From assembly GCA_946965045.2 (NCBI GenBank), contig OX337233.1, forward strand, positions 1,116,001-1,180,000: a DNA stretch of 64,000 bases. Direction: 5' to 3'. Origin of the DNA: Epithemia pelagica. Lineage: Eukaryota; Protista; Bacillariophyta. The notes under the pieces were generated by a model, which did not search any database, had not been told where the DNA came from, and saw only the letters and a program-made list of their open reading frames with translations. Below, one piece after another: positions 1-64,000 of the stretch (positions within the stretch are counted from its first letter, which is position 1; every line of letters begins with the position of its first letter). Both the position numbers and the translations under genes were made by a program.

Positions 1-1227
1 CAACAAATCTTCAAACCGAATTGCAATGTAGGGTTTGCCTTCCAAATCCTCTTTTGAATACTCGTCTGTCATTGTATGGTTCACGCTATTTTGGGAGGTT
101 CCAGGTCTTTGCAATGACTCGGGAAGCAAGTATTCCAAGTACCATTGATTCCACATGTGGGCCAGAGTGGGATAGGTCATTCTTGTTTTGGGCGTGGAGG
201 CTTTGATGACATGGTCAATGGTTTGGTTGGGTCGATGACTGGGTTCCAAAACGGAAAGGAACACGCGTAGTTGATTAGCGTCAATCATGTTGGGACAATT
301 GTTGTATCCAGCCCGAACTCCATGACGGGACGCGGCCGACACTCGTACCGTACGAGTGGTCTGGAAGGAAACAGTCTCGTTTCGGGAAAAGTAGACCTCA
401 CTTTTCACACGGTTCCAGACGACATCGTAGGGACTGGAACAAACGGATTGCATCCATCGATACGGGTCCCGAACAATCACGACCCGAAGAAACTCGGGCT
501 CGGCGGAAGGGTTCGAGGATTGTGGAGAGGGTGGCCGTTTTTGGTATCGACCCGCATGCTTGTTGTCGAAAAAGTTGAGTACGGTGGCTTTCAGGTCTTC
601 ATTCCAGGCATAGGGCCAGGTTGCTCGCATTTCCTCCGAGGCATTGTGATAAAACCAGTTATCCTTCAATTGCGCCAAATTCAAACGCAAGAGCTTGACC
701 AAGGCATTGGTGCCCGTGTTGTAAAGACCCGAAATCACGGGAAGGAGCACGGATGAGTTCTTGGTTGAATCGTTTCTCAATGAATCCACGGAGCGCCGTA
801 TCGGACATTGCCGAATGATGCGTGGTTCCGCACCGTACAATTGCACCATTTCCGACCAAAACGGAAGTACGGGATACGTTCGTCTGGCACGGCTCGTATC
901 ATTGGTATCCTTCTTGCGGTGATGATTCTCCAGGCAGAACTGTTCGGCATTGGGAACTCCGGCGTCGACCAGAATACGCCAAAATTGTTGACGACCTTCA
1001 CATTCCGGCGGATAGACTGGTTCTTGAAACGTGGGGGCATGGCTGACGACTTGAGGTGTTGTTGTCGCCTCGACAGGTCTTGTGGTGATCCACCACGTCC
1101 TAGTGAACTGGAAATTGCGACACAGATTCAAGAGACAAAAGAAACTGATGGCAACAATCGACGATAGATTACGACCTCGCAGACAAGCTGCTTTATTTGT
1201 GCCTGGTGGAGGAGAATTGTTTTTCAT
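1..1227 (-). CDS. Sulfotransferase-like type II membrane protein (3'-truncated by window edge; absent from ORF track)
   Basis: Manual translation gives an open frame from ATG at 1227 (MKNNSPPPG) to position 1. It has an N-terminal hydrophobic segment (SIVAISFFCLLNL) and the motifs SGLYNTGTNAL, NKHA, VIVRDPYRWMQSVC, CPNM, LAHMWNQWY and IRFEDLL, typical of algal PAPS-dependent sulfotransferase-fold proteins. Confidence 0.75.
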   Translation of the reverse strand, partial: MKNNSPPPGTNKAACLRGRNLSSIVAISFFCLLNLCRNFQFTRTWWITTRPVEATTTPQVVSHAPTFQEPVYPPECEGRQQFWRILVDAGVPNAEQFCLENHHRKKDTNDTSRARRTYPVLPFWSEMVQLYGAEPRIIRQCPIRRSVDSLRNDSTKNSSVLLPVISGLYNTGTNALVKLLRLNLAQLKDNWFYHNASEEMRATWPYAWNEDLKATVLNFFDNKHAGRYQKRPPSPQSSNPSAEPEFLRVVIVRDPYRWMQSVCSSPYDVVWNRVKSEVYFSRNETVSFQTTRTVRVSAASRHGVRAGYNNCPNMIDANQLRVFLSVLEPSHRPNQTIDHVIKASTPKTRMTYPTLAHMWNQWYLEYLLPESLQRPGTSQNSVNHTMTDEYSKEDLEGKPYIAIRFEDLL

Positions 1228-1719
1228 GCTTCACTACCAAGGTACTTGTTTTGCCTTGTCGACTCCCTCTTGGCTGTTGAGTGCCTGGTCGTTCTGATGT
1301 TGTGGGGGAAGACGCAAAGAATGGCCGTCAAGAGATCGGTCGGCGTGGTTGTCACATTCCCGTCTCGCTCGCTATCACTACTCATCTGTTACAATCCATT
1401 ATAACTACGAGAAATTTAGATTGATTTATATGTGATGACGCTCAGGTGTTTTCGTTTGTGCCTTGCTACCAGCATCCAAATCCATACTTCTACCGCTAGC
1501 ACTCCTCGTGGGCACAAGGGAAGATAAGATAACGATCTCTACAATTAGATCCTCCTAGAGTCCTGTCGGCTTACTCTCCCAGGCCCAGGACGAGCTATCG
1601 GTGTACTGAGATGACATCCATATCAGAACGATATCTGATATCTCCACTTATTCTTCCTACACGTCTCCTTGAGGACAAGCTGTACCACTAAGTTGCAAGC
1701 ATGGCTACCAAGAAGTGCA

Positions 1720-4700
1720 TCACGTAGACGAGGAGTGAAATTCTGACGAGACTTCCTGAATCGCGATGGACAGCTTCTCGTTCCCAAGTCTCTCGGATGC
1801 TTCCTTCGCTCTCAGGAGCAAGGAACAAACATCTTGGTGTTCTCTTCCATTGCTTTGTAAGATTCGAGTCACCCGCGAGATTCTCTTCACTGTTTGGACA
1901 AGACAATGCCATTGATCCTCATTGGCCTCATTCCACCCAACATCTTGAACTTCATACGACAATGCATCTACCAGACCTTTGATGCCAATCTCAATGATTT
2001 CTTCAAACCCACCAAAACCGGAATTCGTCCTCTGTTGGCGGTGAACCACAAGTGCTTCTAGCGACAACAGTATAGAACGAGGAAGTGCGTGTCGTCCCAT
2101 GTCGCCAAGAAGCGTTCTCAAATATTCAGTATCGGGATCGTTGCTTCTCAACCCCATTTCAAACAGCAGAAGAAGAAGCCTTCCTCTTGACCCTTTTAAA
2201 TCTCGACTGCCGTGATTACGCCAAAGAGCACGCGAATACGAAGAGAAGTCCATGGAGCTCAAACGGGAAAGATCCGAATGTGGAAGCGGTAGACCCATTT
2301 CTTCAATTTCACTGGCGACGAAGGTACCGAAGGAACAGTCCTTCAGAGAGCCTGCTGGGCCTCCTCGTGCCTCCGGGAACATCTTTTCTTCGTCAACAAC
2401 GGTTTGAAGAATCTTTTGAGGGAACAGGAAAGCCGCGGCTCTGAGTGCGCGATGTCTCATGGAGTATGTTACTGTAAATTGTTTCGAAGATCCCGCAGAG
2501 CCCTTAATATCCACAGCAAAGGAGGAGTTGCTCGACAGCACTGTTGTTTTGACATCCACGTCAGAAAAAACGATGCGAAGAAGGTCACGGGCACTATCCA
2601 TCATCAACCCATTCCTCTTGGAATCAAGCTCCTTGCGGAGCTTCGACTGCAAATTCCCTCGTTTTCTTTCCGTGTTGGGGTCCTTTTTCGTCTCCTTCGA
2701 AGGAGTAAATTGGTCTGCTTCATCGAGGAACTCCTCAGACTCTCCAGCTCTCGTATAAAGGTCAGCGAAAGCAAGGAGAAATACAACACGTAGCGACACA
2801 ATATGGCATTCTTGATCACATATTTCTCGCCGGGAACACGGTCTAGAACTGAAAGGCTCCTCATCTGAAGTTTTTTGCGTCCGCTCATTACGTGAACGAC
2901 CTAGCTCTTCGCCACTCTCCCACTCCCCAACTCGTTGTACGGTTGTGAGATCCATCACAAAATTTATGGTATCATCTTCACCAGCAAAATTCTCAAATGA
3001 CTCATCACAATCCTTGCCTGATCCGGCGCTAGGACGAAGAATCTCTTCCTCATCTTGTACTTCACGGCCATAAAACAGCAATTGACGAGCAAGCCGTTTC
3101 GATGTCGATTCGGGATGGATATGTGAGTGTTGTTGCTCCAAGAACTTTGTCGCATGAACAATGAGGGTGACTATTGCTCGGAACCTTGTAGATGAAAGGG
3201 CAACGTTCGTATCGAGGGACGCAGAAGCTGTGTAGTGTGACCCTTTAACAAGCAAGATTTCAACCATTTGTTCTGGAGATGGCTCATGACCATCAAGAAA
3301 TGCCCCCGACAGATCTCCCAGAATCATATCCACGACGCTTGATGTTCCGTTATGGCAGTTCGTGCCATTAGGGTCCAGAATAGCTTTGATAGCTAGACTG
3401 TCAGAAAGGGCAGTTCTGGTCTTTGATAGGCGTTTGATGTGTGTGTACATGTCGTCACCTGCAAGTGAAGAATGACTAGCTTCTAAATCATGCGACGCGT
3501 TGGTGGCGGCATCGAGTGCGACTTGTATGCATAAAAGGCGATTTTCTTCGTGAATATTGTATTGGTCTGCGCACCACTCAGCCAGTAACATTTTGTCTTG
3601 ATGTGATCGTAGCTTATCGATCACTGGACTCACGTCGTTGTTGAAAGACGGCAAGGTCATTTTCTTTTCCGATCGTATTCGAAATCGTGCCATCAGGAAT
3701 CGCGTATGAATGTATCCTTGGGGAATCCCAAGAGATAAGCTCAATGGGGTAAGCGGGACCGCTGCCGACAATTCCATGGCAATGTTCATCGTTTCCTGCA
3801 ATGGGGCCAAAGGGTCGAAAACCAGAGATCCGGAGTCACCTTTCTTCTTCTGTCCAAGCACATTCAGGCATCCAGGCTCTTCGCTACGGTCATTTTTGAG
3901 GAAATCCTTGAGACTGATGAAGAAACCGGAGAAGTTCGGGCGACTCAGTCTGTCACTGAAGTGAGCCCCAAGAATGGCGAGAGCGTCTCGTTTACGGTCC
4001 ACGAATTCTAACTCAAGTTCTAGCTGGTCTTTGTCAACAGTAGCGTCGTCAGTGTCATGGTCCAAGAGAAGCAGGAGGCTGTCATTATACAACGAAAGCA
4101 CCAGAGAAAATCGTTCGTAGTCCGCCCCATACGCTGTAGTTGATTCCAGCTTCATCAAACAATCTCTCAGGATAGCAACTCGTTTTGAGCATGACCGCAC
4201 TTTGCGGATGGAATCTCGTACTGCTCGCGTTACGAACTTCATGTAGCGCCTTGCATCATGTTCATCCCCTGTACCCGTGTCATCATCAAATTGTTCAGTG
4301 GGAGGAGTGATGAGAAAAATAATCATAAGGAGGTCGACCATATCTGAAGAATCGGCAAAAATTGATGCAAAGCGCTTCCCCAACGCCATGGCGTGTCCAA
4401 CGCCTTCCTTTTTGGCGCCCGCAGTAATTAGAGGAGAAAGTATATCATTCGCGGAATGAGCAATGCTAGTTCTTTTCTCTGATGACTGGCTCCCCGTGAA
4501 CCATTTTTGATCAAAATGCACGGCGAGCGAGGACAATCTCTTCCACCATAATGCATTGGTGCCAAGTTCTTGGCATTGTTGGAGGAAGAGAGTTTGATTA
4601 TTCCAACCAACCTTGTAAAACATGTTGCCCTCGATCGGCTCTGCTTGTGAACATGCCTGTTTGCCTAAATTGGCAAGGACGAGAAGGCGATCATACGAGT

Positions 4701-7700
4701 TTGTCTTGAGCGCCATTGGAATTGCCGATTTGTACAGTTTGAAGGCAACTCGTTTTGGCATTGTTAGAAGAAATGCGGCCGCCAACTGCGAATCGATTAC
4801 TCCAGATGTCATACCACCTTTGCTTCCACCAAGGCACCGTTCCGCCAAACGGGCAATAGTTTTGTCCAAAATCTGCATCAGTCCTTCATCACACCTGTAC
4901 CAACCACGTCGTTGTTTGAACGATGCATCTTGTGACAAGGTCGTCACAAGTATTCTAAGTGCGAGACTATGAGTGCCCTGAATGTTGGCAAGATCCAACA
5001 ACTCCAGTGTTCCACTGCGTCCACGATTGCTGCACTGCAATTCTCTGAATGACCAAGACGTTAACATATACATATCATTTGGAGGCAACATCAATCCATC
5101 TCCGATATACCATGAAGAATTGAGTACAGGTTGTTCCACGAAGCGTCGATGGAATTCCTCGGGCTTAATGGTATTACTGACATCGGCAGCTTCATTCCAC
5201 GACTTCTGAAGTTGTATTACCCGTAGCTGATCGACTGTATCTGCAAGTCCCATGTCAGTTCTGGTGAAAACCAGTTCGTTCGTCTCAATCAAGCTACTGA
5301 GCCAGGCTATTCGAGGTAGGGATCGACGAGCAACCACCCAGATACTTCTGTTCCGAAGCAATGAAGCTCCAACAACAAAATCCCGACAAATATCAGAAGT
5401 AAGAACGTCGTCACGGGGTTTGTTGCCTTCCAAGAAGTCATCTTTGTCGCTGAAAACAAGTTGGCACAGAAATCGACCAACAGACAACGACGCCAGAGCA
5501 GTCATGTCATTAGTTTCACCTCCATCAATGATCCCAAGGAAGCGAAGAAATTCATCAGATCTGAAGTCCCGAGTCCCCGATTCAATCCTGAAACAACATG
5601 CAATGGCAGCACCAATGGCCCAAAGACTCTGAGCCTGCGATTTGGAAGTGTTCATCGCCAGTAAGGAACAAGCTTTTTGAGCTTTTTTGGAACTCATTTT
5701 GCAAAACCCACGTTGATTGCTTCCAAACGCTCGCGCTGCAGGTTCGAATACTGTAGCAGCCCTCTGGATCATGTTCGGAGCGAGGAAAACGTCGACAGGA
5801 GAAACAACAAGCCCAAATTTACTCTGGAGCTCAACAATGGTCTCAAAGAGCTCCCTATCATACAAATCTTCCGTTTCTGTTGATTTGTTCCGTTTTTGAT
5901 GAAATTCGGTGTACTCCGATGACAAGTCACGAACGGAGCGACAATAATACGGCAAAGAAATACGGCGGTCAATGGATGCGTCATTGGACTCAGCATGGTC
6001 TTCTCGAAGTCTTTCCAATGACCACTGCAGAACCCTCTCAAGAACCGCCTTGCCAACGATATGGTCTCTGTCTAACACATAGCGATAGAGCGAAAGTAGC
6101 TTGCTGTTGCAGGAATCGATTTCATTTTTCCCGAATGATATAGCGTTGGTGACAAGCGTTGAAAAGGCGTTGATAGTCGACAAATGAGTGAACGAATTGC
6201 ATAGTGCGAAGATGTCGTCCGCAATTGCATCTGGTTCCCATTGTACACGCTTAGTCATAAATGCCAACAAACGTGTGGCATGCCTAGGGTTCTCGACTCG
6301 AAACAATTCACTGGCACCATGGCCACAGTAGTTGAGAATGATTCGGTGAATCGTCAATAGTCGCGACACCTCTTGAACATCCGCAGTGAGTCCAGTGTCA
6401 CTCGATGCCCATGACAAGGCCTCCTGCGACAGTTCCGTTAGCCATCGAGGGAAGGTGCCGCAAAACAGGGCGGCACGCATCACAGTGAGCGTGCAACGAC
6501 ATTTTGCTACGTCCGACTCACAGCACCGCGCCAAGAAAGAGGAATTCTGAATCATTCCATCGGAGAGATCCTTTCGTTTGCAGCTTTCGCTAACCAATTC
6601 AATTAATGTACCGTCAAAATCAACCCCATGAGATCCACAAAATGGAAGGACCTCAAGCTTCAAGAATCGATCCAAAGCGTTTGAGTCTTCTGTTCCTTGT
6701 TCCATGTGATTTTGTACGACTTGCTTGACGCAATTTCGGAAACCACCATGGTCCTTAAAATTGCGTAGTGAGCATTTTAATCTAGGTAGCCCCAGTGTCC
6801 TTGCAGCGCGTAGACAATGAGCTTCCTTGAGTTTGTCTTCGACGCACTGTTCATTGTCTTCATCCAAAGAGAAATCAGCTGATTGTACGACAGCACGTAT
6901 ACGATTCGCTAGTCTTCTTCTCTCTCCATTCAAGGCCATAGCTCCGGATTGAATGTGACCTAGTTGAAGAACAGAAGGAATGGGGAGCTCTGAAGTCGGC
7001 ATGGCAGATGAGCCAGACGATATGCCGTGACGACTACTACTGCCAACTTTTGCAGCCGATCTCCGCTCGGTGCTTAAACTAGTGTGGGTCCCTGATCCTG
7101 ATCGGGAAGAAAGGATCGAAGGGGATCGTTTGGCAATACCTTGCTGTCCTTGCACCTCAACAAAGGGTGACCTTTCAGAAAAGGAGGAATGTACACGAAG
7201 TTGCAACTCCTTAACTCCAACGTCCATGGCCTGCCAAAGATGAAACCATAGCCGTGTGAGGAACAAAAATGTGTTGTTTTACCAGGAATTTAAAGCGACT
7301 TGTTCACTTACCCGCAAGAGATCAATCGCAGCGTCCAACTTTCCTATATCATCAAGACCATTGGCCGTGTTGCAACACCACGCTCGAAGCAAGCCAAGAA
7401 GTGGATGATTAATCGCAAGAGCAGGGAGAATGATACGGAGAAGAAGTTGAGTATACGTTGACGGATCTCGCAGCCCCTCGTATAGTTGTCCATCACCAGA
7501 CGATGATGGGCCACAATGTTCACAGAATGCCAACAAGAGAGCATCGACATTCAAAATGGGCTTGGATGAAACTTCTTGTCCTTTTAAACTTGTTGCTGCA
7601 CCCAGGGTCATCCACATGTTTACCACGGTATCGTAGTATTCTTCTTGAACCAAAAGGGAAACCAATGCATCGACGGAAGTGACTTGATCCAGTCGTAGAC

Positions 7701-10020
7701 TTTGATGCCGTTTGCAAAACTCCTCCACCAGTTGAAGCGCCATGAGCCTATCCTGTACCTTTTGTTGCATTGGACTCAGTACCTGCTCCAAAGCTTTGTC
7801 GCTCGGGGTGGAAATCTTTTTCAAATGAAAGTCAATGTACGACCACAGCCGGCGAAGGTCCTTGATGGTGCTGAATGCAGAGGATTTCCAAAGAAACTCG
7901 CATGCCTGAAGAAAGCGTTTGGAATCTCTGCTGAGAGCATCAATGCAATCCTTTATCTCTGGTAATATGATAGATGCAGATGAGTAGTTGGAGCTTGAAC
8001 CATCTTTCATCAATGGTATTGAGTTGATGAGGGATTCGAAACGAAAAGACGGAATTTCGAGGGCGTGAAAACCGGAATATGGAATCTCCAATGACGTACA
8101 ACTCGGTGCGGACGCCGAGACAATCGTTTCCTGCGCTTTGTCATATGATTGTTGCGCCAAAAGATGACGAACCTGGGCAATCGTGCAAGCTGCTTCCGGG
8201 TTTGGAACAAAATCCCACAGTTTGACGTCTGACTCGACCAATCCTTTTGTCTTTGGTGCGAATGTCCAACCAGCTCGCACTGCAAATGAATGGTGGGCGA
8301 CCGAAGTCAATACAACGCTGCCGAGTCGAGAGGGTGCTTCTGTCATGGGAATCTCAAACAATACCCGAGGCGAAGTGTTTATTTCTGGCGACAAAAGAGC
8401 TTGAAGAACTACAATCTTGCATGTTGGAGTGCTCCGGCTAGGAGTATTCTTGAAGCTTTCGACGGCACATGCGACACACGATGCGTCATTGGTGGAAGAA
8501 CTGTCATGAATCGAAGTCAACGCCACTACTCTTGTCTGACTTTTCCCCGATACATGTTTGGTTTGATGTAATTGCGCTGTCGCATCATCAGATTTCTTGG
8601 AAGCAGCAAAATGATACACGTTGATTGGCTTGCATTGTACCGGATCGACCCACACAACGGCGGGTGAATCTTGAATTCCCGCGGCACTGAATACAATAAG
8701 GGGGTCATGGGTGAGGCTTCGGCCACCTGTCGTTAAATGGAGGCCCGACGAAAACTTTGTCTTGTCTGGGAAAAACGAAGATGCCTTTGATACAAGGCTC
8801 TCTAGACGGACAATAGAATTTGATTCCGCAGAGTAGTCATAAAAGAGTAAATGAAGTTCTTCTTCATTGTTTTCTTTTTCTTTGTCAGCTGGTTCCAAAT
8901 CGTTGTTCATTTCTTCCACGACGACTAGGAATCTGATTCGCCTTTCTCCATTTTCATTGTTCGTCTGGTCATTGACAACAAACGGAATCGTCTGTCGAAC
9001 GATGCCACAACTGGCCAGCGAGTCTGTTGGAATGCGTTGAATCTTGAGCTTTGAGGCTGCTTGAGCCATGACACTTTCATCTACGGCATTCAAGTCCATG
9101 CCATGAATGTTAGAAACCAAGATCCACGAGGGAGCTGAAGAGAGAGCCCATTCTGTAGATGGAATCGTTTCAACCAAGAGATCATCAACGCCACCACTGT
9201 CGTCCTTGTCACTGGACTCGGATGATGGGAGCGAAGAGGCAACAAAGGAAAGTCGAATGGTAACCTTGGGAAAGCTGCTTCCATCGGCTTCTTCTACTTG
9301 GCTAGTCGTTGAAGGGGCAGGAACCACTTGTCTTGTTGCCAAGACTCGGCCATCTCGTCCACGTAAAATCGAAACGGTCCCGGCTTGTTCGGACGCAACC
9401 ACCAAAATCGTTCCAGAGGAATTGGATATCAACTGTGAGATTTGCCGTCCGTTTTGTTCAAAGTCTTGATTCCTCCATGTCCACCACACGTGGGGTGCAA
9501 CCTCGGAGTCGTTGGTGGTGCCGTGGTTGGACTTTCTTGACGCACTGGAATTGAACAAGGCATCACTTTCCTCACAATCATTTTTGTCGTCTTCTCCATG
9601 GCCTTCTTCAGGAATGTGAAAAAGCTGCTGTTTGTGATTTTCTTTGTCGCTTGTATCATCTTCTAGTAAACGAGAGGAGTCACAGTCGAGGTGTTGGTCG
9701 ACGAAAGAATCGTTGCGTGCAACGGAACTGGAGAAAGGAGCTGAGTGATGATGATGATGATTGTCCTGAGATTTATGGCGGTATTGACCCTCTTTTCCTG
9801 TTCCATACAAAATGTTGTCATAAGCCACCGCAAAGGGAGTTACAAGCAAGGAAGGAAACGCTGCGTGGGGCGTCTCGTTCTTGTTACTGTCTTTGTCAAG
9901 TCGAGGAGGCTGTGCTGCTTCCCTTTCCGGAAAACATAGTGGATGCAAGACCGACTGTTCCCCCTGGTCGCCACATTCGTTTGTTAGGGTGCGACCCAGG
10001 ATAGAGGAGGAAGGCATCAT
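1720..10020 (-). CDS. KNTC1: Rough deal / kinetochore-associated protein 1-like, two exons (10020-7312, 7230-1720), about 2739 aa
   Basis: The 913-aa and 1848-aa ORFs join in frame via an 81-nt phase-0 intron 7311-7231 (GTAAGT...TTGGCAG). N-terminal beta-rich region, long helical solenoid, and a Rod C-terminal-like segment CQELGTNALWWKRLSSLAVHF. The paralogous NBAS/Sec39 family is not excluded. Confidence 0.6.
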
Positions 10021-10609
10021 GGTAGGGTTGCCTCCCGTTGCATCGATTCAATGCGTGACAACAAAACAGAGAGAGCACAACATTCAAAATGTGCGCGCAC
10101 GCCACCTTGTCAACACGCCGGCACGAAATCCGCGCGCAAAAAGAAAGAATCAAGGGACTCGCAAGGTAACCAGGACCCAACTACGCAACTTCTAAGCGAT
10201 AATTACATGATAGTCTAAAGTGGCCTCTAGGAGTAGCCCTCGACACCTCGACACTCGACAACCCAAAGAAATAGGGTACCTATTCCCCGCAAAAAGTTCA
10301 TGCAGGACGACAAGGAGGAAAAGGTAGAGACAAAAGGAGGCCACGATAATGACTTTTGTTGTTGTTGATCCCAACGTGGTATGATTGCACCCTGGGCCCT
10401 GGGTCTTCCACATCTGTGCTTTGTGTACTTCTATTTTCGTCATCATTCATCATGTAAATGTGCCGTTTTCTATCATCCCACTTGGAGTGTGAAAGGTAAC
10501 TTTATTTGGGCCGTCTTTCTCATTCCTTCTCCTATCGTGCACTACAACAAACTCAGTTCACTGAGAAGTAGCTGAGCCACGAATGTTATTAGACAGCGTC
10601 TCATAGTTA

Positions 10610-12353
10610 GTGTCTCTCGATTTAACCGGTGATAACCCCAAACATGCGAAATTGGAGGACGACAGTCGTCACAATCAAAGTGATGCATCCAACATCCAAC
10701 ACCAACCGAAGAAACGCCTCCATCATGGAGTTGTCTTGGCTCTTGCTTTATTTTTTTCGGGTCTTGGAGTCTTTCCCAACAAGTTGCAGAAAACAGTGAC
10801 TCCCCCAAGTTGGGGGAAGGCATAAGTTTTGCCATGGAGGGATCTCCGCTTACAGTTTGGTTGGGTTTGGCCCTCCGCTATCTGCGACCGGAATGGCCGC
10901 AGGACCACAGATCCTTCCGCTGTGTATTGACCATGATGGAAGGTCTTGTCTTTGACACAGAAAGTGGATGCCTCTCGATCGTCTACGAAGATGGAGGTGT
11001 GCTTTGGTGTAATTCTCTCTTTCAGGAAAGAACGGAATGTCAATGAATACTTCAAGACGAGTGGTTTCCATCCTGACTAAAGGTTCTGCATGAGGTGGAC
11101 CAAATGAATGGCCGACGTCGTTTTGGATTTACAACGAGGAAGAAACAGGGATGGATCTCACTTTGTTGGCTTCCTTCTGCAACCATCGTTGCGCTTCCAA
11201 AGCAAAAAGATTTCCCGTCACTGCCAAAAAGCGTTTCATCTGTATGCCGTAGAAGAATAGTTTCCCATGGATGAAAGAAGTACGACTGTGGGCCACTCAG
11301 CACGATTGTCATAAGATTACGACACATCTTCTCGCCGCTCGCGTGGTGAATCTCACCAATAGCTTCTCACCAGAAACATCTCCGACACCTCATGGCCAAA
11401 ACGCGGTCTGCACTACTGTTTGATTGAAGCATTTGCGGCGAGACTACGAAGACGCTGAGACACGGATTGCTTCCACAAGCAAAACGGAGTGCGCCAAACA
11501 GCTTGAGAACTTAGACAAGTGCCAGATCAAACCATCTCTGATGACAAACCAAGACCCGTACGATGTTACATGTCGGATTCGAGGATTTGAAGAAGGCATG
11601 CACACTGGTGTTGCAGTCATTGGACATGGTCACCGAGACAGGAGATAACAGGGCCATGTTGTTGTGAAAAGAATGCTTTGGCAACTCGAAGTGGTGACAA
11701 TCTAAAGGAAACTCAGCATCACACACTCTCATGAAAGCGGAGCAAGAGGCCAGAGGATTCTCACTGGGAGAGCATGCAAGAAGGCATTGGTCCTAGGAAA
11801 GGAAAAATCTCATCACGCAAGGTAACAGACATTCTTGAACGACCAAGCTTAAGTGAGCCAGTTTATCCACAGTGAGACACAGATATTGGCTTACAAAGAA
11901 TCATGTTTTTTCAGCAAAGCAAACCGGGTACAAAGAAACAGAAGCGCGTTGGTCCAAAAAGAACAAAATCATAAATCATCACTTCTGTGGCGGGAACATG
12001 GCAGGTGTCTTGTGTCTTCCATCTTGTTTCTCCATCTCTGCACATGTGGTACGAGCACATCAAAAGCCTCTCCCAGAAAATACAAAGTCCAAATCGCTCT
12101 CCGTTGCTTTTTTTGTTTTGTGTGCCCTCGAACTCCCAAGACTGTGCACAAGATCCCCAAGTCAGTCAGATGCGCCAAGACCATAGCTGTTTCGATGTTC
12201 GCGCTCGGGAGTCGTGAGGTTGCTGTTGGGCTTGGACGGAGAGGGCAAAAAGTTCGTTGGGTCGTCGTGCGTACTGGATCACGATTCGCACACGACCATG
12301 TGGGCAATAATCATGAACGTGTTGTGATATTTTCCGGCACGCGTGCATGGTAA
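10610..12353 (+). pseudogene. Possible decayed coding remnant of unknown family
   Basis: Chain of short protein-like ORF fragments (10610-10825, 10810-11046, 11424-11648, 11853-12353) broken by stops and frameshifts; no recognisable motif. Confidence 0.2.
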
Positions 12354-12391
12354 TCGAAACGTCTTGGGAAACTCCTCACATTTTAAGTTCG

Positions 12392-12588
12392 TTACTACAA
12401 TCCTCATCTTCACCCAACAACGCCTAACTAACATTCCTACCTGGTTAGTCCTCGCCTTGTTCCCAAGGCCGGGCGCGTCGGTCGACTCTAACCGCGCCGG
12501 GCGACCCTCCTCTAAAGGACTGAAACACCGTGAAGTAGTCTTACTACAATCCTCATCTTCACCCAACAACGCCTAACTAACATTCCTA
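12392..12588. repeat. 149-bp tandem unit (one full copy plus a second copy interrupted by the DNA transposon; remainder at 22326-22368)
   Basis: TTACTACAATCCTCATCTTCACCCAACAACGCCTAACTAACATTCCTA occurs at 12392 and 12541. The sequence following it in copy 1 (CCTGG...GCCTTGTTCCCAAGGCCGGGCGCGTCGGTCGACTCTA) reappears just after the transposon at 22328. Confidence 0.9.
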
Positions 12589-12622
12589 CAAGCTGAGTTC
12601 AGGGAGTATGTTCCTGACGTAG
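12589..12622 (+). repeat. Left TIR CAAGCTGAGTTCAGGGAGTATGTTCCTGACGTAG
   Basis: Reverse complement of 22292-22325 except 3 positions. Confidence 0.92.
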
Positions 12623-12895
12623 ACCCCTCGTAGATTTAGTACCATAGAGTATAATCCTTAATAGCGTTCGGCCTTACTAGTGAATGAAAGTGTCCGACTC
12701 GAGACTTCCCAGAGTCTTAGGATATATTTTTATGTGTTTTAGTGTGTTGCGTGACAGCTTCCGAACGCTGGAATTCCGTCCAAAATGATGAAAAAACGGT
12801 TGTTGTCTAACGACCATGGTGGAGGGCCTCCCAGACCCGTTGAACTGTTGCCGAGCTGCATCCGGATGCTTTAGGGTTTACTTGAACCACCCCCA

Positions 12896-15800
12896 ATGGG
12901 GCAACAGTTCAACGCATCGACATCATCCACAATGACACGATCATCGGACTCACCTCACGCAGCACAGTCTCGGATGGAACGAAGTTTTTCTGGGAACGAG
13001 ATTGTTGAACTGTTTCGGAAGCAGTGCTCACCCACCGTGTTTGGATTCTGCAACAAGTGGTTCCGAGATGTCGAGCTTGTAGGATATATGAACACTTGGT
13101 TGCCAGGATTGTCTGTGCTGGAAATGAACCGTGCTTTCCGAAGAGAAAAAAGCATTGCAATGTGTTTCGATGATGTTGAAAAGCCAAACAAGTATGGCTT
13201 CTACCGCTACAGAGATACAATCAAAAGGGAACGCTTCACATTCTATTACATCTCTAAAGACACAACAACCCTGCCAGTGATGTTGGACGATCATCAAGAA
13301 TGGCTGGAGGCTGCAGCCGAGAATGTGATTCGGCGGTCGGGACGAGCGAAGCCAACGAAGCGAAGGAACGAAGAGTCACCAGGGTTGCGTGAAGGCACGC
13401 TAAATACATCCAAGCAAGCAAGAAACACTTCAAATCCACCAGCAATCAAGAGCACTGCAACGCAGCAACATGGTCAACCGCCACAAATTGGAGACAGCCC
13501 TACCGAAATGCAAACGTCACCACCTCACGACAACACAAATCAGGTGCTTGTTGGAGCAATCCAACATCCTGAATTGGCCACAGACGAGATCAGCCATGAC
13601 CATCCACAGAGTTTGCCGATTGGTTTTTCAGTTTTCGAGAGTGAGATGATCCAAGGTCTATCGCAACAAATGGAAAGCGCCTATTTTGATGAGCCAAGGA
13701 ACCGTAGGCTCTTTGCCGGCAAATGCGATTCTCCAGGATCGTCAAAACGAAATCTTGAGCGATGGATAGAAACCCTTGAAAGGGCCATTTCCAACGTGGA
13801 GGCACTTCCGAATGTGGTTAACAAGGGAGACATCTTCCCCCTCAACCAGGAACAGCAACAGAGGGTACTGCTCAAGGCAACGTATTTACAACTTTCTCAT
13901 AAGATAGCGTTGCTTGATATGCCACACGGTCGTACATGGCTGAACTGCATAAGCGAAGCCATTAGCAAAATGGAACAGATTTATGGTGAAAAAGTAAGAA
14001 AACATCCCAAGGCCATTGCTCGTTTTCACAGGTACTTTCGGGAAAACGACAGTGTCCCTCATCCCAACTACCACGTTCGTATTGGGAAAGAGCCATCGCC
14101 CGTCTTATTCGTTCACATACCTGAAGCAAAGGTAAAGTTTGAATGCTGGGCAAAGGAAAACCTGAGCACTCTTACAACAGAGTCTGCTCTAATGTACCTG
14201 AGGACAACATTGCTTCCGGATATGCATACCATGATCGTACAAGAGTGCATGGATACGAATGCAACGCCAGTATCGTACGAGGACTTCTTGGCATCAATGA
14301 AGCTTTCCACCATTTCGCATAGCACAGCGTGGCGATGTATTGCTGCTGCAGGGTTCGTGTTCAAGGAACACACGAAAACATACTTCACTGATCGACACGA
14401 AAATGCTGAGAATGTTGCCCACAGAGCTGCTTTTGTCAAGAAGTACTTTAAGTGGGAAGAGCTGTCGTATCGGTGGGTGCAGCTCCCTACCGAGGATGCA
14501 ATCAAACTTGAAAACGAAGGGAATGCGGGCAAGGAGAAGCTCTTGCCAAACAGCTTTGTATTTGAGTACACTGATGTAACAACAGGCAAGCAGATGCGGG
14601 AGTACCATGTTGATGCCTTCCCAAGCGAATTTGAACGGTACATCAAACCAGAAAACACAATTCACAATGGAAACTTGTCACACAGGTTTCCCTCCGACCG
14701 CAAACCTGTCATCCTCATCGGCCAGGACAAATCGATCTACAAGCAGTTTTCCTTCTCGTCCAAGGCATGGTACACTAAAGATGGCGCAACTAAAATGCTG
14801 CCAAAGGATGATGGACATGGGATGATGATCAGCGCTTTTGTAAGCCGATCATGGGGCTTCCTTATGAACAGAAACCCGTTGCTTGCTGCGAGTCTATTTC
14901 GGATTAATGAACTCCGTCTACATGCGACACACAACAAATACGTCTCTACCGAGGCTGCAGTGAACCTCAATGGTCACACTGCCAAGACTCCAATTACCAA
15001 TGCCCAACCGTTCACTCGCTTTTTTGAATACGGAGCAGATAAAGAGGGATATTGGAATTATGAATACATGGCCTTGCAGTTGGAGGATATTGTCGATTGC
15101 CTCGTGGTCATGTTCCCCGCCCATGACTTTGTCTTTTTATCCGACCAAAGCAGTGGTCATGGAAAACAACAATCCGATGGGTTAAATGCTCTGAACATGA
15201 AAAACGACTGGGGAGGAGCTGTTCCCAGCATGCGGGACACACAAATTATTGATCAAGCTTGCCTTGGCCCGTACAACCATGACGACAAACTACGAGTTGG
15301 TGACGTACAACACCTCGTCTATCAGGAGAACGATCGTGGTCCAGTTGCTAAAAAAGGCCATCGTCTCAATGACGCGCAGCGTGTCGCATCGAAGAATACA
15401 CACCAAACTGGTAGAAAGAAAAAGCGCAACCTCACAAAGAAGGAGCTCATGGCAAAACTTGTCCGGGTCATGGGACCTGGAATGCAACGTTCATTTCAAT
15501 CGAAAAATGCTAGTGAACTACAGGACCTTTGTAAACGCTCCAACATTGCAACGGTGATTGAAGATGATGTGATCGAGGAAGGCTGGATGAATGCTGCAAA
15601 AGGGCTCTTTCAAGTGTTATGGGAGCGGGGGTGGATAGACCCTAACAACATGATCAAGTACGTCAAGACAACCAGAGATGCATGGCTGGAAGCGGATAAG
15701 AAGACTGTGAAAGAAGCCTATCAGGCGGACTACAAAAAGTACTCTATGGTTCATCTGATGAGCGAATGCTCCGATTTCAAGAACGAAAAATCTGCAATGG

Positions 15801-16242
15801 AGAAGCTGGCGGAAGACTTGTCTGAACGACATCGTTGCAGGATCGAGATTCTCGTATCGACCAAGTATCACTGTGAAATGGCCGGTGAGGGGATCGAGTA
15901 TGGCTGGGGTTACTCAAAAAAAGTCTTTCGTGCTTTCTCACTGAATGAGAAGAAAGACAAAGCTGCCTTTTTACGATGTTTGACAGCGAGCCTGAAGAAA
16001 ACAACACCCGAAATCATGCGGAAAATGTCAGCAAAGGCACGTCGCTATATGCTCGCGTACTTGTTATACGATCAAAATTCCAACAACAGAGACTATGCAG
16101 CTGCGGGCCTCTCGTATGCCAAAATTGAATTGAAAAGATGTCAAAAGCAATCAAGTGTCACCGATCCGCCTTCGACCAAGATCATGGCTTCATCTCACGT
16201 CTCTGGAGAGAAACGCAAGGATCTGGTGCAGTAGAAACCTGA
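12896..16242 (+). pseudogene. DDE transposase (Tc1/mariner, Sagan-like), probably disabled
   Basis: Motifs ILIGQDKSIYKQF, PKDDGHGMMISAF, KEGYW, FLSDQSSGH, KGLFQVLWERG, DFKNEKSAME, KYHCEMAGEGIEYGWG and ARRYMLAY. A 5-bp duplication ATTGA-ATTGA at 16124-16133 shifts the C-terminus KCHRSAFDQDHGF (stop 16240-42) out of frame. QDES-like motif reads QDKS. Confidence 0.85.
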
Positions 16243-16653
16243 TCTAATCTCCATTTATCATCAAAATGCATGTAACTTAACTATTTATAACAGCAATCCA
16301 TTTTATTGAATGTATTTCTTGTCAGTTATTGGTATCAATGATCACTTCCGTGTTGCGTGCTCGTGTTGCGTGTTGGATTATCAGTTTGTTAGTACCTCGA
16401 AAATGTGAGAGAGCGAGAAAATGGACGATTTTCGGAGCAGACCTCGCGCGAAACACGCCCCCCTCTCCGAAAACGCGCACGCATCGCGAAACTGGCACGC
16501 AAATCCTTAAGTAACTTAGCCCACATACCAAAACTTCACCGTTTTTTAGTATGTGAGCTCAAGATTTTTTTTTGGAATGTGAGCTGAGGGCTGAGGAGAA
16601 TGCTGCGTTTCGTGTTTCTTGTGTTTTGTGTTTCGAGTTTTTGCGTTTCGACC

Positions 16654-19602
16654 ATGGGGAAACCAAGCCCTAAGAAACAGTATTCAAAAGCAGGCGCTCA
16701 AAAACGAGACAGCATGAGTGACAAAGGAAATCTTGACGCTCTTATACTTGCAATAGATGCAGCGGAAGAGCAGTCAGCCAAAGCAGCAGCGGCGCCCGAA
16801 GCAGCAGCAGCCGCAGCACCCGAAGCAGCAGCAACAGACGAAGCGACAACAACAAAGCACCATCGGTTTCTTTCGGATCAAGACTTTGCCGAAGTGAAGG
16901 ATAAAAAGCTTGCAGATGTTTGGCGTGGCCATCCAGAGAAGGACCACAGCAAACAGTATTCGGAAACTCAAATGCGGCAGCTCCTCACCGATACGCGCAC
17001 AGCGGACTACAAGAAAGGCGTCGAGGAAGTGGAGAAACTCCCTTCTCGTTCTGGACGGGATCCAATCAGGACTTTCACCGAAGGCCTCAAGACGCTCTCC
17101 AAGATCAAAGACAGTGCTGTACTTGCCTGTGCTATGGGAGAGTATGTCTCACGGAAGATTTTGGCCACTTTTTCGGTCCAAGAAGCTCCAATTCGGAAGC
17201 CCGGTTCAGGCTTGCAAAAGGGGAAGATTGTGCCACTTTCGGGTGGAATGGGTCTCCCTGTCAAGAAGAACAGAAAACATACCTTCCCGATCGGCAAGCA
17301 TGTTGGTTACACATTTGCGAACAATCCGGTAGTCAAGATCTACCTTGGAAAAGTGCTTCTGTTTGAGGTGAAGGAGTCAAAACTCCCAGGCGCCGGGTTT
17401 GGCGTTTTTGCAGTTCGGACAATCAAAGATGGTGAAGTGATTGGCGCGTACACGGGAAACGACGTCACGTCTCGGACAGTTGTACCCAACGAGTACGCAA
17501 TTCAGTTCGGACGTGACAATCGAAGGCTTCAAGCAGACAACGACGATCACTTCGGCATGGGGCTGCACTTAATCAACGACCACCTACACCATCGGTACGG
17601 TACAGACAATCCACCGGATGAATCGGATGATCAATACAACGTGAGAATCATGCCGAATCTTCTAGTCAAGGCAATCAAGCCGATCGAAAAGGGCGACGAG
17701 CTGTCTTTGTTTTATAACCTTTCGGACGAATCGCCGACGTCCTCCGAACAGGTTATCCGACCGTCGACGAAAGGTGACGACGACGAAGACGAGGGAAAGA
17801 AACGCGGTCGACCCAGTGATGAAAATGAAGACAACGGGAAAAAAACAAAGAAGGCTTTCGCTACCTCTTCTACTACTATTTTCCACCCAGTTGCTGCTGT
17901 TGCTCGTCCTCCTGCTCTTCCTTCTCCGCCTCCTCCGTAAGACCTTTCTGGGCACTACAATTCGCCCCCTCAGCTGCCACCACATCATCCTCCGCCGTAT
18001 CATCCTCATCCTCCGCCGTATTATGATCCACCGCATCATCCTCATCCTCCGCCATATTATGATCCACCGCATCGTCATCATCCTCCTTCGTATCATCCTC
18101 CGCCGCATCATCATCATCATCCTCCTTCGTATCATCCTCCGCCGTATCATCATCATCCTCCTTCGTATCATCCTCCGCCGCATCATCCTCCGCCGCCGCA
18201 TCATCCTCAGCCGCATTACCATGGGCATCCCCCGTCCTATAATCAACCCCATTATGGAGGAGGTTACCAGGGGGCTCTGCCTTTATCGCAGCAACAACAA
18301 CGCACGACCCAGCCGGTCGTAGGTTCACCGGAGCGTCCGAGCAATCCCGTCCCACCTGCAGCACAAGCTCAACCCGCCACTCGACCCGATTGCTCCCTTT
18401 CTGGAATGTTAGTACAAGTAATTGCCTTGCCAGAATTTTCAGAAAGTGACACCACGGATGACAATTCTTTTGATCAGGAGATGTCGGATGACAATTCTTT
18501 TGCTCCGGAGATGAATGTGATCGACGAGTTAATGCAGGAGGGTGAATGGCAAAAGCAACAGATGTTGCAAAATAGAGAATTGCGCAAGAAGTATTTCAAA
18601 TCGCTATACGATAGTGAAAACAAAATCTATCGAGGCTGTTTTTTTACAACGCCGGCAGACCTCCTCCAGTTGTTGGAGCAAGTGTGGAAAGGCAAACACC
18701 TGAACAGTAAAGGAAAGGGCACCTTTTTCAAATCTGTTCAAGACTACACCCCAAATTTGTTGATGGCGATGATGGAAGATGAGGGCATGATGGCCAACAC
18801 TCGGTACTTCAACGGCTGCGACCCAGAACATGTCCAAAAAGTCACGACAGATTTCAAGCAGTTTCTTGCCTCAGCTCTCCATGGAATGAACTACGCAAAA
18901 GATGAATCATTTGCGGACCAAATGAGCATTTACCTTTCGCTTATGAAGACCACTCGGGAAGAAGTGCAAGAACCTCACATCGACTTCTTGTTCCCAGCCG
19001 TAACAGGAAACATGTCCGAGAGTCCAAAAACGCCATCCGGGAAGCAACAAAAAAGCAAAAGGATGACTCGGCGATCGTTCTCAGATCTGCCACTCCGGGA
19101 ACGCATCCCCTTCATTGTTTTTATGCCCCTGACGGAGGAGGGTATGTCCATTGAATTGTGGAGCTACCGTGCTGAGAAGCACGAGAACTATACGCATGAG
19201 TTGGGTAACGTGGTACAAATCCCGTACGGCAAGTTTCTCCTCGTTCGAGGAGATACTGTCCATGCTGGTGGCTTTGAGACTGGAGAGCTGGGAAATCCAC
19301 GTGCACATTTTTATGTGTACCAAGGAAAAATGGGACCATCCACGATCCCATGCCAAAGAACAGCTACAATCTACCTTCTGGACAAAGGCTTTCAGAGTGC
19401 TACTTCCATCAAAAGGACATTCCTGGTGATCGCCCAAGTGGGATCATTCGGGTTAACCTTACGCTCGATGGCCATCGCGTTGCCGTCCAGGGTGATTATC
19501 GTAGAGTGCTTCTGGCTACGAAAAAACCTGGTATTTAGATCGCGAACAAAGAAGCCGATCAAACTTAGATCTTTCCTTGTGGTGAAAGTGTGTTATTGTT
19601 GA
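16654..19602 (+). pseudogene. Transposon cargo: SET domain - His/Pro/Tyr repeat - 2OG-Fe(II) dioxygenase (PhyH-like) fusion interrupted by one TAA (17938-17940)
   Basis: ORFs 16600-17940 and 18406-19602 share a frame, and 17941-18405 has no stop in it. SET motifs: GAGFGVFA, AYTG, HLINDH, KPIEKGDELSLFY. Dioxygenase motifs: PHID (HxD), VHAGG, PRAHFY. Possible 1-bp loss in the A-run at 19326-30. Confidence 0.8.
17980..18225 (+). repeat. Coding low-complexity repeat (HPPPYY/HPPSY units, CATCCT-rich)
   Basis: In-frame translation HHPPPYHPHPPPYYDPPHHPHPPPYYDPP...; the overlapping Arg/Ile/Met-rich and Asp-rich ORFs are off-frame shadows. Confidence 0.9.
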
Positions 19603-20046
19603 AAAAGAATACCATGGTACGTTGAGTTGCAGTATGACATTAAGATTTACTAGTTTATTCCTTCATATTATACTTTAGTACATTGTCGTGTTGTGTCGAA
19701 AACGCAAAATATGAGATAAGAATCATAGCTCGTCTGGGACCAATCACAAACTCCCTCTTACATCCATACGAGGCGTGCCCGCAAACCGGGACCCAACTAC
19801 CGACACTGGCAAGCTGGATAACGACGATGACCATGATGATGAAGAGGACAAACAGGATGAGCGATGATAGCTACAACAAGGACGACTACAATACAACGAC
19901 AACAATGATAGCCACGACAATGACGAGGACTTGGACGACGACAATGATGATAATCACAACAAGAATGACTGTAGAAGCACTACCATGATGACAAATCGAT
20001 TCATATTTAGTGATTAAGGATACCTAAAACGTCCATCAGTAGATAT

Positions 20047-20953
20047 CTAGTACGCCTCGTCCTCATGATCCAAGTACTCGGGACCAAAAAGCCCGTTTTG
20101 CTGCGTACCGATGAAGTCTTCTTGGGTCTCGAGAAATCCATCATCGGCATACGAATCAATAGATGTCCGGTATGCACGGGAAGGATTGCTAAAGAACAAA
20201 GGAGGAGACGACGGGATGTTTTCTCCCAATGCCAGCGACTCATTCAAAGTCTGGCGAGGGTCTGTCGCTCCACTTTTCTTCACCTGTTCCTCAGCAATCC
20301 GACGCTGGAAAGCATGCTTCTGGGAGGGGGTCAGTGCAAAAGCTCGAGACGCCACCTTCAGGGAAGAAGTTACTTTCTTCGGGGTCACATAAGACTCTGG
20401 AGTCTTGTTCTCGACGTCGTCCTCCTTCTTGATCTCCTTCTCGGGCTTGCTGTCGGGCTTGTTGTCGGGCTTGCTGTTGGGTTTGGTGTCTGTGGCAGCA
20501 GAGGGCGCGTCGTGAGAAAGGGAGACTCAAAACCAACAATGAACAATCAAACTTATCTTCTTTGCCGACAGCCTCGATCGCAAGGAGCTCTGCCGCGATA
20601 TCCGACAGGTTAGCGCATTCGACGTCCTTGTTGCTGACGAAGAACACTGGGATACCATCTTCATCCCCAATGGTGAGTTGCCACTGTTTTGCGCGCTCGT
20701 GCCACGACGAAGGACCCTCAAGGTTGAAGGTCACATGCTTCTTTGTCGAAGCGGGAGACTTCGTCGTCGTCGTCTTCTTCTTCTTCGACGTTTTGTTGTC
20801 CACGGCCGTCTTTGTCTTCATTTTCTTGTTTGCCTTGTTTCCCTTGTTTCCCTTGTCGGAGGGAAATGCGGTTGTGGAGGGAGCTGCGGCGGAGTCCTCC
20901 TGCTCCTTCTTCGCAGACTCAGCTCGTTTGGTAGCACTACGCGTCTGGCGCAT
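20047..20953 (-). CDS. Transposon cargo: Lys-rich hypothetical protein, two exons (20953-20557, 20489-20047), splice donor apparently mutated
   Basis: A 67-nt intron 20556-20490 (ATAAGT...CCACAG) joins the 250-aa and 113-aa ORFs in frame (GKE-D-TKPNSKPD), giving 279 aa. The donor reads AT rather than GT. Confidence 0.55.
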
Positions 20954-21124
20954 CGTTGGAAAGTGAGAACACAATAGGGATTCGTTCGTTTGATTGTTGT
21001 GTTTGTTTGTTTGATTGTTGCCCGCTCTCCGTTCTTGTGTCATCTAGGGAATCCCCCCGCGCTCATTCGTGAACAATATCGGCGCGCGCCACAAAATCAA
21101 CTTGCAGCATGAAGCAACTTCCGA

Positions 21125-21697
21125 ATGACCCGCCATGCAATGGAACAATCAAACAGAGACGACAGGAAGAGGCAAGGAAGAAGAAACAAGATGACCAACA
21201 TGAGGACGAAGTTCGAGTTCAACGAAGAGGATGGCCGTGAGGGTGGTGCTGGTCTCCCGTTCAAGTCGTGCTTTTATGCCAGCGATGTTTGCGCGCTCAT
21301 CGGGCCCATGTCGAGAAACAAGGACACTGGCCACAACATCGTCGACCGTGGCCATCTGCTTGTGCAGCGGGAGGTTGCGACCGACTACCTACGGATTGCA
21401 GTCTTTGACCGGGATGCAACAAGCGAGCATGAGGAACCAGCGTTGGTTGTTCCAGTTGGGTTCATTGCTCTGTCGCACCTGGACCAGGTCTCTGGGAAGA
21501 CGAGCAAGAACGGACCTCCCATGGGACGCATCCGCCTCTACACACGCTGCTCCATCAACCCTCAAGCCTGCATGGAACCCCAGGTCGTTACAATCTACAT
21601 GGGCAGCAAGGATATGGATCGCTTCAGCATTTCGCTTGGTGCGATGATGCTCAAGCACCCGCTTCAAAATCTCTTCTTTAATCATCAACAAGCCTAG
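21125..21697 (+). CDS. Transposon cargo: hypothetical protein, possible PH-like (RanBD/EVH1) fold
   Basis: 190-aa ORF divergent from the previous gene; segment IVDRGHLLVQREVATDYLRIAVFDRD resembles PH-like beta strands (weak). Confidence 0.5.
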   Translation: MTRHAMEQSNRDDRKRQGRRNKMTNMRTKFEFNEEDGREGGAGLPFKSCFYASDVCALIGPMSRNKDTGHNIVDRGHLLVQREVATDYLRIAVFDRDATSEHEEPALVVPVGFIALSHLDQVSGKTSKNGPPMGRIRLYTRCSINPQACMEPQVVTIYMGSKDMDRFSISLGAMMLKHPLQNLFFNHQQA

Positions 21698-22291
21698 ATA
21701 GTGAACAATGTAGCAGCGTTTTATGATTATCATTTGAGTAGGATCTTCATTCTCTATGAATACGATCTAATTCTATAGTTGTGTTACCTTTACCGTACAA
21801 TACATTGCGTTCAGGTACGGCTGTGTGAGTCACAACAACGAAAAGAACATCAATCTTTGTTGTGAACGACGCAACTTCTAGTCTAAGTTCCATATATCTA
21901 ACGAGAAGAATATCAATTTTTGACGTGAACAACGCTACAAGTGTTCATAGTCTTTGTTCTATCTTCTATCATTCGATTCTACAATAGAGGTGCATTGGTT
22001 GCACCAAGTTTTGCCGTGAGTCGCCGTAGTAAATCGCGCGGCGACCACCTTCAACTAGATAAAACCACACCTACAAAACGAATGCAGCGCCGACATCGTT
22101 CTCCATGCTCAACCCATGAATGGAGAAGAGGTTCAGAGCATGGGATCATGGAGCCGTCTCCTATTTGGCAAGAGATCGGTCAAAAGGACCGTTCACCATG
22201 GTCAATTTTTGGTAGAACGGTAGAGGCATAAATAGAAGGGCTATATTAAGGGGATGGCTCGCGCGAATTACGTAGATTTCCTACTGGAGCG

Positions 22292-22325
22292 CTACGTCAG
22301 GAACATTCTGTCTGAACTCAGCTTG
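22292..22325 (-). repeat. Right TIR (minus strand CAAGCTGAGTTCAGACAGAATGTTCCTGACGTAG)
   Basis: Inverted match to 12589-12622. Confidence 0.92.
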
Positions 22326-22629
22326 TACCTGGCCTTGTTCCCAAGGCCGGGCGCGTCGGTCGACTCTACTCTGCGTGGTGAGTACGACAGCGTTAAAATA
22401 GACTAGGACTTTTTTTTTTTCCGATCCGGCTTGCATTCGGAAGAACATCCAAACAAAGCAGGCCAAAAGACCTTTTCAGTTTTCAGCAGAGAGGGGACGA
22501 TCATGTTCCCAAGAAACCAAACAGAGACAAACAAGCAACATACAAGATGCTCTCACAAAAATCAAATCCTTACAAAGAACAACAACTCAACTACAAACCA
22601 AATCATCATCTGCTTCAAAATCTTTCATC

Positions 22630-23559
22630 ATGGGTAACTGTCTTCCATCCACTGCTTCCGCCTCTTTCACTGCTGCCAAACCCAAAGTTTTGGTTCTGGG
22701 TGCGAGTGGCTATGTGGGCAAGGCCACATTGACCAACTTGGTATCGCGTCATGGTGACAAGGTACAATTGTTTGCGGGAGTTCGCGATCCTTCCAAGTTT
22801 GAGTCCATGTCCGGTGTCCAAGTGATCAAGGCCGATATGGGTGCGGACCAGACCAGTCTGGTTTCGACTTTACGTGACTTTGATTGTTTGTTTTTGGTCA
22901 CACCGGGACACGAAAATCGTACCAAACTGACAATCAATGGCATTCATGCCGCCAAGGCTGCTGGAGTCAAGTACACGTTGGTGGTTTCGGTGTTGACAGC
23001 CGATACCAACTCTGTTTTTGGGAACCAAATGGCTCCGATTGAAGATGCTATGAAAACAAGTGGATTGAAAAGCTATGGCATTCTTCGTCTTCCCTTGTTT
23101 ATGGATAATTTTTATGCGGGTGCCCAGTCCATTAAGGAAAGTGGTACCTTATACGATCCACGCAATTCCAACCAAGTGTTTACACCCATTGCCGTCAACG
23201 ATGTTGGCAAGGCATCGGCTGACATATTGGCCAATCCTACCAACCATCATAACAAAACATACAAGCTGGTCATGCCTGGTTTTACACTGCAAGATTTGGC
23301 CAAGGCCTTTTCTACTACATTGAAGAAGGACGTGACAGTGACGACCGTTCCGTATTCGGCAGCCAAGGAAGCCTTTATGGGAATGGGTTTTCCAGAATGG
23401 CAGGTGGATGGTATCTTGGAGTTGTTTCAAATGATTGATAATGGTAGTGCTGTGACCAATGAGACGAAAGATACAAGTGACTTTAGCAAGATTACGGGTG
23501 GTGAACAGCCCATGACCATGTCACAATGGGTACAAGCCAATGCGGCTGGATTTCAATAA
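22630..23559 (+). CDS. NmrA-like NAD(P)-binding atypical SDR, copy 1
   Basis: Rossmann motif VLVLGASGYVGKA, plus FLVTP, LRLPLFMDN and IAVNDVGKA; N-terminus MGNCLPS. Confidence 0.9.
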   Translation: MGNCLPSTASASFTAAKPKVLVLGASGYVGKATLTNLVSRHGDKVQLFAGVRDPSKFESMSGVQVIKADMGADQTSLVSTLRDFDCLFLVTPGHENRTKLTINGIHAAKAAGVKYTLVVSVLTADTNSVFGNQMAPIEDAMKTSGLKSYGILRLPLFMDNFYAGAQSIKESGTLYDPRNSNQVFTPIAVNDVGKASADILANPTNHHNKTYKLVMPGFTLQDLAKAFSTTLKKDVTVTTVPYSAAKEAFMGMGFPEWQVDGILELFQMIDNGSAVTNETKDTSDFSKITGGEQPMTMSQWVQANAAGFQ

Positions 23560-24642
23560 ACCAATGGAAAAAGGGCGAGGAGGAGAATGTCACATGGTCC
23601 ATGTCACAGTCAAAAGGAATCAAGGAGAGTACAACGAAAGTGTAGATTAGTAAAAAGTGGATATAGACGAGCTGAAAGGCCTGGTTTCATTGATTTCAAA
23701 GATAGCGAGCTCTGGTGGTACGGCACGAGATTGGAACAACCTTCGAACACCGAACCTTTGCATAGTAGGAAGCGAAGTCCTTGGTTTGTGGTGTTGCATT
23801 ATTGTCAATGGGAAAAGAATCCTTCCACATATCAAAAGTCCCGTCCGTACAAAGCCTGCGTGACTTGAGCCGTCCATGATCTCTTCCCTGAACTACTCTA
23901 TACATGGCGATTGTCCGCTATGTCGTATCTATAGAGGGAGGTTGATCTTTGACCTGCCCGCTTTGTCTTTGAGACCGTCTACCTAGATTGATTTCGCTTT
24001 TCCTTTACCTCTCTCCATCTCTATTTTCTCCTACTAGAGTATTTACTGTTGCTAGGAGGAGTAGCTCGCATGCTATGCTCCTTAGCTAGAGACCAAAGGA
24101 AATTGTGTGGAGTACTCGTAGTATACCTCTATTCATAGCTATGTTCTTCTCGCACTCGCGCAACGGACATTCCGACATTCGATCGTGTCTATTTTTCATG
24201 ACAACGATAGTTGGTTGGGCACGCATACCCACAACGGAAAATGGAAGAATCCAAATCCATCCCTTCACAGATTTCAAACAGGGTATCGTTTAGGGAAGAT
24301 ACAGTCCGAGTCATTCCATTCTTCATCTCCCTGTGATTACGAGTATAACAGTGTTGTTTCGTGTTGTTTGGGGGAAACAATTGCCACCAACAATTGATAA
24401 AAAGTCATCCTTTGGTCGAGACACAAAACGGCAACGATTGTCACTATCTTCGTCTTGTTGTTGTTGTTGGCAATCGATTGCTTGCGATTGTCTCTGGTCT
24501 GGTATTCAAAGTTTATCAGCGAGATTGCATCAAGCTCAAGTCCTTATTGTGACGCTCTCCTCTCCCGTTATTCGTGCGTACAAAAACATCAACAAGCATT
24601 CTCCACCGTACCACGCTTCTGGAACGAACAAAGAAGAAGATC

Positions 24643-27213
24643 ATGACAGCTCGTCGTACTCCAAGGGCAACCTCCAACCATGGCCGGATCCACCGACTGC
24701 AAATTCTTTTGGTACCGGCTTGGTTGGTTCTGATGGCAGCAACAGGGACACCAACAGCAGCAGCCGCCGCCGCCGCTGCCGCCACCGCAGAAGCAGCAGC
24801 AACCAGTCTCAAGACAAGTAAATCGACAACACGCCCTGTTTCCCACGATCAACCTCGTGTGTTGGTGCATTCAAGTTCGATCGTGTTCGATTCTGTAGCC
24901 TCTCTTATGCCTTCCTCCCACAAGTCACGTAGCAAGGCCGAGAAACAACAAGTCCACCGTCGTGCTTTGAAGAAGGACATGACGCTTCATCAGGACGGTT
25001 CTTCCGCTACAAGCGACAATGAACCACGCGTCCTCAACGAACCAGCAGCTGCTAGTGACACCAATCCAGAGATTTGGCAAAGCCGTTCCGTGGATCAGGA
25101 GTCCAGTACTCATTCATTTCATGCTTCGCCATCTTTGCGAGGGAGCAATCCACATCGTCAGTTGCCACAACGACGCCCTCCACGAACCCAATCCAATCTC
25201 TTTGGTGGTAGTTCGTCGTCGTCGTCCTCTTCCAATGTCTTTGCCACACAGGAACGATGGCATCACCGACGACGACGCTACTACAACAACCGTCGTCGTT
25301 GGTCGGTTCGAAATTGGGTCGCCAATTGGTTTGGACAACCCAATGGCCGCATCTTTGGTCCCTTGGTCGTGGCATCTGGTTCGGCCGCCACCCCGGCACC
25401 GACCCCCTCGACCACCACTCCAGCGCCCTCGACCAACCCGGGAACTACGACACCGGCACCCACTCCCGAACCGAATACGACCCCGGCACCCACACCCGCC
25501 GCCACCACACCCGCACCGACACCGGCGCCCGTGGCCGATACTACCACACCGGAACCAACACCGGCTCCCATCGCCACACCGGCACCGACTCCTGCCGCCG
25601 TGGAAACAACGCCCGAACCCACGCCCGAACCAAATACGACCCCGGCACCCACACCCGCCGCCACCACACCCGCACCGACACCGGCGCCCGTGGCCGATAC
25701 TACCACACCGGAACCAACACCGGCTCCCATCGCCACACCGGCACCGACTCCTGCCGCCGTGGAAACAACGCCCGAACCCACGCCGGAACCGACACTGGAA
25801 CCCACTCCAGCCTCGGTGGAGCCGCAAGGCTTTAATATTGTGACACGCAATGTGCGAGCTGGTGAGCAAGATGCCGTCATACAGTTTGATAGTCTGGTCG
25901 AAGCGGCGGCCCGACGATGGGAACAAGTCATTGTGGGAGACTTGTCAGACTATAATCCCGGGGACTTTCCGGGCATTACTGATTTGTTTGATGGAAGCTT
26001 TGAGGGAGTTGGCCCCGTCAATGAAGTTGTCGACGACATTTTGATTGGATACGAATTTACCACCGTCGATGGACCAAACCAAGTCTTGGGATTTGCGCGA
26101 CCGACCTTTGCTGTGTCACGAAACGGTTCACCAGCTCCCTTGCCCTTTGCGGGAGCCATGACGTTTGACATTGACGATTTTCAAAATAGCAATGATGAGG
26201 AGCAATTGCTGACGATCATCATTCACGAAATGGGACATGCGCTTGGCATTGGTTCCTTGTGGTCCAGTCGATGCGGAGAAGATTGCTCCGAACAAAACCA
26301 GGATTATGAGTGCACCTTCGCACAAGAACAATTTCAAGAAATCTTCGGTACTGACCAAACACTCCAAATGAGTCTAGACGAAACCGCTAGCGGAGACGTT
26401 GCCTGTGGACATTGGAAAGAAGACCAATTCGAAGATTTGTGGTGGGAAGATGTCATGACGCCAGGATACAGTCCGGGGAAAGAAATTATTCTCAGTACGA
26501 TAACCGTGGGCGCCATGGCAGACTTTGGATATACAGTCAATTATGCGGGAGCCGATCCCATACCACCCAATCCAAACTCATTCTCATTCGACGCCGGTCC
26601 GTCGTCTTATTTGTCGTCCAATACAAGTGACCACTTTCTTCAATCGGATCCGATTGATATCATCCATGAACCACCAACGAGTATACCAGACACAAACGAA
26701 GCAGACCAAGTATTCGACGATGGAACCAATGAAGAAGACGACTCTCCTGGTTCAGAGACGGAAGTCTCTCCGACTATTCCAGGAGAGCAAACTGACAATG
26801 AAGAGCTACCAAATTCATCCAAGAACGAAGGAACGTCCGAAATAAAGCACAACACTATAGCTACAGAAGAAAATCAGACTCCAGAACAGGAAAAGGAGGC
26901 ACCACTGGAACAGCCAAAAGAGGAACCACCAGAGGACACGCAGGCAGAATCAACCGGCGACGACCAAGACGACTCTGAACGATCGTGGTGGCAAAACTGG
27001 CAACTAGCATTCGTAGCAATCGCTGTTCTTGCCTTTGCATCCATGGGTTGGGTTGCCATTACGGGACACTTTTCACCTCATACAAGAGTTTCGAATCCGG
27101 CCCACGCAGCCGTGAAACAGAGTGGTCCACCACCATACCTCCGACAAGCCAGTGTCTCTCAGCCTCACCACGATACAATGACTATAGACTCTGAGGATTC
27201 TCGACAAGTCTAA
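24643..27213 (+). CDS. Leishmanolysin/GP63-like (M8) zinc metalloprotease, Pro/Thr-rich stalk, C-terminal membrane anchor
   Basis: IIHEMGHALGIG (HExxH), CGHW third ligand and DVMTP Met-turn; hydrophobic N-terminal segment; C-terminal TM WQLAFVAIAVLAFASMGWVAI. The ORF is open from 24574. Confidence 0.85.
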   Translation: MTARRTPRATSNHGRIHRLQILLVPAWLVLMAATGTPTAAAAAAAAATAEAAATSLKTSKSTTRPVSHDQPRVLVHSSSIVFDSVASLMPSSHKSRSKAEKQQVHRRALKKDMTLHQDGSSATSDNEPRVLNEPAAASDTNPEIWQSRSVDQESSTHSFHASPSLRGSNPHRQLPQRRPPRTQSNLFGGSSSSSSSSNVFATQERWHHRRRRYYNNRRRWSVRNWVANWFGQPNGRIFGPLVVASGSAATPAPTPSTTTPAPSTNPGTTTPAPTPEPNTTPAPTPAATTPAPTPAPVADTTTPEPTPAPIATPAPTPAAVETTPEPTPEPNTTPAPTPAATTPAPTPAPVADTTTPEPTPAPIATPAPTPAAVETTPEPTPEPTLEPTPASVEPQGFNIVTRNVRAGEQDAVIQFDSLVEAAARRWEQVIVGDLSDYNPGDFPGITDLFDGSFEGVGPVNEVVDDILIGYEFTTVDGPNQVLGFARPTFAVSRNGSPAPLPFAGAMTFDIDDFQNSNDEEQLLTIIIHEMGHALGIGSLWSSRCGEDCSEQNQDYECTFAQEQFQEIFGTDQTLQMSLDETASGDVACGHWKEDQFEDLWWEDVMTPGYSPGKEIILSTITVGAMADFGYTVNYAGADPIPPNPNSFSFDAGPSSYLSSNTSDHFLQSDPIDIIHEPPTSIPDTNEADQVFDDGTNEEDDSPGSETEVSPTIPGEQTDNEELPNSSKNEGTSEIKHNTIATEENQTPEQEKEAPLEQPKEEPPEDTQAESTGDDQDDSERSWWQNWQLAFVAIAVLAFASMGWVAITGHFSPHTRVSNPAHAAVKQSGPPPYLRQASVSQPHHDTMTIDSEDSRQV
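25471..25788 (+). repeat. 159-bp coding tandem duplication (53-aa PT-rich unit x2)
   Basis: PNTTPAPTPAATTPAPTPAPVADTTTPEPTPAPIATPAPTPAAVETTPEPTPE repeated at 25471 and 25630 with near-identical DNA. Confidence 0.9.
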
Positions 27214-27564
27214 GAATCGATGCCATTGTGACACATCGGGTACCTAACATTCGCTATCTAGCTCTAGCGTGGTGCTGGATCTGTGCATCTACGAATAAGG
27301 TACCTCGCGTCGGTAACTGCGGTTCGGACGGTTGACTGAAAAGTCATTTCTCTATCCCTGCTCCACAAAATCCGACCATGAAGAAAACTTCAGTTTCGGA
27401 CATCTTTCGCAAAAAGCAAATATGGCTTCGCTTCAATGCAGGAGGATGGTTGTGTCTCGTTAGTTTCTTCCACCCTTGTGTTGTTCACATAGGGTATATA
27501 TTTCATCTTCACCTGTCTGAGACATGTTGTGGTTAAATTTCATTACTATATCGATAACACTTTG

Positions 27565-28812
27565 CTTCTTTTACTTATATACACTTTCGATGAGCTATCC
27601 TTGATTTCTTTTTACTGTTATGGAGCATGTGGCATTCTCCTCCTTGGCTTTTTTCCGGTGGCTTATTAAAATCCAGCCGCATTGGCTTGTACCCATTGTG
27701 ACATGGTCATGGGCTGTTCACCACCCGTAATCTTGCTAAAGTCACTTGTATCTTTCGTCTCATTGGTCACAGCACTACCATTATCAATCATTTGAAACAA
27801 CTCCAATATACCATCCACCTGCCATTCCGGAAAACCCATTCCCATAAAGGCTTCCTTGGCTGCCGAATAAGGAACTGTCGTCACTGTCACGTCCTTCTTC
27901 AATGAAGTAGTAAACGCCTTTGCCAAATCTTGCAGTGTAAAACCAGGCATGACCAGCTTGTATGTTTTGTTATCATGTTTGGTAGGATTGGCCAATATGT
28001 CAGCCGATGCCTTGCCAACATCATTGACGGCAATGGGTGTAAACACTTGATTGGAATTGCGTGGATCGTAAAACGTACCACTTTCCTTGATGGACTGGGC
28101 ACCCGCATGAAAATTGTCCATAAACAAGGGAAGACGAAGAATGCCATAGCTTTTCAATCCACTTGTTTTCATAGCATCTTCAATCGGAGCCATTTGGTTC
28201 CCAAAAATAGAGTTGGTATCGGCTGTCAACACCGAAACCACCAACGTGTACTTGACCCCAGCAGCCTTGGCAGCATGAATGCCATTGATTGTTAGTTTGG
28301 TACGATTTTCGTGTCCCGGTGTGACCAAGTACACACAATCAAAGTCACGTAGAGTCGACACGAGACTGGTCTGGTCCGCACCCATATCGGCCTTGATCAC
28401 TTGGACACCGGACATGGATTCAAACTTGGAAGGATCGCGAACTCCCGCAGACACTTGTACCTTGTCACCATGACGCGATACCAAGTTGGTCAATGTGGCC
28501 TTGCCCACATAGCCACTCGCACCCAGAACCAAAACTTTGGGTTTGGCAGCAGTGAAAGAGGCGGAAGCAGTGGATGGAAGACAGTTACCCATGATGAAAG
28601 ATTTTGAAGCAGATGATGATTTGGTTTGTAGTTGAGTTGTTGTTGTTCTTTGTAAGGATTTGATTTTTGTGAGAGCATCTTGTATGTTGCTTGTTTGTCT
28701 CTGTTTGGTTTCTTGGGAACATGATCGTCCCCTCTCTGCTGAAAACTGAAAAGGTCTTTTGGCTTGCTTCGTTTGGATGTTCTTCCGAATTCCGAATGCA
28801 AGCCGGATCGGA
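27565..28812 (-). repeat. Inverted segmental duplicate of about 22418-23660
   Basis: Near-identical 5' flank (TTTCCGATCCGGCTTGCATTCGGAA...) and CDS; about 100 bp of more diverged 3' flank. Confidence 0.85.
27666..28592 (-). CDS. NmrA-like NAD(P)-binding atypical SDR, copy 2 (inverted duplicate)
   Basis: Differs from copy 1 at about a dozen residues; the last Gln codon CAA is TAA, so it is one residue shorter. Confidence 0.9.
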   Translation of the reverse strand: MGNCLPSTASASFTAAKPKVLVLGASGYVGKATLTNLVSRHGDKVQVSAGVRDPSKFESMSGVQVIKADMGADQTSLVSTLRDFDCVYLVTPGHENRTKLTINGIHAAKAAGVKYTLVVSVLTADTNSIFGNQMAPIEDAMKTSGLKSYGILRLPLFMDNFHAGAQSIKESGTFYDPRNSNQVFTPIAVNDVGKASADILANPTKHDNKTYKLVMPGFTLQDLAKAFTTSLKKDVTVTTVPYSAAKEAFMGMGFPEWQVDGILELFQMIDNGSAVTNETKDTSDFSKITGGEQPMTMSQWVQANAAGF

Positions 28813-29229
28813 AATGGCTTCCGAGGATTCGTGGTCGCGTTTTGGACGCACGGAAAACTACTTAATCGTGATTGAAGGAATGCGGGACTTAACTACCTGT
28901 CTCGAGGATCAAAGGTTCTTGTCCCATCTTAGTTCGTCTCGTTGGATCATGATCAGTCGTCTCGAAAACTCATCTTCTGAATTCATCACACTGTTTTTAA
29001 AGAATCAATGTTTTTTTGGTCGTGGCACATGCGATAGTGGCTTGCGACTGCGAATGTTAAATCATAGGTGAACGCCCGACGAAGTAGTATGGGAGATCTA
29101 GGTAGACCATGAAATGGCAATGTTGGTCTCAGTCACGTCTTGGAAGTGCTTCTACCTGACGGAAGCATTCGAAGAGCTATCCTCGTTGTTCTCGTTCTCT
29201 TGCGTTTGAACCTCATTCGTGTCGTATCG

Positions 29230-30063
29230 TTACAATATTCCAGCCTTGCGCAAGGCTCCGGTATACAAGACATTGGTTTCATCCCACGATTGCGGCTCGT
29301 CGTCCTGTCCCACCAAATCTATTTCTTGAGTTGCAGCATTCCAGGTACCAACTCCCACGACATTGCACAACAAGACAACATGATCGTGAGCTTCCAAGGA
29401 ATACTCGGATGGATTGTTGGAACACAATTGCAAATGCAAGTACGTGGCACATTCCGGCAAGAGATGAAAGTCGGTATACGGGAGGACCCACAAATCATCG
29501 CCATGGCCTTGGTCGCCATGACTACTTTCCGATGCGTGGTGACCGGCCTTCCAAAAGGAGGTACCAAAGGAGGAGGATTCGGGCGCCGTCGTCGTCGTCG
29601 ATAGGGGTGACGGACAGGAAATCCAGGGCATGCCAGCTTGTTCACACTGAGAAGATTTGGAATAGGTGGTGTCGTATCCGGAATGTTTGCCCAAAATTGG
29701 AACCAGTGGTGCATGTTGTGGGCGCAACAATTGCAAGACGCCTTGTTGACAATGTTGAAAATAATCCTTGGTGCGAGTGCCATGATACAAGGATACCATA
29801 AACCGCTTGTAAGGAGAGGCAGACACGGACACTGGAGTGGCAAAGGTCATTATATTCATGGCTGTGGACAAGCCCTCTTCCAATGGTTCGGCGGGTGTGG
29901 CCAAGGACCATACAGCGGCGGACAAGGAGGGTGGAGGGGGAATCAATGGAGACTTGGGGGGTTGCCCTCCTCCAGTGTGCTGCTGGGGATTGCTAATCAT
30001 CATGAGAGAGTTTCCTGACAAAGGACAGGCTCCAAACACCGTGGCAACCAACCAAACCCTCAT
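29230..30063 (-). CDS. Flavin-reductase-like (FMN-binding split barrel) protein
   Basis: Pattern VWSLAT...MNIMTFATPVS...FMVSLYHGTRTKDYF...LQLL...LVPILGKHSG...HDHVVLLCNV...LYTGALR. Confidence 0.65.
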   Translation of the reverse strand: MRVWLVATVFGACPLSGNSLMMISNPQQHTGGGQPPKSPLIPPPPSLSAAVWSLATPAEPLEEGLSTAMNIMTFATPVSVSASPYKRFMVSLYHGTRTKDYFQHCQQGVLQLLRPQHAPLVPILGKHSGYDTTYSKSSQCEQAGMPWISCPSPLSTTTTAPESSSFGTSFWKAGHHASESSHGDQGHGDDLWVLPYTDFHLLPECATYLHLQLCSNNPSEYSLEAHDHVVLLCNVVGVGTWNAATQEIDLVGQDDEPQSWDETNVLYTGALRKAGIL

Positions 30064-30296
30064 TTCCGTTGTTCTTTTATCTATTTCTTGCGTCTTTTGT
30101 ACTGGTTTTCGGTTGTCGCAATGGTCTCGGCACCGGCATGAAAGAAAAGAAAAATGGATTTCGGCATGTAGGGATCGGATCGTATCCAGTCCCTTTTATG
30201 ACGTCATTCTCGGGGGCAACCCTCCAATCGTCCCCTTTTTTAAAAGAAGTGAAACGTCCAAACGAGGGGACGGCGGAGCGTCGGCGGAAGTGGAAA

Positions 30297-31355
30297 ATGA
30301 CGACAACGACCTCCACCAAGACGGGTATCTTCCATTCCGCTTCTTCGTCTTCTCCTCGTCGTCGTTCTACCACTCCTTTTCATCCTTCGCGCCATTCGTC
30401 TCTTGCTACCAACGAGAATCGAAATTCCACGAGAACGGAACCTCTGTATCCATCATCAGCCAAAACAACGACATCTACGTTCCAAATGATCTTGTCTCCG
30501 GCACAACGCAATCTCATTGAACGGTTGGAAACCAATCCAGACACGGGTTTGTCTACAGACCAAGTCACGGCTCGAAGGGAAGAAACGGGAACGTTTAATG
30601 TGGTGAAACCACCTATTGATTGCCCTCCCACCGTCTGTTGTTTGTTGCCCTGCATCAAACATATTCCTAGTATGAAAGCCTTTCGGGCCTTGCAGCCCGA
30701 CGAAGCCGAAGTGATGCGGAATGGGGCATGGATTCGATACGATGTCACGAGTTTGGTGGTGGGAGATATCATTCGATTGGAAGAAGGGGACATGGTACCG
30801 GCGGATTGTGTCGTGTTGGATTTGACGACACCCCTGCAGTCCAACCAGGAATTGTTGGTGGATGTACGAGGGATTACGGCCGAAGAAAAACCACGGAGTG
30901 CCAAACGAATTCCACGACAAGCAAACAAATCTGAGCAAGAACAAACAAACGAAGCAACCTATGCGGTACAGCCAGTACAATTGTATTGGGGCGGAACCGT
31001 CGTACAAGGTGGATGCATTGCTGTGGTAAGTTATTTTGTGATGATGACTATCTTGATGAGATGACGATAGAGTTGATTGCATCGTTTCGTTCTTTTCTCG
31101 AGTACACAGTGGCGAGATGACTCAAATGGCGTCTTGATTTCTCCTTTTGTTCATTGCCAGGTTACGGCCATTGGATGCAATTGCTACATTTCCACATTGA
31201 TTGCCAGTGGAAAATTCCCTCCCCCTCCCAATGTCATGCACGAATTGGCCGACACGGAACCCAATGACAATGACGACAACGACGAGGATGCTGCCGGTGT
31301 GTCCTTGGTACAAGCCCAACGACGAGAGGAACCCATGCTACGAGAACCCGTGTAA
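30297..31355 (+). CDS. Stand-alone P-type ATPase N-terminal + actuator domain protein, two exons (30297-31025, 31161-31355)
   Basis: LETNPDTGLSTDQVTARR, AEVMRNG, LVVGDIIRLEEGDMVPADCVV, VDVRGITAEE and YWGGTVVQGGCIAVV|VTAIG; 135-nt GTAAGT...CCAG intron. No TM helices and no DKTGT. Confidence 0.75.
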
Positions 31356-32442
31356 AACGAAGAGGAGGTTGGAACTCCTGTAGCTGTTTAGAGTTGGCTG
31401 TGGTGGTGTGATGATGGAGCGCCGTGGTCGCAACGGGTTTTACACAGTACGCAGACTGAGGCAAAATCCATTCAAGACGCAACGCACACACCTCTCTTTA
31501 TAGATTTCGATTTTGTCTCATTCCTATCATGTCATGTTTGACCGCGGTGCACGTTCGTTCCCAACTGGTGCGTGGACGCGATGCAGATTGTGACGAGGGA
31601 TTCTCCGCAATTCCGTCTCCGCTGTCTGTATGCCAGGATTGTTGAGACGATAAACCCCAGTCTCCAGCGTACGAGCAAGCGATTGTCAGACGCTTTGTTT
31701 GTGCGCAACAAGTCTTGACTACCTTGGTGTTGTTTGTCTGTTCCTCCACGTTCGTGGTGATGACCAAAACGTTCGAATCACCTCCCCCACTGCAGCATCT
31801 TTACGATGAGCCATTGATATCACGATCACACTCAAGAAGTTGTGTGCTATGTGGGATGCGGGAGAGGCTATTGAGAGAAAGGCGGAGTTCGTTCTCGTCT
31901 TTTCACTTTCTTGATATACTGGAGGCTGAGAGCTGAGAGCCACAAACGGAATCTACATTCTACATTGTTATTTTTTTCGTAGAGCTACTCCTATGTTGTC
32001 GTCATTCGTCATTCATGATCTACTACACTGCTATCACACGAAACACGAAACGGACACGCCACCACAACTGCGATGGTCCCTTCTGTTCTCTTTGCGGGAA
32101 ACTGCAAACTGCTGAGATCCTCAGTCATCAGGCACATGCAATAGGCATATCCTGTATCCTGACAAAGAAGAAAAAAGAAAAACTCAAAACTCACTGGGCA
32201 AGACTGCGCCGACATAAGACATAGACATCATACATTATCCATCATCATTCATCATACTCATTCATCATACTCATTGAGACTACGAACGGGCGACATAATA
32301 TTATGGCAATTATGACGTCCGGATTATGTGGGAGATAAGAGATAATAATATTATGAATCTTATAGTATGTCTGCTCCTTACAATGAGGAGTGGAGAAATC
32401 GCAATAAGCCCAATAAACTCCCTGATCCTAGCTTAGAGCTTA

Positions 32443-33132
32443 GGGGGTATATTATCGGGCGCGCGGAGCATGTGCGGAGCATGATATGGGCGGAGAAAGG
32501 CCAAACCAACCCGGATATAGAGCTTTCCTCCGCAAAATTTACATGCGGAGGAAGAGTGCGGGTGGAGCATGGTTGGAAGCAAAATCACGCGCCCACACAC
32601 CACACACTCAATGCGTCGAACAGTCGAAGTCTTCCGATGATGGATTTGTCATGGACAAAAGCGATGACAGAGTCTATCTAGGCACTAGTATTGTAGACAA
32701 GTACATATAGTCGGCCAACTGTTGCTGCCTTGCTCTTTAGGAGTCTTTTCCATCCTCATGGTGGAGGTTGTGTTTCCATAGAGCATGGAAATTGACGTGT
32801 CTTTCCCACATGAGCTCGTAGGGCCAACAGAACAACAGGTGAAATATCCAATGGATACTCTAAATGATAAGTAGTCTATAAAGGGAATGATTATTGTGTC
32901 CGGAAACCACCCCTTTGCTTGCCATCGTCTTCCCAAAGTTGCTCTTCTCCTTCCTTTTCGATTCCATACTTAAGGCGACCCATACGCGTTTCCGTGACGG
33001 ATGCTCCGCATCTCTGCATTCTGCATCCGCCCACCGATAATATAGACGCGCGGAGCATGCATCGTGGAGCATGCATTGCTCCCCCCATATCCATGCTCCG
33101 CCCATGCTCCGCGTGCCCGATAACATACCCCC
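32443..33132. mobile_element. PIF/Harbinger-type (Tourist-like) MITE, 690 bp, TTA target duplication
   Basis: About 50-bp imperfect TIR GGGGGTAT(A/G)TTATCGGGC(G/A)CGCGGAGCATG...; TTA at 32440-42 and 33133-35; no transposase. Confidence 0.85.
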
Positions 33133-33399
33133 TTAGAGTATTCCTTCTCCTACCAACTACTCCTATCAACACCAGATACCAGATGGTACCTCTTGTAGCA
33201 CACAACAAGTGCGTCGGTTCGGATTCTGATTCTCGATAGCTCGGTACTCGGTAGACGTAGTATGTAAGAAGTATACGTAGACCCGGTCTTGGAGTCTCTA
33301 CGTCGCTTGCAGGATCAATCTTGCCGCTCAGTTCTCACTTCTCACTGGTGTGGGGTGTGGGCTGACAACTGGCAATTCCAACCAGCGGGGGGATGCCTG

Positions 33400-33512
33400 C
33401 AAATTACGCGTGTGATACCAAGTGAAAAACTAAAATAGTGAGCATTAAGCTACGCGTCCCTCATGGGTTAGCTACTCGCCCAAAATTCGCTTAATATCAG
33501 TCGCCTTTCTTG
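33400..33512 (-). repeat. 3' LTR of copia A
   Basis: Preceded on the minus strand by purine tract GAGGGGAC (33513-33520). Confidence 0.92.
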
Positions 33513-33692
33513 GTCCCCTCACAATTGCTATGTCGGACCATCACGATATAGTCACATTTTGCCAACTTCAGAATATCACATCAACATATATCTTCTTCCA
33601 TCTCCTCCACACCTGCTTTTGAGCGCCCCTGTATGGCGTGCAGGACGTACCCAGTCCCCTTGGTCGGGCGGGAAACGTACTCCGGGGTTGCA

Positions 33693-36600
33693 TTAGAACA
33701 GAATCATTTGTGCCAACCTTGTTCGTTCCGGACCAGTCTGAATCTTAGTAAGCAAGTCCGCTAGATTCGTCTTGGAAGGCTCAAACGCAATCTTGCATGT
33801 CCCATTGGCAACGTTCTCACGTACAAAGTGATACACAACTGAATTGGACTTCTTGCGCAATGTTGATTCTGGTAAGGAACTGTTGTAGACGACCGACATG
33901 TTGTCTACTCTCACGTGTGCATGTCCATCCAGAGGAATGCCCATCATTCTCAATTTGTACCGTAATCCTTTCAGCATCTCCACGCCAACCTTGAGAGCCA
34001 TAAATTCAGAACCAAAAGTCGAAGTTTCGACACTGGTTTGCTTCTTGCTGTACCATGAGATCGGTGCTCTATTCAAATAGATAAGCACTCCTGTTCTGGA
34101 CCGTCGTGTCAAGAGATCACCTGCATGGTCAGAGTCGACAAAGACCGTCATCTGGACAGCCTTGCCTAAAGGTTCGGGTGCATCTGGAGGTACTTCTTCC
34201 GTGGCTCCAGGATAGAAGCCTGACCAGTCGCTTGTCGGTTCATCACCAAGTTCAATATACGACGGGTCCATGATCAACCGTGAACGCTCATGTAGCTTGA
34301 GGTATGCAAAGAGGTGCAGCATTGCCTCCACATGACCTTCTCTGGGGCCAGCTAAAAATCCAGCCAACATTGAAACCTCTGCGGCGATGTCAATGCGTCC
34401 CAATTCAACTAGCCAACGGAGTACGCCCATCTGCTGCTGGTAGAACGACATTAATTCAGGATCACAATATGGGGTTGTGTCCAACTCAGGACGATATCCA
34501 CTGGGCAAGACACTTGGAGCTCGTGTTTTCAGTTTACGATCTCGGTCTTCCAGCCATGATACAACATTCGTTATGGCAGCTTTTGCATATTTCTCTGAAC
34601 TCAACGCCCAACATCGCTGTGAAGCGTCGTTATTGATATCAAATGTTTGTACCTGGGATCCCAAATAATACTTCGGAACGCCAATCGAATCCGGTTTCAG
34701 TAAGTAATGGTGATCCAGCATCGTGAGCGACTCCTTTGGTTTGTGAGAGATGATCAATATATCGTCGGTATAGACGAATAGCATTTCATAATAACGCTCT
34801 CCATTGCCTTTCGTCGCTTTCCTCAAATAGCAGTCAGGATCAGCACGGCATGGGAAATAGCCCAAGTCTTCTTGTAGGGTTGTGGACAGGAGATCACGCC
34901 ACGCGTAGGCGCTAGTCTTTAGGCCGTAGAGTGCCTTGGTTATAATCGCAATCCGACCTTGGTACTCGGTGCCGAATTCTAAACCACATCTTGTGCAGAC
35001 CTTTTCAAGGCATGGAGCATTAAGGTATGCACCAGCAATATCAGCCGCCTGAATCTCCAATCCATTTAGAGCCGCTAACATAAATCCAATACGCACACTT
35101 TCACGACTGACTACGCTTGCATATGTGGGCGCCTCAGGCTCTTCAGTTTTGTGTCCCCCGGCCACATATCTGGCCTTGCGGGTGAAATCCATCTTGACAT
35201 CAAAGACGATGTGACAAGGGATTACCTGATACCCCACTGGTTCATTTACGCCGTCGTCCAAGATGTTGACAGCAGGAAAAATCTTCGACATCTCCAGTTT
35301 CAAAGCTTTTCGCCAATAGTCCGTGCCAGTTTCACGATCAATTTGGAGTGCTCGTTCTACTGTTTTGGGGACCTCAATGCCGTATTTTTGGGATTGACGC
35401 ATATATCTTGTCATCTTGGCGGCTTTGATCAACCTCGTTCTCCTTCGGAGGGTGAATGGTACCCACCATGCGAATGCAGGTTGTTTCTCGATCTTGTTCG
35501 CAACCGCATACTCTGCGACTTCAATTGGATACGACTCCTTAAGATCTTTCAAGGCTTCCCAACTTGAAGAGCCATCTTTCCATTGCACGCATAAGGACCA
35601 TCCTCTAGTGGTCTTCTTCTTATGCTTGCGACCATTCAATTCGAATTCTCCCTCTGAGAGAGGGACAGCCGTTTTATCAGACTTGTGATCAGTAATCTCT
35701 TCAACCATTCGATATAGATTGCCCTCATCATCGAGCTGTTCGTAAATATTTTCAGCTATAATGTTGGCAGCATAGGATTGCACATGGCCATCATCGAATT
35801 CGACTTCGTAAAGTGTTGTGTCCAAGTATGGATTGGACGATGCGTGTCCGAGGACTCGACCTTCTGCGTCTCGTTTCCGTCTCCGAACAGTCCCCTTTCG
35901 TTGATCATCACCTAGGGGCAACATGACTTTTGCAGAGATGAGTTTATCGTATGCATCTGGTGCATAATCATCTGCTTCCGGCATGCGAACGTCCGGCTGC
36001 TCGTCGTCTTCATAAGCTTCGAACGTGGGTGTATCCGCATCATCTTCAAGAATACCCGCCATTCTGTCACCAAGGGCCGCTTGTAAATTTTCCATATATG
36101 TGGTTTGTTGTGCTTTGTGAGCATCATCCATTTGTAGATCTCTGTTGATTGGCCAGACAGAAGTGCGATGCACGATCTTGCCCTTTTCGGTCAGGACTTT
36201 TGCGCACATTGCCTGGCCCACAGTATGACTTGGACCCAACCAGCGTCCGAGTTTACGTCCCTCAAAGCCAGGGTTACTATACCACACAAAATCGAACCAT
36301 CGGTGCTCCACCAAATGGGAAATGTCTGGAGTATCTCCAGTGAGTTGCTGAATGGGCGGACCGTTGACATTACTTCCAAAGCTCGTATGGGAGCGTCGCT
36401 CCGCCATCAGCATGAGACAGTGGTCCCAGAGTACTGCTGGCGCGTTGCTGCGTCTCATTTCTCTGCGGTAGAGGCGCTTTAATTCTCTAATATTGGCCTC
36501 AGCCAGGTTTTGGTTGGGCGTCCATGCTTCCACTGGTTTTATCCGGCACCCGTACTTGTGGGCTAACTTCCGAAATTCTTGCGAGGTTAGCTCTGGTGCA

Positions 36601-37661
36601 TTGTCTGGAATAATATGGTTGAAGATGCCATAGCTGTCAAAGACAGCTGGCAATGTTGTCGGTGCTTCACTTTTCTTTCTCATAGGGATAAAATGCACCC
36701 AACCAAAGTCCGTAGCGAATATTTGCCCGCATGTATTTTGATCAAGAGACTTGGTCTCTGAGAACAGAGTGTCAGTGTACACGTCTGCTCGTAATCGACG
36801 ATGTCGCAATTGGTAGGCGGTATGTTTCAAACGTCGACTGCCGCCTCGATCGGTGAATTCACGGACACCAAGTTGTGTCGTCTGATTGAACGTCCGTTCT
36901 GCACTGGGGAGTCCAATATTCCATCGTTGTGCCAATTCATTCGGACGTACTGTCCCCTTTCGCCTATGTCCAATGTCTGAGACGTGGACATGGATGGCGC
37001 GATTGTTGACTCGGAGAGTCTTGGTCATTACGAGATTGATCGTCCGCTCACGTGTTGCATTTACTACGTTCGTCTGTATCGATTCCCTGAGTGTTCTTTC
37101 ATCAACATCTGGTGTTGAGTCATTCGGTTGCCACTCGGGTTGTTCATTCGTCATATCAATACGACAGGAAGGATCGATTGAATCAATCTCCTCCTTCGTG
37201 GGCTTACGTGTGCGAAATTGGCTTAAGACGCCAATTAGGTCGAGAGGGATTCGCAATTCTTCCATTTCTGTATCCCTTGCAATGATGCTGTGGGATCTTT
37301 CATTTCGGTCCCCTGGTTTCAAGTATTTCAAAGGGATATCATTGACTTCAATCCCGGCCTCCCGCATTTGATTCGGATTAAGAAGGCACTTGTCTTTTAA
37401 TTGCGGCAAGTGTAGAGCTTGGTGGAAATAAAGGAGGAACGTTTGGCCAGTCTCTGGATCATCATATGCTAAAACACCAGTGATGACGCTGGCCTCTTTA
37501 ATCTTACCGAGACTCTCAACAAAACCACTGACATCAGCCGTATCAGTCTGATACAGGACGTAACAGTTGCCCAGACAGCAAGTGTCGGCATGACTGTCGA
37601 GTTCACACCGGATTAGGGGAACCGAAATCTCACGAGAAGTTGTTGCAGACATCACATTGTG
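33693..37661 (-). CDS. pol: Pol of copia A (protease, integrase, RT, RNase H), in frame with gag behind a single TGA
   Basis: CELDSHADTCC (protease); VYTDT, IIPDNAPE and NLAEANIRE (integrase DDE); RKARYVAGGH and VYTDDIL (RT); FVDSDHAG, STFGSEF, VDNMSV and NLADLLTK (RNase H). Confidence 0.95.
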   Translation of the reverse strand, partial: HNVMSATTSREISVPLIRCELDSHADTCCLGNCYVLYQTDTADVSGFVESLGKIKEASVITGVLAYDDPETGQTFLLYFHQALHLPQLKDKCLLNPNQMREAGIEVNDIPLKYLKPGDRNERSHSIIARDTEMEELRIPLDLIGVLSQFRTRKPTKEEIDSIDPSCRIDMTNEQPEWQPNDSTPDVDERTLRESIQTNVVNATRERTINLVMTKTLRVNNRAIHVHVSDIGHRRKGTVRPNELAQRWNIGLPSAERTFNQTTQLGVREFTDRGGSRRLKHTAYQLRHRRLRADVYTDTLFSETKSLDQNTCGQIFATDFGWVHFIPMRKKSEAPTTLPAVFDSYGIFNHIIPDNAPELTSQEFRKLAHKYGCRIKPVEAWTPNQNLAEANIRELKRLYRREMRRSNAPAVLWDHCLMLMAERRSHTSFGSNVNGPPIQQLTGDTPDISHLVEHRWFDFVWYSNPGFEGRKLGRWLGPSHTVGQAMCAKVLTEKGKIVHRTSVWPINRDLQMDDAHKAQQTTYMENLQAALGDRMAGILEDDADTPTFEAYEDDEQPDVRMPEADDYAPDAYDKLISAKVMLPLGDDQRKGTVRRRKRDAEGRVLGHASSNPYLDTTLYEVEFDDGHVQSYAANIIAENIYEQLDDEGNLYRMVEEITDHKSDKTAVPLSEGEFELNGRKHKKKTTRGWSLCVQWKDGSSSWEALKDLKESYPIEVAEYAVANKIEKQPAFAWWVPFTLRRRTRLIKAAKMTRYMRQSQKYGIEVPKTVERALQIDRETGTDYWRKALKLEMSKIFPAVNILDDGVNEPVGYQVIPCHIVFDVKMDFTRKARYVAGGHKTEEPEAPTYASVVSRESVRIGFMLAALNGLEIQAADIAGAYLNAPCLEKVCTRCGLEFGTEYQGRIAIITKALYGLKTSAYAWRDLLSTTLQEDLGYFPCRADPDCYLRKATKGNGERYYEMLFVYTDDILIISHKPKESLTMLDHHYLLKPDSIGVPKYYLGSQVQTFDINNDASQRCWALSSEKYAKAAITNVVSWLEDRDRKLKTRAPSVLPSGYRPELDTTPYCDPELMSFYQQQMGVLRWLVELGRIDIAAEVSMLAGFLAGPREGHVEAMLHLFAYLKLHERSRLIMDPSYIELGDEPTSDWSGFYPGATEEVPPDAPEPLGKAVQMTVFVDSDHAGDLLTRRSRTGVLIYLNRAPISWYSKKQTSVETSTFGSEFMALKVGVEMLKGLRYKLRMMGIPLDGHAHVRVDNMSVVYNSSLPESTLRKKSNSVVYHFVRENVANGTCKIAFEPSKTNLADLLTKIQTGPERTRLAQMILF

Positions 37662-39077
37662 TCAAACGCTTCTCTTCTTACGTTGGCTCATGATAGCGCC
37701 GACACCCTTTGTGTCGTTATCAATACCATCAGACGATTCATCCGAAATGTCGGGTGTTTCGTCTCCATTGGTACGCGGTTTCTTGTTGGATTTGCTTGAG
37801 ATTGCTCCAACTCCACGCCTCTTGTCACGCTTCTCTCTTGCGTCTCGTACCCTTTGACGCTCTTCTCCGCTTAACTTAGCCCATTCATTGGGTTTATAAT
37901 AGCGATCAGTGACTTCTCTCTCTTTCTTATTTTCATTCTTCTTTCCACTTCCTTTATTCGGTTTAGAAGTCGATACTCCAGAGATTCTTGCTTGTTTCCT
38001 ACTTGCTGCGCTGTAGGATACCTTGCTGTCCAATACTTCTGCAAGGAAATTGGATGCGTTCTCGAAGGTTGAACGCAAGAATGGCGTCGCCAAGATTTGA
38101 TTCTTAGCGCTTTCAAGCCGAGAATCTGAGGTCCCAGTCATCAAGATTCTAACTTTTCTTTCCTCACTGACGTTTTCGCCTGTGGATTCGAGATCCGTAA
38201 AGGCACGTTGCAATGTTTCGATATATCGTTCATATGTGAAGTTGCGCTTGGAACCGTCGAAGTAGGTGCTTTCCAAGATCTGATCGGCTTTGGCTCGGAG
38301 ACGAGACTGAAAGACGTCACCTAGGTAGTGCGTCTTAAGGGCCAAGTATGCAGCACGTCCATTGCGGGTACGGGCAAAGGACATCACCCATCCCCAGCCA
38401 GGACCGTCATGAGTAATATGCCGAATTACTTCCCATACGGCAACCATGTCAGTGGTTGCTGTAGGGCCTTGGTGCGATGCGCGCCGAATCATTTCAGCTA
38501 AAATGGTTGGGGTGCCAAACCCATTCGGATCTGTCGTTTCCGGTTGGACATCGGGGTTTTCTCTCACATAGGCAGCAAGGGGAATTCCAGTTGCTCCACG
38601 CTTGCGTTCCAAATAGTTATCCAAATCTTCAAGAACGACTCGAATATTATCAACACTGCTGAGTTTCCCAGGTAGTTCAACTTCGTTGTCATACTCGTCT
38701 TCAGCTTCTTTGAACCGATACAACAGGGTCAAGTCATTCATCGTAGGTGGAACTGCAGCGAAAGTGCGATTGATTTTCCCAATGTGAACGATGTAGTAAC
38801 GGAGCATCTTGAGTTTCTTTTCAACCAGGTGCCCGATGAGGACTCCTGGATTAGCTATCATTGCTGGTACTCCAGCCGGATCAGGGTTGGGGATGAGGCC
38901 ACCAGGTTTACGAGCGTTGGTACAAATTTCGGCGACGTCTGCCTCGCTGAGGGCTTCAAAGTCGTAGACGGAGGTTAGGCCTTGACCATTGAGAGCAGTA
39001 CGAACTGCTGGATCGTTAATCTGCAGGACGACATCCAAATATACGTTCAGTAGTTGCATAGGATTCGGTGCTGCCAT
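37662..39077 (-). CDS. gag: Gag of copia A
   Basis: 471 aa; homologous to copia B gag (HITHDGPGWGWV, GSKRNFTYE, GAIMSQRKKR). Confidence 0.9.
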   Translation of the reverse strand: MAAPNPMQLLNVYLDVVLQINDPAVRTALNGQGLTSVYDFEALSEADVAEICTNARKPGGLIPNPDPAGVPAMIANPGVLIGHLVEKKLKMLRYYIVHIGKINRTFAAVPPTMNDLTLLYRFKEAEDEYDNEVELPGKLSSVDNIRVVLEDLDNYLERKRGATGIPLAAYVRENPDVQPETTDPNGFGTPTILAEMIRRASHQGPTATTDMVAVWEVIRHITHDGPGWGWVMSFARTRNGRAAYLALKTHYLGDVFQSRLRAKADQILESTYFDGSKRNFTYERYIETLQRAFTDLESTGENVSEERKVRILMTGTSDSRLESAKNQILATPFLRSTFENASNFLAEVLDSKVSYSAASRKQARISGVSTSKPNKGSGKKNENKKEREVTDRYYKPNEWAKLSGEERQRVRDAREKRDKRRGVGAISSKSNKKPRTNGDETPDISDESSDGIDNDTKGVGAIMSQRKKRSV

Positions 39078-39503
39078 GGTTGCGATTGTTCTTCTTTTTC
39101 GGACTTGTTCGGACTTTCCAGCGAAGTGAGCTTCATTAGTTTTGGGGGAATTTCCACGTCATGGTCTGAATTCTACTTGCGAGCGAGCGGTAGAATCGGA
39201 GTTGGAGTGCTTGCATAAGGTGCTAGGACGGCGCACGCCATTTAAGTAATGAACATGTCCGTATAGCGGCATCCTTCAACGGCAGGATGTGCGGCGCGTC
39301 CGCCATTGCCCGGTGTGTGCGCATACGCTGACCACACACCACAATCATCCATCTCGAGCCCCGTTGCAGGCGAGATATTAGTGAGATGAAAGGGAGTACA
39401 GGTATCCAACCTAGGGCAGTCATTCTTCCAAGCGAATGATCTAGATATTTTGCGACCTTCCCAGGCCATGGTGGTGTGACAACTCCTTCATCGGTTGATG
39501 CAG

Positions 39504-39518
39504 TTGGGTCTGATAAAC
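39504..39518 (-). promoter_or_regulatory. Primer-binding site GTTTATCAGACCCAA (copia A)
   Basis: Directly follows the 5' LTR; the identical 15-mer follows the LTR of copia B (59005-59019). Confidence 0.75.
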
Positions 39519-39631
39519 CAAATTACGCGTGTGATACCAAGTGAAAAACTAAAATAGTGAGCATTAAGCTACGCGTCCCTCATGGGTTAGCTACTCGCCC
39601 AAAATTCGCTTAATATCAGTCGCCTTTCTTG
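39519..39631 (-). repeat. 5' LTR of copia A
   Basis: Identical by eye to 33400-33512; reads CAAGAAAGG...CGTAATTTG on the minus strand. Confidence 0.92.
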
Positions 39632-40598
39632 CCTGTCTGGCTCCTTTATGGAGAATAGAAAATAATGACTACGGAGAGGCATCAATTATCAAGTTTACCT
39701 TTTGCCATTATTTGCCATTGGACTTCTGATCAGGAATCAGGAATCAGGACATGTTTCTGGTTTTCCTTCAACTCATTACTCCCTCCCTTAACTTTTTGTA
39801 ATAGCAAAACTTTCGTAGAGGAGGAGTAAAACGAAAAAATTATGATATGGGTGGGGACCTTTTTCTTCCTTTGTGTTTCGTTCCATAATCAACAGTCACT
39901 TACTCTGAATCCGGGTGGTAGGGATAGTAGGGAGGGTAGTAGAGGGCAGCAGCATCATATCCAAGTAATATTAGATCATCCTATTTATTGGATATGTATA
40001 TTAAGAATTCATAATACGTGCTTCCTCGTACTACGTACTACCTGATGTGAGTAGGACTTTAATGCTTTATATAATTAAGCCAATCGTGATCTTATCCTTC
40101 TGCCTGGTAGTAGGGGTACCATGGGCATTCGAAGATCCAATATCAATATTGATTGTATTCTTAATTCTATGCTTTCTCCGATTGTCAGTATTCTTTCTAT
40201 TCGTATTTCATATTTCATGGACGACCCCTTAAGTCAAAAGTCAACATTCCAATATTGGGATTCTACTGTAAAACATATACTTAAAATCTTTAATTAAAAA
40301 CGCACTTAAACGTGCGCTCATAACCCATTTTATTTTAGGTTTGAGACCAAATTTTGTCCGAGCCAACCCCTCGTCTCACGAACACTTCTCGTAAACACAA
40401 ACCTAGTTGTAGAGTATATATATATATATATGAACGCTTATCATATAAGCCTTCCCCCCCTAAGAAATCGTCCGTTCGACTGCCGCGCTCTTTGGAAATT
40501 TCAATGGACCCCCCCAACAAGAGCAACATCCCACCATTACGCCTTCCTCCGCTACAAAGGACCTTTCCAAGACATTCGAGAAACACAGATCGAATGCA

Positions 40599-41837
40599 AT
40601 GGAGTCTGAGGTCCCCACTCAGCGTCCAAGTCAACCCTTCCCAGGGCTGGACCACATCCAACCTGAGGAAAAACAACAGTCAGATGAAGACGATTGGGAG
40701 CCAGTGGCAGATGAGCCAGTGGCAGATTCTGATCAAGAATCAAACACTATCGAGGTGGAAGACGACAACGAACCTACTGCAATTGAACAGAATCACAAAC
40801 AACAGACGAAGGTGAAGAAAACAGCGGCAGTGACACCATTTGAGCGGCGCGAATCACCTCTTTTCAAGAAATAATGGGACGACAAAACGGCAAAGGAGAA
40901 AGCAACCAAAGCAGTGAAGACGAAGAGGAAACAAGCCCAACCCAAGAACGCAACCTCTTCAAACGCAACCTCTTCGAAACCCCCTAAACCCGCAGCGACT
41001 AAACCCAGCAAAGGAAATGGTGGAATTGGACGTGTTCGCGGCAAGAACTTCTCTACGGACGAGACAATGTTTCTTTTGAAACTCGTCCGTGATAAACTCC
41101 CAAGTGGAGGAGAGGATAGGGAGTGGGTTACGCAACAATACAATGATGTATTCGGCAAAAAGGGAAGGTTCCGTGACAAGGAATCCCTCAAGCGCCGTTT
41201 TGCAGCCTTGCACAATCGTCGAACCCCAACAGGGGACCCTGACTGCCCGGATGAAGTGAAGGAGGCAAAGCACCTCATGATCGCCATCCAGCAAAAGTGT
41301 GATGCTGGCAAATTATACGAGGACAAGGACATTGGTTTCTCGTCTTCATCGTCATCCTCTTCTTCAGAAGACGAGGAACAAGAAGATGATGAAGCTGATC
41401 ACGACAAGAAACCTGCAGCCGAAGCAAAAACTCCCAAGACGAAACTAGAAATTGGAGCAGCAACGACAAGCCTGCGTTCGTCCACGAAGAAAAGGAGAAA
41501 GAAGCACCATAAGAATGACAAAGACATCCTGGAGTACATGTCAATGTCCCAGGCTAAAAGACAAGAGAACGAGGATGCAGAAAAGGCAGAGCGACGAGAA
41601 CGCGAACAAGAACGACGAGAGCGAGAGCAGCGCCGCTACGAAGAGCTGCAGGCCGAGAAGGCGTCCAACCGGTTGCGAGCGGATCAGATGCAGCAGCAAA
41701 TGATCCAGATGCAACATTAAATGATGATGCAGCAGCAGAATTTTATGATGATGCTGATGCCGGACCGGTTCCCCAAGACGATGGACACTAAGGACTCAAA
41801 GGAGAATGAAAACAAAGAGCAGAACAAAGAGCACTAA
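40599..41837 (+). pseudogene. Myb/trihelix-like (DUF6818-type) DNA-binding ORF of a Harbinger element, with two premature TAA
   Basis: GKNFSTDETMFLLKLVRDKLPSGGEDREWV...SLKRRFAALHNRRTPTGDPDCPDEVKEAK; one frame continues across TAA at 40872-74 and 41718-20. Confidence 0.75.
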
Positions 41838-41872
41838 GAACAATAATAATCGTAGTACCAGAGAATTAATAG

Positions 41873-42464
41873 TTACAAATCTTGCAAAGTAAAACCATTC
41901 TTTCTAGTTGCGTTGAGAGAAGGGAAGAAGGTCGTAGAGATTTGATTGAATCCAACATTCGTAGCACAAAAGTTATACAAAAGGACAATCAAAGACATAA
42001 TCAATTTGCGCTCTCCGACTTCCTCGTACCGGAGACGATCTTTCAGACGGGGGAATGATGCTTGCAATCCATTCATCCCCCATTCTGATAGTTGTCTCAC
42101 TGCCGTAGCAGCTCCAAACAGCTCAGTCTTCTGTCGCATTCGTCCCTCTTGATCAGTGTTGTTCTGATAGGACTTCAATAGGGACTTTCTTCGTTCCGAA
42201 CCAAACGCGGAATCAACAACAGCTCGTGCGCCTCCTCTCTTGCGTTGGCGATGATCGATGGCATCTATCTTGTTGTAAGTGTTCGAATAGATAGCAAGCG
42301 TTGAATCATGCCATGACCGGGGCGCATTGATATACGACGCCCGGATCCTCCCATCCGGTGAAAACAAAAAGAGGTTGGATATGAAGAGGTCACACTTCCA
42401 CCCATTATAAAATAGGTTGTGATGTTTCGCTCTGGCTTCTATGGGAACCTTCAAACCATCCATG

Positions 42465-42541
<77 letters not shown>

Positions 42542-43127
42542 CGTAGAATTGGATACTTCTCCTGATTGCCTTCTTGAAACTTCGGACTTCTTCCTTGGTA
42601 GGGAGCCTAACTTCTGCATCGGGATGCCGGTTGAGGACCTTGACAAGAATCCGTCGACCAAACCGCAACCAAACAGACAACGGGTTAGCGGTGAGGCCGA
42701 ATACTAGCTGAAGTAACATCGTTGATCCACGTGTTTGTGTCCAAGCCAATACTAGACCAAGGCATATTTTCGCATCAATCAACCGTCGGCCTCTCCTCTT
42801 CCCTTTTGCAGTCAATCGTCGCATGGGCCGACGGTTTTTGGCGGATTGAGGGTAAGGCGTCCAATTATCGAAATAAGGCGCAAACAGGTCAAGTAGCTTG
42901 TGGAATGAACTAAAGTCGAATCCACACAAGGCTATGAGGGATGCATCCTTCTCACTGTTATACAGTTTCATAAAAGCGGAATGCATTGGATGGTGGAGAG
43001 ATGCTCGAGAGATTCCAGCTGAACGCAGACGACGACGCAGACGCTCTAAGTTCGATTGCCGCTCTTCCTCTTCTTGCCTTCTACGATGGAGCAATAGCAG
43101 CAACAAGTCCTCCTCGTCGTCGTTCAT
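41873..43127 (-). pseudogene. PIF/Harbinger DDE transposase, disrupted
   Basis: LGLVLAW, MDGLKVPIE, FYNGWKCD, PRSWHDS, VVDSAF, RQLSEWGMNGLQASFPRLK and LLYNF; frameshift and microsatellite at 42465-42560. Confidence 0.9.
42465..42537. repeat. C17 homopolymer plus (CA)28 microsatellite inside the transposase
   Basis: Seen directly. Confidence 0.95.
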
Positions 43128-43213
43128 GGTTCTTACAAACAACGCCCTACTCAAACAAGGAAAGAAAGGCGAAACAACGATACCCTGTATTCGACACGGA
43201 GAGAGGTACGTTC

Positions 43214-43393
43214 TGCAATGTGAAACATGCTCTGATGCGAGACGTGCGCAGACCTGCGCCTCAGACATGCGCAGACCTGCACTTCAGACATGCGCAGACC
43301 TGCACTTCAGACATGCGTCAAACCCGTATCACGTCTCACACTTTAGACCTTAGCTCATAATGCTATCATCGACATCTTTAGCAAGCTACTGCA
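43214..43393 (+). repeat. Gypsy 5' LTR (180 bp) with internal 22-bp tandem units
   Basis: GCGCAGACCTGC(G/A)C(C/T)TCAGACAT-like unit about 3 times; about 6 substitutions and a 5-bp indel versus the 3' LTR. Confidence 0.92.
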
Positions 43394-43441
43394 TTCTGAT
43401 CAGAGCTTCTCCCTTGCTTTGGATCAACAAAAGAAAACACC

Positions 43442-46400
43442 ATGAGCTCATCCCATACCTGCACCTTCCCGTTTAAGGTGGAAGATGACGACTCCATCAT
43501 GGAGGCAATCAAGTGGACCCAAGGGACATCACGATATGAGATCTACATTTCACATCTTTGTGAGTTGGAACTCGGGCAGTTGCTTCCACATTGTTTGACT
43601 TTCAAGTCCAAGATTGAAGCTGCCATTGGTACTCCTGCCCATGTTGGGCCATCATTGTTTCGTGTTTTCCACGCACCATCTCTCCGATTCTTCGTTCAGT
43701 TTGGGATCAGGTCCTTGAAGCGGGTGATGATGAAGTTTTGGTGGACACCATTGAAGGCTTCACAGAAGCATTGAAAATGTTTATTGCTGTGCATGCCACG
43801 GCAGATGATCGCCATGATCTCCTTCAGCAACTTCGCAATCCAAAGAAACCTAGCAACCATCATGTGCAGTCTTTCTGGTATCCCATGAGAGAATTGAATG
43901 GGTATGTAGATTGGCTGCCTGGAAATGAAAGTGCTCTCGATGATGCACAACTCAAACAAGCATTCTATGATGCAATGCCACGACATGGCAAGACCGTTTT
44001 GTTCAAGCAGGTCATTCCAACATTCACATGACCATGGCTGAAGTTGTGCGTTATTTCCGCAAACAGGAAAATCTTGCCTTGCGCAAACAAGCTGAGAATT
44101 CCTTGGCTCAGAAGAAATCTTCTAGCACTCAATGTCATTCAAAGTCTAATTCTGGAAAGCCTTATGCTTCAAAGAACAAAAGTTGGAAACGATCTTCTGA
44201 AAAGATTCTAGCAATCGCAAACGCATGGACATTGATAATGATGCTGCCTGTCCAGTCCATCCGGACATGAATCATACTTGGGGTGAATGCTACAGCAACC
44301 CTGCTAACAAAAGCAAAAGCAAACGCAAAAACACTGATTTGTCGTCTAAGACATCAGACAAGAAGCGCCAGAAAACTAGCGCATCATCTGGAGAGCATGC
44401 CAATGTCGCTGCTGATCTCACCTCTGCTCCTCTTGGAGATGAAAATGATAAGGCCATCAATGATGGTACTTTTTCTGAGGATCTTGAATCCAATGGTACG
44501 TTTTCCCTTGTCTGCTATGCAGATGAATGTGAAATACTCCATACCTCTCATCACTTGGACGACTTGTCCTTCCTTGCCTCTTCACAGGTGAAGAGTAGTT
44601 TGTCCCAACCAAATCATGATGTGCTCCTTGCATACGCATCCTTCTGTGAAGACTTGTACTCCAATGGAGAATACAAAAGTGGTAATGAGATAACCCAAAA
44701 CCTTGATGTTACAAAGTCCTTGCGTCTTAGATCTGTTGGCCTTATGACAGCCAGGCATGTGCAAAAACATAAATGCCGCAGGCCTTTCAAAGTGCTTTTT
44801 GATACTGGATCTGACAAGACCCTTATCAGCCAACGTGCCCTTCCAATTGGGGCAAATCCAAAAACCATAGACGCCAGACAGGTCACTGGCATTCATGGAA
44901 CCCAAAAACTCAATCAAGAAGTCTTGCTTACAGACATTGCCTTCCCTGAGTTCTCGCCCACTCAACGAGTGCCTGGCCCTATACAGGCAACAGTGTTCAA
45001 CAATGCTGACTCACCATACGATGTCATTGTCGGAATGGATGTAATGCAAGCCTTAGGCATTGATGTCCAATGCTCGACACAAACCGTGTCTTGGAACAAC
45101 AACATGATTCCTTTTCGGCCTCCAAACTATTTCAATGATTCCGCCTTGGAGGAGACCCTTTCTGCCATCATGCCGGATGACCCACTTGATGTCAAAGAGG
45201 CTCGTCAGGCAGGTTACAAATCCAAGAAGATTATGCACTCGAACTATGAGGCAACAACTACAGAGGCAGTTGCTCAACAGCAGCAGCATCTCACGACATC
45301 ACAACAGCGTGATCTGGCCAATCTCCTGAAGGACTTTCCAAAACTATTCTCTGGCAAACTCCGTTGTTTCCATAGAAAAATTCATCTTGAATTGAAAGAT
45401 GGCGCTGTTCCACAGAATTGCCGACCATATCCGGTTCCCAAGCATCATGAACAAGTCTTCAAAGATGAACTTCAGCGACTTGTCGACGTTGGTGCCCTCA
45501 AGAAGTGTGGTGCCTCTGAATGGCTATCTCCAAGCTTCATTGTTCCTAAAAAGGACGGACGCGTTCGCTGGATCTCTGACTTCCGGATGCTCAACAAATA
45601 CATCAAACGCAGAGTCTACAACCTGCCAAAGATACAGGATATCTTGACCAAACGCAATGGATATGCCTTCTTCACGAAGCTCGACATCTCCATGCAATAC
45701 TACACCTTTGAACTTGATCCTGCCAGCCAGGAGCTGTGCACTATCTGCACCCCATACGGCAACTATCGCTATCAACGTCTCCCCATGGGAGTTAGTCAGT
45801 CTCCTGACTTGGCACAAGAAATAATGGAGGACCTCCTCCGTCACCTTGATTAAGTCGATTGCTACATTGACGATTTTGGTGTTTTCAATAATACATGGGA
45901 TTCCCATCTTGTTTCCCTGCGCAAAGTTCTGGCAATCCTTGAAAACAACAATTTTATTGTTAACCCAGCCAAATGCGAATGGGGTGTCCAGGAAACTGAC
46001 TTCCTCGGATATTGGTTAACACCAACTGGTTTGAAACCCAACAAACGCAAAATGTCGCCCATTTTGGCTCTCCAGCCACCCAAAACGGTCAAACAACTCC
46101 GGTCTTTCCTTGGTGCCGTCAACTATTACCGTGACTTGTACCCCAAGAGGGCACACATTCTAGCACCCCTTACCAAACTCACTGGAAATGGCCGTGGCCC
46201 CATACAATAAACACCAGAATGTCAAAAGTCTTTTGACCATATGAAAGCTCTTCTCGCCAAAGATGCCTTTCTACGCTATCCTGACCACAACAAACCCTTT
46301 CACATCTACTGTGATGCAAGTGATTTGCAACTTGGTGCCGCTATTCTTCAGGATGGCTCCCCTGTTGCCTTTTACTCACGCAAACTCACCCCTCCACAAC

Positions 46401-47947
46401 GTAACTATACTGTTGGAGAAAAGGAACTTCTTTCCATTGTGGAAACTCTCAAAGAGTTTCGCACCATGCTTTATGGATGTCCAAACATTCATGTCTACAC
46501 GGATCACAAAAACAACACATTCCATTGCCTTCAGACCCAGTGTGTGTTGCGATGGCGACTCTTCCTTGAAGATTATGGTGTGCATTTCCACTACATCAAA
46601 GGCGAATCCAATTCCCTTGCTGATGCACTCTCTCGTCTTCCCTTTGATGAGAGGCAGAATTCCCCTGATGGAAAACCTATGATCGATCAACAACAACAAA
46701 GTTTTTACTCAATGGCCATCGACAATGATGATCTTCTTGATTGCTTTGTCAACCTTCCTTCTTCTGAAGGCATTCCGTTTGTTCTTGATTACAACACTAT
46801 TGCTGAGGCTCAGTCTCGGGACGCCAGACTAGAGCAACTCCGGCAGGAAAATGCACAACAGTTTGTGCAACAATTGCTTGCTCCGAACACATACGTGTGG
46901 AGTTATATTCCCAAACCAGACGATCCATGGAAGATCTATCTTCCCACAGAATTACTTGAACAAACCACTCGTTGGTATCATTTGGCCCTTAGCCACCAGG
47001 GACAAAATCGCTTGTACGATACCATGGCAATGCATTTGTATCATCCTGATCTACGCCGTCAAGTCGAGGCTGTGGTTTCCCGTTGCGACACTTGTCAACG
47101 TTACAAACAAGTCCTCCGAGGACATGGCCACACTGCACCTCGTGAGGCTTCATTGCATCCATGGCGTGAAATTGCTGTCGACTTAATTGGCCCCTGGACA
47201 TTTGAAATGGCAGGACAAAAGATCCAATTTCATGCACTCACTGCAATCGACACAGTTACCAATTTGGTCGAACTCATTAGAGTCGACAATAAAACTGCCG
47301 CACACGTTGCGCAACAACTTGAAAATGTATGGCTATCACGCTATCCAAGGCCACTCCATTGCATCTATGATCAAGGAGGAGAATTTACAGGCTACCATTT
47401 TCAACGTCTCTTGCAGAGACATGGCATCAAAGGCCATCCAATTTCTTCCAAAAATCCCCAGGCCAATGCAATTTGTGAACGCATGCACCAAGCAGTTGGT
47501 AATAGCCTCCGCGCTCTTACAACCATGAATCCCCCTGATGGGATAGCCACAGCAACTCAGTTGTTGGACACTGCTCTAGCAAATGTTCTCTTTGCTGCTT
47601 GTTCAGCAGTTCATGGCACATTGCAAACAACCCCAGGTACCCTGGCCTTTCATCGAGATATGATTCTTGATATCCCTGTCATTGCTGACTTACACCTCCT
47701 TCGTGAGAGGAGACAACAACTTATCAACACAAGGTTGATTGCCGCTAACCGCAAACGGTTTGCCTATGATTATCACATTGGTGATGAAGTTTTGAAGCTT
47801 CGCTACAAACCGAGCAAACTTGAGGCTCGTGCGGATGGACCCTACCGCGTAGAATCAGTCCATACTAATGGAACAGTCACCATCCGACTCAATGCTACGA
47901 CCATTGAGCGCATTTCCATACGCAGAGTGAAGACCAACCATCGCTAA
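43442..47947 (+). pseudogene. Gypsy gag-pol, frameshifted, with internal stops
   Basis: CPVHPDMNHTWGEC knuckle, VLFDTGS (protease), KLDISMQYY and CYIDD (RT), YCDASD (RNase H), WYH...SHQG...CDTC, AVDLIG, YDQGGEF and ICER (integrase); TAA at 45851 and 46208. Confidence 0.92.
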
Positions 47948-48024
47948 CTCTGTGCTGAGGGATTTTATCCTACTCGACAAGGTTCCCCTCTGTTTTCCAC
48001 ATCGTGCCACCTTGAGAGGCAGAA

Positions 48025-48209
48025 TGCAATGTGAAACATGCTCTAATGCGAGACGTGCGCAGACCTGCGCCTCAGACATGCGCAGACCTGCACCTCGAAC
48101 ATGCGCAGACCTGCACTTCAGACATGCGTCAAACCCGTATCACGTCTCACACTTCACTTTAGACCTAAGCTCATAATGTTATCATCGACATCTTTAGCAA
48201 GCTACTGCA
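48025..48209 (+). repeat. Gypsy 3' LTR (185 bp)
   Basis: Direct repeat of 43214-43393 with an extra CACTT. Confidence 0.92.
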
Positions 48210-49172
48210 CGTTCAACGCCAAAGGTGCAGGTGGAGCCCCAACTACCTAGGTAGCCATTGGCTTCTTGGGGGAACAGGGGACAAAGAAGGCGCGAAAATG
48301 CTTATGTAGATAAAGCGAAATGAATGTTCTATATCATGCGTTGAGTACGGCGTGCGCTGTGCCTTTTGTCTCACTGGTTAGTGGTTAGTTGTTGGGAATT
48401 CAGTAGTGTTCACGGTCTTAAACATATTTTGTAATTTTGGGGCAATTACGTTGAAGATTGCGCTACAGATATGTTTGTGTAATTCAGTAGAATCCCATTT
48501 CTTACATGTATATTGCATCCATGATATGCCCTCAAACTCAAAAAATAGAACTACAATAGAATCGCTCTGTTCTCTCTTCTCGTCTTCGATAGAAAGAGGG
48601 AATCACCAACTCGATACTCGCGATGCGAGCGATCTACGAATACGCGAGAGCCATAGCCGGTAGAGACATATCGAAGCTAGATATAGTCGTATTGATTTTG
48701 GATATGGGTAGAGTAAAAAGAGTCTCTTTAATAATATACAGAACCATGTACTAAGTTCTTGTCTGCCCCTATATTCGTCTGGTATTCGAATATATTATAC
48801 AATAGATCACATTATAGATCACAGTATGAATTCCAAGGACTCGATTTCAGTTTCTATTATGTCAGATTTTATGTTTTGTGGTCTAGCAAGTGTAGTAAGA
48901 AGTAAGAAGTGGCAAAATGGCAAACCTCGAGAACTTGTGCCTTGTGCCTCTCTCCCTTCTCGCTTCTGGCTTTCTGCTGCGACGCTGGCAAGGAAATCGA
49001 ATCCCACTTCGCAAGCACTATTTACGACAAAATTAAATAATTTCCCCGTCTAGAGTGGGATCGATACAGCCTCGCTCTTTCATAATATCATTCATCTTTC
49101 ATCAAACTTCGAAGACTCATATATTTCTAGGTCGTTGTATGAAAAACAACCCAAACAACAGCAAGACCAGCG

Positions 49173-50519
49173 ATGAATGATGTTTGCTTTCCAAATAGCT
49201 TTGGTCTCGAAATGAGCATTACTGCTAGTGAAACCGAATCCCTTTCGTGTTTGATGCGCTCAGCAGTAGATCGCTTTGACAGCAAACCCGTCTCAGGTTC
49301 GGCCAAGTCCTCTTGTGATGGATTGTACGAGCCCTTTACGATGGGGTGTGGGCCCATTCCGAAGACCCTTAAAGAGCTTTCTCTTGAACAATTCATAAAC
49401 GCTTCAATTGGATGCTTTCCTCATTCAGCAGGTGAGAGAGATCACAAGAGAGACCATTCTACTACTAGTCGTACTAGCACTGCTAGAGCGCCATCGAAAA
49501 TCGCGCATACTTTAAGTCATGACAATAAGACACCTATCATTAAGAAGGCATTTGAAGAGCGGGCTGGATGTGATCAAAGGCGATTGTCACCATGTTGTAG
49601 CAATGATGACATTCGTCCCCGCCATGGATTAACGGACCAGAATGTTCCTGAAGATGACCTATCCGTGGAGTCATTACCAGTGCAAGAGTACAGGAAAGTG
49701 ATGGGTCCTAAAGATTTCCCCTTATATCTCACAAGTGTTGAAGATGTACCTGTCGCAGCTGCCTTGGTTGAGAGCGTCGATCTGTTTTTGCCACATACCA
49801 GCCCTAAATCGATGTGCAAAAGAAAGGAGCATGTCCGGGTTTGCATTCGGGACACTGAGGAAAATATCTCTTCGGAAAACGAAGATCCTGAAGGCATGGT
49901 AGAGGAAGAAGTTGAAGGCAATACGAACACCCACCAAAACTGCAATAGTAGTAGTATTAACGCCTCTATGGGTACGACGCAAAGTCCCAAAGGAAGTATG
50001 TCCCAAGATGATCAATGGTATGCCAAGTATGAGGAACTCCGAAGATATCAAGAAGTGCACGGTGATTGTCTTGTTCCCCATAACTATAAGGAGAATCTTC
50101 CCTTGGCCCGCTGGGTGAAGCGCCAGCGACACCACATGAAGCAAATAATGGAAGAGCAAGAAGCAGGACAAGTGCTCTCCAAGACTACGGAAGAGCGTGT
50201 AAGAGCTCTTCAATCACTTGGCTTCATCTGGAATTGTCAAGGTACTGCTTGGGAAGAAAAGCTTCAGGAACTGCGTCGTTACCGCGACAAATATTCCGAC
50301 TGTAACGTCCCAAGTAACTTCCCCGAGAATCCCAAACTTGGCATGTGGGTCAAATGTCAACGTCGTCAGTACAAGCTATTCAAAGAGGGAAAGCAATCAA
50401 GTATGACCAGGGAGAGAATCGAAGAGCTCGAAGAGATGGGATTCACATGGGGACTGCGAAACCACAGAAGAAAATCGAGAGTCAACGTGGGAATCATGTT
50501 TGGGGGTGACCCTCGTTGA
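49173..50519 (+). CDS. Protein with two C-terminal helicase-associated (HA) domains
   Basis: WYAKYEELRRYQEVHGDCLVP...LARWVKRQR...LQSLGFIW and WEEKLQELRRY...CNVP...LGMWVKCQR...LEEMGFTW. Confidence 0.9.
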   Translation: MNDVCFPNSFGLEMSITASETESLSCLMRSAVDRFDSKPVSGSAKSSCDGLYEPFTMGCGPIPKTLKELSLEQFINASIGCFPHSAGERDHKRDHSTTSRTSTARAPSKIAHTLSHDNKTPIIKKAFEERAGCDQRRLSPCCSNDDIRPRHGLTDQNVPEDDLSVESLPVQEYRKVMGPKDFPLYLTSVEDVPVAAALVESVDLFLPHTSPKSMCKRKEHVRVCIRDTEENISSENEDPEGMVEEEVEGNTNTHQNCNSSSINASMGTTQSPKGSMSQDDQWYAKYEELRRYQEVHGDCLVPHNYKENLPLARWVKRQRHHMKQIMEEQEAGQVLSKTTEERVRALQSLGFIWNCQGTAWEEKLQELRRYRDKYSDCNVPSNFPENPKLGMWVKCQRRQYKLFKEGKQSSMTRERIEELEEMGFTWGLRNHRRKSRVNVGIMFGGDPR

Positions 50520-52714
50520 TTCGATTTACTCCAGAAGAGAGAGACCTGATACCCATGCATAACATAGTAGACGAAGGATGCTACGAAAATATGAAGAAAT
50601 GTTTGTTCATTCTACGAACTGGGAGGACCTTCATGATGTTGAGCGTATAGCCTTTAGGAAGAACACTTTCCATACTACTAGCGGGTCATCTCTTTAGTTT
50701 CATAAACAGGACCTTGTTATTCAACGGGACACCTTGATCCTTTCAGGTTACAGATGCATCATTTTCCGCGGCCCATTTTTTCGCGCCAACCCTTACGCAT
50801 GAGTCGGCTACTAGTGACAAGTGCCGTCCATCTTTTCTGTTTGCAGGAGCCTGCGTATGTCATCACGAGTCTAGAAACACTTGATGGGTAGCCATTTTTT
50901 TCTATCGACTGTTGCGTTGGCTCTTCACGTTGGACTCAACCTACCTAGGAGTTTGGGGTATCGGGTATCGGATTGGGAAAGGTTGGTGCTTGGACGAGTG
51001 TACCAATTATTATGATGAATAGGAATACTCGCACTCGTGTACCTATTACCTATATTGGTCTATTAGAAATAATATGAGTGCTTTAAGAGCTAGTATTTAC
51101 TCTACCAGTCTCTCCATTCTCACTAACGAAGGGGCTTATATATAATGTCTTTCAATTTGCAGGGTAACATCATAACAACAATAAGGTATATCAATTCTCG
51201 ACATTCTTGCGTTTCGAGGAAGTTGTGTCCTCACAATTAATTCGCTTTCACAATAATTCACAATTGCGTCTTGCGTCCGATCGTTACTGGGTACGGGGCG
51301 AACAAAAATACTTGTGTGGATTGGAGTAAGCTACATTTATGTCGCCAAGTCGCTGGTGAGAGGTGAGAGTACCAAGATCGAAACAGAACCCCCACCATCT
51401 CATCCGGTTAACCCTTGGGTTGTCACAAGGCCTCACAGAAACACATTGGGGGGCTGAGAGAACGCATCGGCGGAGATGCTGGTCCAGCAAGTGATGGCAA
51501 AGCCGACAGTGCCTAAAGCCACCTTGCTTCCCCGAATCATGGATCGGATCTCTGTGAATCGTGCAATGGAAAATAGTCCGGTAAGGAAGCACCTTCTTAA
51601 AAGACAGCGTCTTAGCATCATCGACAATGGACAAAAGTTGTAAGACTCCCTTGTCAGGGGTTACCGTGGCGTGCGTCAGCATCAAATCTTTTCTCGCGGG
51701 ATAAAACCATACGCGAACCACCATTGATAATTAATTACTTGCCCATGGCAATCATGGACCAGAGATGGGGAAGCGATGCACTGATTGGCCCCTATCACTT
51801 GTTCTGCTGCCAAAGTGTGTGCAAATCAAGTCCACCGTCCTGTAAACAAGAAGTATCTCCTCTCTTGGACGACTACGAAAATGGCCTCGTGAACTGTCGA
51901 TTTGACCTGTTTTGTTGTTCTTCTTGTGTGTGACAAGGAGCGAGGGTAACGTCGGGGAGATACGGAAAAGCTAGCCAACTTGCATATCGTCACCAAATCG
52001 ATCGCAGTCGTATTGACCAGAATAATGGTCACCGATGATCGTTTCTCTTTGGTTGGAGCAATACGTAAGCAGCAACTCTGATATTTTCAGAAAAGGCAGT
52101 ATCGGGGAGTCAATCGGATATCGGATGTTATGTAGGACTACTCCTACTCCTACTCCTAGAAAATACATAGTTTTCCAAATCAGCACATATCCTACCTAGA
52201 TAAAAGGGAATAGTCTATTCTTCCAGCTGCCGCGCCTACCCGCTAGGGTACGGTCGACCGACTGCCCAGCACATAGCCTAGATAGCAAAAAAGCGATCTA
52301 GGTAGAAGCGACACATATGCGACGCATCTTGCATCCAAGGTCGACAACCGACAATGACGACGGTGAGCCATCCACAATCCACACTATCTGTACGGTATGC
52401 AAAACGAGCAAGTTTGCTCGTCTTTCTTGGACTGTAGCTGTATGCAAGGAAAAATTCCGCCCTTCTCTGAACTGGTTGCGTTCGCTCCCTCACATTCCGT
52501 TTGTGACGCTGACTGGTTCTAAAAGACGAGGCAGTTTGTGTTTTCTCCCATACACAAAGAGCATCAGACAACCTCTGTTTGGTATAGCTCTGTTCCTTTC
52601 TTTGTTCCGAAACACCAAGGTGTTATCAACCAAGGTGCTCTAGGGTTTTTTGTTTCCAGTAGGGAAATTCTGGCAGGAATGCTCCTCCAGTTGTACTCGG
52701 CTTGGTTTTTCATT

Positions 52715-55555
52715 ATGGTCACGCTTCCCAACCAAACTCTAGAACAGGCGGTTAAGAAATTGCCTTCCTGGGTGTCGTATGTGGCACCCGACCAGGACCA
52801 CAATGGGTTGCCACCGTCGTTTCGTCGCAAAAAACGGCCCTTGTCCAACAAGAAGACTGGAAACCATGAGAATGACGCTAGCATGGACCCAGAAGTCTGG
52901 GACCAGTATCATTGCGAGTTGTTGATGCAACAAGACATTATCAAAACACGTCTCTATCATGGATTGTGTCAACGATTGGATCAACTCGTTCAAGACTTTT
53001 TCACCTCTTCCTTTGCTGCCAACCAAACGACAGTAGTGCTTGCCTCCAATGCTGCCACAACCACAAGAACGACTGGTTCAGAGACCAGCCTCCCGACAAG
53101 TACCTCAAAAAATACAAAAACCTCGCATTCACCCTCTTCCGTGCATGCAGCAGAATCACGACAGGATACTGTAGCTTCTACTGCTGTAAATCACGACTCT
53201 TTCAGTGAGAAATATCCAAGAAATGATATTCATGACATGACATTGGAGAGCACTACGACTCCTTCTGCAATAACGACAAAGTCCTCCCTGTCATCTCCTA
53301 AGACGACAACTACCCACGATCCTTCCCATCCTGCCACCACCAACGTAGACTCCGACACCGCAAAGCCGTCAACCGTACCCGTAGACGAAGTATCAAAGAG
53401 CCAAGACGTTGGAACAGAGAGTCTCAACGACCCCGGAACCAACAAAGAGGACTCGCGCATTTCGACCACTCCAGTACAAAACGGCAAGGGAGTTCGAGAT
53501 AATAACAGTCAAAACAATACGTCTCCTCCTACCAATAAGAAACGACAGCTAGGCAATGATCTGCAACCACAGAAGGAGCAATCTTGTACTTCCTGGGAGG
53601 CCTTTCAAAAGCGCTATCGAATGAACCCAGTTACTTGTTCTGTGTCGCAACATGAACAACAGCAACAACAAGCCTTTCCAGATGAAGCAGTTCGTTTGGT
53701 GTTACCCGTCACTATTGTTCCACAAACAATGGCACCCTTGCAACATGGTTTGGACCGATGGCAATGGATGCATTGTTGGGTACATCATCATCAACGACGC
53801 ATTGGAGTGGCGGCCGTCGTGTGGTTGCAACAACCACCCACCTCGAATCCATCTCCCGATTGGCCCAAGGAAGAGCTGATTCGGCAATTGTGGAAGGCAC
53901 AGCCTCCGTCCGTGTCCTACAGTCGCAAGCATTGGTCCAAGATGACACTATCCGAACTTCTCCAAAATTGGGCACGTTATTACCAGCCCAGGGAGGACCA
54001 CCACGGAACCAAGAAGAAGACGGAAGACAATCAAAACACCATTTACATTGTCTGGGATCCGCAAACGTGTCCCATTCATGGTCAGTTTTGGATGTGGTTG
54101 GTCGAACAACGATGTCAATATGGCGTTCCCTTGTCGGTAGTGCTGTTGGAAGATGTCGTTCAAACTCGAATCTTTCACAATCATCAACCACCCCACCGTA
54201 GTTCCACCCTACCAGCGTCTTGTGCCGCCCATGTTCACATTGAATCAGCCAAACCCTTGGCTTCGCATGAGAGTGGTAGCCATAGTAGTCCTCCTCGTTG
54301 GCTCGATCGCTTGTTGGAATTTGGAATGTCTCATCTAAATCACGCTGCTCGCAAAACCAGTGACATGAACGATAGCAGTCAAACCACTGAGGAAACGGCT
54401 CTGCGTGTCGTCCTTCATTGGCTGCTTCATCGACGAGAAAGCAAAAAGCGACAATTGAAAGGAAACGACAATCCATTCTTTGAAGAACAGCTCGAATTAA
54501 TGCCACTCCTGTTGCACTGGAAAAAGGAATGGGCCACGGAATTGTCCAAAGTGTCCATTGCTTTCAACGCAACTGAGGAAAGCACCACAATGACAAAGAG
54601 TGATGGATGGTTCAAAGTAGCACACGATGTTCTAGACCTGGCACCCAGTGGCCTTTCGGGCGATTCATTCAGGGGCGAGTTGATGCAACGATTGCGTTAT
54701 ATTGACTTGCTTCGACAAAAGCTTCGGCCAAACCCCCTGCACCACCCAACCGCGTCACCATATGCCCTGGATTGTTCCTGTTCCTGGTTGGCCTTTCAGT
54801 TGAAACAATTGCTGCAAAGCTTAGACAACGGCGACACTGTCCAAACAACAGAGAATTCCCCTCTCTCCTCTTGGACCGAGGGACATCGTCAACAGATTCT
54901 AGCATGGTTATTACAGCAACGAAAAGAACAAAAGAAGCAACTAAATGGGAAAGCACTGACCACCAATGACAAAGAAGATAGTCCCACTTACGTGACACTG
55001 GGCATTTTGGATTGCATTCATGAGTGGATGATTTTGCTGGATCACTCTCCTTCGCGTTCCGAGTTCCAGCAATGCGTGGATGAGTATACGATGCGTTCGG
55101 CAAGCCATGGCAGTGACATGGTGACTGATGATGGTCGTCCTTTGGTCGTCACGCAACTGAGACGAGAAACCGTGTCGTCCTTGTTCTGGGACCAAGAGAA
55201 ACAAATGCCGGATTCATTGATTGATACAATATTGGACAGTGATGAGAAAACCAGTCAACGACTGCTCTCGCAATGGGCAATCCGAGTGGCACCCGCTGCC
55301 TTGTATCAAAGCCTTGCGGACCAAGCATCGATTTCGGATTCGGAATGGTACCAAGAATTTGGACAGCGGTTACTGAGCCATGTTTCGGAAAGTTTGGGAC
55401 AAAGCATGAATGACATTGCCAATCGTGATTGGCTGTCACAAGCGTACCACTATGGCCGCCATCACCTTCGGTACATGGGATTGGTAAAGGAACTGCGACG
55501 GACCAATGGGACAGTCTATGAAAAAATTGCCCTAGTATTCTGTAGTGGCGATTGA
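52715..55555 (+). CDS. ORC3: Origin recognition complex subunit 3-like protein (divergent)
   Basis: C-terminal winged-helix-like LYQSL...ISDSEWYQEF...HHLRYMGLVKELRRTNGTVYEKI resembles the ORC3 C-terminus; mid-region YGVPLSVVLL. The ORF is open from 52538; start chosen by inference. Confidence 0.55.
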   Translation: MVTLPNQTLEQAVKKLPSWVSYVAPDQDHNGLPPSFRRKKRPLSNKKTGNHENDASMDPEVWDQYHCELLMQQDIIKTRLYHGLCQRLDQLVQDFFTSSFAANQTTVVLASNAATTTRTTGSETSLPTSTSKNTKTSHSPSSVHAAESRQDTVASTAVNHDSFSEKYPRNDIHDMTLESTTTPSAITTKSSLSSPKTTTTHDPSHPATTNVDSDTAKPSTVPVDEVSKSQDVGTESLNDPGTNKEDSRISTTPVQNGKGVRDNNSQNNTSPPTNKKRQLGNDLQPQKEQSCTSWEAFQKRYRMNPVTCSVSQHEQQQQQAFPDEAVRLVLPVTIVPQTMAPLQHGLDRWQWMHCWVHHHQRRIGVAAVVWLQQPPTSNPSPDWPKEELIRQLWKAQPPSVSYSRKHWSKMTLSELLQNWARYYQPREDHHGTKKKTEDNQNTIYIVWDPQTCPIHGQFWMWLVEQRCQYGVPLSVVLLEDVVQTRIFHNHQPPHRSSTLPASCAAHVHIESAKPLASHESGSHSSPPRWLDRLLEFGMSHLNHAARKTSDMNDSSQTTEETALRVVLHWLLHRRESKKRQLKGNDNPFFEEQLELMPLLLHWKKEWATELSKVSIAFNATEESTTMTKSDGWFKVAHDVLDLAPSGLSGDSFRGELMQRLRYIDLLRQKLRPNPLHHPTASPYALDCSCSWLAFQLKQLLQSLDNGDTVQTTENSPLSSWTEGHRQQILAWLLQQRKEQKKQLNGKALTTNDKEDSPTYVTLGILDCIHEWMILLDHSPSRSEFQQCVDEYTMRSASHGSDMVTDDGRPLVVTQLRRETVSSLFWDQEKQMPDSLIDTILDSDEKTSQRLLSQWAIRVAPAALYQSLADQASISDSEWYQEFGQRLLSHVSESLGQSMNDIANRDWLSQAYHYGRHHLRYMGLVKELRRTNGTVYEKIALVFCSGD

Positions 55556-55802
55556 GGTTCTGGTTTCCATACAAGACGATTATCGATCCAGCTATAATGA
55601 TTGGAATCTTTTCTCAGCTGTCTTGTCCCACTCCTATTCAGTCGATAGGCTATGCGAGCTAGCTCATGCTTCAATACAAATCTATATGAATATCCTTGTT
55701 TCATCGGTTGACAAGAGAATGACGACATATCCTAATTTTACTTGCCAGATTCTATGGTGCTGTTGCCTATCTCGTCTATTCAACCAGAGACAGCAGATTC
55801 TT

Positions 55803-56921
55803 TTAAACAATGAATGGATTGGCTGTCAGTCTCCCTTCGGTGGCATTGCAGGAAAGCTGCGCTGCAGTGGCATCATCAATCAACGCAGAATGAAGTTGAC
55901 GAGCGTCGTAAATGACTGCTGTATTGTAACGATAAGGAACATGATACAATTGCTGGTACAAAGAGGTTGAGCCACTCGAATATCCTCCCGCACCCGACGA
56001 CCCATCCTGCTCGGCCGCTTGTTGAACCTTTTTGGAAAACCACAAATAGTCATGACAATTCAAATTGCCCCACCGACAATGACAGGACGCCGCCTCGACA
56101 AAGTCCGTCGTTCCAGGTTTCAAGCCCAGCTCTTGTACGGCCCGCTTCTTTAAGTGATTGCAATCACCCATTCGAAATCGACTGCCACCCGAGGCCGTTT
56201 CTTGGAAAAAGGCAGTTCCACCCGAGGCTTAAAAATCTGGATTGATGTAATGTAAAATTGCCAATTGAATGGGAACCTTTTTGCTTCCCACAATCCCAAT
56301 GTCAATGTGAGGCAACCGTTGCGTATGACTCAACGAGTCGGGATGGTAACACAAATTGCCAAAATAAGAATCGGTGGGCGACCATTCCACGTCTAACCGG
56401 CGATGGAGCGCCGTAAAGACCTTGTTCAAGTCGAACGAGGTCAGCCGTTCACGCACAGCCGCTCCATACGCATCGATCAAGTCGGTCCGAAGACCCGGAT
56501 ATCCACCCTCATTTTCGGGTACTGCTTTCAGTACCTTGTCCTCGTTTAGATCAAACTTGTCATAAAATCTTGCGTGATGAGGAATGACGGGACGCCAGTC
56601 ACTCATCGGTCGATCTTTCAACGTCTTGACGATGGAATCCAAAAGTGTTTCATCCAGGAAATTCTCAATGATCATGACTGGCGATGTAAAAGGATCCTCT
56701 CCGATCGAAACGGTTGTGATCTTTGGATCGTTGGTACTTGTGGCTTCTACGATAGATGGAGAGGCCTCACACGACGACGCTGTTTCTCCTGTGCTTGTTT
56801 CATCGACCGTGTTGGACTCGGCGTCGATGCAGGCCCCGTCCTGTTCCAAGGAGGAACACCATCCTGTATTCCAAACGGCCAAGAGTACTACGAACAGTGA
56901 TGCCTTTGGAGATGACTTCAT
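55803..56921 (-). pseudogene. Secreted DUF6445-like (2OG-Fe(II)/cupin) protein with one in-frame TAA at 56229-56231
   Basis: The 230-aa and 122-aa ORFs are one frame: ...QRLPHID...ILHYINPDF*ASGGTAFFQ...RYNTAVIYDARQLHSA...GRLTAN; N-terminal signal peptide. Confidence 0.75.
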
Positions 56922-57796
56922 TCTCTAGAGTGAAATCGGATAGAACCCAGTTGTGGATTGCAAGACTGCAGCAGCAGTGATAAGGTTATTAATCAAACGA
57001 CGGAGACAAAAGGCAAAATGTGGCGATTGTCATTGTTCATTCATGGAAGATTCTGTTTCTCGCCGATCTTTGGGTGGCGCTTCGCGCGACTCGGTGGAGC
57101 GCGGCCTGCGCGAAAATTGCCACGTGGAAGCTCGGTGGGAGTTGGGAGTACATAGCTATTCGTACCCCGACCTAACTCCATCGTAACCCTTCTGCAGTGG
57201 TATCTTCTGCACCATATTCTGTTTGTTTGCATCAGCTCCATCAGCGCTCCAGAGAGTATGACATTCTCATTTCTCTTCTCCTGGGATCGATAGAACTTTA
57301 GATCTTTCTTAGAACGTCTGTGGATCAACCAGTGCGAACCGTGCGGAACCACGAACTATTCTGACTACTACAAGCATTCATCTCTTCTGAGAGAGTTCAT
57401 TACAGAATATGGGGTGTGCACAAGAATTTAAGAATTTCGGGAGAAAGCGTCCATCCTCATGAAACCGAGTCATTCACCTACGCAGGCGGGATCTCCCCAG
57501 ACGGGTCAGCCGCTGTGACTCTTGCGTGCATCAGGGAACGAAACTTCTACGTACGGGACCAACGCCGCCATCCAACTACTCCTACGACTGAGAAATAAGC
57601 ACATCTGGGAGCTGGGAGACAGACGTGGTCATAGACGACTCCCATAGGCGACTCCCAGGTTCCGAATCTTTCGGAATAGTTTGCTGAGGTCAATGAGGAG
57701 ACTTTCATGACAAAGAAGAAGAAAAATGTAGCGTTACAGAAAAGAGAGTCATGTACAAGAGATTTCGCTGGGAAACCACAAAGGAACGAGGAGACT

Positions 57797-58348
57797 CTAG
57801 CAAAGAATGCCCTTGATGATTTCAGTGCTAATGGCGTCGTAGACATCCTCCCACGCTTGTTTCTGTGCGGGAGTTAGTTCCTTGCCCAGAAACTTTTCCA
57901 CAGCATAAATGACGGCTTGTCCCATGTAGGGAAAGTGTGATGGACTGAATCCCATGGCCTTGTGTTGTCGTCCCACTTGCTGAAGAATATCTTCGATAAA
58001 TTCATGATCCGGTCCGAGCATTTGAAAGACGGAATCAAACAAACTGGCAAAGGCCGAGGCGTGCATGAGGGAGGTTGCCTTGCCGTCTCCTTCGGCATGG
58101 CCAAAGACTTCTTTCGCCTTGGGATGGAGCTCAAACAATCTGAATAGTTTCAAGAGAAGCAGTCGAAATGATGAGGCTCTGACACTTCAAACATTACAAA
58201 AGAACAATCCAGGAAACACAAACGGTATCTACACGTACCTTTCCCATGCTACTAGTCCAAACTCGGTATCAAAGTCACTGGTACCAAAACGAGCCATATC
58301 CAAAGTCTCAAGGACGGCGGCAATTTGCTCGTATCGTACTTCCTCCAT
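57797..58348 (-). CDS. Single-domain 3/3 globin, two exons (58348-58239, 58139-57797), 150 aa
   Basis: 99-nt phase-2 GTACGT...TTCAG intron; R|LFELHPKAKEVF (CD1 Phe), SLMHA (distal His), VGRQHKAMG (proximal His), AWEDVYDAI. Confidence 0.92.
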
Positions 58349-58891
58349 TGTTTCGGTTGTGGTGGATTTGCCTGGATCTTTTTTGGTGATGGGAAAAATT
58401 TATGGCATCATGTATGGGTTTGCAAAATGGCAGGGATGACAAATGCCAACACATTCTTTCGGCTCTCTCATTGTTCCCGTGCGTTTTTACGTCCACTCTG
58501 ACGGAACTTTTATGCGTTGGCAGATGGTGGACAGACAAGGCTTACGAACGAAATGTCCTGTTGTATTGCCCACCAATTACCAACCAATAATCTTTTCTAA
58601 GGAATGATTCATCCATAAGCAATGCTGTCGGGCCTTGTCCTCCTCCTGATGTCCATAATGAGAACTAACGATCCCTACCAACAATAGATGGGTACACAAT
58701 TATTTAGTCGTAGACGAATTAATGAATAAACAATGCCATGGGCCTTGTCCTCTTCCCGAAGTCCACAATGCGAACCCCTCACGACTCACGATCCCTACCC
58801 GCTATGGATATGTACAGAATTATACAGTCGCATAAAATCGGGAAGACCAGGCGGGAGGACCCTTCGTGCATCGCGAATACGGTTAGCAAAC

Positions 58892-59004
58892 CGAGAAAGG
58901 GTCGCGTTTATGAGCGAAAGTTTAGCGATAGATAGCTCCTCTAAGTTGGAGGTGCCTATTAGTCACTCTTTATGTTTTTGTATCATCCACACCACGCTAT
59001 TTTG
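58892..59004 (+). repeat. Inferred 5' LTR of copia B
   Basis: CGAGAAAGG...CGCTATTTTG; same length and shared blocks as the copia A LTR; the partner LTR is outside the window. Confidence 0.7.
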
Positions 59005-59444
59005 GTTTATCAGACCCAATGACTCTGAGCTGAAGAGGAAGAAGAAAAGGAGCTAAGGGCACAATGGCCTGGGAAGGTCAAGAAATATCCGGATCGGACT
59101 AAGTAGGTCCATATGATCCGCCCAAGGATCTAGTCTCGTTGAATATCTGACTTGCAACGGAGCCAGACCGGACTAGTGAGGGGTGTGGTCTGCTACTGCG
59201 CACACCCTGGGCAATGGCGGACGCACCTGTTCTTTGCCGTTGAAAAGAAAAAGCCTGCCATGCGACCATGCGTTTTATCCACTTATGTGGCGCGGGACGA
59301 TAATGCAGCTGTGCACGCTCTCTACCTTGGTGATCGCTCATGTATCTACTTCAATGAATGAATGAGGGTAAGGTGCGCACGACGCACACAGTTCCGAATA
59401 CTGGAAAGTCTGAGAGAGTCCATCAAGAAAGATCTATTTGAACC

Positions 59445-60929
59445 ATGGCAGCACCCGATGCCGCAGCTCTGCTCCAAGAGCTAGATGACTACTGGTTGAA
59501 TACGTTACAGATTCAACAGCAAACAGTTCGAGATGCCCTGCATGCTCAGGGCTTACTGTCAGCGAGCGACTTCCTCGGCTTGACGGAAGAAGACGTCGCC
59601 GAAATTTGCAATAATGCAAGGAAGCCAGGAGGAACCGTTCCGAATCCAGCCTTTGACCCGTTGAACCCGGTTGTCGGCATAGCCCCTACCATTACGAATC
59701 CAGGAGTGTTAGTGGGCCATGTAATCGAGAAGAGATTGAAGATGATGAGATACTACATTCATCATTTGATGAAAGTCTCACGCTCTTTTGACCCTGCTGC
59801 ACCTGCCTCATCGCTACCAAATCTTCAAGACCTATATCGATTCAAGGAAAGTGAAGACGAGTACAAGAACAACGACATTGAACTGCCCGAGAAGCTGACT
59901 GCAGTAGAAAATATCCGTACCGTACTGGAAGATTTGGACGATTACTTCGAAAGAAAAAGAGGAGTAACTGGCATTCCCTTGGCCGCTTACACTCGTCCAC
60001 TCAACACAGTACCACCTCTGAATCTTGATCTGGGCTATGGTCGGCCAAGTATTATCCAAGAACTTGTGCGACGAGCACCGCACACAGGACCAACAGCCCT
60101 AACCGACAATGAAGCAGTATGGGACGCAGTCAGGCACGTAACCCATGATGGACCGGGATGGGGCTGGGTACAGATGTACAGCCGTAACAGGGACGGCAGA
60201 GGAGCCTACAGAGCCCTCAGAAATCACTACTTCGGAGATGCCTATCAAACTCCTTTGCGAGCGAAGGCAGACCAAACGTTGGAGACAAACTATTACGACG
60301 GCTCAAAACGTAACTTTACCTACGAGAAATATATTGAGTCCATGCAGAAGGCCTTTTCTGATCTCGAATCCACAGGAGAATTCGTGAGTGAAGAAAGGAA
60401 GATCCGCATTCTTCTCACGGGTATTCATGACACGCGACTTGAGAGTGCCAAGAATCAGATCCTAGCATCCCCAAATCTCCGAATCTCGTTTGAAGTGGCA
60501 TCAGGTTATCTCGCAGAAGTACTAGACAACAAGGTTTCCTACAGCGCTACTACGAGAAGGGCCAGGATTTCCGCTGTCCAATCAAGTGGCAACAAGAAAA
60601 ACAACAAAGGCAACAATAAGAATACCCCAACCAAATTCGATCCAAACAACCCAAACAAGTACTATCCTTACAAGTTATGGGTAAAGCTCACACCTGAGCA
60701 ACAACAATTGGTTCGAGACTCGCGAGACAAGCAAAATAGCAGCACTAAGAAACGTACTGCATCAGGAGTAAACTCGAACAAGAAGAAAAGGAAGAACAAT
60801 GACGGCTCATCGTCGGCGACAGACACGACAGAAGATTCGACAAGTAACGGAGATGACTCCTCGGAAGATAGAGAAGCTGGCATTGGTGCTATCATGAGCC
60901 AAAGGAAGAAGCGAAATGACCGAGTCTGA
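59445..60929 (+). CDS. gag: Gag of copia B
   Basis: 494 aa, clear homolog of copia A gag. Confidence 0.9.
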   Translation: MAAPDAAALLQELDDYWLNTLQIQQQTVRDALHAQGLLSASDFLGLTEEDVAEICNNARKPGGTVPNPAFDPLNPVVGIAPTITNPGVLVGHVIEKRLKMMRYYIHHLMKVSRSFDPAAPASSLPNLQDLYRFKESEDEYKNNDIELPEKLTAVENIRTVLEDLDDYFERKRGVTGIPLAAYTRPLNTVPPLNLDLGYGRPSIIQELVRRAPHTGPTALTDNEAVWDAVRHVTHDGPGWGWVQMYSRNRDGRGAYRALRNHYFGDAYQTPLRAKADQTLETNYYDGSKRNFTYEKYIESMQKAFSDLESTGEFVSEERKIRILLTGIHDTRLESAKNQILASPNLRISFEVASGYLAEVLDNKVSYSATTRRARISAVQSSGNKKNNKGNNKNTPTKFDPNNPNKYYPYKLWVKLTPEQQQLVRDSRDKQNSSTKKRTASGVNSNKKKRKNNDGSSSATDTTEDSTSNGDDSSEDREAGIGAIMSQRKKRNDRV

Positions 60930-63900
60930 CATAGAGTCAGCACGGTAGCAAGTGAAATAACTGTTATGACGGCAACGTGCGAATTGGATAGTCACGCGGA
61001 CACTTGCTGCCTTGGAGATGTCTGTCAGGTCCTATATACGACAGGCAAAGCAGAAGTCAGTGGTTTTACGAATTCACTTGGAAGCATCAAAGAAACTCCA
61101 ATCATCACTGGAGTAGTCGCCTATGATGACCCCAAATCAAACGAAACATACCTCTTATATTTTCATCAGGCCCTCCATTTACCGATGATGAATAAATGTT
61201 TGTTAAACCCCAACCAGATGAGAGAAGCAGGAGTCAAAGTGAATGACGTCCCTCTAAAATATATCAAGAGTGAGGACAGGAACAGTCACTCGCATTCGAT
61301 CATAGCTCCTTTCTCAGATGAAAGTGACCATCTTGTCATCCCATTCGACCATTGGGATGAAATCAAGAATATAGATCCGAGTAACAGGATCCATATGACT
61401 AACGACACACCGGAGTGGGATCCCAATGACTTGGCAGACGCCGACGAAAGGAAACTCCGTGTCGATTTAGAAACAGATGCAGTTCAAAAGAAAGAATCAA
61501 GAGACTTGCATCAAAGGATGACCCGAATGGTTCGGGTAAACACAAGGACGATTGCTGATTTGAGGCATCGTCGAAAGGGGACTGTGGACCCTGTAACTCT
61601 ATCAAGAAGATGGGGAATAGGTATCCCATTGGCTGAGAAGACTTGTTCGGCCACAACGCAAGTGGGAGTACGAGACTTTACTGACTCTATTGGAAGCAAG
61701 AGATTACGCCATACAGCGTATCAGTTAAAGCACAGACGGTTAAGAGCGGACGTCTACACAGATACCCTCTTCTCAGACGTCAAGTCACTTGGTCAGAATA
61801 CATGCGGACAAGTGTACGCGACAGATTTTGGATGGGTAGAGTTCTATCCCATGCAACGAAAGAAGGATGCACATAAGACACTTGAAAGAGTATTCAGTGA
61901 CTATGGCATCTTTAATAGTGTCATACCTGACAATGCACCTGAGTCAACAAGCGGTAACTTCAGGAAGACGGCGCACAAGTTCAGCTGCCGGATCAAACCA
62001 ATCGAGGCATACACTCCTAACCAGAATCTGGCTGAAGCCAATATTCGGGAACTAAAAAGGATGTATCGCCGTGAAATGAGAAGGACTAATTGTCCCTCAG
62101 TCCTCTGGGATCACTGCCTTGAACTAATGGCAGCACGGAGATCTCACACAGTCTTGTCGACTAGTCCATTCAATACCGGTCCACCCCTAACTACATTGAC
62201 AGGGGACACACCTGATATTTCTCACCTAGTGGAACATCGGTGGTACGACCCGGTTTGGTACTCCAATCCTGGGTTTGAAGGTCGAAAGTTGGGACGATGG
62301 CTCGGACCTAGCCAAAGCGTCGGTCAAGCCATGAGCTCAAAAGTCCTAACTGACAAAGGGAAAATTATATACAGGACGTCGGTTTGGCCCCTGTCTTCGG
62401 AGAAATCACACGATGAAACCTTCACAGCACAGCGTGAACAATTTGACGCTAATTTAAAAGCCGTATTGGGTGCAAGATTTGAAGGAATGCCGATAGAACA
62501 AGGAGAACCCGATGAAGATGGCACGGATACTCCGTTTTACGACGCATATGAGGATGATGAACAGGAAGATGTTCGGAAGCCTGACCTAGACCAATACAAG
62601 ACAGATTCCTATGACAAGCTCATTGCAGCGAAAGTCATGCTACCTTTGGGAGGATCATTGCGTCAGGGGCAAGTCAAGCGAAGGAAAAGAAATGCAGACG
62701 GCAACCTCATTGGTCGACCTTCAACGAACCCTATCCTAGACACGACCATGTACGAGGTCGAATTTCAAGATGGTCACGTGGAGTCTTACGCGGCAAACCT
62801 TATCGCGGAAAACATCTACGAACAACTTGACGAAGAGGGCAATAAGTATCGGCTCCTGAGCAGTATCGTTGATCACAAGAAAGATGCATCGGCTATCTCT
62901 ATCTCAGATGGTACCTTCCATTGGAACGGGAGAGAGCATAAGAAAAGAACTACCAGAGGTTGGTCATTGTGTGTCGAATGGAAAGACGGGTCAACATCTT
63001 GGGAGAAGTTGCAAGATCTCAAGGAATCCAATCCCTTGGAAGTCGCGGAATATGCTGTAGCCAATCTTATAGACAAGGAGCCAGCATTTGCATGGTGGGT
63101 CGCTTTTGCTCTGAAGCGACGGGATCGGCTGATCAAGGCGGCCAAGTCGACTCGATATTTCCGCAAATCACAAAAATACGGTATCGAACTGCCCAAAACG
63201 GTAGAAAGGGCGTTGGAGATTGACCGAGAGACCGGTACTGATTTCTGGGCTAAGGCATTGCAACTAGAAATGTCAAAGATATTCCCAGCAGTAAAGATAC
63301 TGGATGAGGGAATGCCGCAGCCCGTTGGTCACAAAGTAATTCCCTGCCATATCGTCTTTGACGTAAAGATGGACTTTACGCGAAAGGCGAGATATGTTGC
63401 AGGTGGCCACAAGACAGGAGAGCCTGAAACACCGACCTATGCGAGCGTTGTTTCCAGGGAAAGTGTGAGAATTGGGTTCATGTTGGCGGCATTGAATGGA
63501 GTGGACGTGACGGCCGCAGATATAGCCGGGGCTTACCTCAATGCCCCATGTCACGAAAGGATTTGTACACTCTGCGGTCTCGAATTCGGAAAGGAATACG
63601 AAGGACGTTACGCAGTAATAACAAAGGCACTCTATGGCCTCAAAACCAGTGCATTCGCCTGGAGAGAGCACCTGTCCACAACTCTACAAGAATCGTTGGG
63701 ATTCAAGCCCTGCAAGGCTGACCCTGACGTGTATTTGCGACCAGCAAAGAAACAAGATGGTTCTTTATATTATGAACTCGTGTTCATTTATATTGACGAC
63801 GTACTCGTAATCTCGCACAGGGGACGTGAAATCCTCAACATGCTTGACCAGCATTATCTATTGAAACCGGACTCAATAGGTCCACCCAAGATTTACCTTG

Positions 63901-64000
63901 GAAACGAAATTCAGACTTTTGACATCGACAACGACGTATCTAAACGGTGTTGGGCATTGAGCTCAAAGAAATATGCCAGTGAAGCCATCCGTAATGTAAA
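60930..64000 (+). CDS. pol: Pol of copia B (protease, integrase, partial RT); absent from ORF track because it runs off the end
   Basis: In frame behind the gag TGA: HRVSTVASEITVMTATCELDSHADTCC, VYTDT, VIPDNAPE, RKARYVAGGH, IYIDDVL. About 14 residues are missing after the protease relative to copia A. Confidence 0.9.

Follow-up and report, generated by a model that had tools for sequence, protein, structure and literature searches.

The window analysed here is a 64,000-nucleotide stretch of Epithemia pelagica DNA (contig OX337233.1), and it contains a 9.7-kb, TA-flanked cut-and-paste transposon with terminal inverted repeats (TIRs) at positions 12589-22325. On its plus strand, this element carries a gene for a 1112-aa transposase (12896-16234) and, downstream of it, a fusion gene. 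The N-terminal half of the fusion gene (16600-17937) includes a SET domain (17395-17718) and is followed, on the same strand, by a TAA nonsense codon (17938-17940), a low-complexity linker rich in His, Pro, Tyr and Gln (17941-18405) with 18-nt repeats within 17948-18244 (repeat family D1), and a domain with a predicted Fe(II)/2-oxoglutarate (2OG) oxygenase fold (18406-19538). Two further ORFs, of 250 aa (20291-21043, minus strand) and 190 aa (21125-21697, plus strand), lie between the fusion gene and the right end. A sequence-only reading of this DNA had placed a SET domain and an HxD...H...R dioxygenase in one frame, with a His/Pro/Tyr repeat between them and TIRs around them, and all of these features are present in the sequence.

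Element ends, family copies and transposase

The left end of the element consists of a TA at 12587-12588 and a TIR at 12589-12633 (plus strand, beginning CAAGCTGAGTTCAGG...), and the right end of a TIR at 22281-22325 (minus strand) and a TA at 22326-22327. The inverted ends measure 45 nt each, or 47 nt at 83% complementarity when the flanking TA is counted. A duplicate of the uninterrupted target site, comprising left flank, TA and right flank, is located at 12392-12490 (unstranded), 50 nt upstream of the filled site. Within this duplicate, 12392-12449 matches 12541-12598 and 12450-12490 matches 22328-22368. Its junction (...cattccTAcctgg...) lacks the element and thereby fixes the element ends at TA|CAAGCTG. 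In addition, TA flanks the TIR at independent insertions with unrelated flanks, namely at both ends of copies L001, L005 and L006 and at the right end of L007. The TA target-site duplication and short TIRs that the IS630/Tc1/mariner superfamily requires are both present.

The search for sister copies that the sequence-only reading had proposed was productive, yielding dozens of copies. By copy number, clusters formed at 90% identity comprise 43 transposase sequences and 14 plus 19 fusion sequences. L001 is a 78% paralogue of the window copy, and L005 is intact, with the transposase and fusion ORFs both open. L002 is 99% identical to the window copy but is located 105 kb from it, inverted, on one and the same contig, so that an origin from the other haplotype was rejected; either the segment is duplicated in the genome or the assembly has duplicated it. 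The window copy itself had been taken as near-intact, a view that has to be given up, as it carries three lesions: the TAA codon, a 1-nt deletion in the fusion gene and a private 5-nt tandem duplication (16123-16127) that frameshifts the last 35 transposase codons. The element at 12589-22325 is one member, now decaying, of a TIR family that inserts at TA and has many copies in this diatom.

The two ORFs near the right end belong to the cargo of this family. The 250-aa ORF is 98% conserved in L002, L005 and L006, reaches 36-47% in L001, where it contains two stops, and has no Pfam match. The 190-aa ORF is a conserved accessory gene with 62% amino acid identity to L001 (dN/dS 0.26 at dS 0.98) and 42% identity to its counterpart in the distant subfamily L010, which has SET but no oxygenase. 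No Pfam match was found for it, and an ESM Atlas search gave no lead.

The transposase was placed by structure. Its AF2 model (pLDDT 79) was aligned by VIA-align over the full length of Mos1 with a Z of 14.4 (Mos1 residues 6-345, of 336-342, against model residues 321-1079) and to the Sleeping Beauty catalytic domain with a Z of 12.9 (rmsd 3.8 Å, 200/226 residues), whereas the next unrelated match had a Z of 7.7. These alignments revealed a bipartite helix-turn-helix (HTH) region and an RNase-H-fold DDE/D catalytic domain as in Mos1 and Sleeping Beauty. With Foldseek, the six best matches to the whole 1112-aa model were all Mos1, although weak (E ~0.08). Catalytic motifs were located at 14720-14731 (GQD611), 15137-15160 (D750 in LSDQSSGH) and 15884-15907 (E1001 in GEGIEYGW). 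There are 67 homologues of about 1000 aa each, and D611, D750 and E1001 are invariant in 40 of them. We take E1001 to be the catalytic glutamate by motif resemblance (GIEYGW against PIENLW) rather than by residue-level superposition.

At the sequence level, the transposase matched no Pfam model even at E 10, including DDE_3, Transposase_1 and HTH_Tnp_Tc3, and no PDB sequence by phmmer or a 40-sequence profile. Because no Tc1/mariner model or solved structure is matched by sequence, the superfamily placement rests on fold, motifs and TA duplication, which together point to a giant and highly divergent Tc1/mariner relative. With Mos1 and Sleeping Beauty (PDB 3hos, 5cr4), the diatom element shares the TA target duplication, the short TIRs and the paired N-terminal HTH with an RNase-H-fold catalytic domain, and the motifs D-E, D...H and (N/G)-I-E-x-x-W are common to these and to long-spacer IS630-Tc1-mariner families. 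In contrast, its transposase is about three times longer, and about 250 residues separate the second Asp from the Glu, as against the 34-41 (DD34-41E/D) typical of named IS630/Tc1/mariner families. Among the long-spacer families, Sailor (DD82E) reportedly has 82 residues at this position. The protein would thus stretch the Tc1/mariner fold to about 1100 residues, the catalytic domain holding an insertion of unusual length. The earlier assignment of the cargo to a Tc1/mariner element is accordingly in line with the TA-flanked TIRs and with the predicted fold of the transposase. A homologue of the transposase in Fragilaria has no SET or oxygenase adjoining it.

The SET-linker-oxygenase gene

As called, the fusion gene is divided into a SET ORF (16600-17940) and an oxygenase ORF (18406-19602), which share one frame before the deletion; the conserved start of the gene is probably M19 at 16654. 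Whether the TAA at 17938-17940 stands for a sense codon had been raised as a point to check, and it was found to do so. The position reads T in the window and C in L002, encodes Gln in L001, corresponds to Q444, which is invariant in 11/11 aligned full-length sister ORFs, and reads C in every contig of three public runs, whose contigs of up to 509 kb mark them as DNA. The nonsense codon is hence a private C-to-T change of an ancestral CAA. A search of public runs limited to RNA-Seq libraries listed none. Further downstream, a 1-nt deletion at about 19329 (AAAAA in the window against AAAAGA in public-run contigs) puts the rest of the window ORF out of frame. The real C-terminus (GTIHDPMPKN...KPGI, then the stop) lies in the frame of 19332-19538 with its stop at 19536-19538, so that the gene ends at 19538 and not, as had been drawn before, at 19602. 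With the stop at 17938 and the deletion at about 19329, the fusion gene of the window is a pseudogene.

The assembly contains at least 11 sister copies (P0221, P0224, P0225, P0228, P0229, P0231, P0232, P0234, P0235, P0251 and P0252) in which SET, linker and oxygenase form one uninterrupted ORF of 948-986 aa. Compared with P0221, nine are 96-100% identical and two are 79-80% identical, and all are open. The encoded accessory protein of about 967 aa comprises a basic N-terminal region, the SET domain, the Pro/His/Tyr/Gln-rich linker and the oxygenase. The same order and frame recur in L003, where a SET-stop-oxygenase arrangement, 41-45% identical to that of the window family, is found inside a different long-TIR element. 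In the latter, an ORF that is broken matches DDE_Tnp_1_7 (piggyBac-type) over a short stretch, and the element is apparently a second, piggyBac-like one.

An intron removing the TAA was considered and found needless, as the sister copies read through with Gln. Stop-codon readthrough, which the single stop in L003 might suggest, was also rejected: the stop replaces a Gln codon in the window and an Arg codon in L003, and none of the 11 aligned full-length sister ORFs has either. These same observations bear on the idea that SET and oxygenase are made separately, by internal initiation or processing, and that their shared frame is incidental. In its favour, a stop separates the two domains in both the window and L003, P0003 begins with a Met directly 3' of the stop, and the oxygenase occurs alone in other diatoms. 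Such an arrangement is nevertheless very unlikely, since the private positions of the two stops are accompanied by 11 ORFs that run uninterrupted through the linker, whose frame is kept despite changes in repeat length. Taken on the sequence of the sister copies, the SET and 2OG-type domains appear to form a single gene.

Predicted activities and constraint of the two domains

The SET assignment is based on a Pfam match (PF00856) to residues 266-373 of ORF 16600-17940, with an E-value of 1.6e-6, a score of 28.9 bits (cut-off 22.4) and coverage of model positions 1-105/105. The motifs GAGFG (17389-17403), AYTG (17446-17457), LINDH (17569-17583) and ELSLFY (17698-17715) are all on the plus strand. 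The GxG-type, G-x-Y-x-G and EL..(F/C)YN motifs do not vary among three element lineages with identities as low as 32%, and the canonical NH motif reads ND in all three. The closest solved sequences are the PR/SET domains of MECOM, PRDM16 and PRDM12, and PR-type SET domains are often weak or inactive enzymes. This part of the protein is a small, PR/vSET-like predicted methyltransferase domain. Like giant-virus SET proteins, it has a short SET without pre-SET or post-SET cysteine modules, and language-model features liken it to Nucleocytoviricota and haptophyte SET/PR proteins, a likeness of features alone. When the SET protein of the window was compared by phmmer with all collected oxygenase-family proteins, no other SET fusions were found.

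For the oxygenase, the motifs PHIDF (18973-18987, with HxD at 18976-18984), TVHAGG (19255-19272, with His at 19261-19263) and NPRAH (19294-19308, with Arg at 19300-19302) lie on the plus strand. The AF2 model of the sister protein P0002 (pLDDT 82, pTM 0.78) displays a double-stranded beta-helix fold, with which matches in AlphaFold DB and ESM Atlas agree. Foldseek against the PDB returned 296 matches at E <=0.001, the best 50 of which are all Fe/2OG enzymes (top E ~6e-6), and VIA-align gave a Z of 12.2 with an rmsd of 3.4 Å over 187 residues. Among the matches listed, the closest folds are PhyH-type enzymes (OkaE, FtmOx1, AsqJ, KanJ, SnoN) and prolyl hydroxylases. Across 60 relatives, some with as little as about 22% identity, H114 and D116 never vary, and the conservation of H208 and R221 is 90% or more. 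The oxygenase ORF matched no PDB sequence, and a Pfam search at E 10 with 60 family members gave no curated 2OG family, one Med26/TFIIS domain being the sole match. Because of this, the predicted oxygenase activity rests on the fold and the conserved HxD...H...R, and the domain is assigned, from its model, to a putative Fe(II)/2OG oxygenase family that is absent from Pfam. That family comprises about 476 sequence clusters in a representative library and is described by no curated library. Stand-alone homologues of host type include Epithemia P0005, which lies amid ordinary genes, and a Thalassiosira oceanica entry in AFDB.

The sequence-only reading had proposed a methyl writer and eraser, in which SET writes a lysine methyl mark, the 2OG domain demethylates methyl-lysine, 5mC or 6mA, and host silencing is reversed. 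2OG oxygenases do include demethylases, the domains are always fused in SET-oxygenase order with both constrained, AlkB appears among the fold matches, although only at Foldseek rank 35, and there are published cases of TET/JBP and SET genes on transposons (PMC12730594; bioRxiv 10.1101/2025.02.11.637652). The eraser half, however, found no support. The fold is closest to that of small-molecule oxygenases of the PhyH type and of prolyl hydroxylases and not, preferentially, to AlkB; no JmjC or TET/JBP structure is found among the matches listed (the top 50 PDB rows of Foldseek and VIA-align, AlphaFold DB and ESM Atlas), and Pfam gives no JmjC, Tet_JBP or 2OG-FeII_Oxy_2 match even at E 10. Demethylation by the second domain is thus unlikely.

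Selection on the gene, which had been proposed as a test, was found to differ along its length. The dN/dS amounts to 0.25-0.56 for SET and 0.28-0.42 for the oxygenase, values that denote moderate constraint only (0.3-0.6), against 0.8 for the linker (intact copies compared) and 0.95 for the tail. These comparisons suggest that both domains are under purifying selection and that linker and tail are not. They also weigh on the possibility that the cargo is a passenger, a host gene that was captured, does nothing for the element and persists only because the copies are young. Most full-length copies are indeed 96-100% identical and so recent, the window, L001, L002 and L003 copies are each broken differently, and the transposase dN/dS of 0.85 between L005 and the window indicates that young copies drift neutrally. 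Yet ORFs whose proteins differ at 20% of residues have kept about 980 codons free of stops, and the dN/dS of the domains is well under the values for linker and tail within that gene. Moreover, the fusion is kept in the second, unrelated TIR element (L003; SET 0.25 and oxygenase 0.28, at saturated dS), and SET cargo is kept in subfamily L010, whose transposase is only 37% identical. A passenger is quite unlikely on these grounds, and a one-off capture of a host gene is not the case, given dozens of copies and two kinds of TIR element.

Precedents and proposed role

Several transposons are known to carry one or the other of these domains. In red algae, Plavaka, Zisupton and Mutator elements carry a SET protein and a PhyH-like 2OG protein as neighbouring accessory genes; PAG2 combines an N6-adenine methylase with SET, and PAG3 a ParB-like domain with a 2OG oxygenase whose best HHpred match is PHYHD1 (bioRxiv 10.1101/2025.02.11.637652). 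By description, the likeness is that SET and a PhyH-like 2OG protein travel together as algal DNA-transposon cargo across superfamilies. PAG2 and PAG3 are, however, two genes with other partner domains on EnSpm/Plavaka-type elements, whereas the diatom fusion is one polypeptide, without DNA methylase or ParB, on a TA-inserting element with a predicted Tc1/mariner fold. Phytophthora HarbingerS and MuDR elements carry a SET histone methyltransferase gene (Kojima and Jurka 2014, cited in PMC12730594) and, as summarized there, likewise represent SET cargo on a stramenopile TIR DNA transposon; they belong to other transposase superfamilies, and that summary reports no oxygenase domain. SET cargo has also been reported on Helitrons. 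Furthermore, fungal DNA transposons (KDZ/Plavaka and others) encode TET/JBP dioxygenases (PMC12730594), which are similarly 2OG-Fe(II) dioxygenase cargo across heterogeneous transposon lineages. They form a distinct 2OG clade acting on 5mC, while the diatom domain is of predicted PhyH/prolyl-hydroxylase type with no match to a TET/JBP model. Finally, SETMAR/Metnase also associates SET with a mariner transposase, but it is a host gene that captured the transposase domain by exonisation, i.e., by domestication (PMC2847698), whereas in the diatom SET is a gene of the mobile element, distinct from the transposase gene next to it.

The earlier statement that no such cargo was known must be narrowed, as SET and 2OG cargo are known on other superfamilies. 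It stands for the Tc1/mariner-type element and for the fusion, since the literature yielded no report of SET/2OG cargo on such an element or of both domains fused, and the fused pair on a Tc1/mariner-type element is apparently new.

Altogether, the locus is probably a decaying copy of a Tc1/mariner-type element whose family encodes a SET-linker-oxygenase that acts on protein for the benefit of the element. The fusion protein would be nuclear and would modify proteins, histones or other chromatin proteins being the likeliest targets. Its SET domain would methylate lysine with SAM as the donor, and its oxygenase would act on the same substrate or one nearby, either by hydroxylation or by oxidative removal of a group. 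The element might then benefit through chromatin state, expression or target choice. Chromatin modifiers encoded by transposons are, to our knowledge, rare, and tests exist for only a few, among them VANC in Arabidopsis. The role of TET/JBP on fungal elements has been inferred, and transposon silencing in diatoms is little understood.

More tentatively, SET-linker-oxygenase could be a self-contained chromatin-editing cassette by which diatom transposons rewrite their own or target marks, traded as a unit between unrelated superfamilies (giant Tc1/mariner-type and apparently piggyBac-like). If so, its trade would parallel the unfused SET and PhyH-like pair on red-algal Plavaka elements and point to a recurrent counter-silencing strategy of algal transposons. 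The gene offers a compact, single-polypeptide pairing of a predicted methyltransferase and oxygenase, selected in many copies and found on two unrelated kinds of TIR element, and intact natural copies such as L005 provide a directly testable protein.

Element boundaries and transposase

The sequence-only reading placed the SET and oxygenase genes inside the terminal inverted repeats of a transposon, and this placement holds. In a whole-window repeat search, one inverted pair (12587-12633 and 22281-22327; 47 nt, 83% complementary) was found to bracket the fusion gene. Read directly, the termini are TA-CAAGCTGAGTTCAGG...CCTGAACTCAGCTTG-TA, which defines a TA-flanked element at 12589-22325 (9737 bp). 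Its boundaries are fixed to the base by a copy of the empty target site just upstream (12392-12490), in which both flanks meet at a single TA and the element is absent. The same ends, bordered by TA and set in unrelated sequence, recur at independent insertions in the same assembly: both ends in a 78%-identical paralogue locus (L001) and two sister copies (L005 and L006), and the right end in a third (L007).

The element encodes a giant transposase of 1112 aa (12896-16234), for which no sequence match was found in Pfam or PDB. Its 67 homologues, of about 1000 aa, come from diatom genomes and marine metagenomes, including Thalassiosira exigua and Fragilaria crotonensis. With 40 of the homologues as input, AlphaFold2 gave a model (pLDDT 79) that matched the whole Mos1 mariner transposase (Z 14.4) and the Sleeping Beauty catalytic domain (Z 12.9; 200 of 226 residues, rmsd 3.8 Å), with the next unrelated structure at Z 7.7. 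In addition, the invariant residues fall into Tc1/mariner-like motifs (GQD611E, FLFD750HSSGH and HCExAGEGIE1001YxW), and the second Asp and the Glu are spaced by approximately 250 residues. Given these fold matches and motifs, yet no sequence match, the Tc1/mariner label proposed earlier is good for fold, motifs and TA duplication only, and not for any named family. Literature searches found no report of the giant transposase family, nor of SET/2OG cargo on a Tc1/mariner-type element.

Two smaller ORFs lie within the element. A 190-aa ORF on the plus strand (21125-21697), with no recognisable family, is clearly coding (dN/dS 0.26 at dS 0.98 against L001) and is 42% identical to its homologue in a distant SET-only subfamily (L010). 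A 250-aa ORF on the minus strand (20291-21043) is less conserved and contains stops in L001.

The SET-oxygenase fusion and its copies

The SET ORF (16600-17940) and the downstream oxygenase ORF (18406-19602) both lie in frame 1, separated in the window by a TAA (17938-40) and a His/Pro/Tyr-rich repeat. The proposal that they share one frame was borne out by other copies. In L002, a 99%-identical, inverted duplicate of the whole locus 105 kb away on the same contig, a C at 17938 gives CAA (Gln), and the frame is open from SET through linker to oxygenase except for a 14-nt deletion of its own. L001 likewise has Gln at this position, and in three public DNA runs every contig carries the C, together with an extra base missing from the window at ~19329. 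A search for public RNA runs returned none. Furthermore, a search with the L002 ORF recovered P0221, an unbroken 967-aa SET-linker-oxygenase protein, whose clusters hold ten further full-length ORFs (948-986 aa). Three of these full-length ORFs were read with their surrounding DNA, and each lies in an element built in the same way (L005, L006 and L007). The Gln codons of L002 and L001, the unbroken sister ORFs and the C of the public DNA runs show that the fusion is both the ancestral and the current state of the element family.

Three lesions mark the window copy. Its nonsense codon at 17938 and a 5-nt duplication in the transposase tail (16123-16127) are private; the third, a 1-nt deletion at ~19329, also occurs in L002. 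The deletion puts the true C-terminus (GTIHDPMPKN...KPGI, then a stop) in the frame of 19332-19538. The window copy is a pseudogene; in L005 both long ORFs are open and the consensus motifs are kept. The original observation was confirmed, but needs two corrections.

Domain folds, constraint and proposed function

The SET assignment is upheld by a match of ORF 16600-17940 across the full Pfam SET model (E 1.6e-6; 28.9 bits, cut-off 22.4) and by the motifs GxG, GxYxG and EL..FYN, which do not vary among three element lineages at identities as low as 32%; all three have ND in place of the canonical NH. The closest solved sequences are the PR/SET domains of MECOM, PRDM16 and PRDM12, and language-model features place the domain near small SET proteins from haptophytes and giant viruses.

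For the oxygenase ORF, no sequence match was found in Pfam or PDB. A model of a sister oxygenase protein (P0002; 60 relatives, pLDDT 82, pTM 0.78) gave 296 Foldseek matches in PDB at E <= 0.001, of which the best 50 were Fe(II)/2OG enzymes without exception, with FtmOx1, AsqJ, KanJ, P4H and PHD2 at the top. VIA-align returned Z 12.2 over 187 residues at 3.4 Å, and AlphaFold DB and ESM Atlas agreed with the assignment, the best AFDB clusters, each at E ~3e-13, being one from a marine protist and one from Thalassiosira oceanica named as a "Fe2OG dioxygenase domain" protein. H114-x-D116 does not vary, and H208 and R221 are almost invariant. Because structure matches, database agreement and the conserved HxD...H...R residues coincide, the fold call is sound, as is the dioxygenase motif first read from the sequence. 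Among the matches listed, the predicted clade is PhyH/prolyl-hydroxylase-like, not JmjC or TET/JBP; AlkB comes no higher than Foldseek rank 35.

Searched with a profile of five relatives, a 1.8-billion-protein library yielded 476 clusters of the oxygenase family (among them proteins P0073-P0220), and 46 of these reach E <= 1e-30. The family, for which Pfam has no model, shares an invariant QxPHxD motif. In one member a Med26/TFIIS domain lies at the N-terminus, and some AFDB neighbours are oomycete proteins that contain C2H2 zinc fingers.

The proposed dN/dS comparison across copies revealed constraint on both domains. Between the intact subfamilies represented by L005 and by L006 and L007 (protein difference 20%), dN/dS was 0.42-0.56 for SET and 0.36-0.42 for the oxygenase, compared with 0.81-0.84 for the linker and 0.95 for the tail. 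Against L003, a second, apparently piggyBac-like element, the values were 0.25 and 0.28, at saturated dS. Between the window and L001, cargo dS (0.13-0.25) was far below transposase dS (~0.9), and fusion residues 19-230 were nearly identical between the L005 and L006/L007 subfamilies, with dS 0.33 elsewhere. Such low cargo dS and near-identical stretches in diverged subfamilies suggest that element copies have recombined or undergone gene conversion.

As to function, basic stretches (KKRGRP...KKTKK and the N-terminal KPSPKK) suggest a nuclear location for the fusion protein. There, SET would methylate lysines and the oxygenase would hydroxylate or oxidatively modify the same or a neighbouring substrate, both to the element's advantage. 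The initial interpretation stands as regards constrained fusion cargo on a Tc1/mariner-fold element; its "eraser" role for the oxygenase is possible but without specific support, the fold being of the PhyH/prolyl-hydroxylase type.

Other carriers and history

Transposon-borne chromatin-type enzymes are already known as a kind, on which the present fusion is a variation. HarbingerS and MuDR of Phytophthora are reported to carry SET cargo, and a range of fungal DNA transposons to carry TET/JBP cargo (PMC12730594). The SET-containing PAG2 of red algae lies next to PAG3, which encodes a PhyH-like 2OG protein; both are accessory genes and travel between Plavaka, Zisupton and Mutator elements, and captures of both gene types by Helitrons are reported as well (bioRxiv 10.1101/2025.02.11.637652). 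In SETMAR the roles are reversed, a mariner transposase having been taken up by a SET gene of the host (PMC2847698). Literature searches found no report of fused SET and 2OG domains.

Within L003 (739-12906), a SET-stop-oxygenase gene of the same order and frame is 41-45% identical; its stop lies at an Arg position, a codon different from the window stop. In this element the kilobase TIRs consist of 193-nt subrepeats and the duplication is 4 bp long (CTAT); neither the giant transposase nor the small ORFs have left a trace in it. On its minus strand, opposite the fusion gene, lie broken ORFs, one with a short piggyBac-type DDE_Tnp_1_7 match (73 residues, E 1.3e-8). The giant-transposase subfamily L010 (8001-14395; 25 cluster members), with a transposase of only 37% aa identity, has a gene of 408 aa with SET alone and a counterpart of the 190-aa ORF, and no oxygenase domain. 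SET without oxygenase in L010 suggests that SET cargo predates the fusion. Stand-alone oxygenase homologues occur among ordinary genes in Epithemia. The simplest history is that SET was early cargo of the giant-transposase family, that a host oxygenase was fused to it, and that the fused gene moved between transposon types.

The duplication at L002 spans window positions 12000-22953 with flanks, and could be either a true segmental duplication in inverted orientation or two haplotypes duplicated in the assembly. There, a copia-type retrotransposon is inserted between the element's right end and an NmrA-like gene, and copia RVT_2 genes also lie nearby. In the window, the NmrA-like gene directly to the right of the element is present twice, in the arms of a 1.0-1.2-kb inverted repeat (22435-23602 and 27620-28790; 96-99%). 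Two further repeats, 33400-33512/39519-39631 and 34809-35434/63127-63752, are probably parts of LTR retrotransposons.
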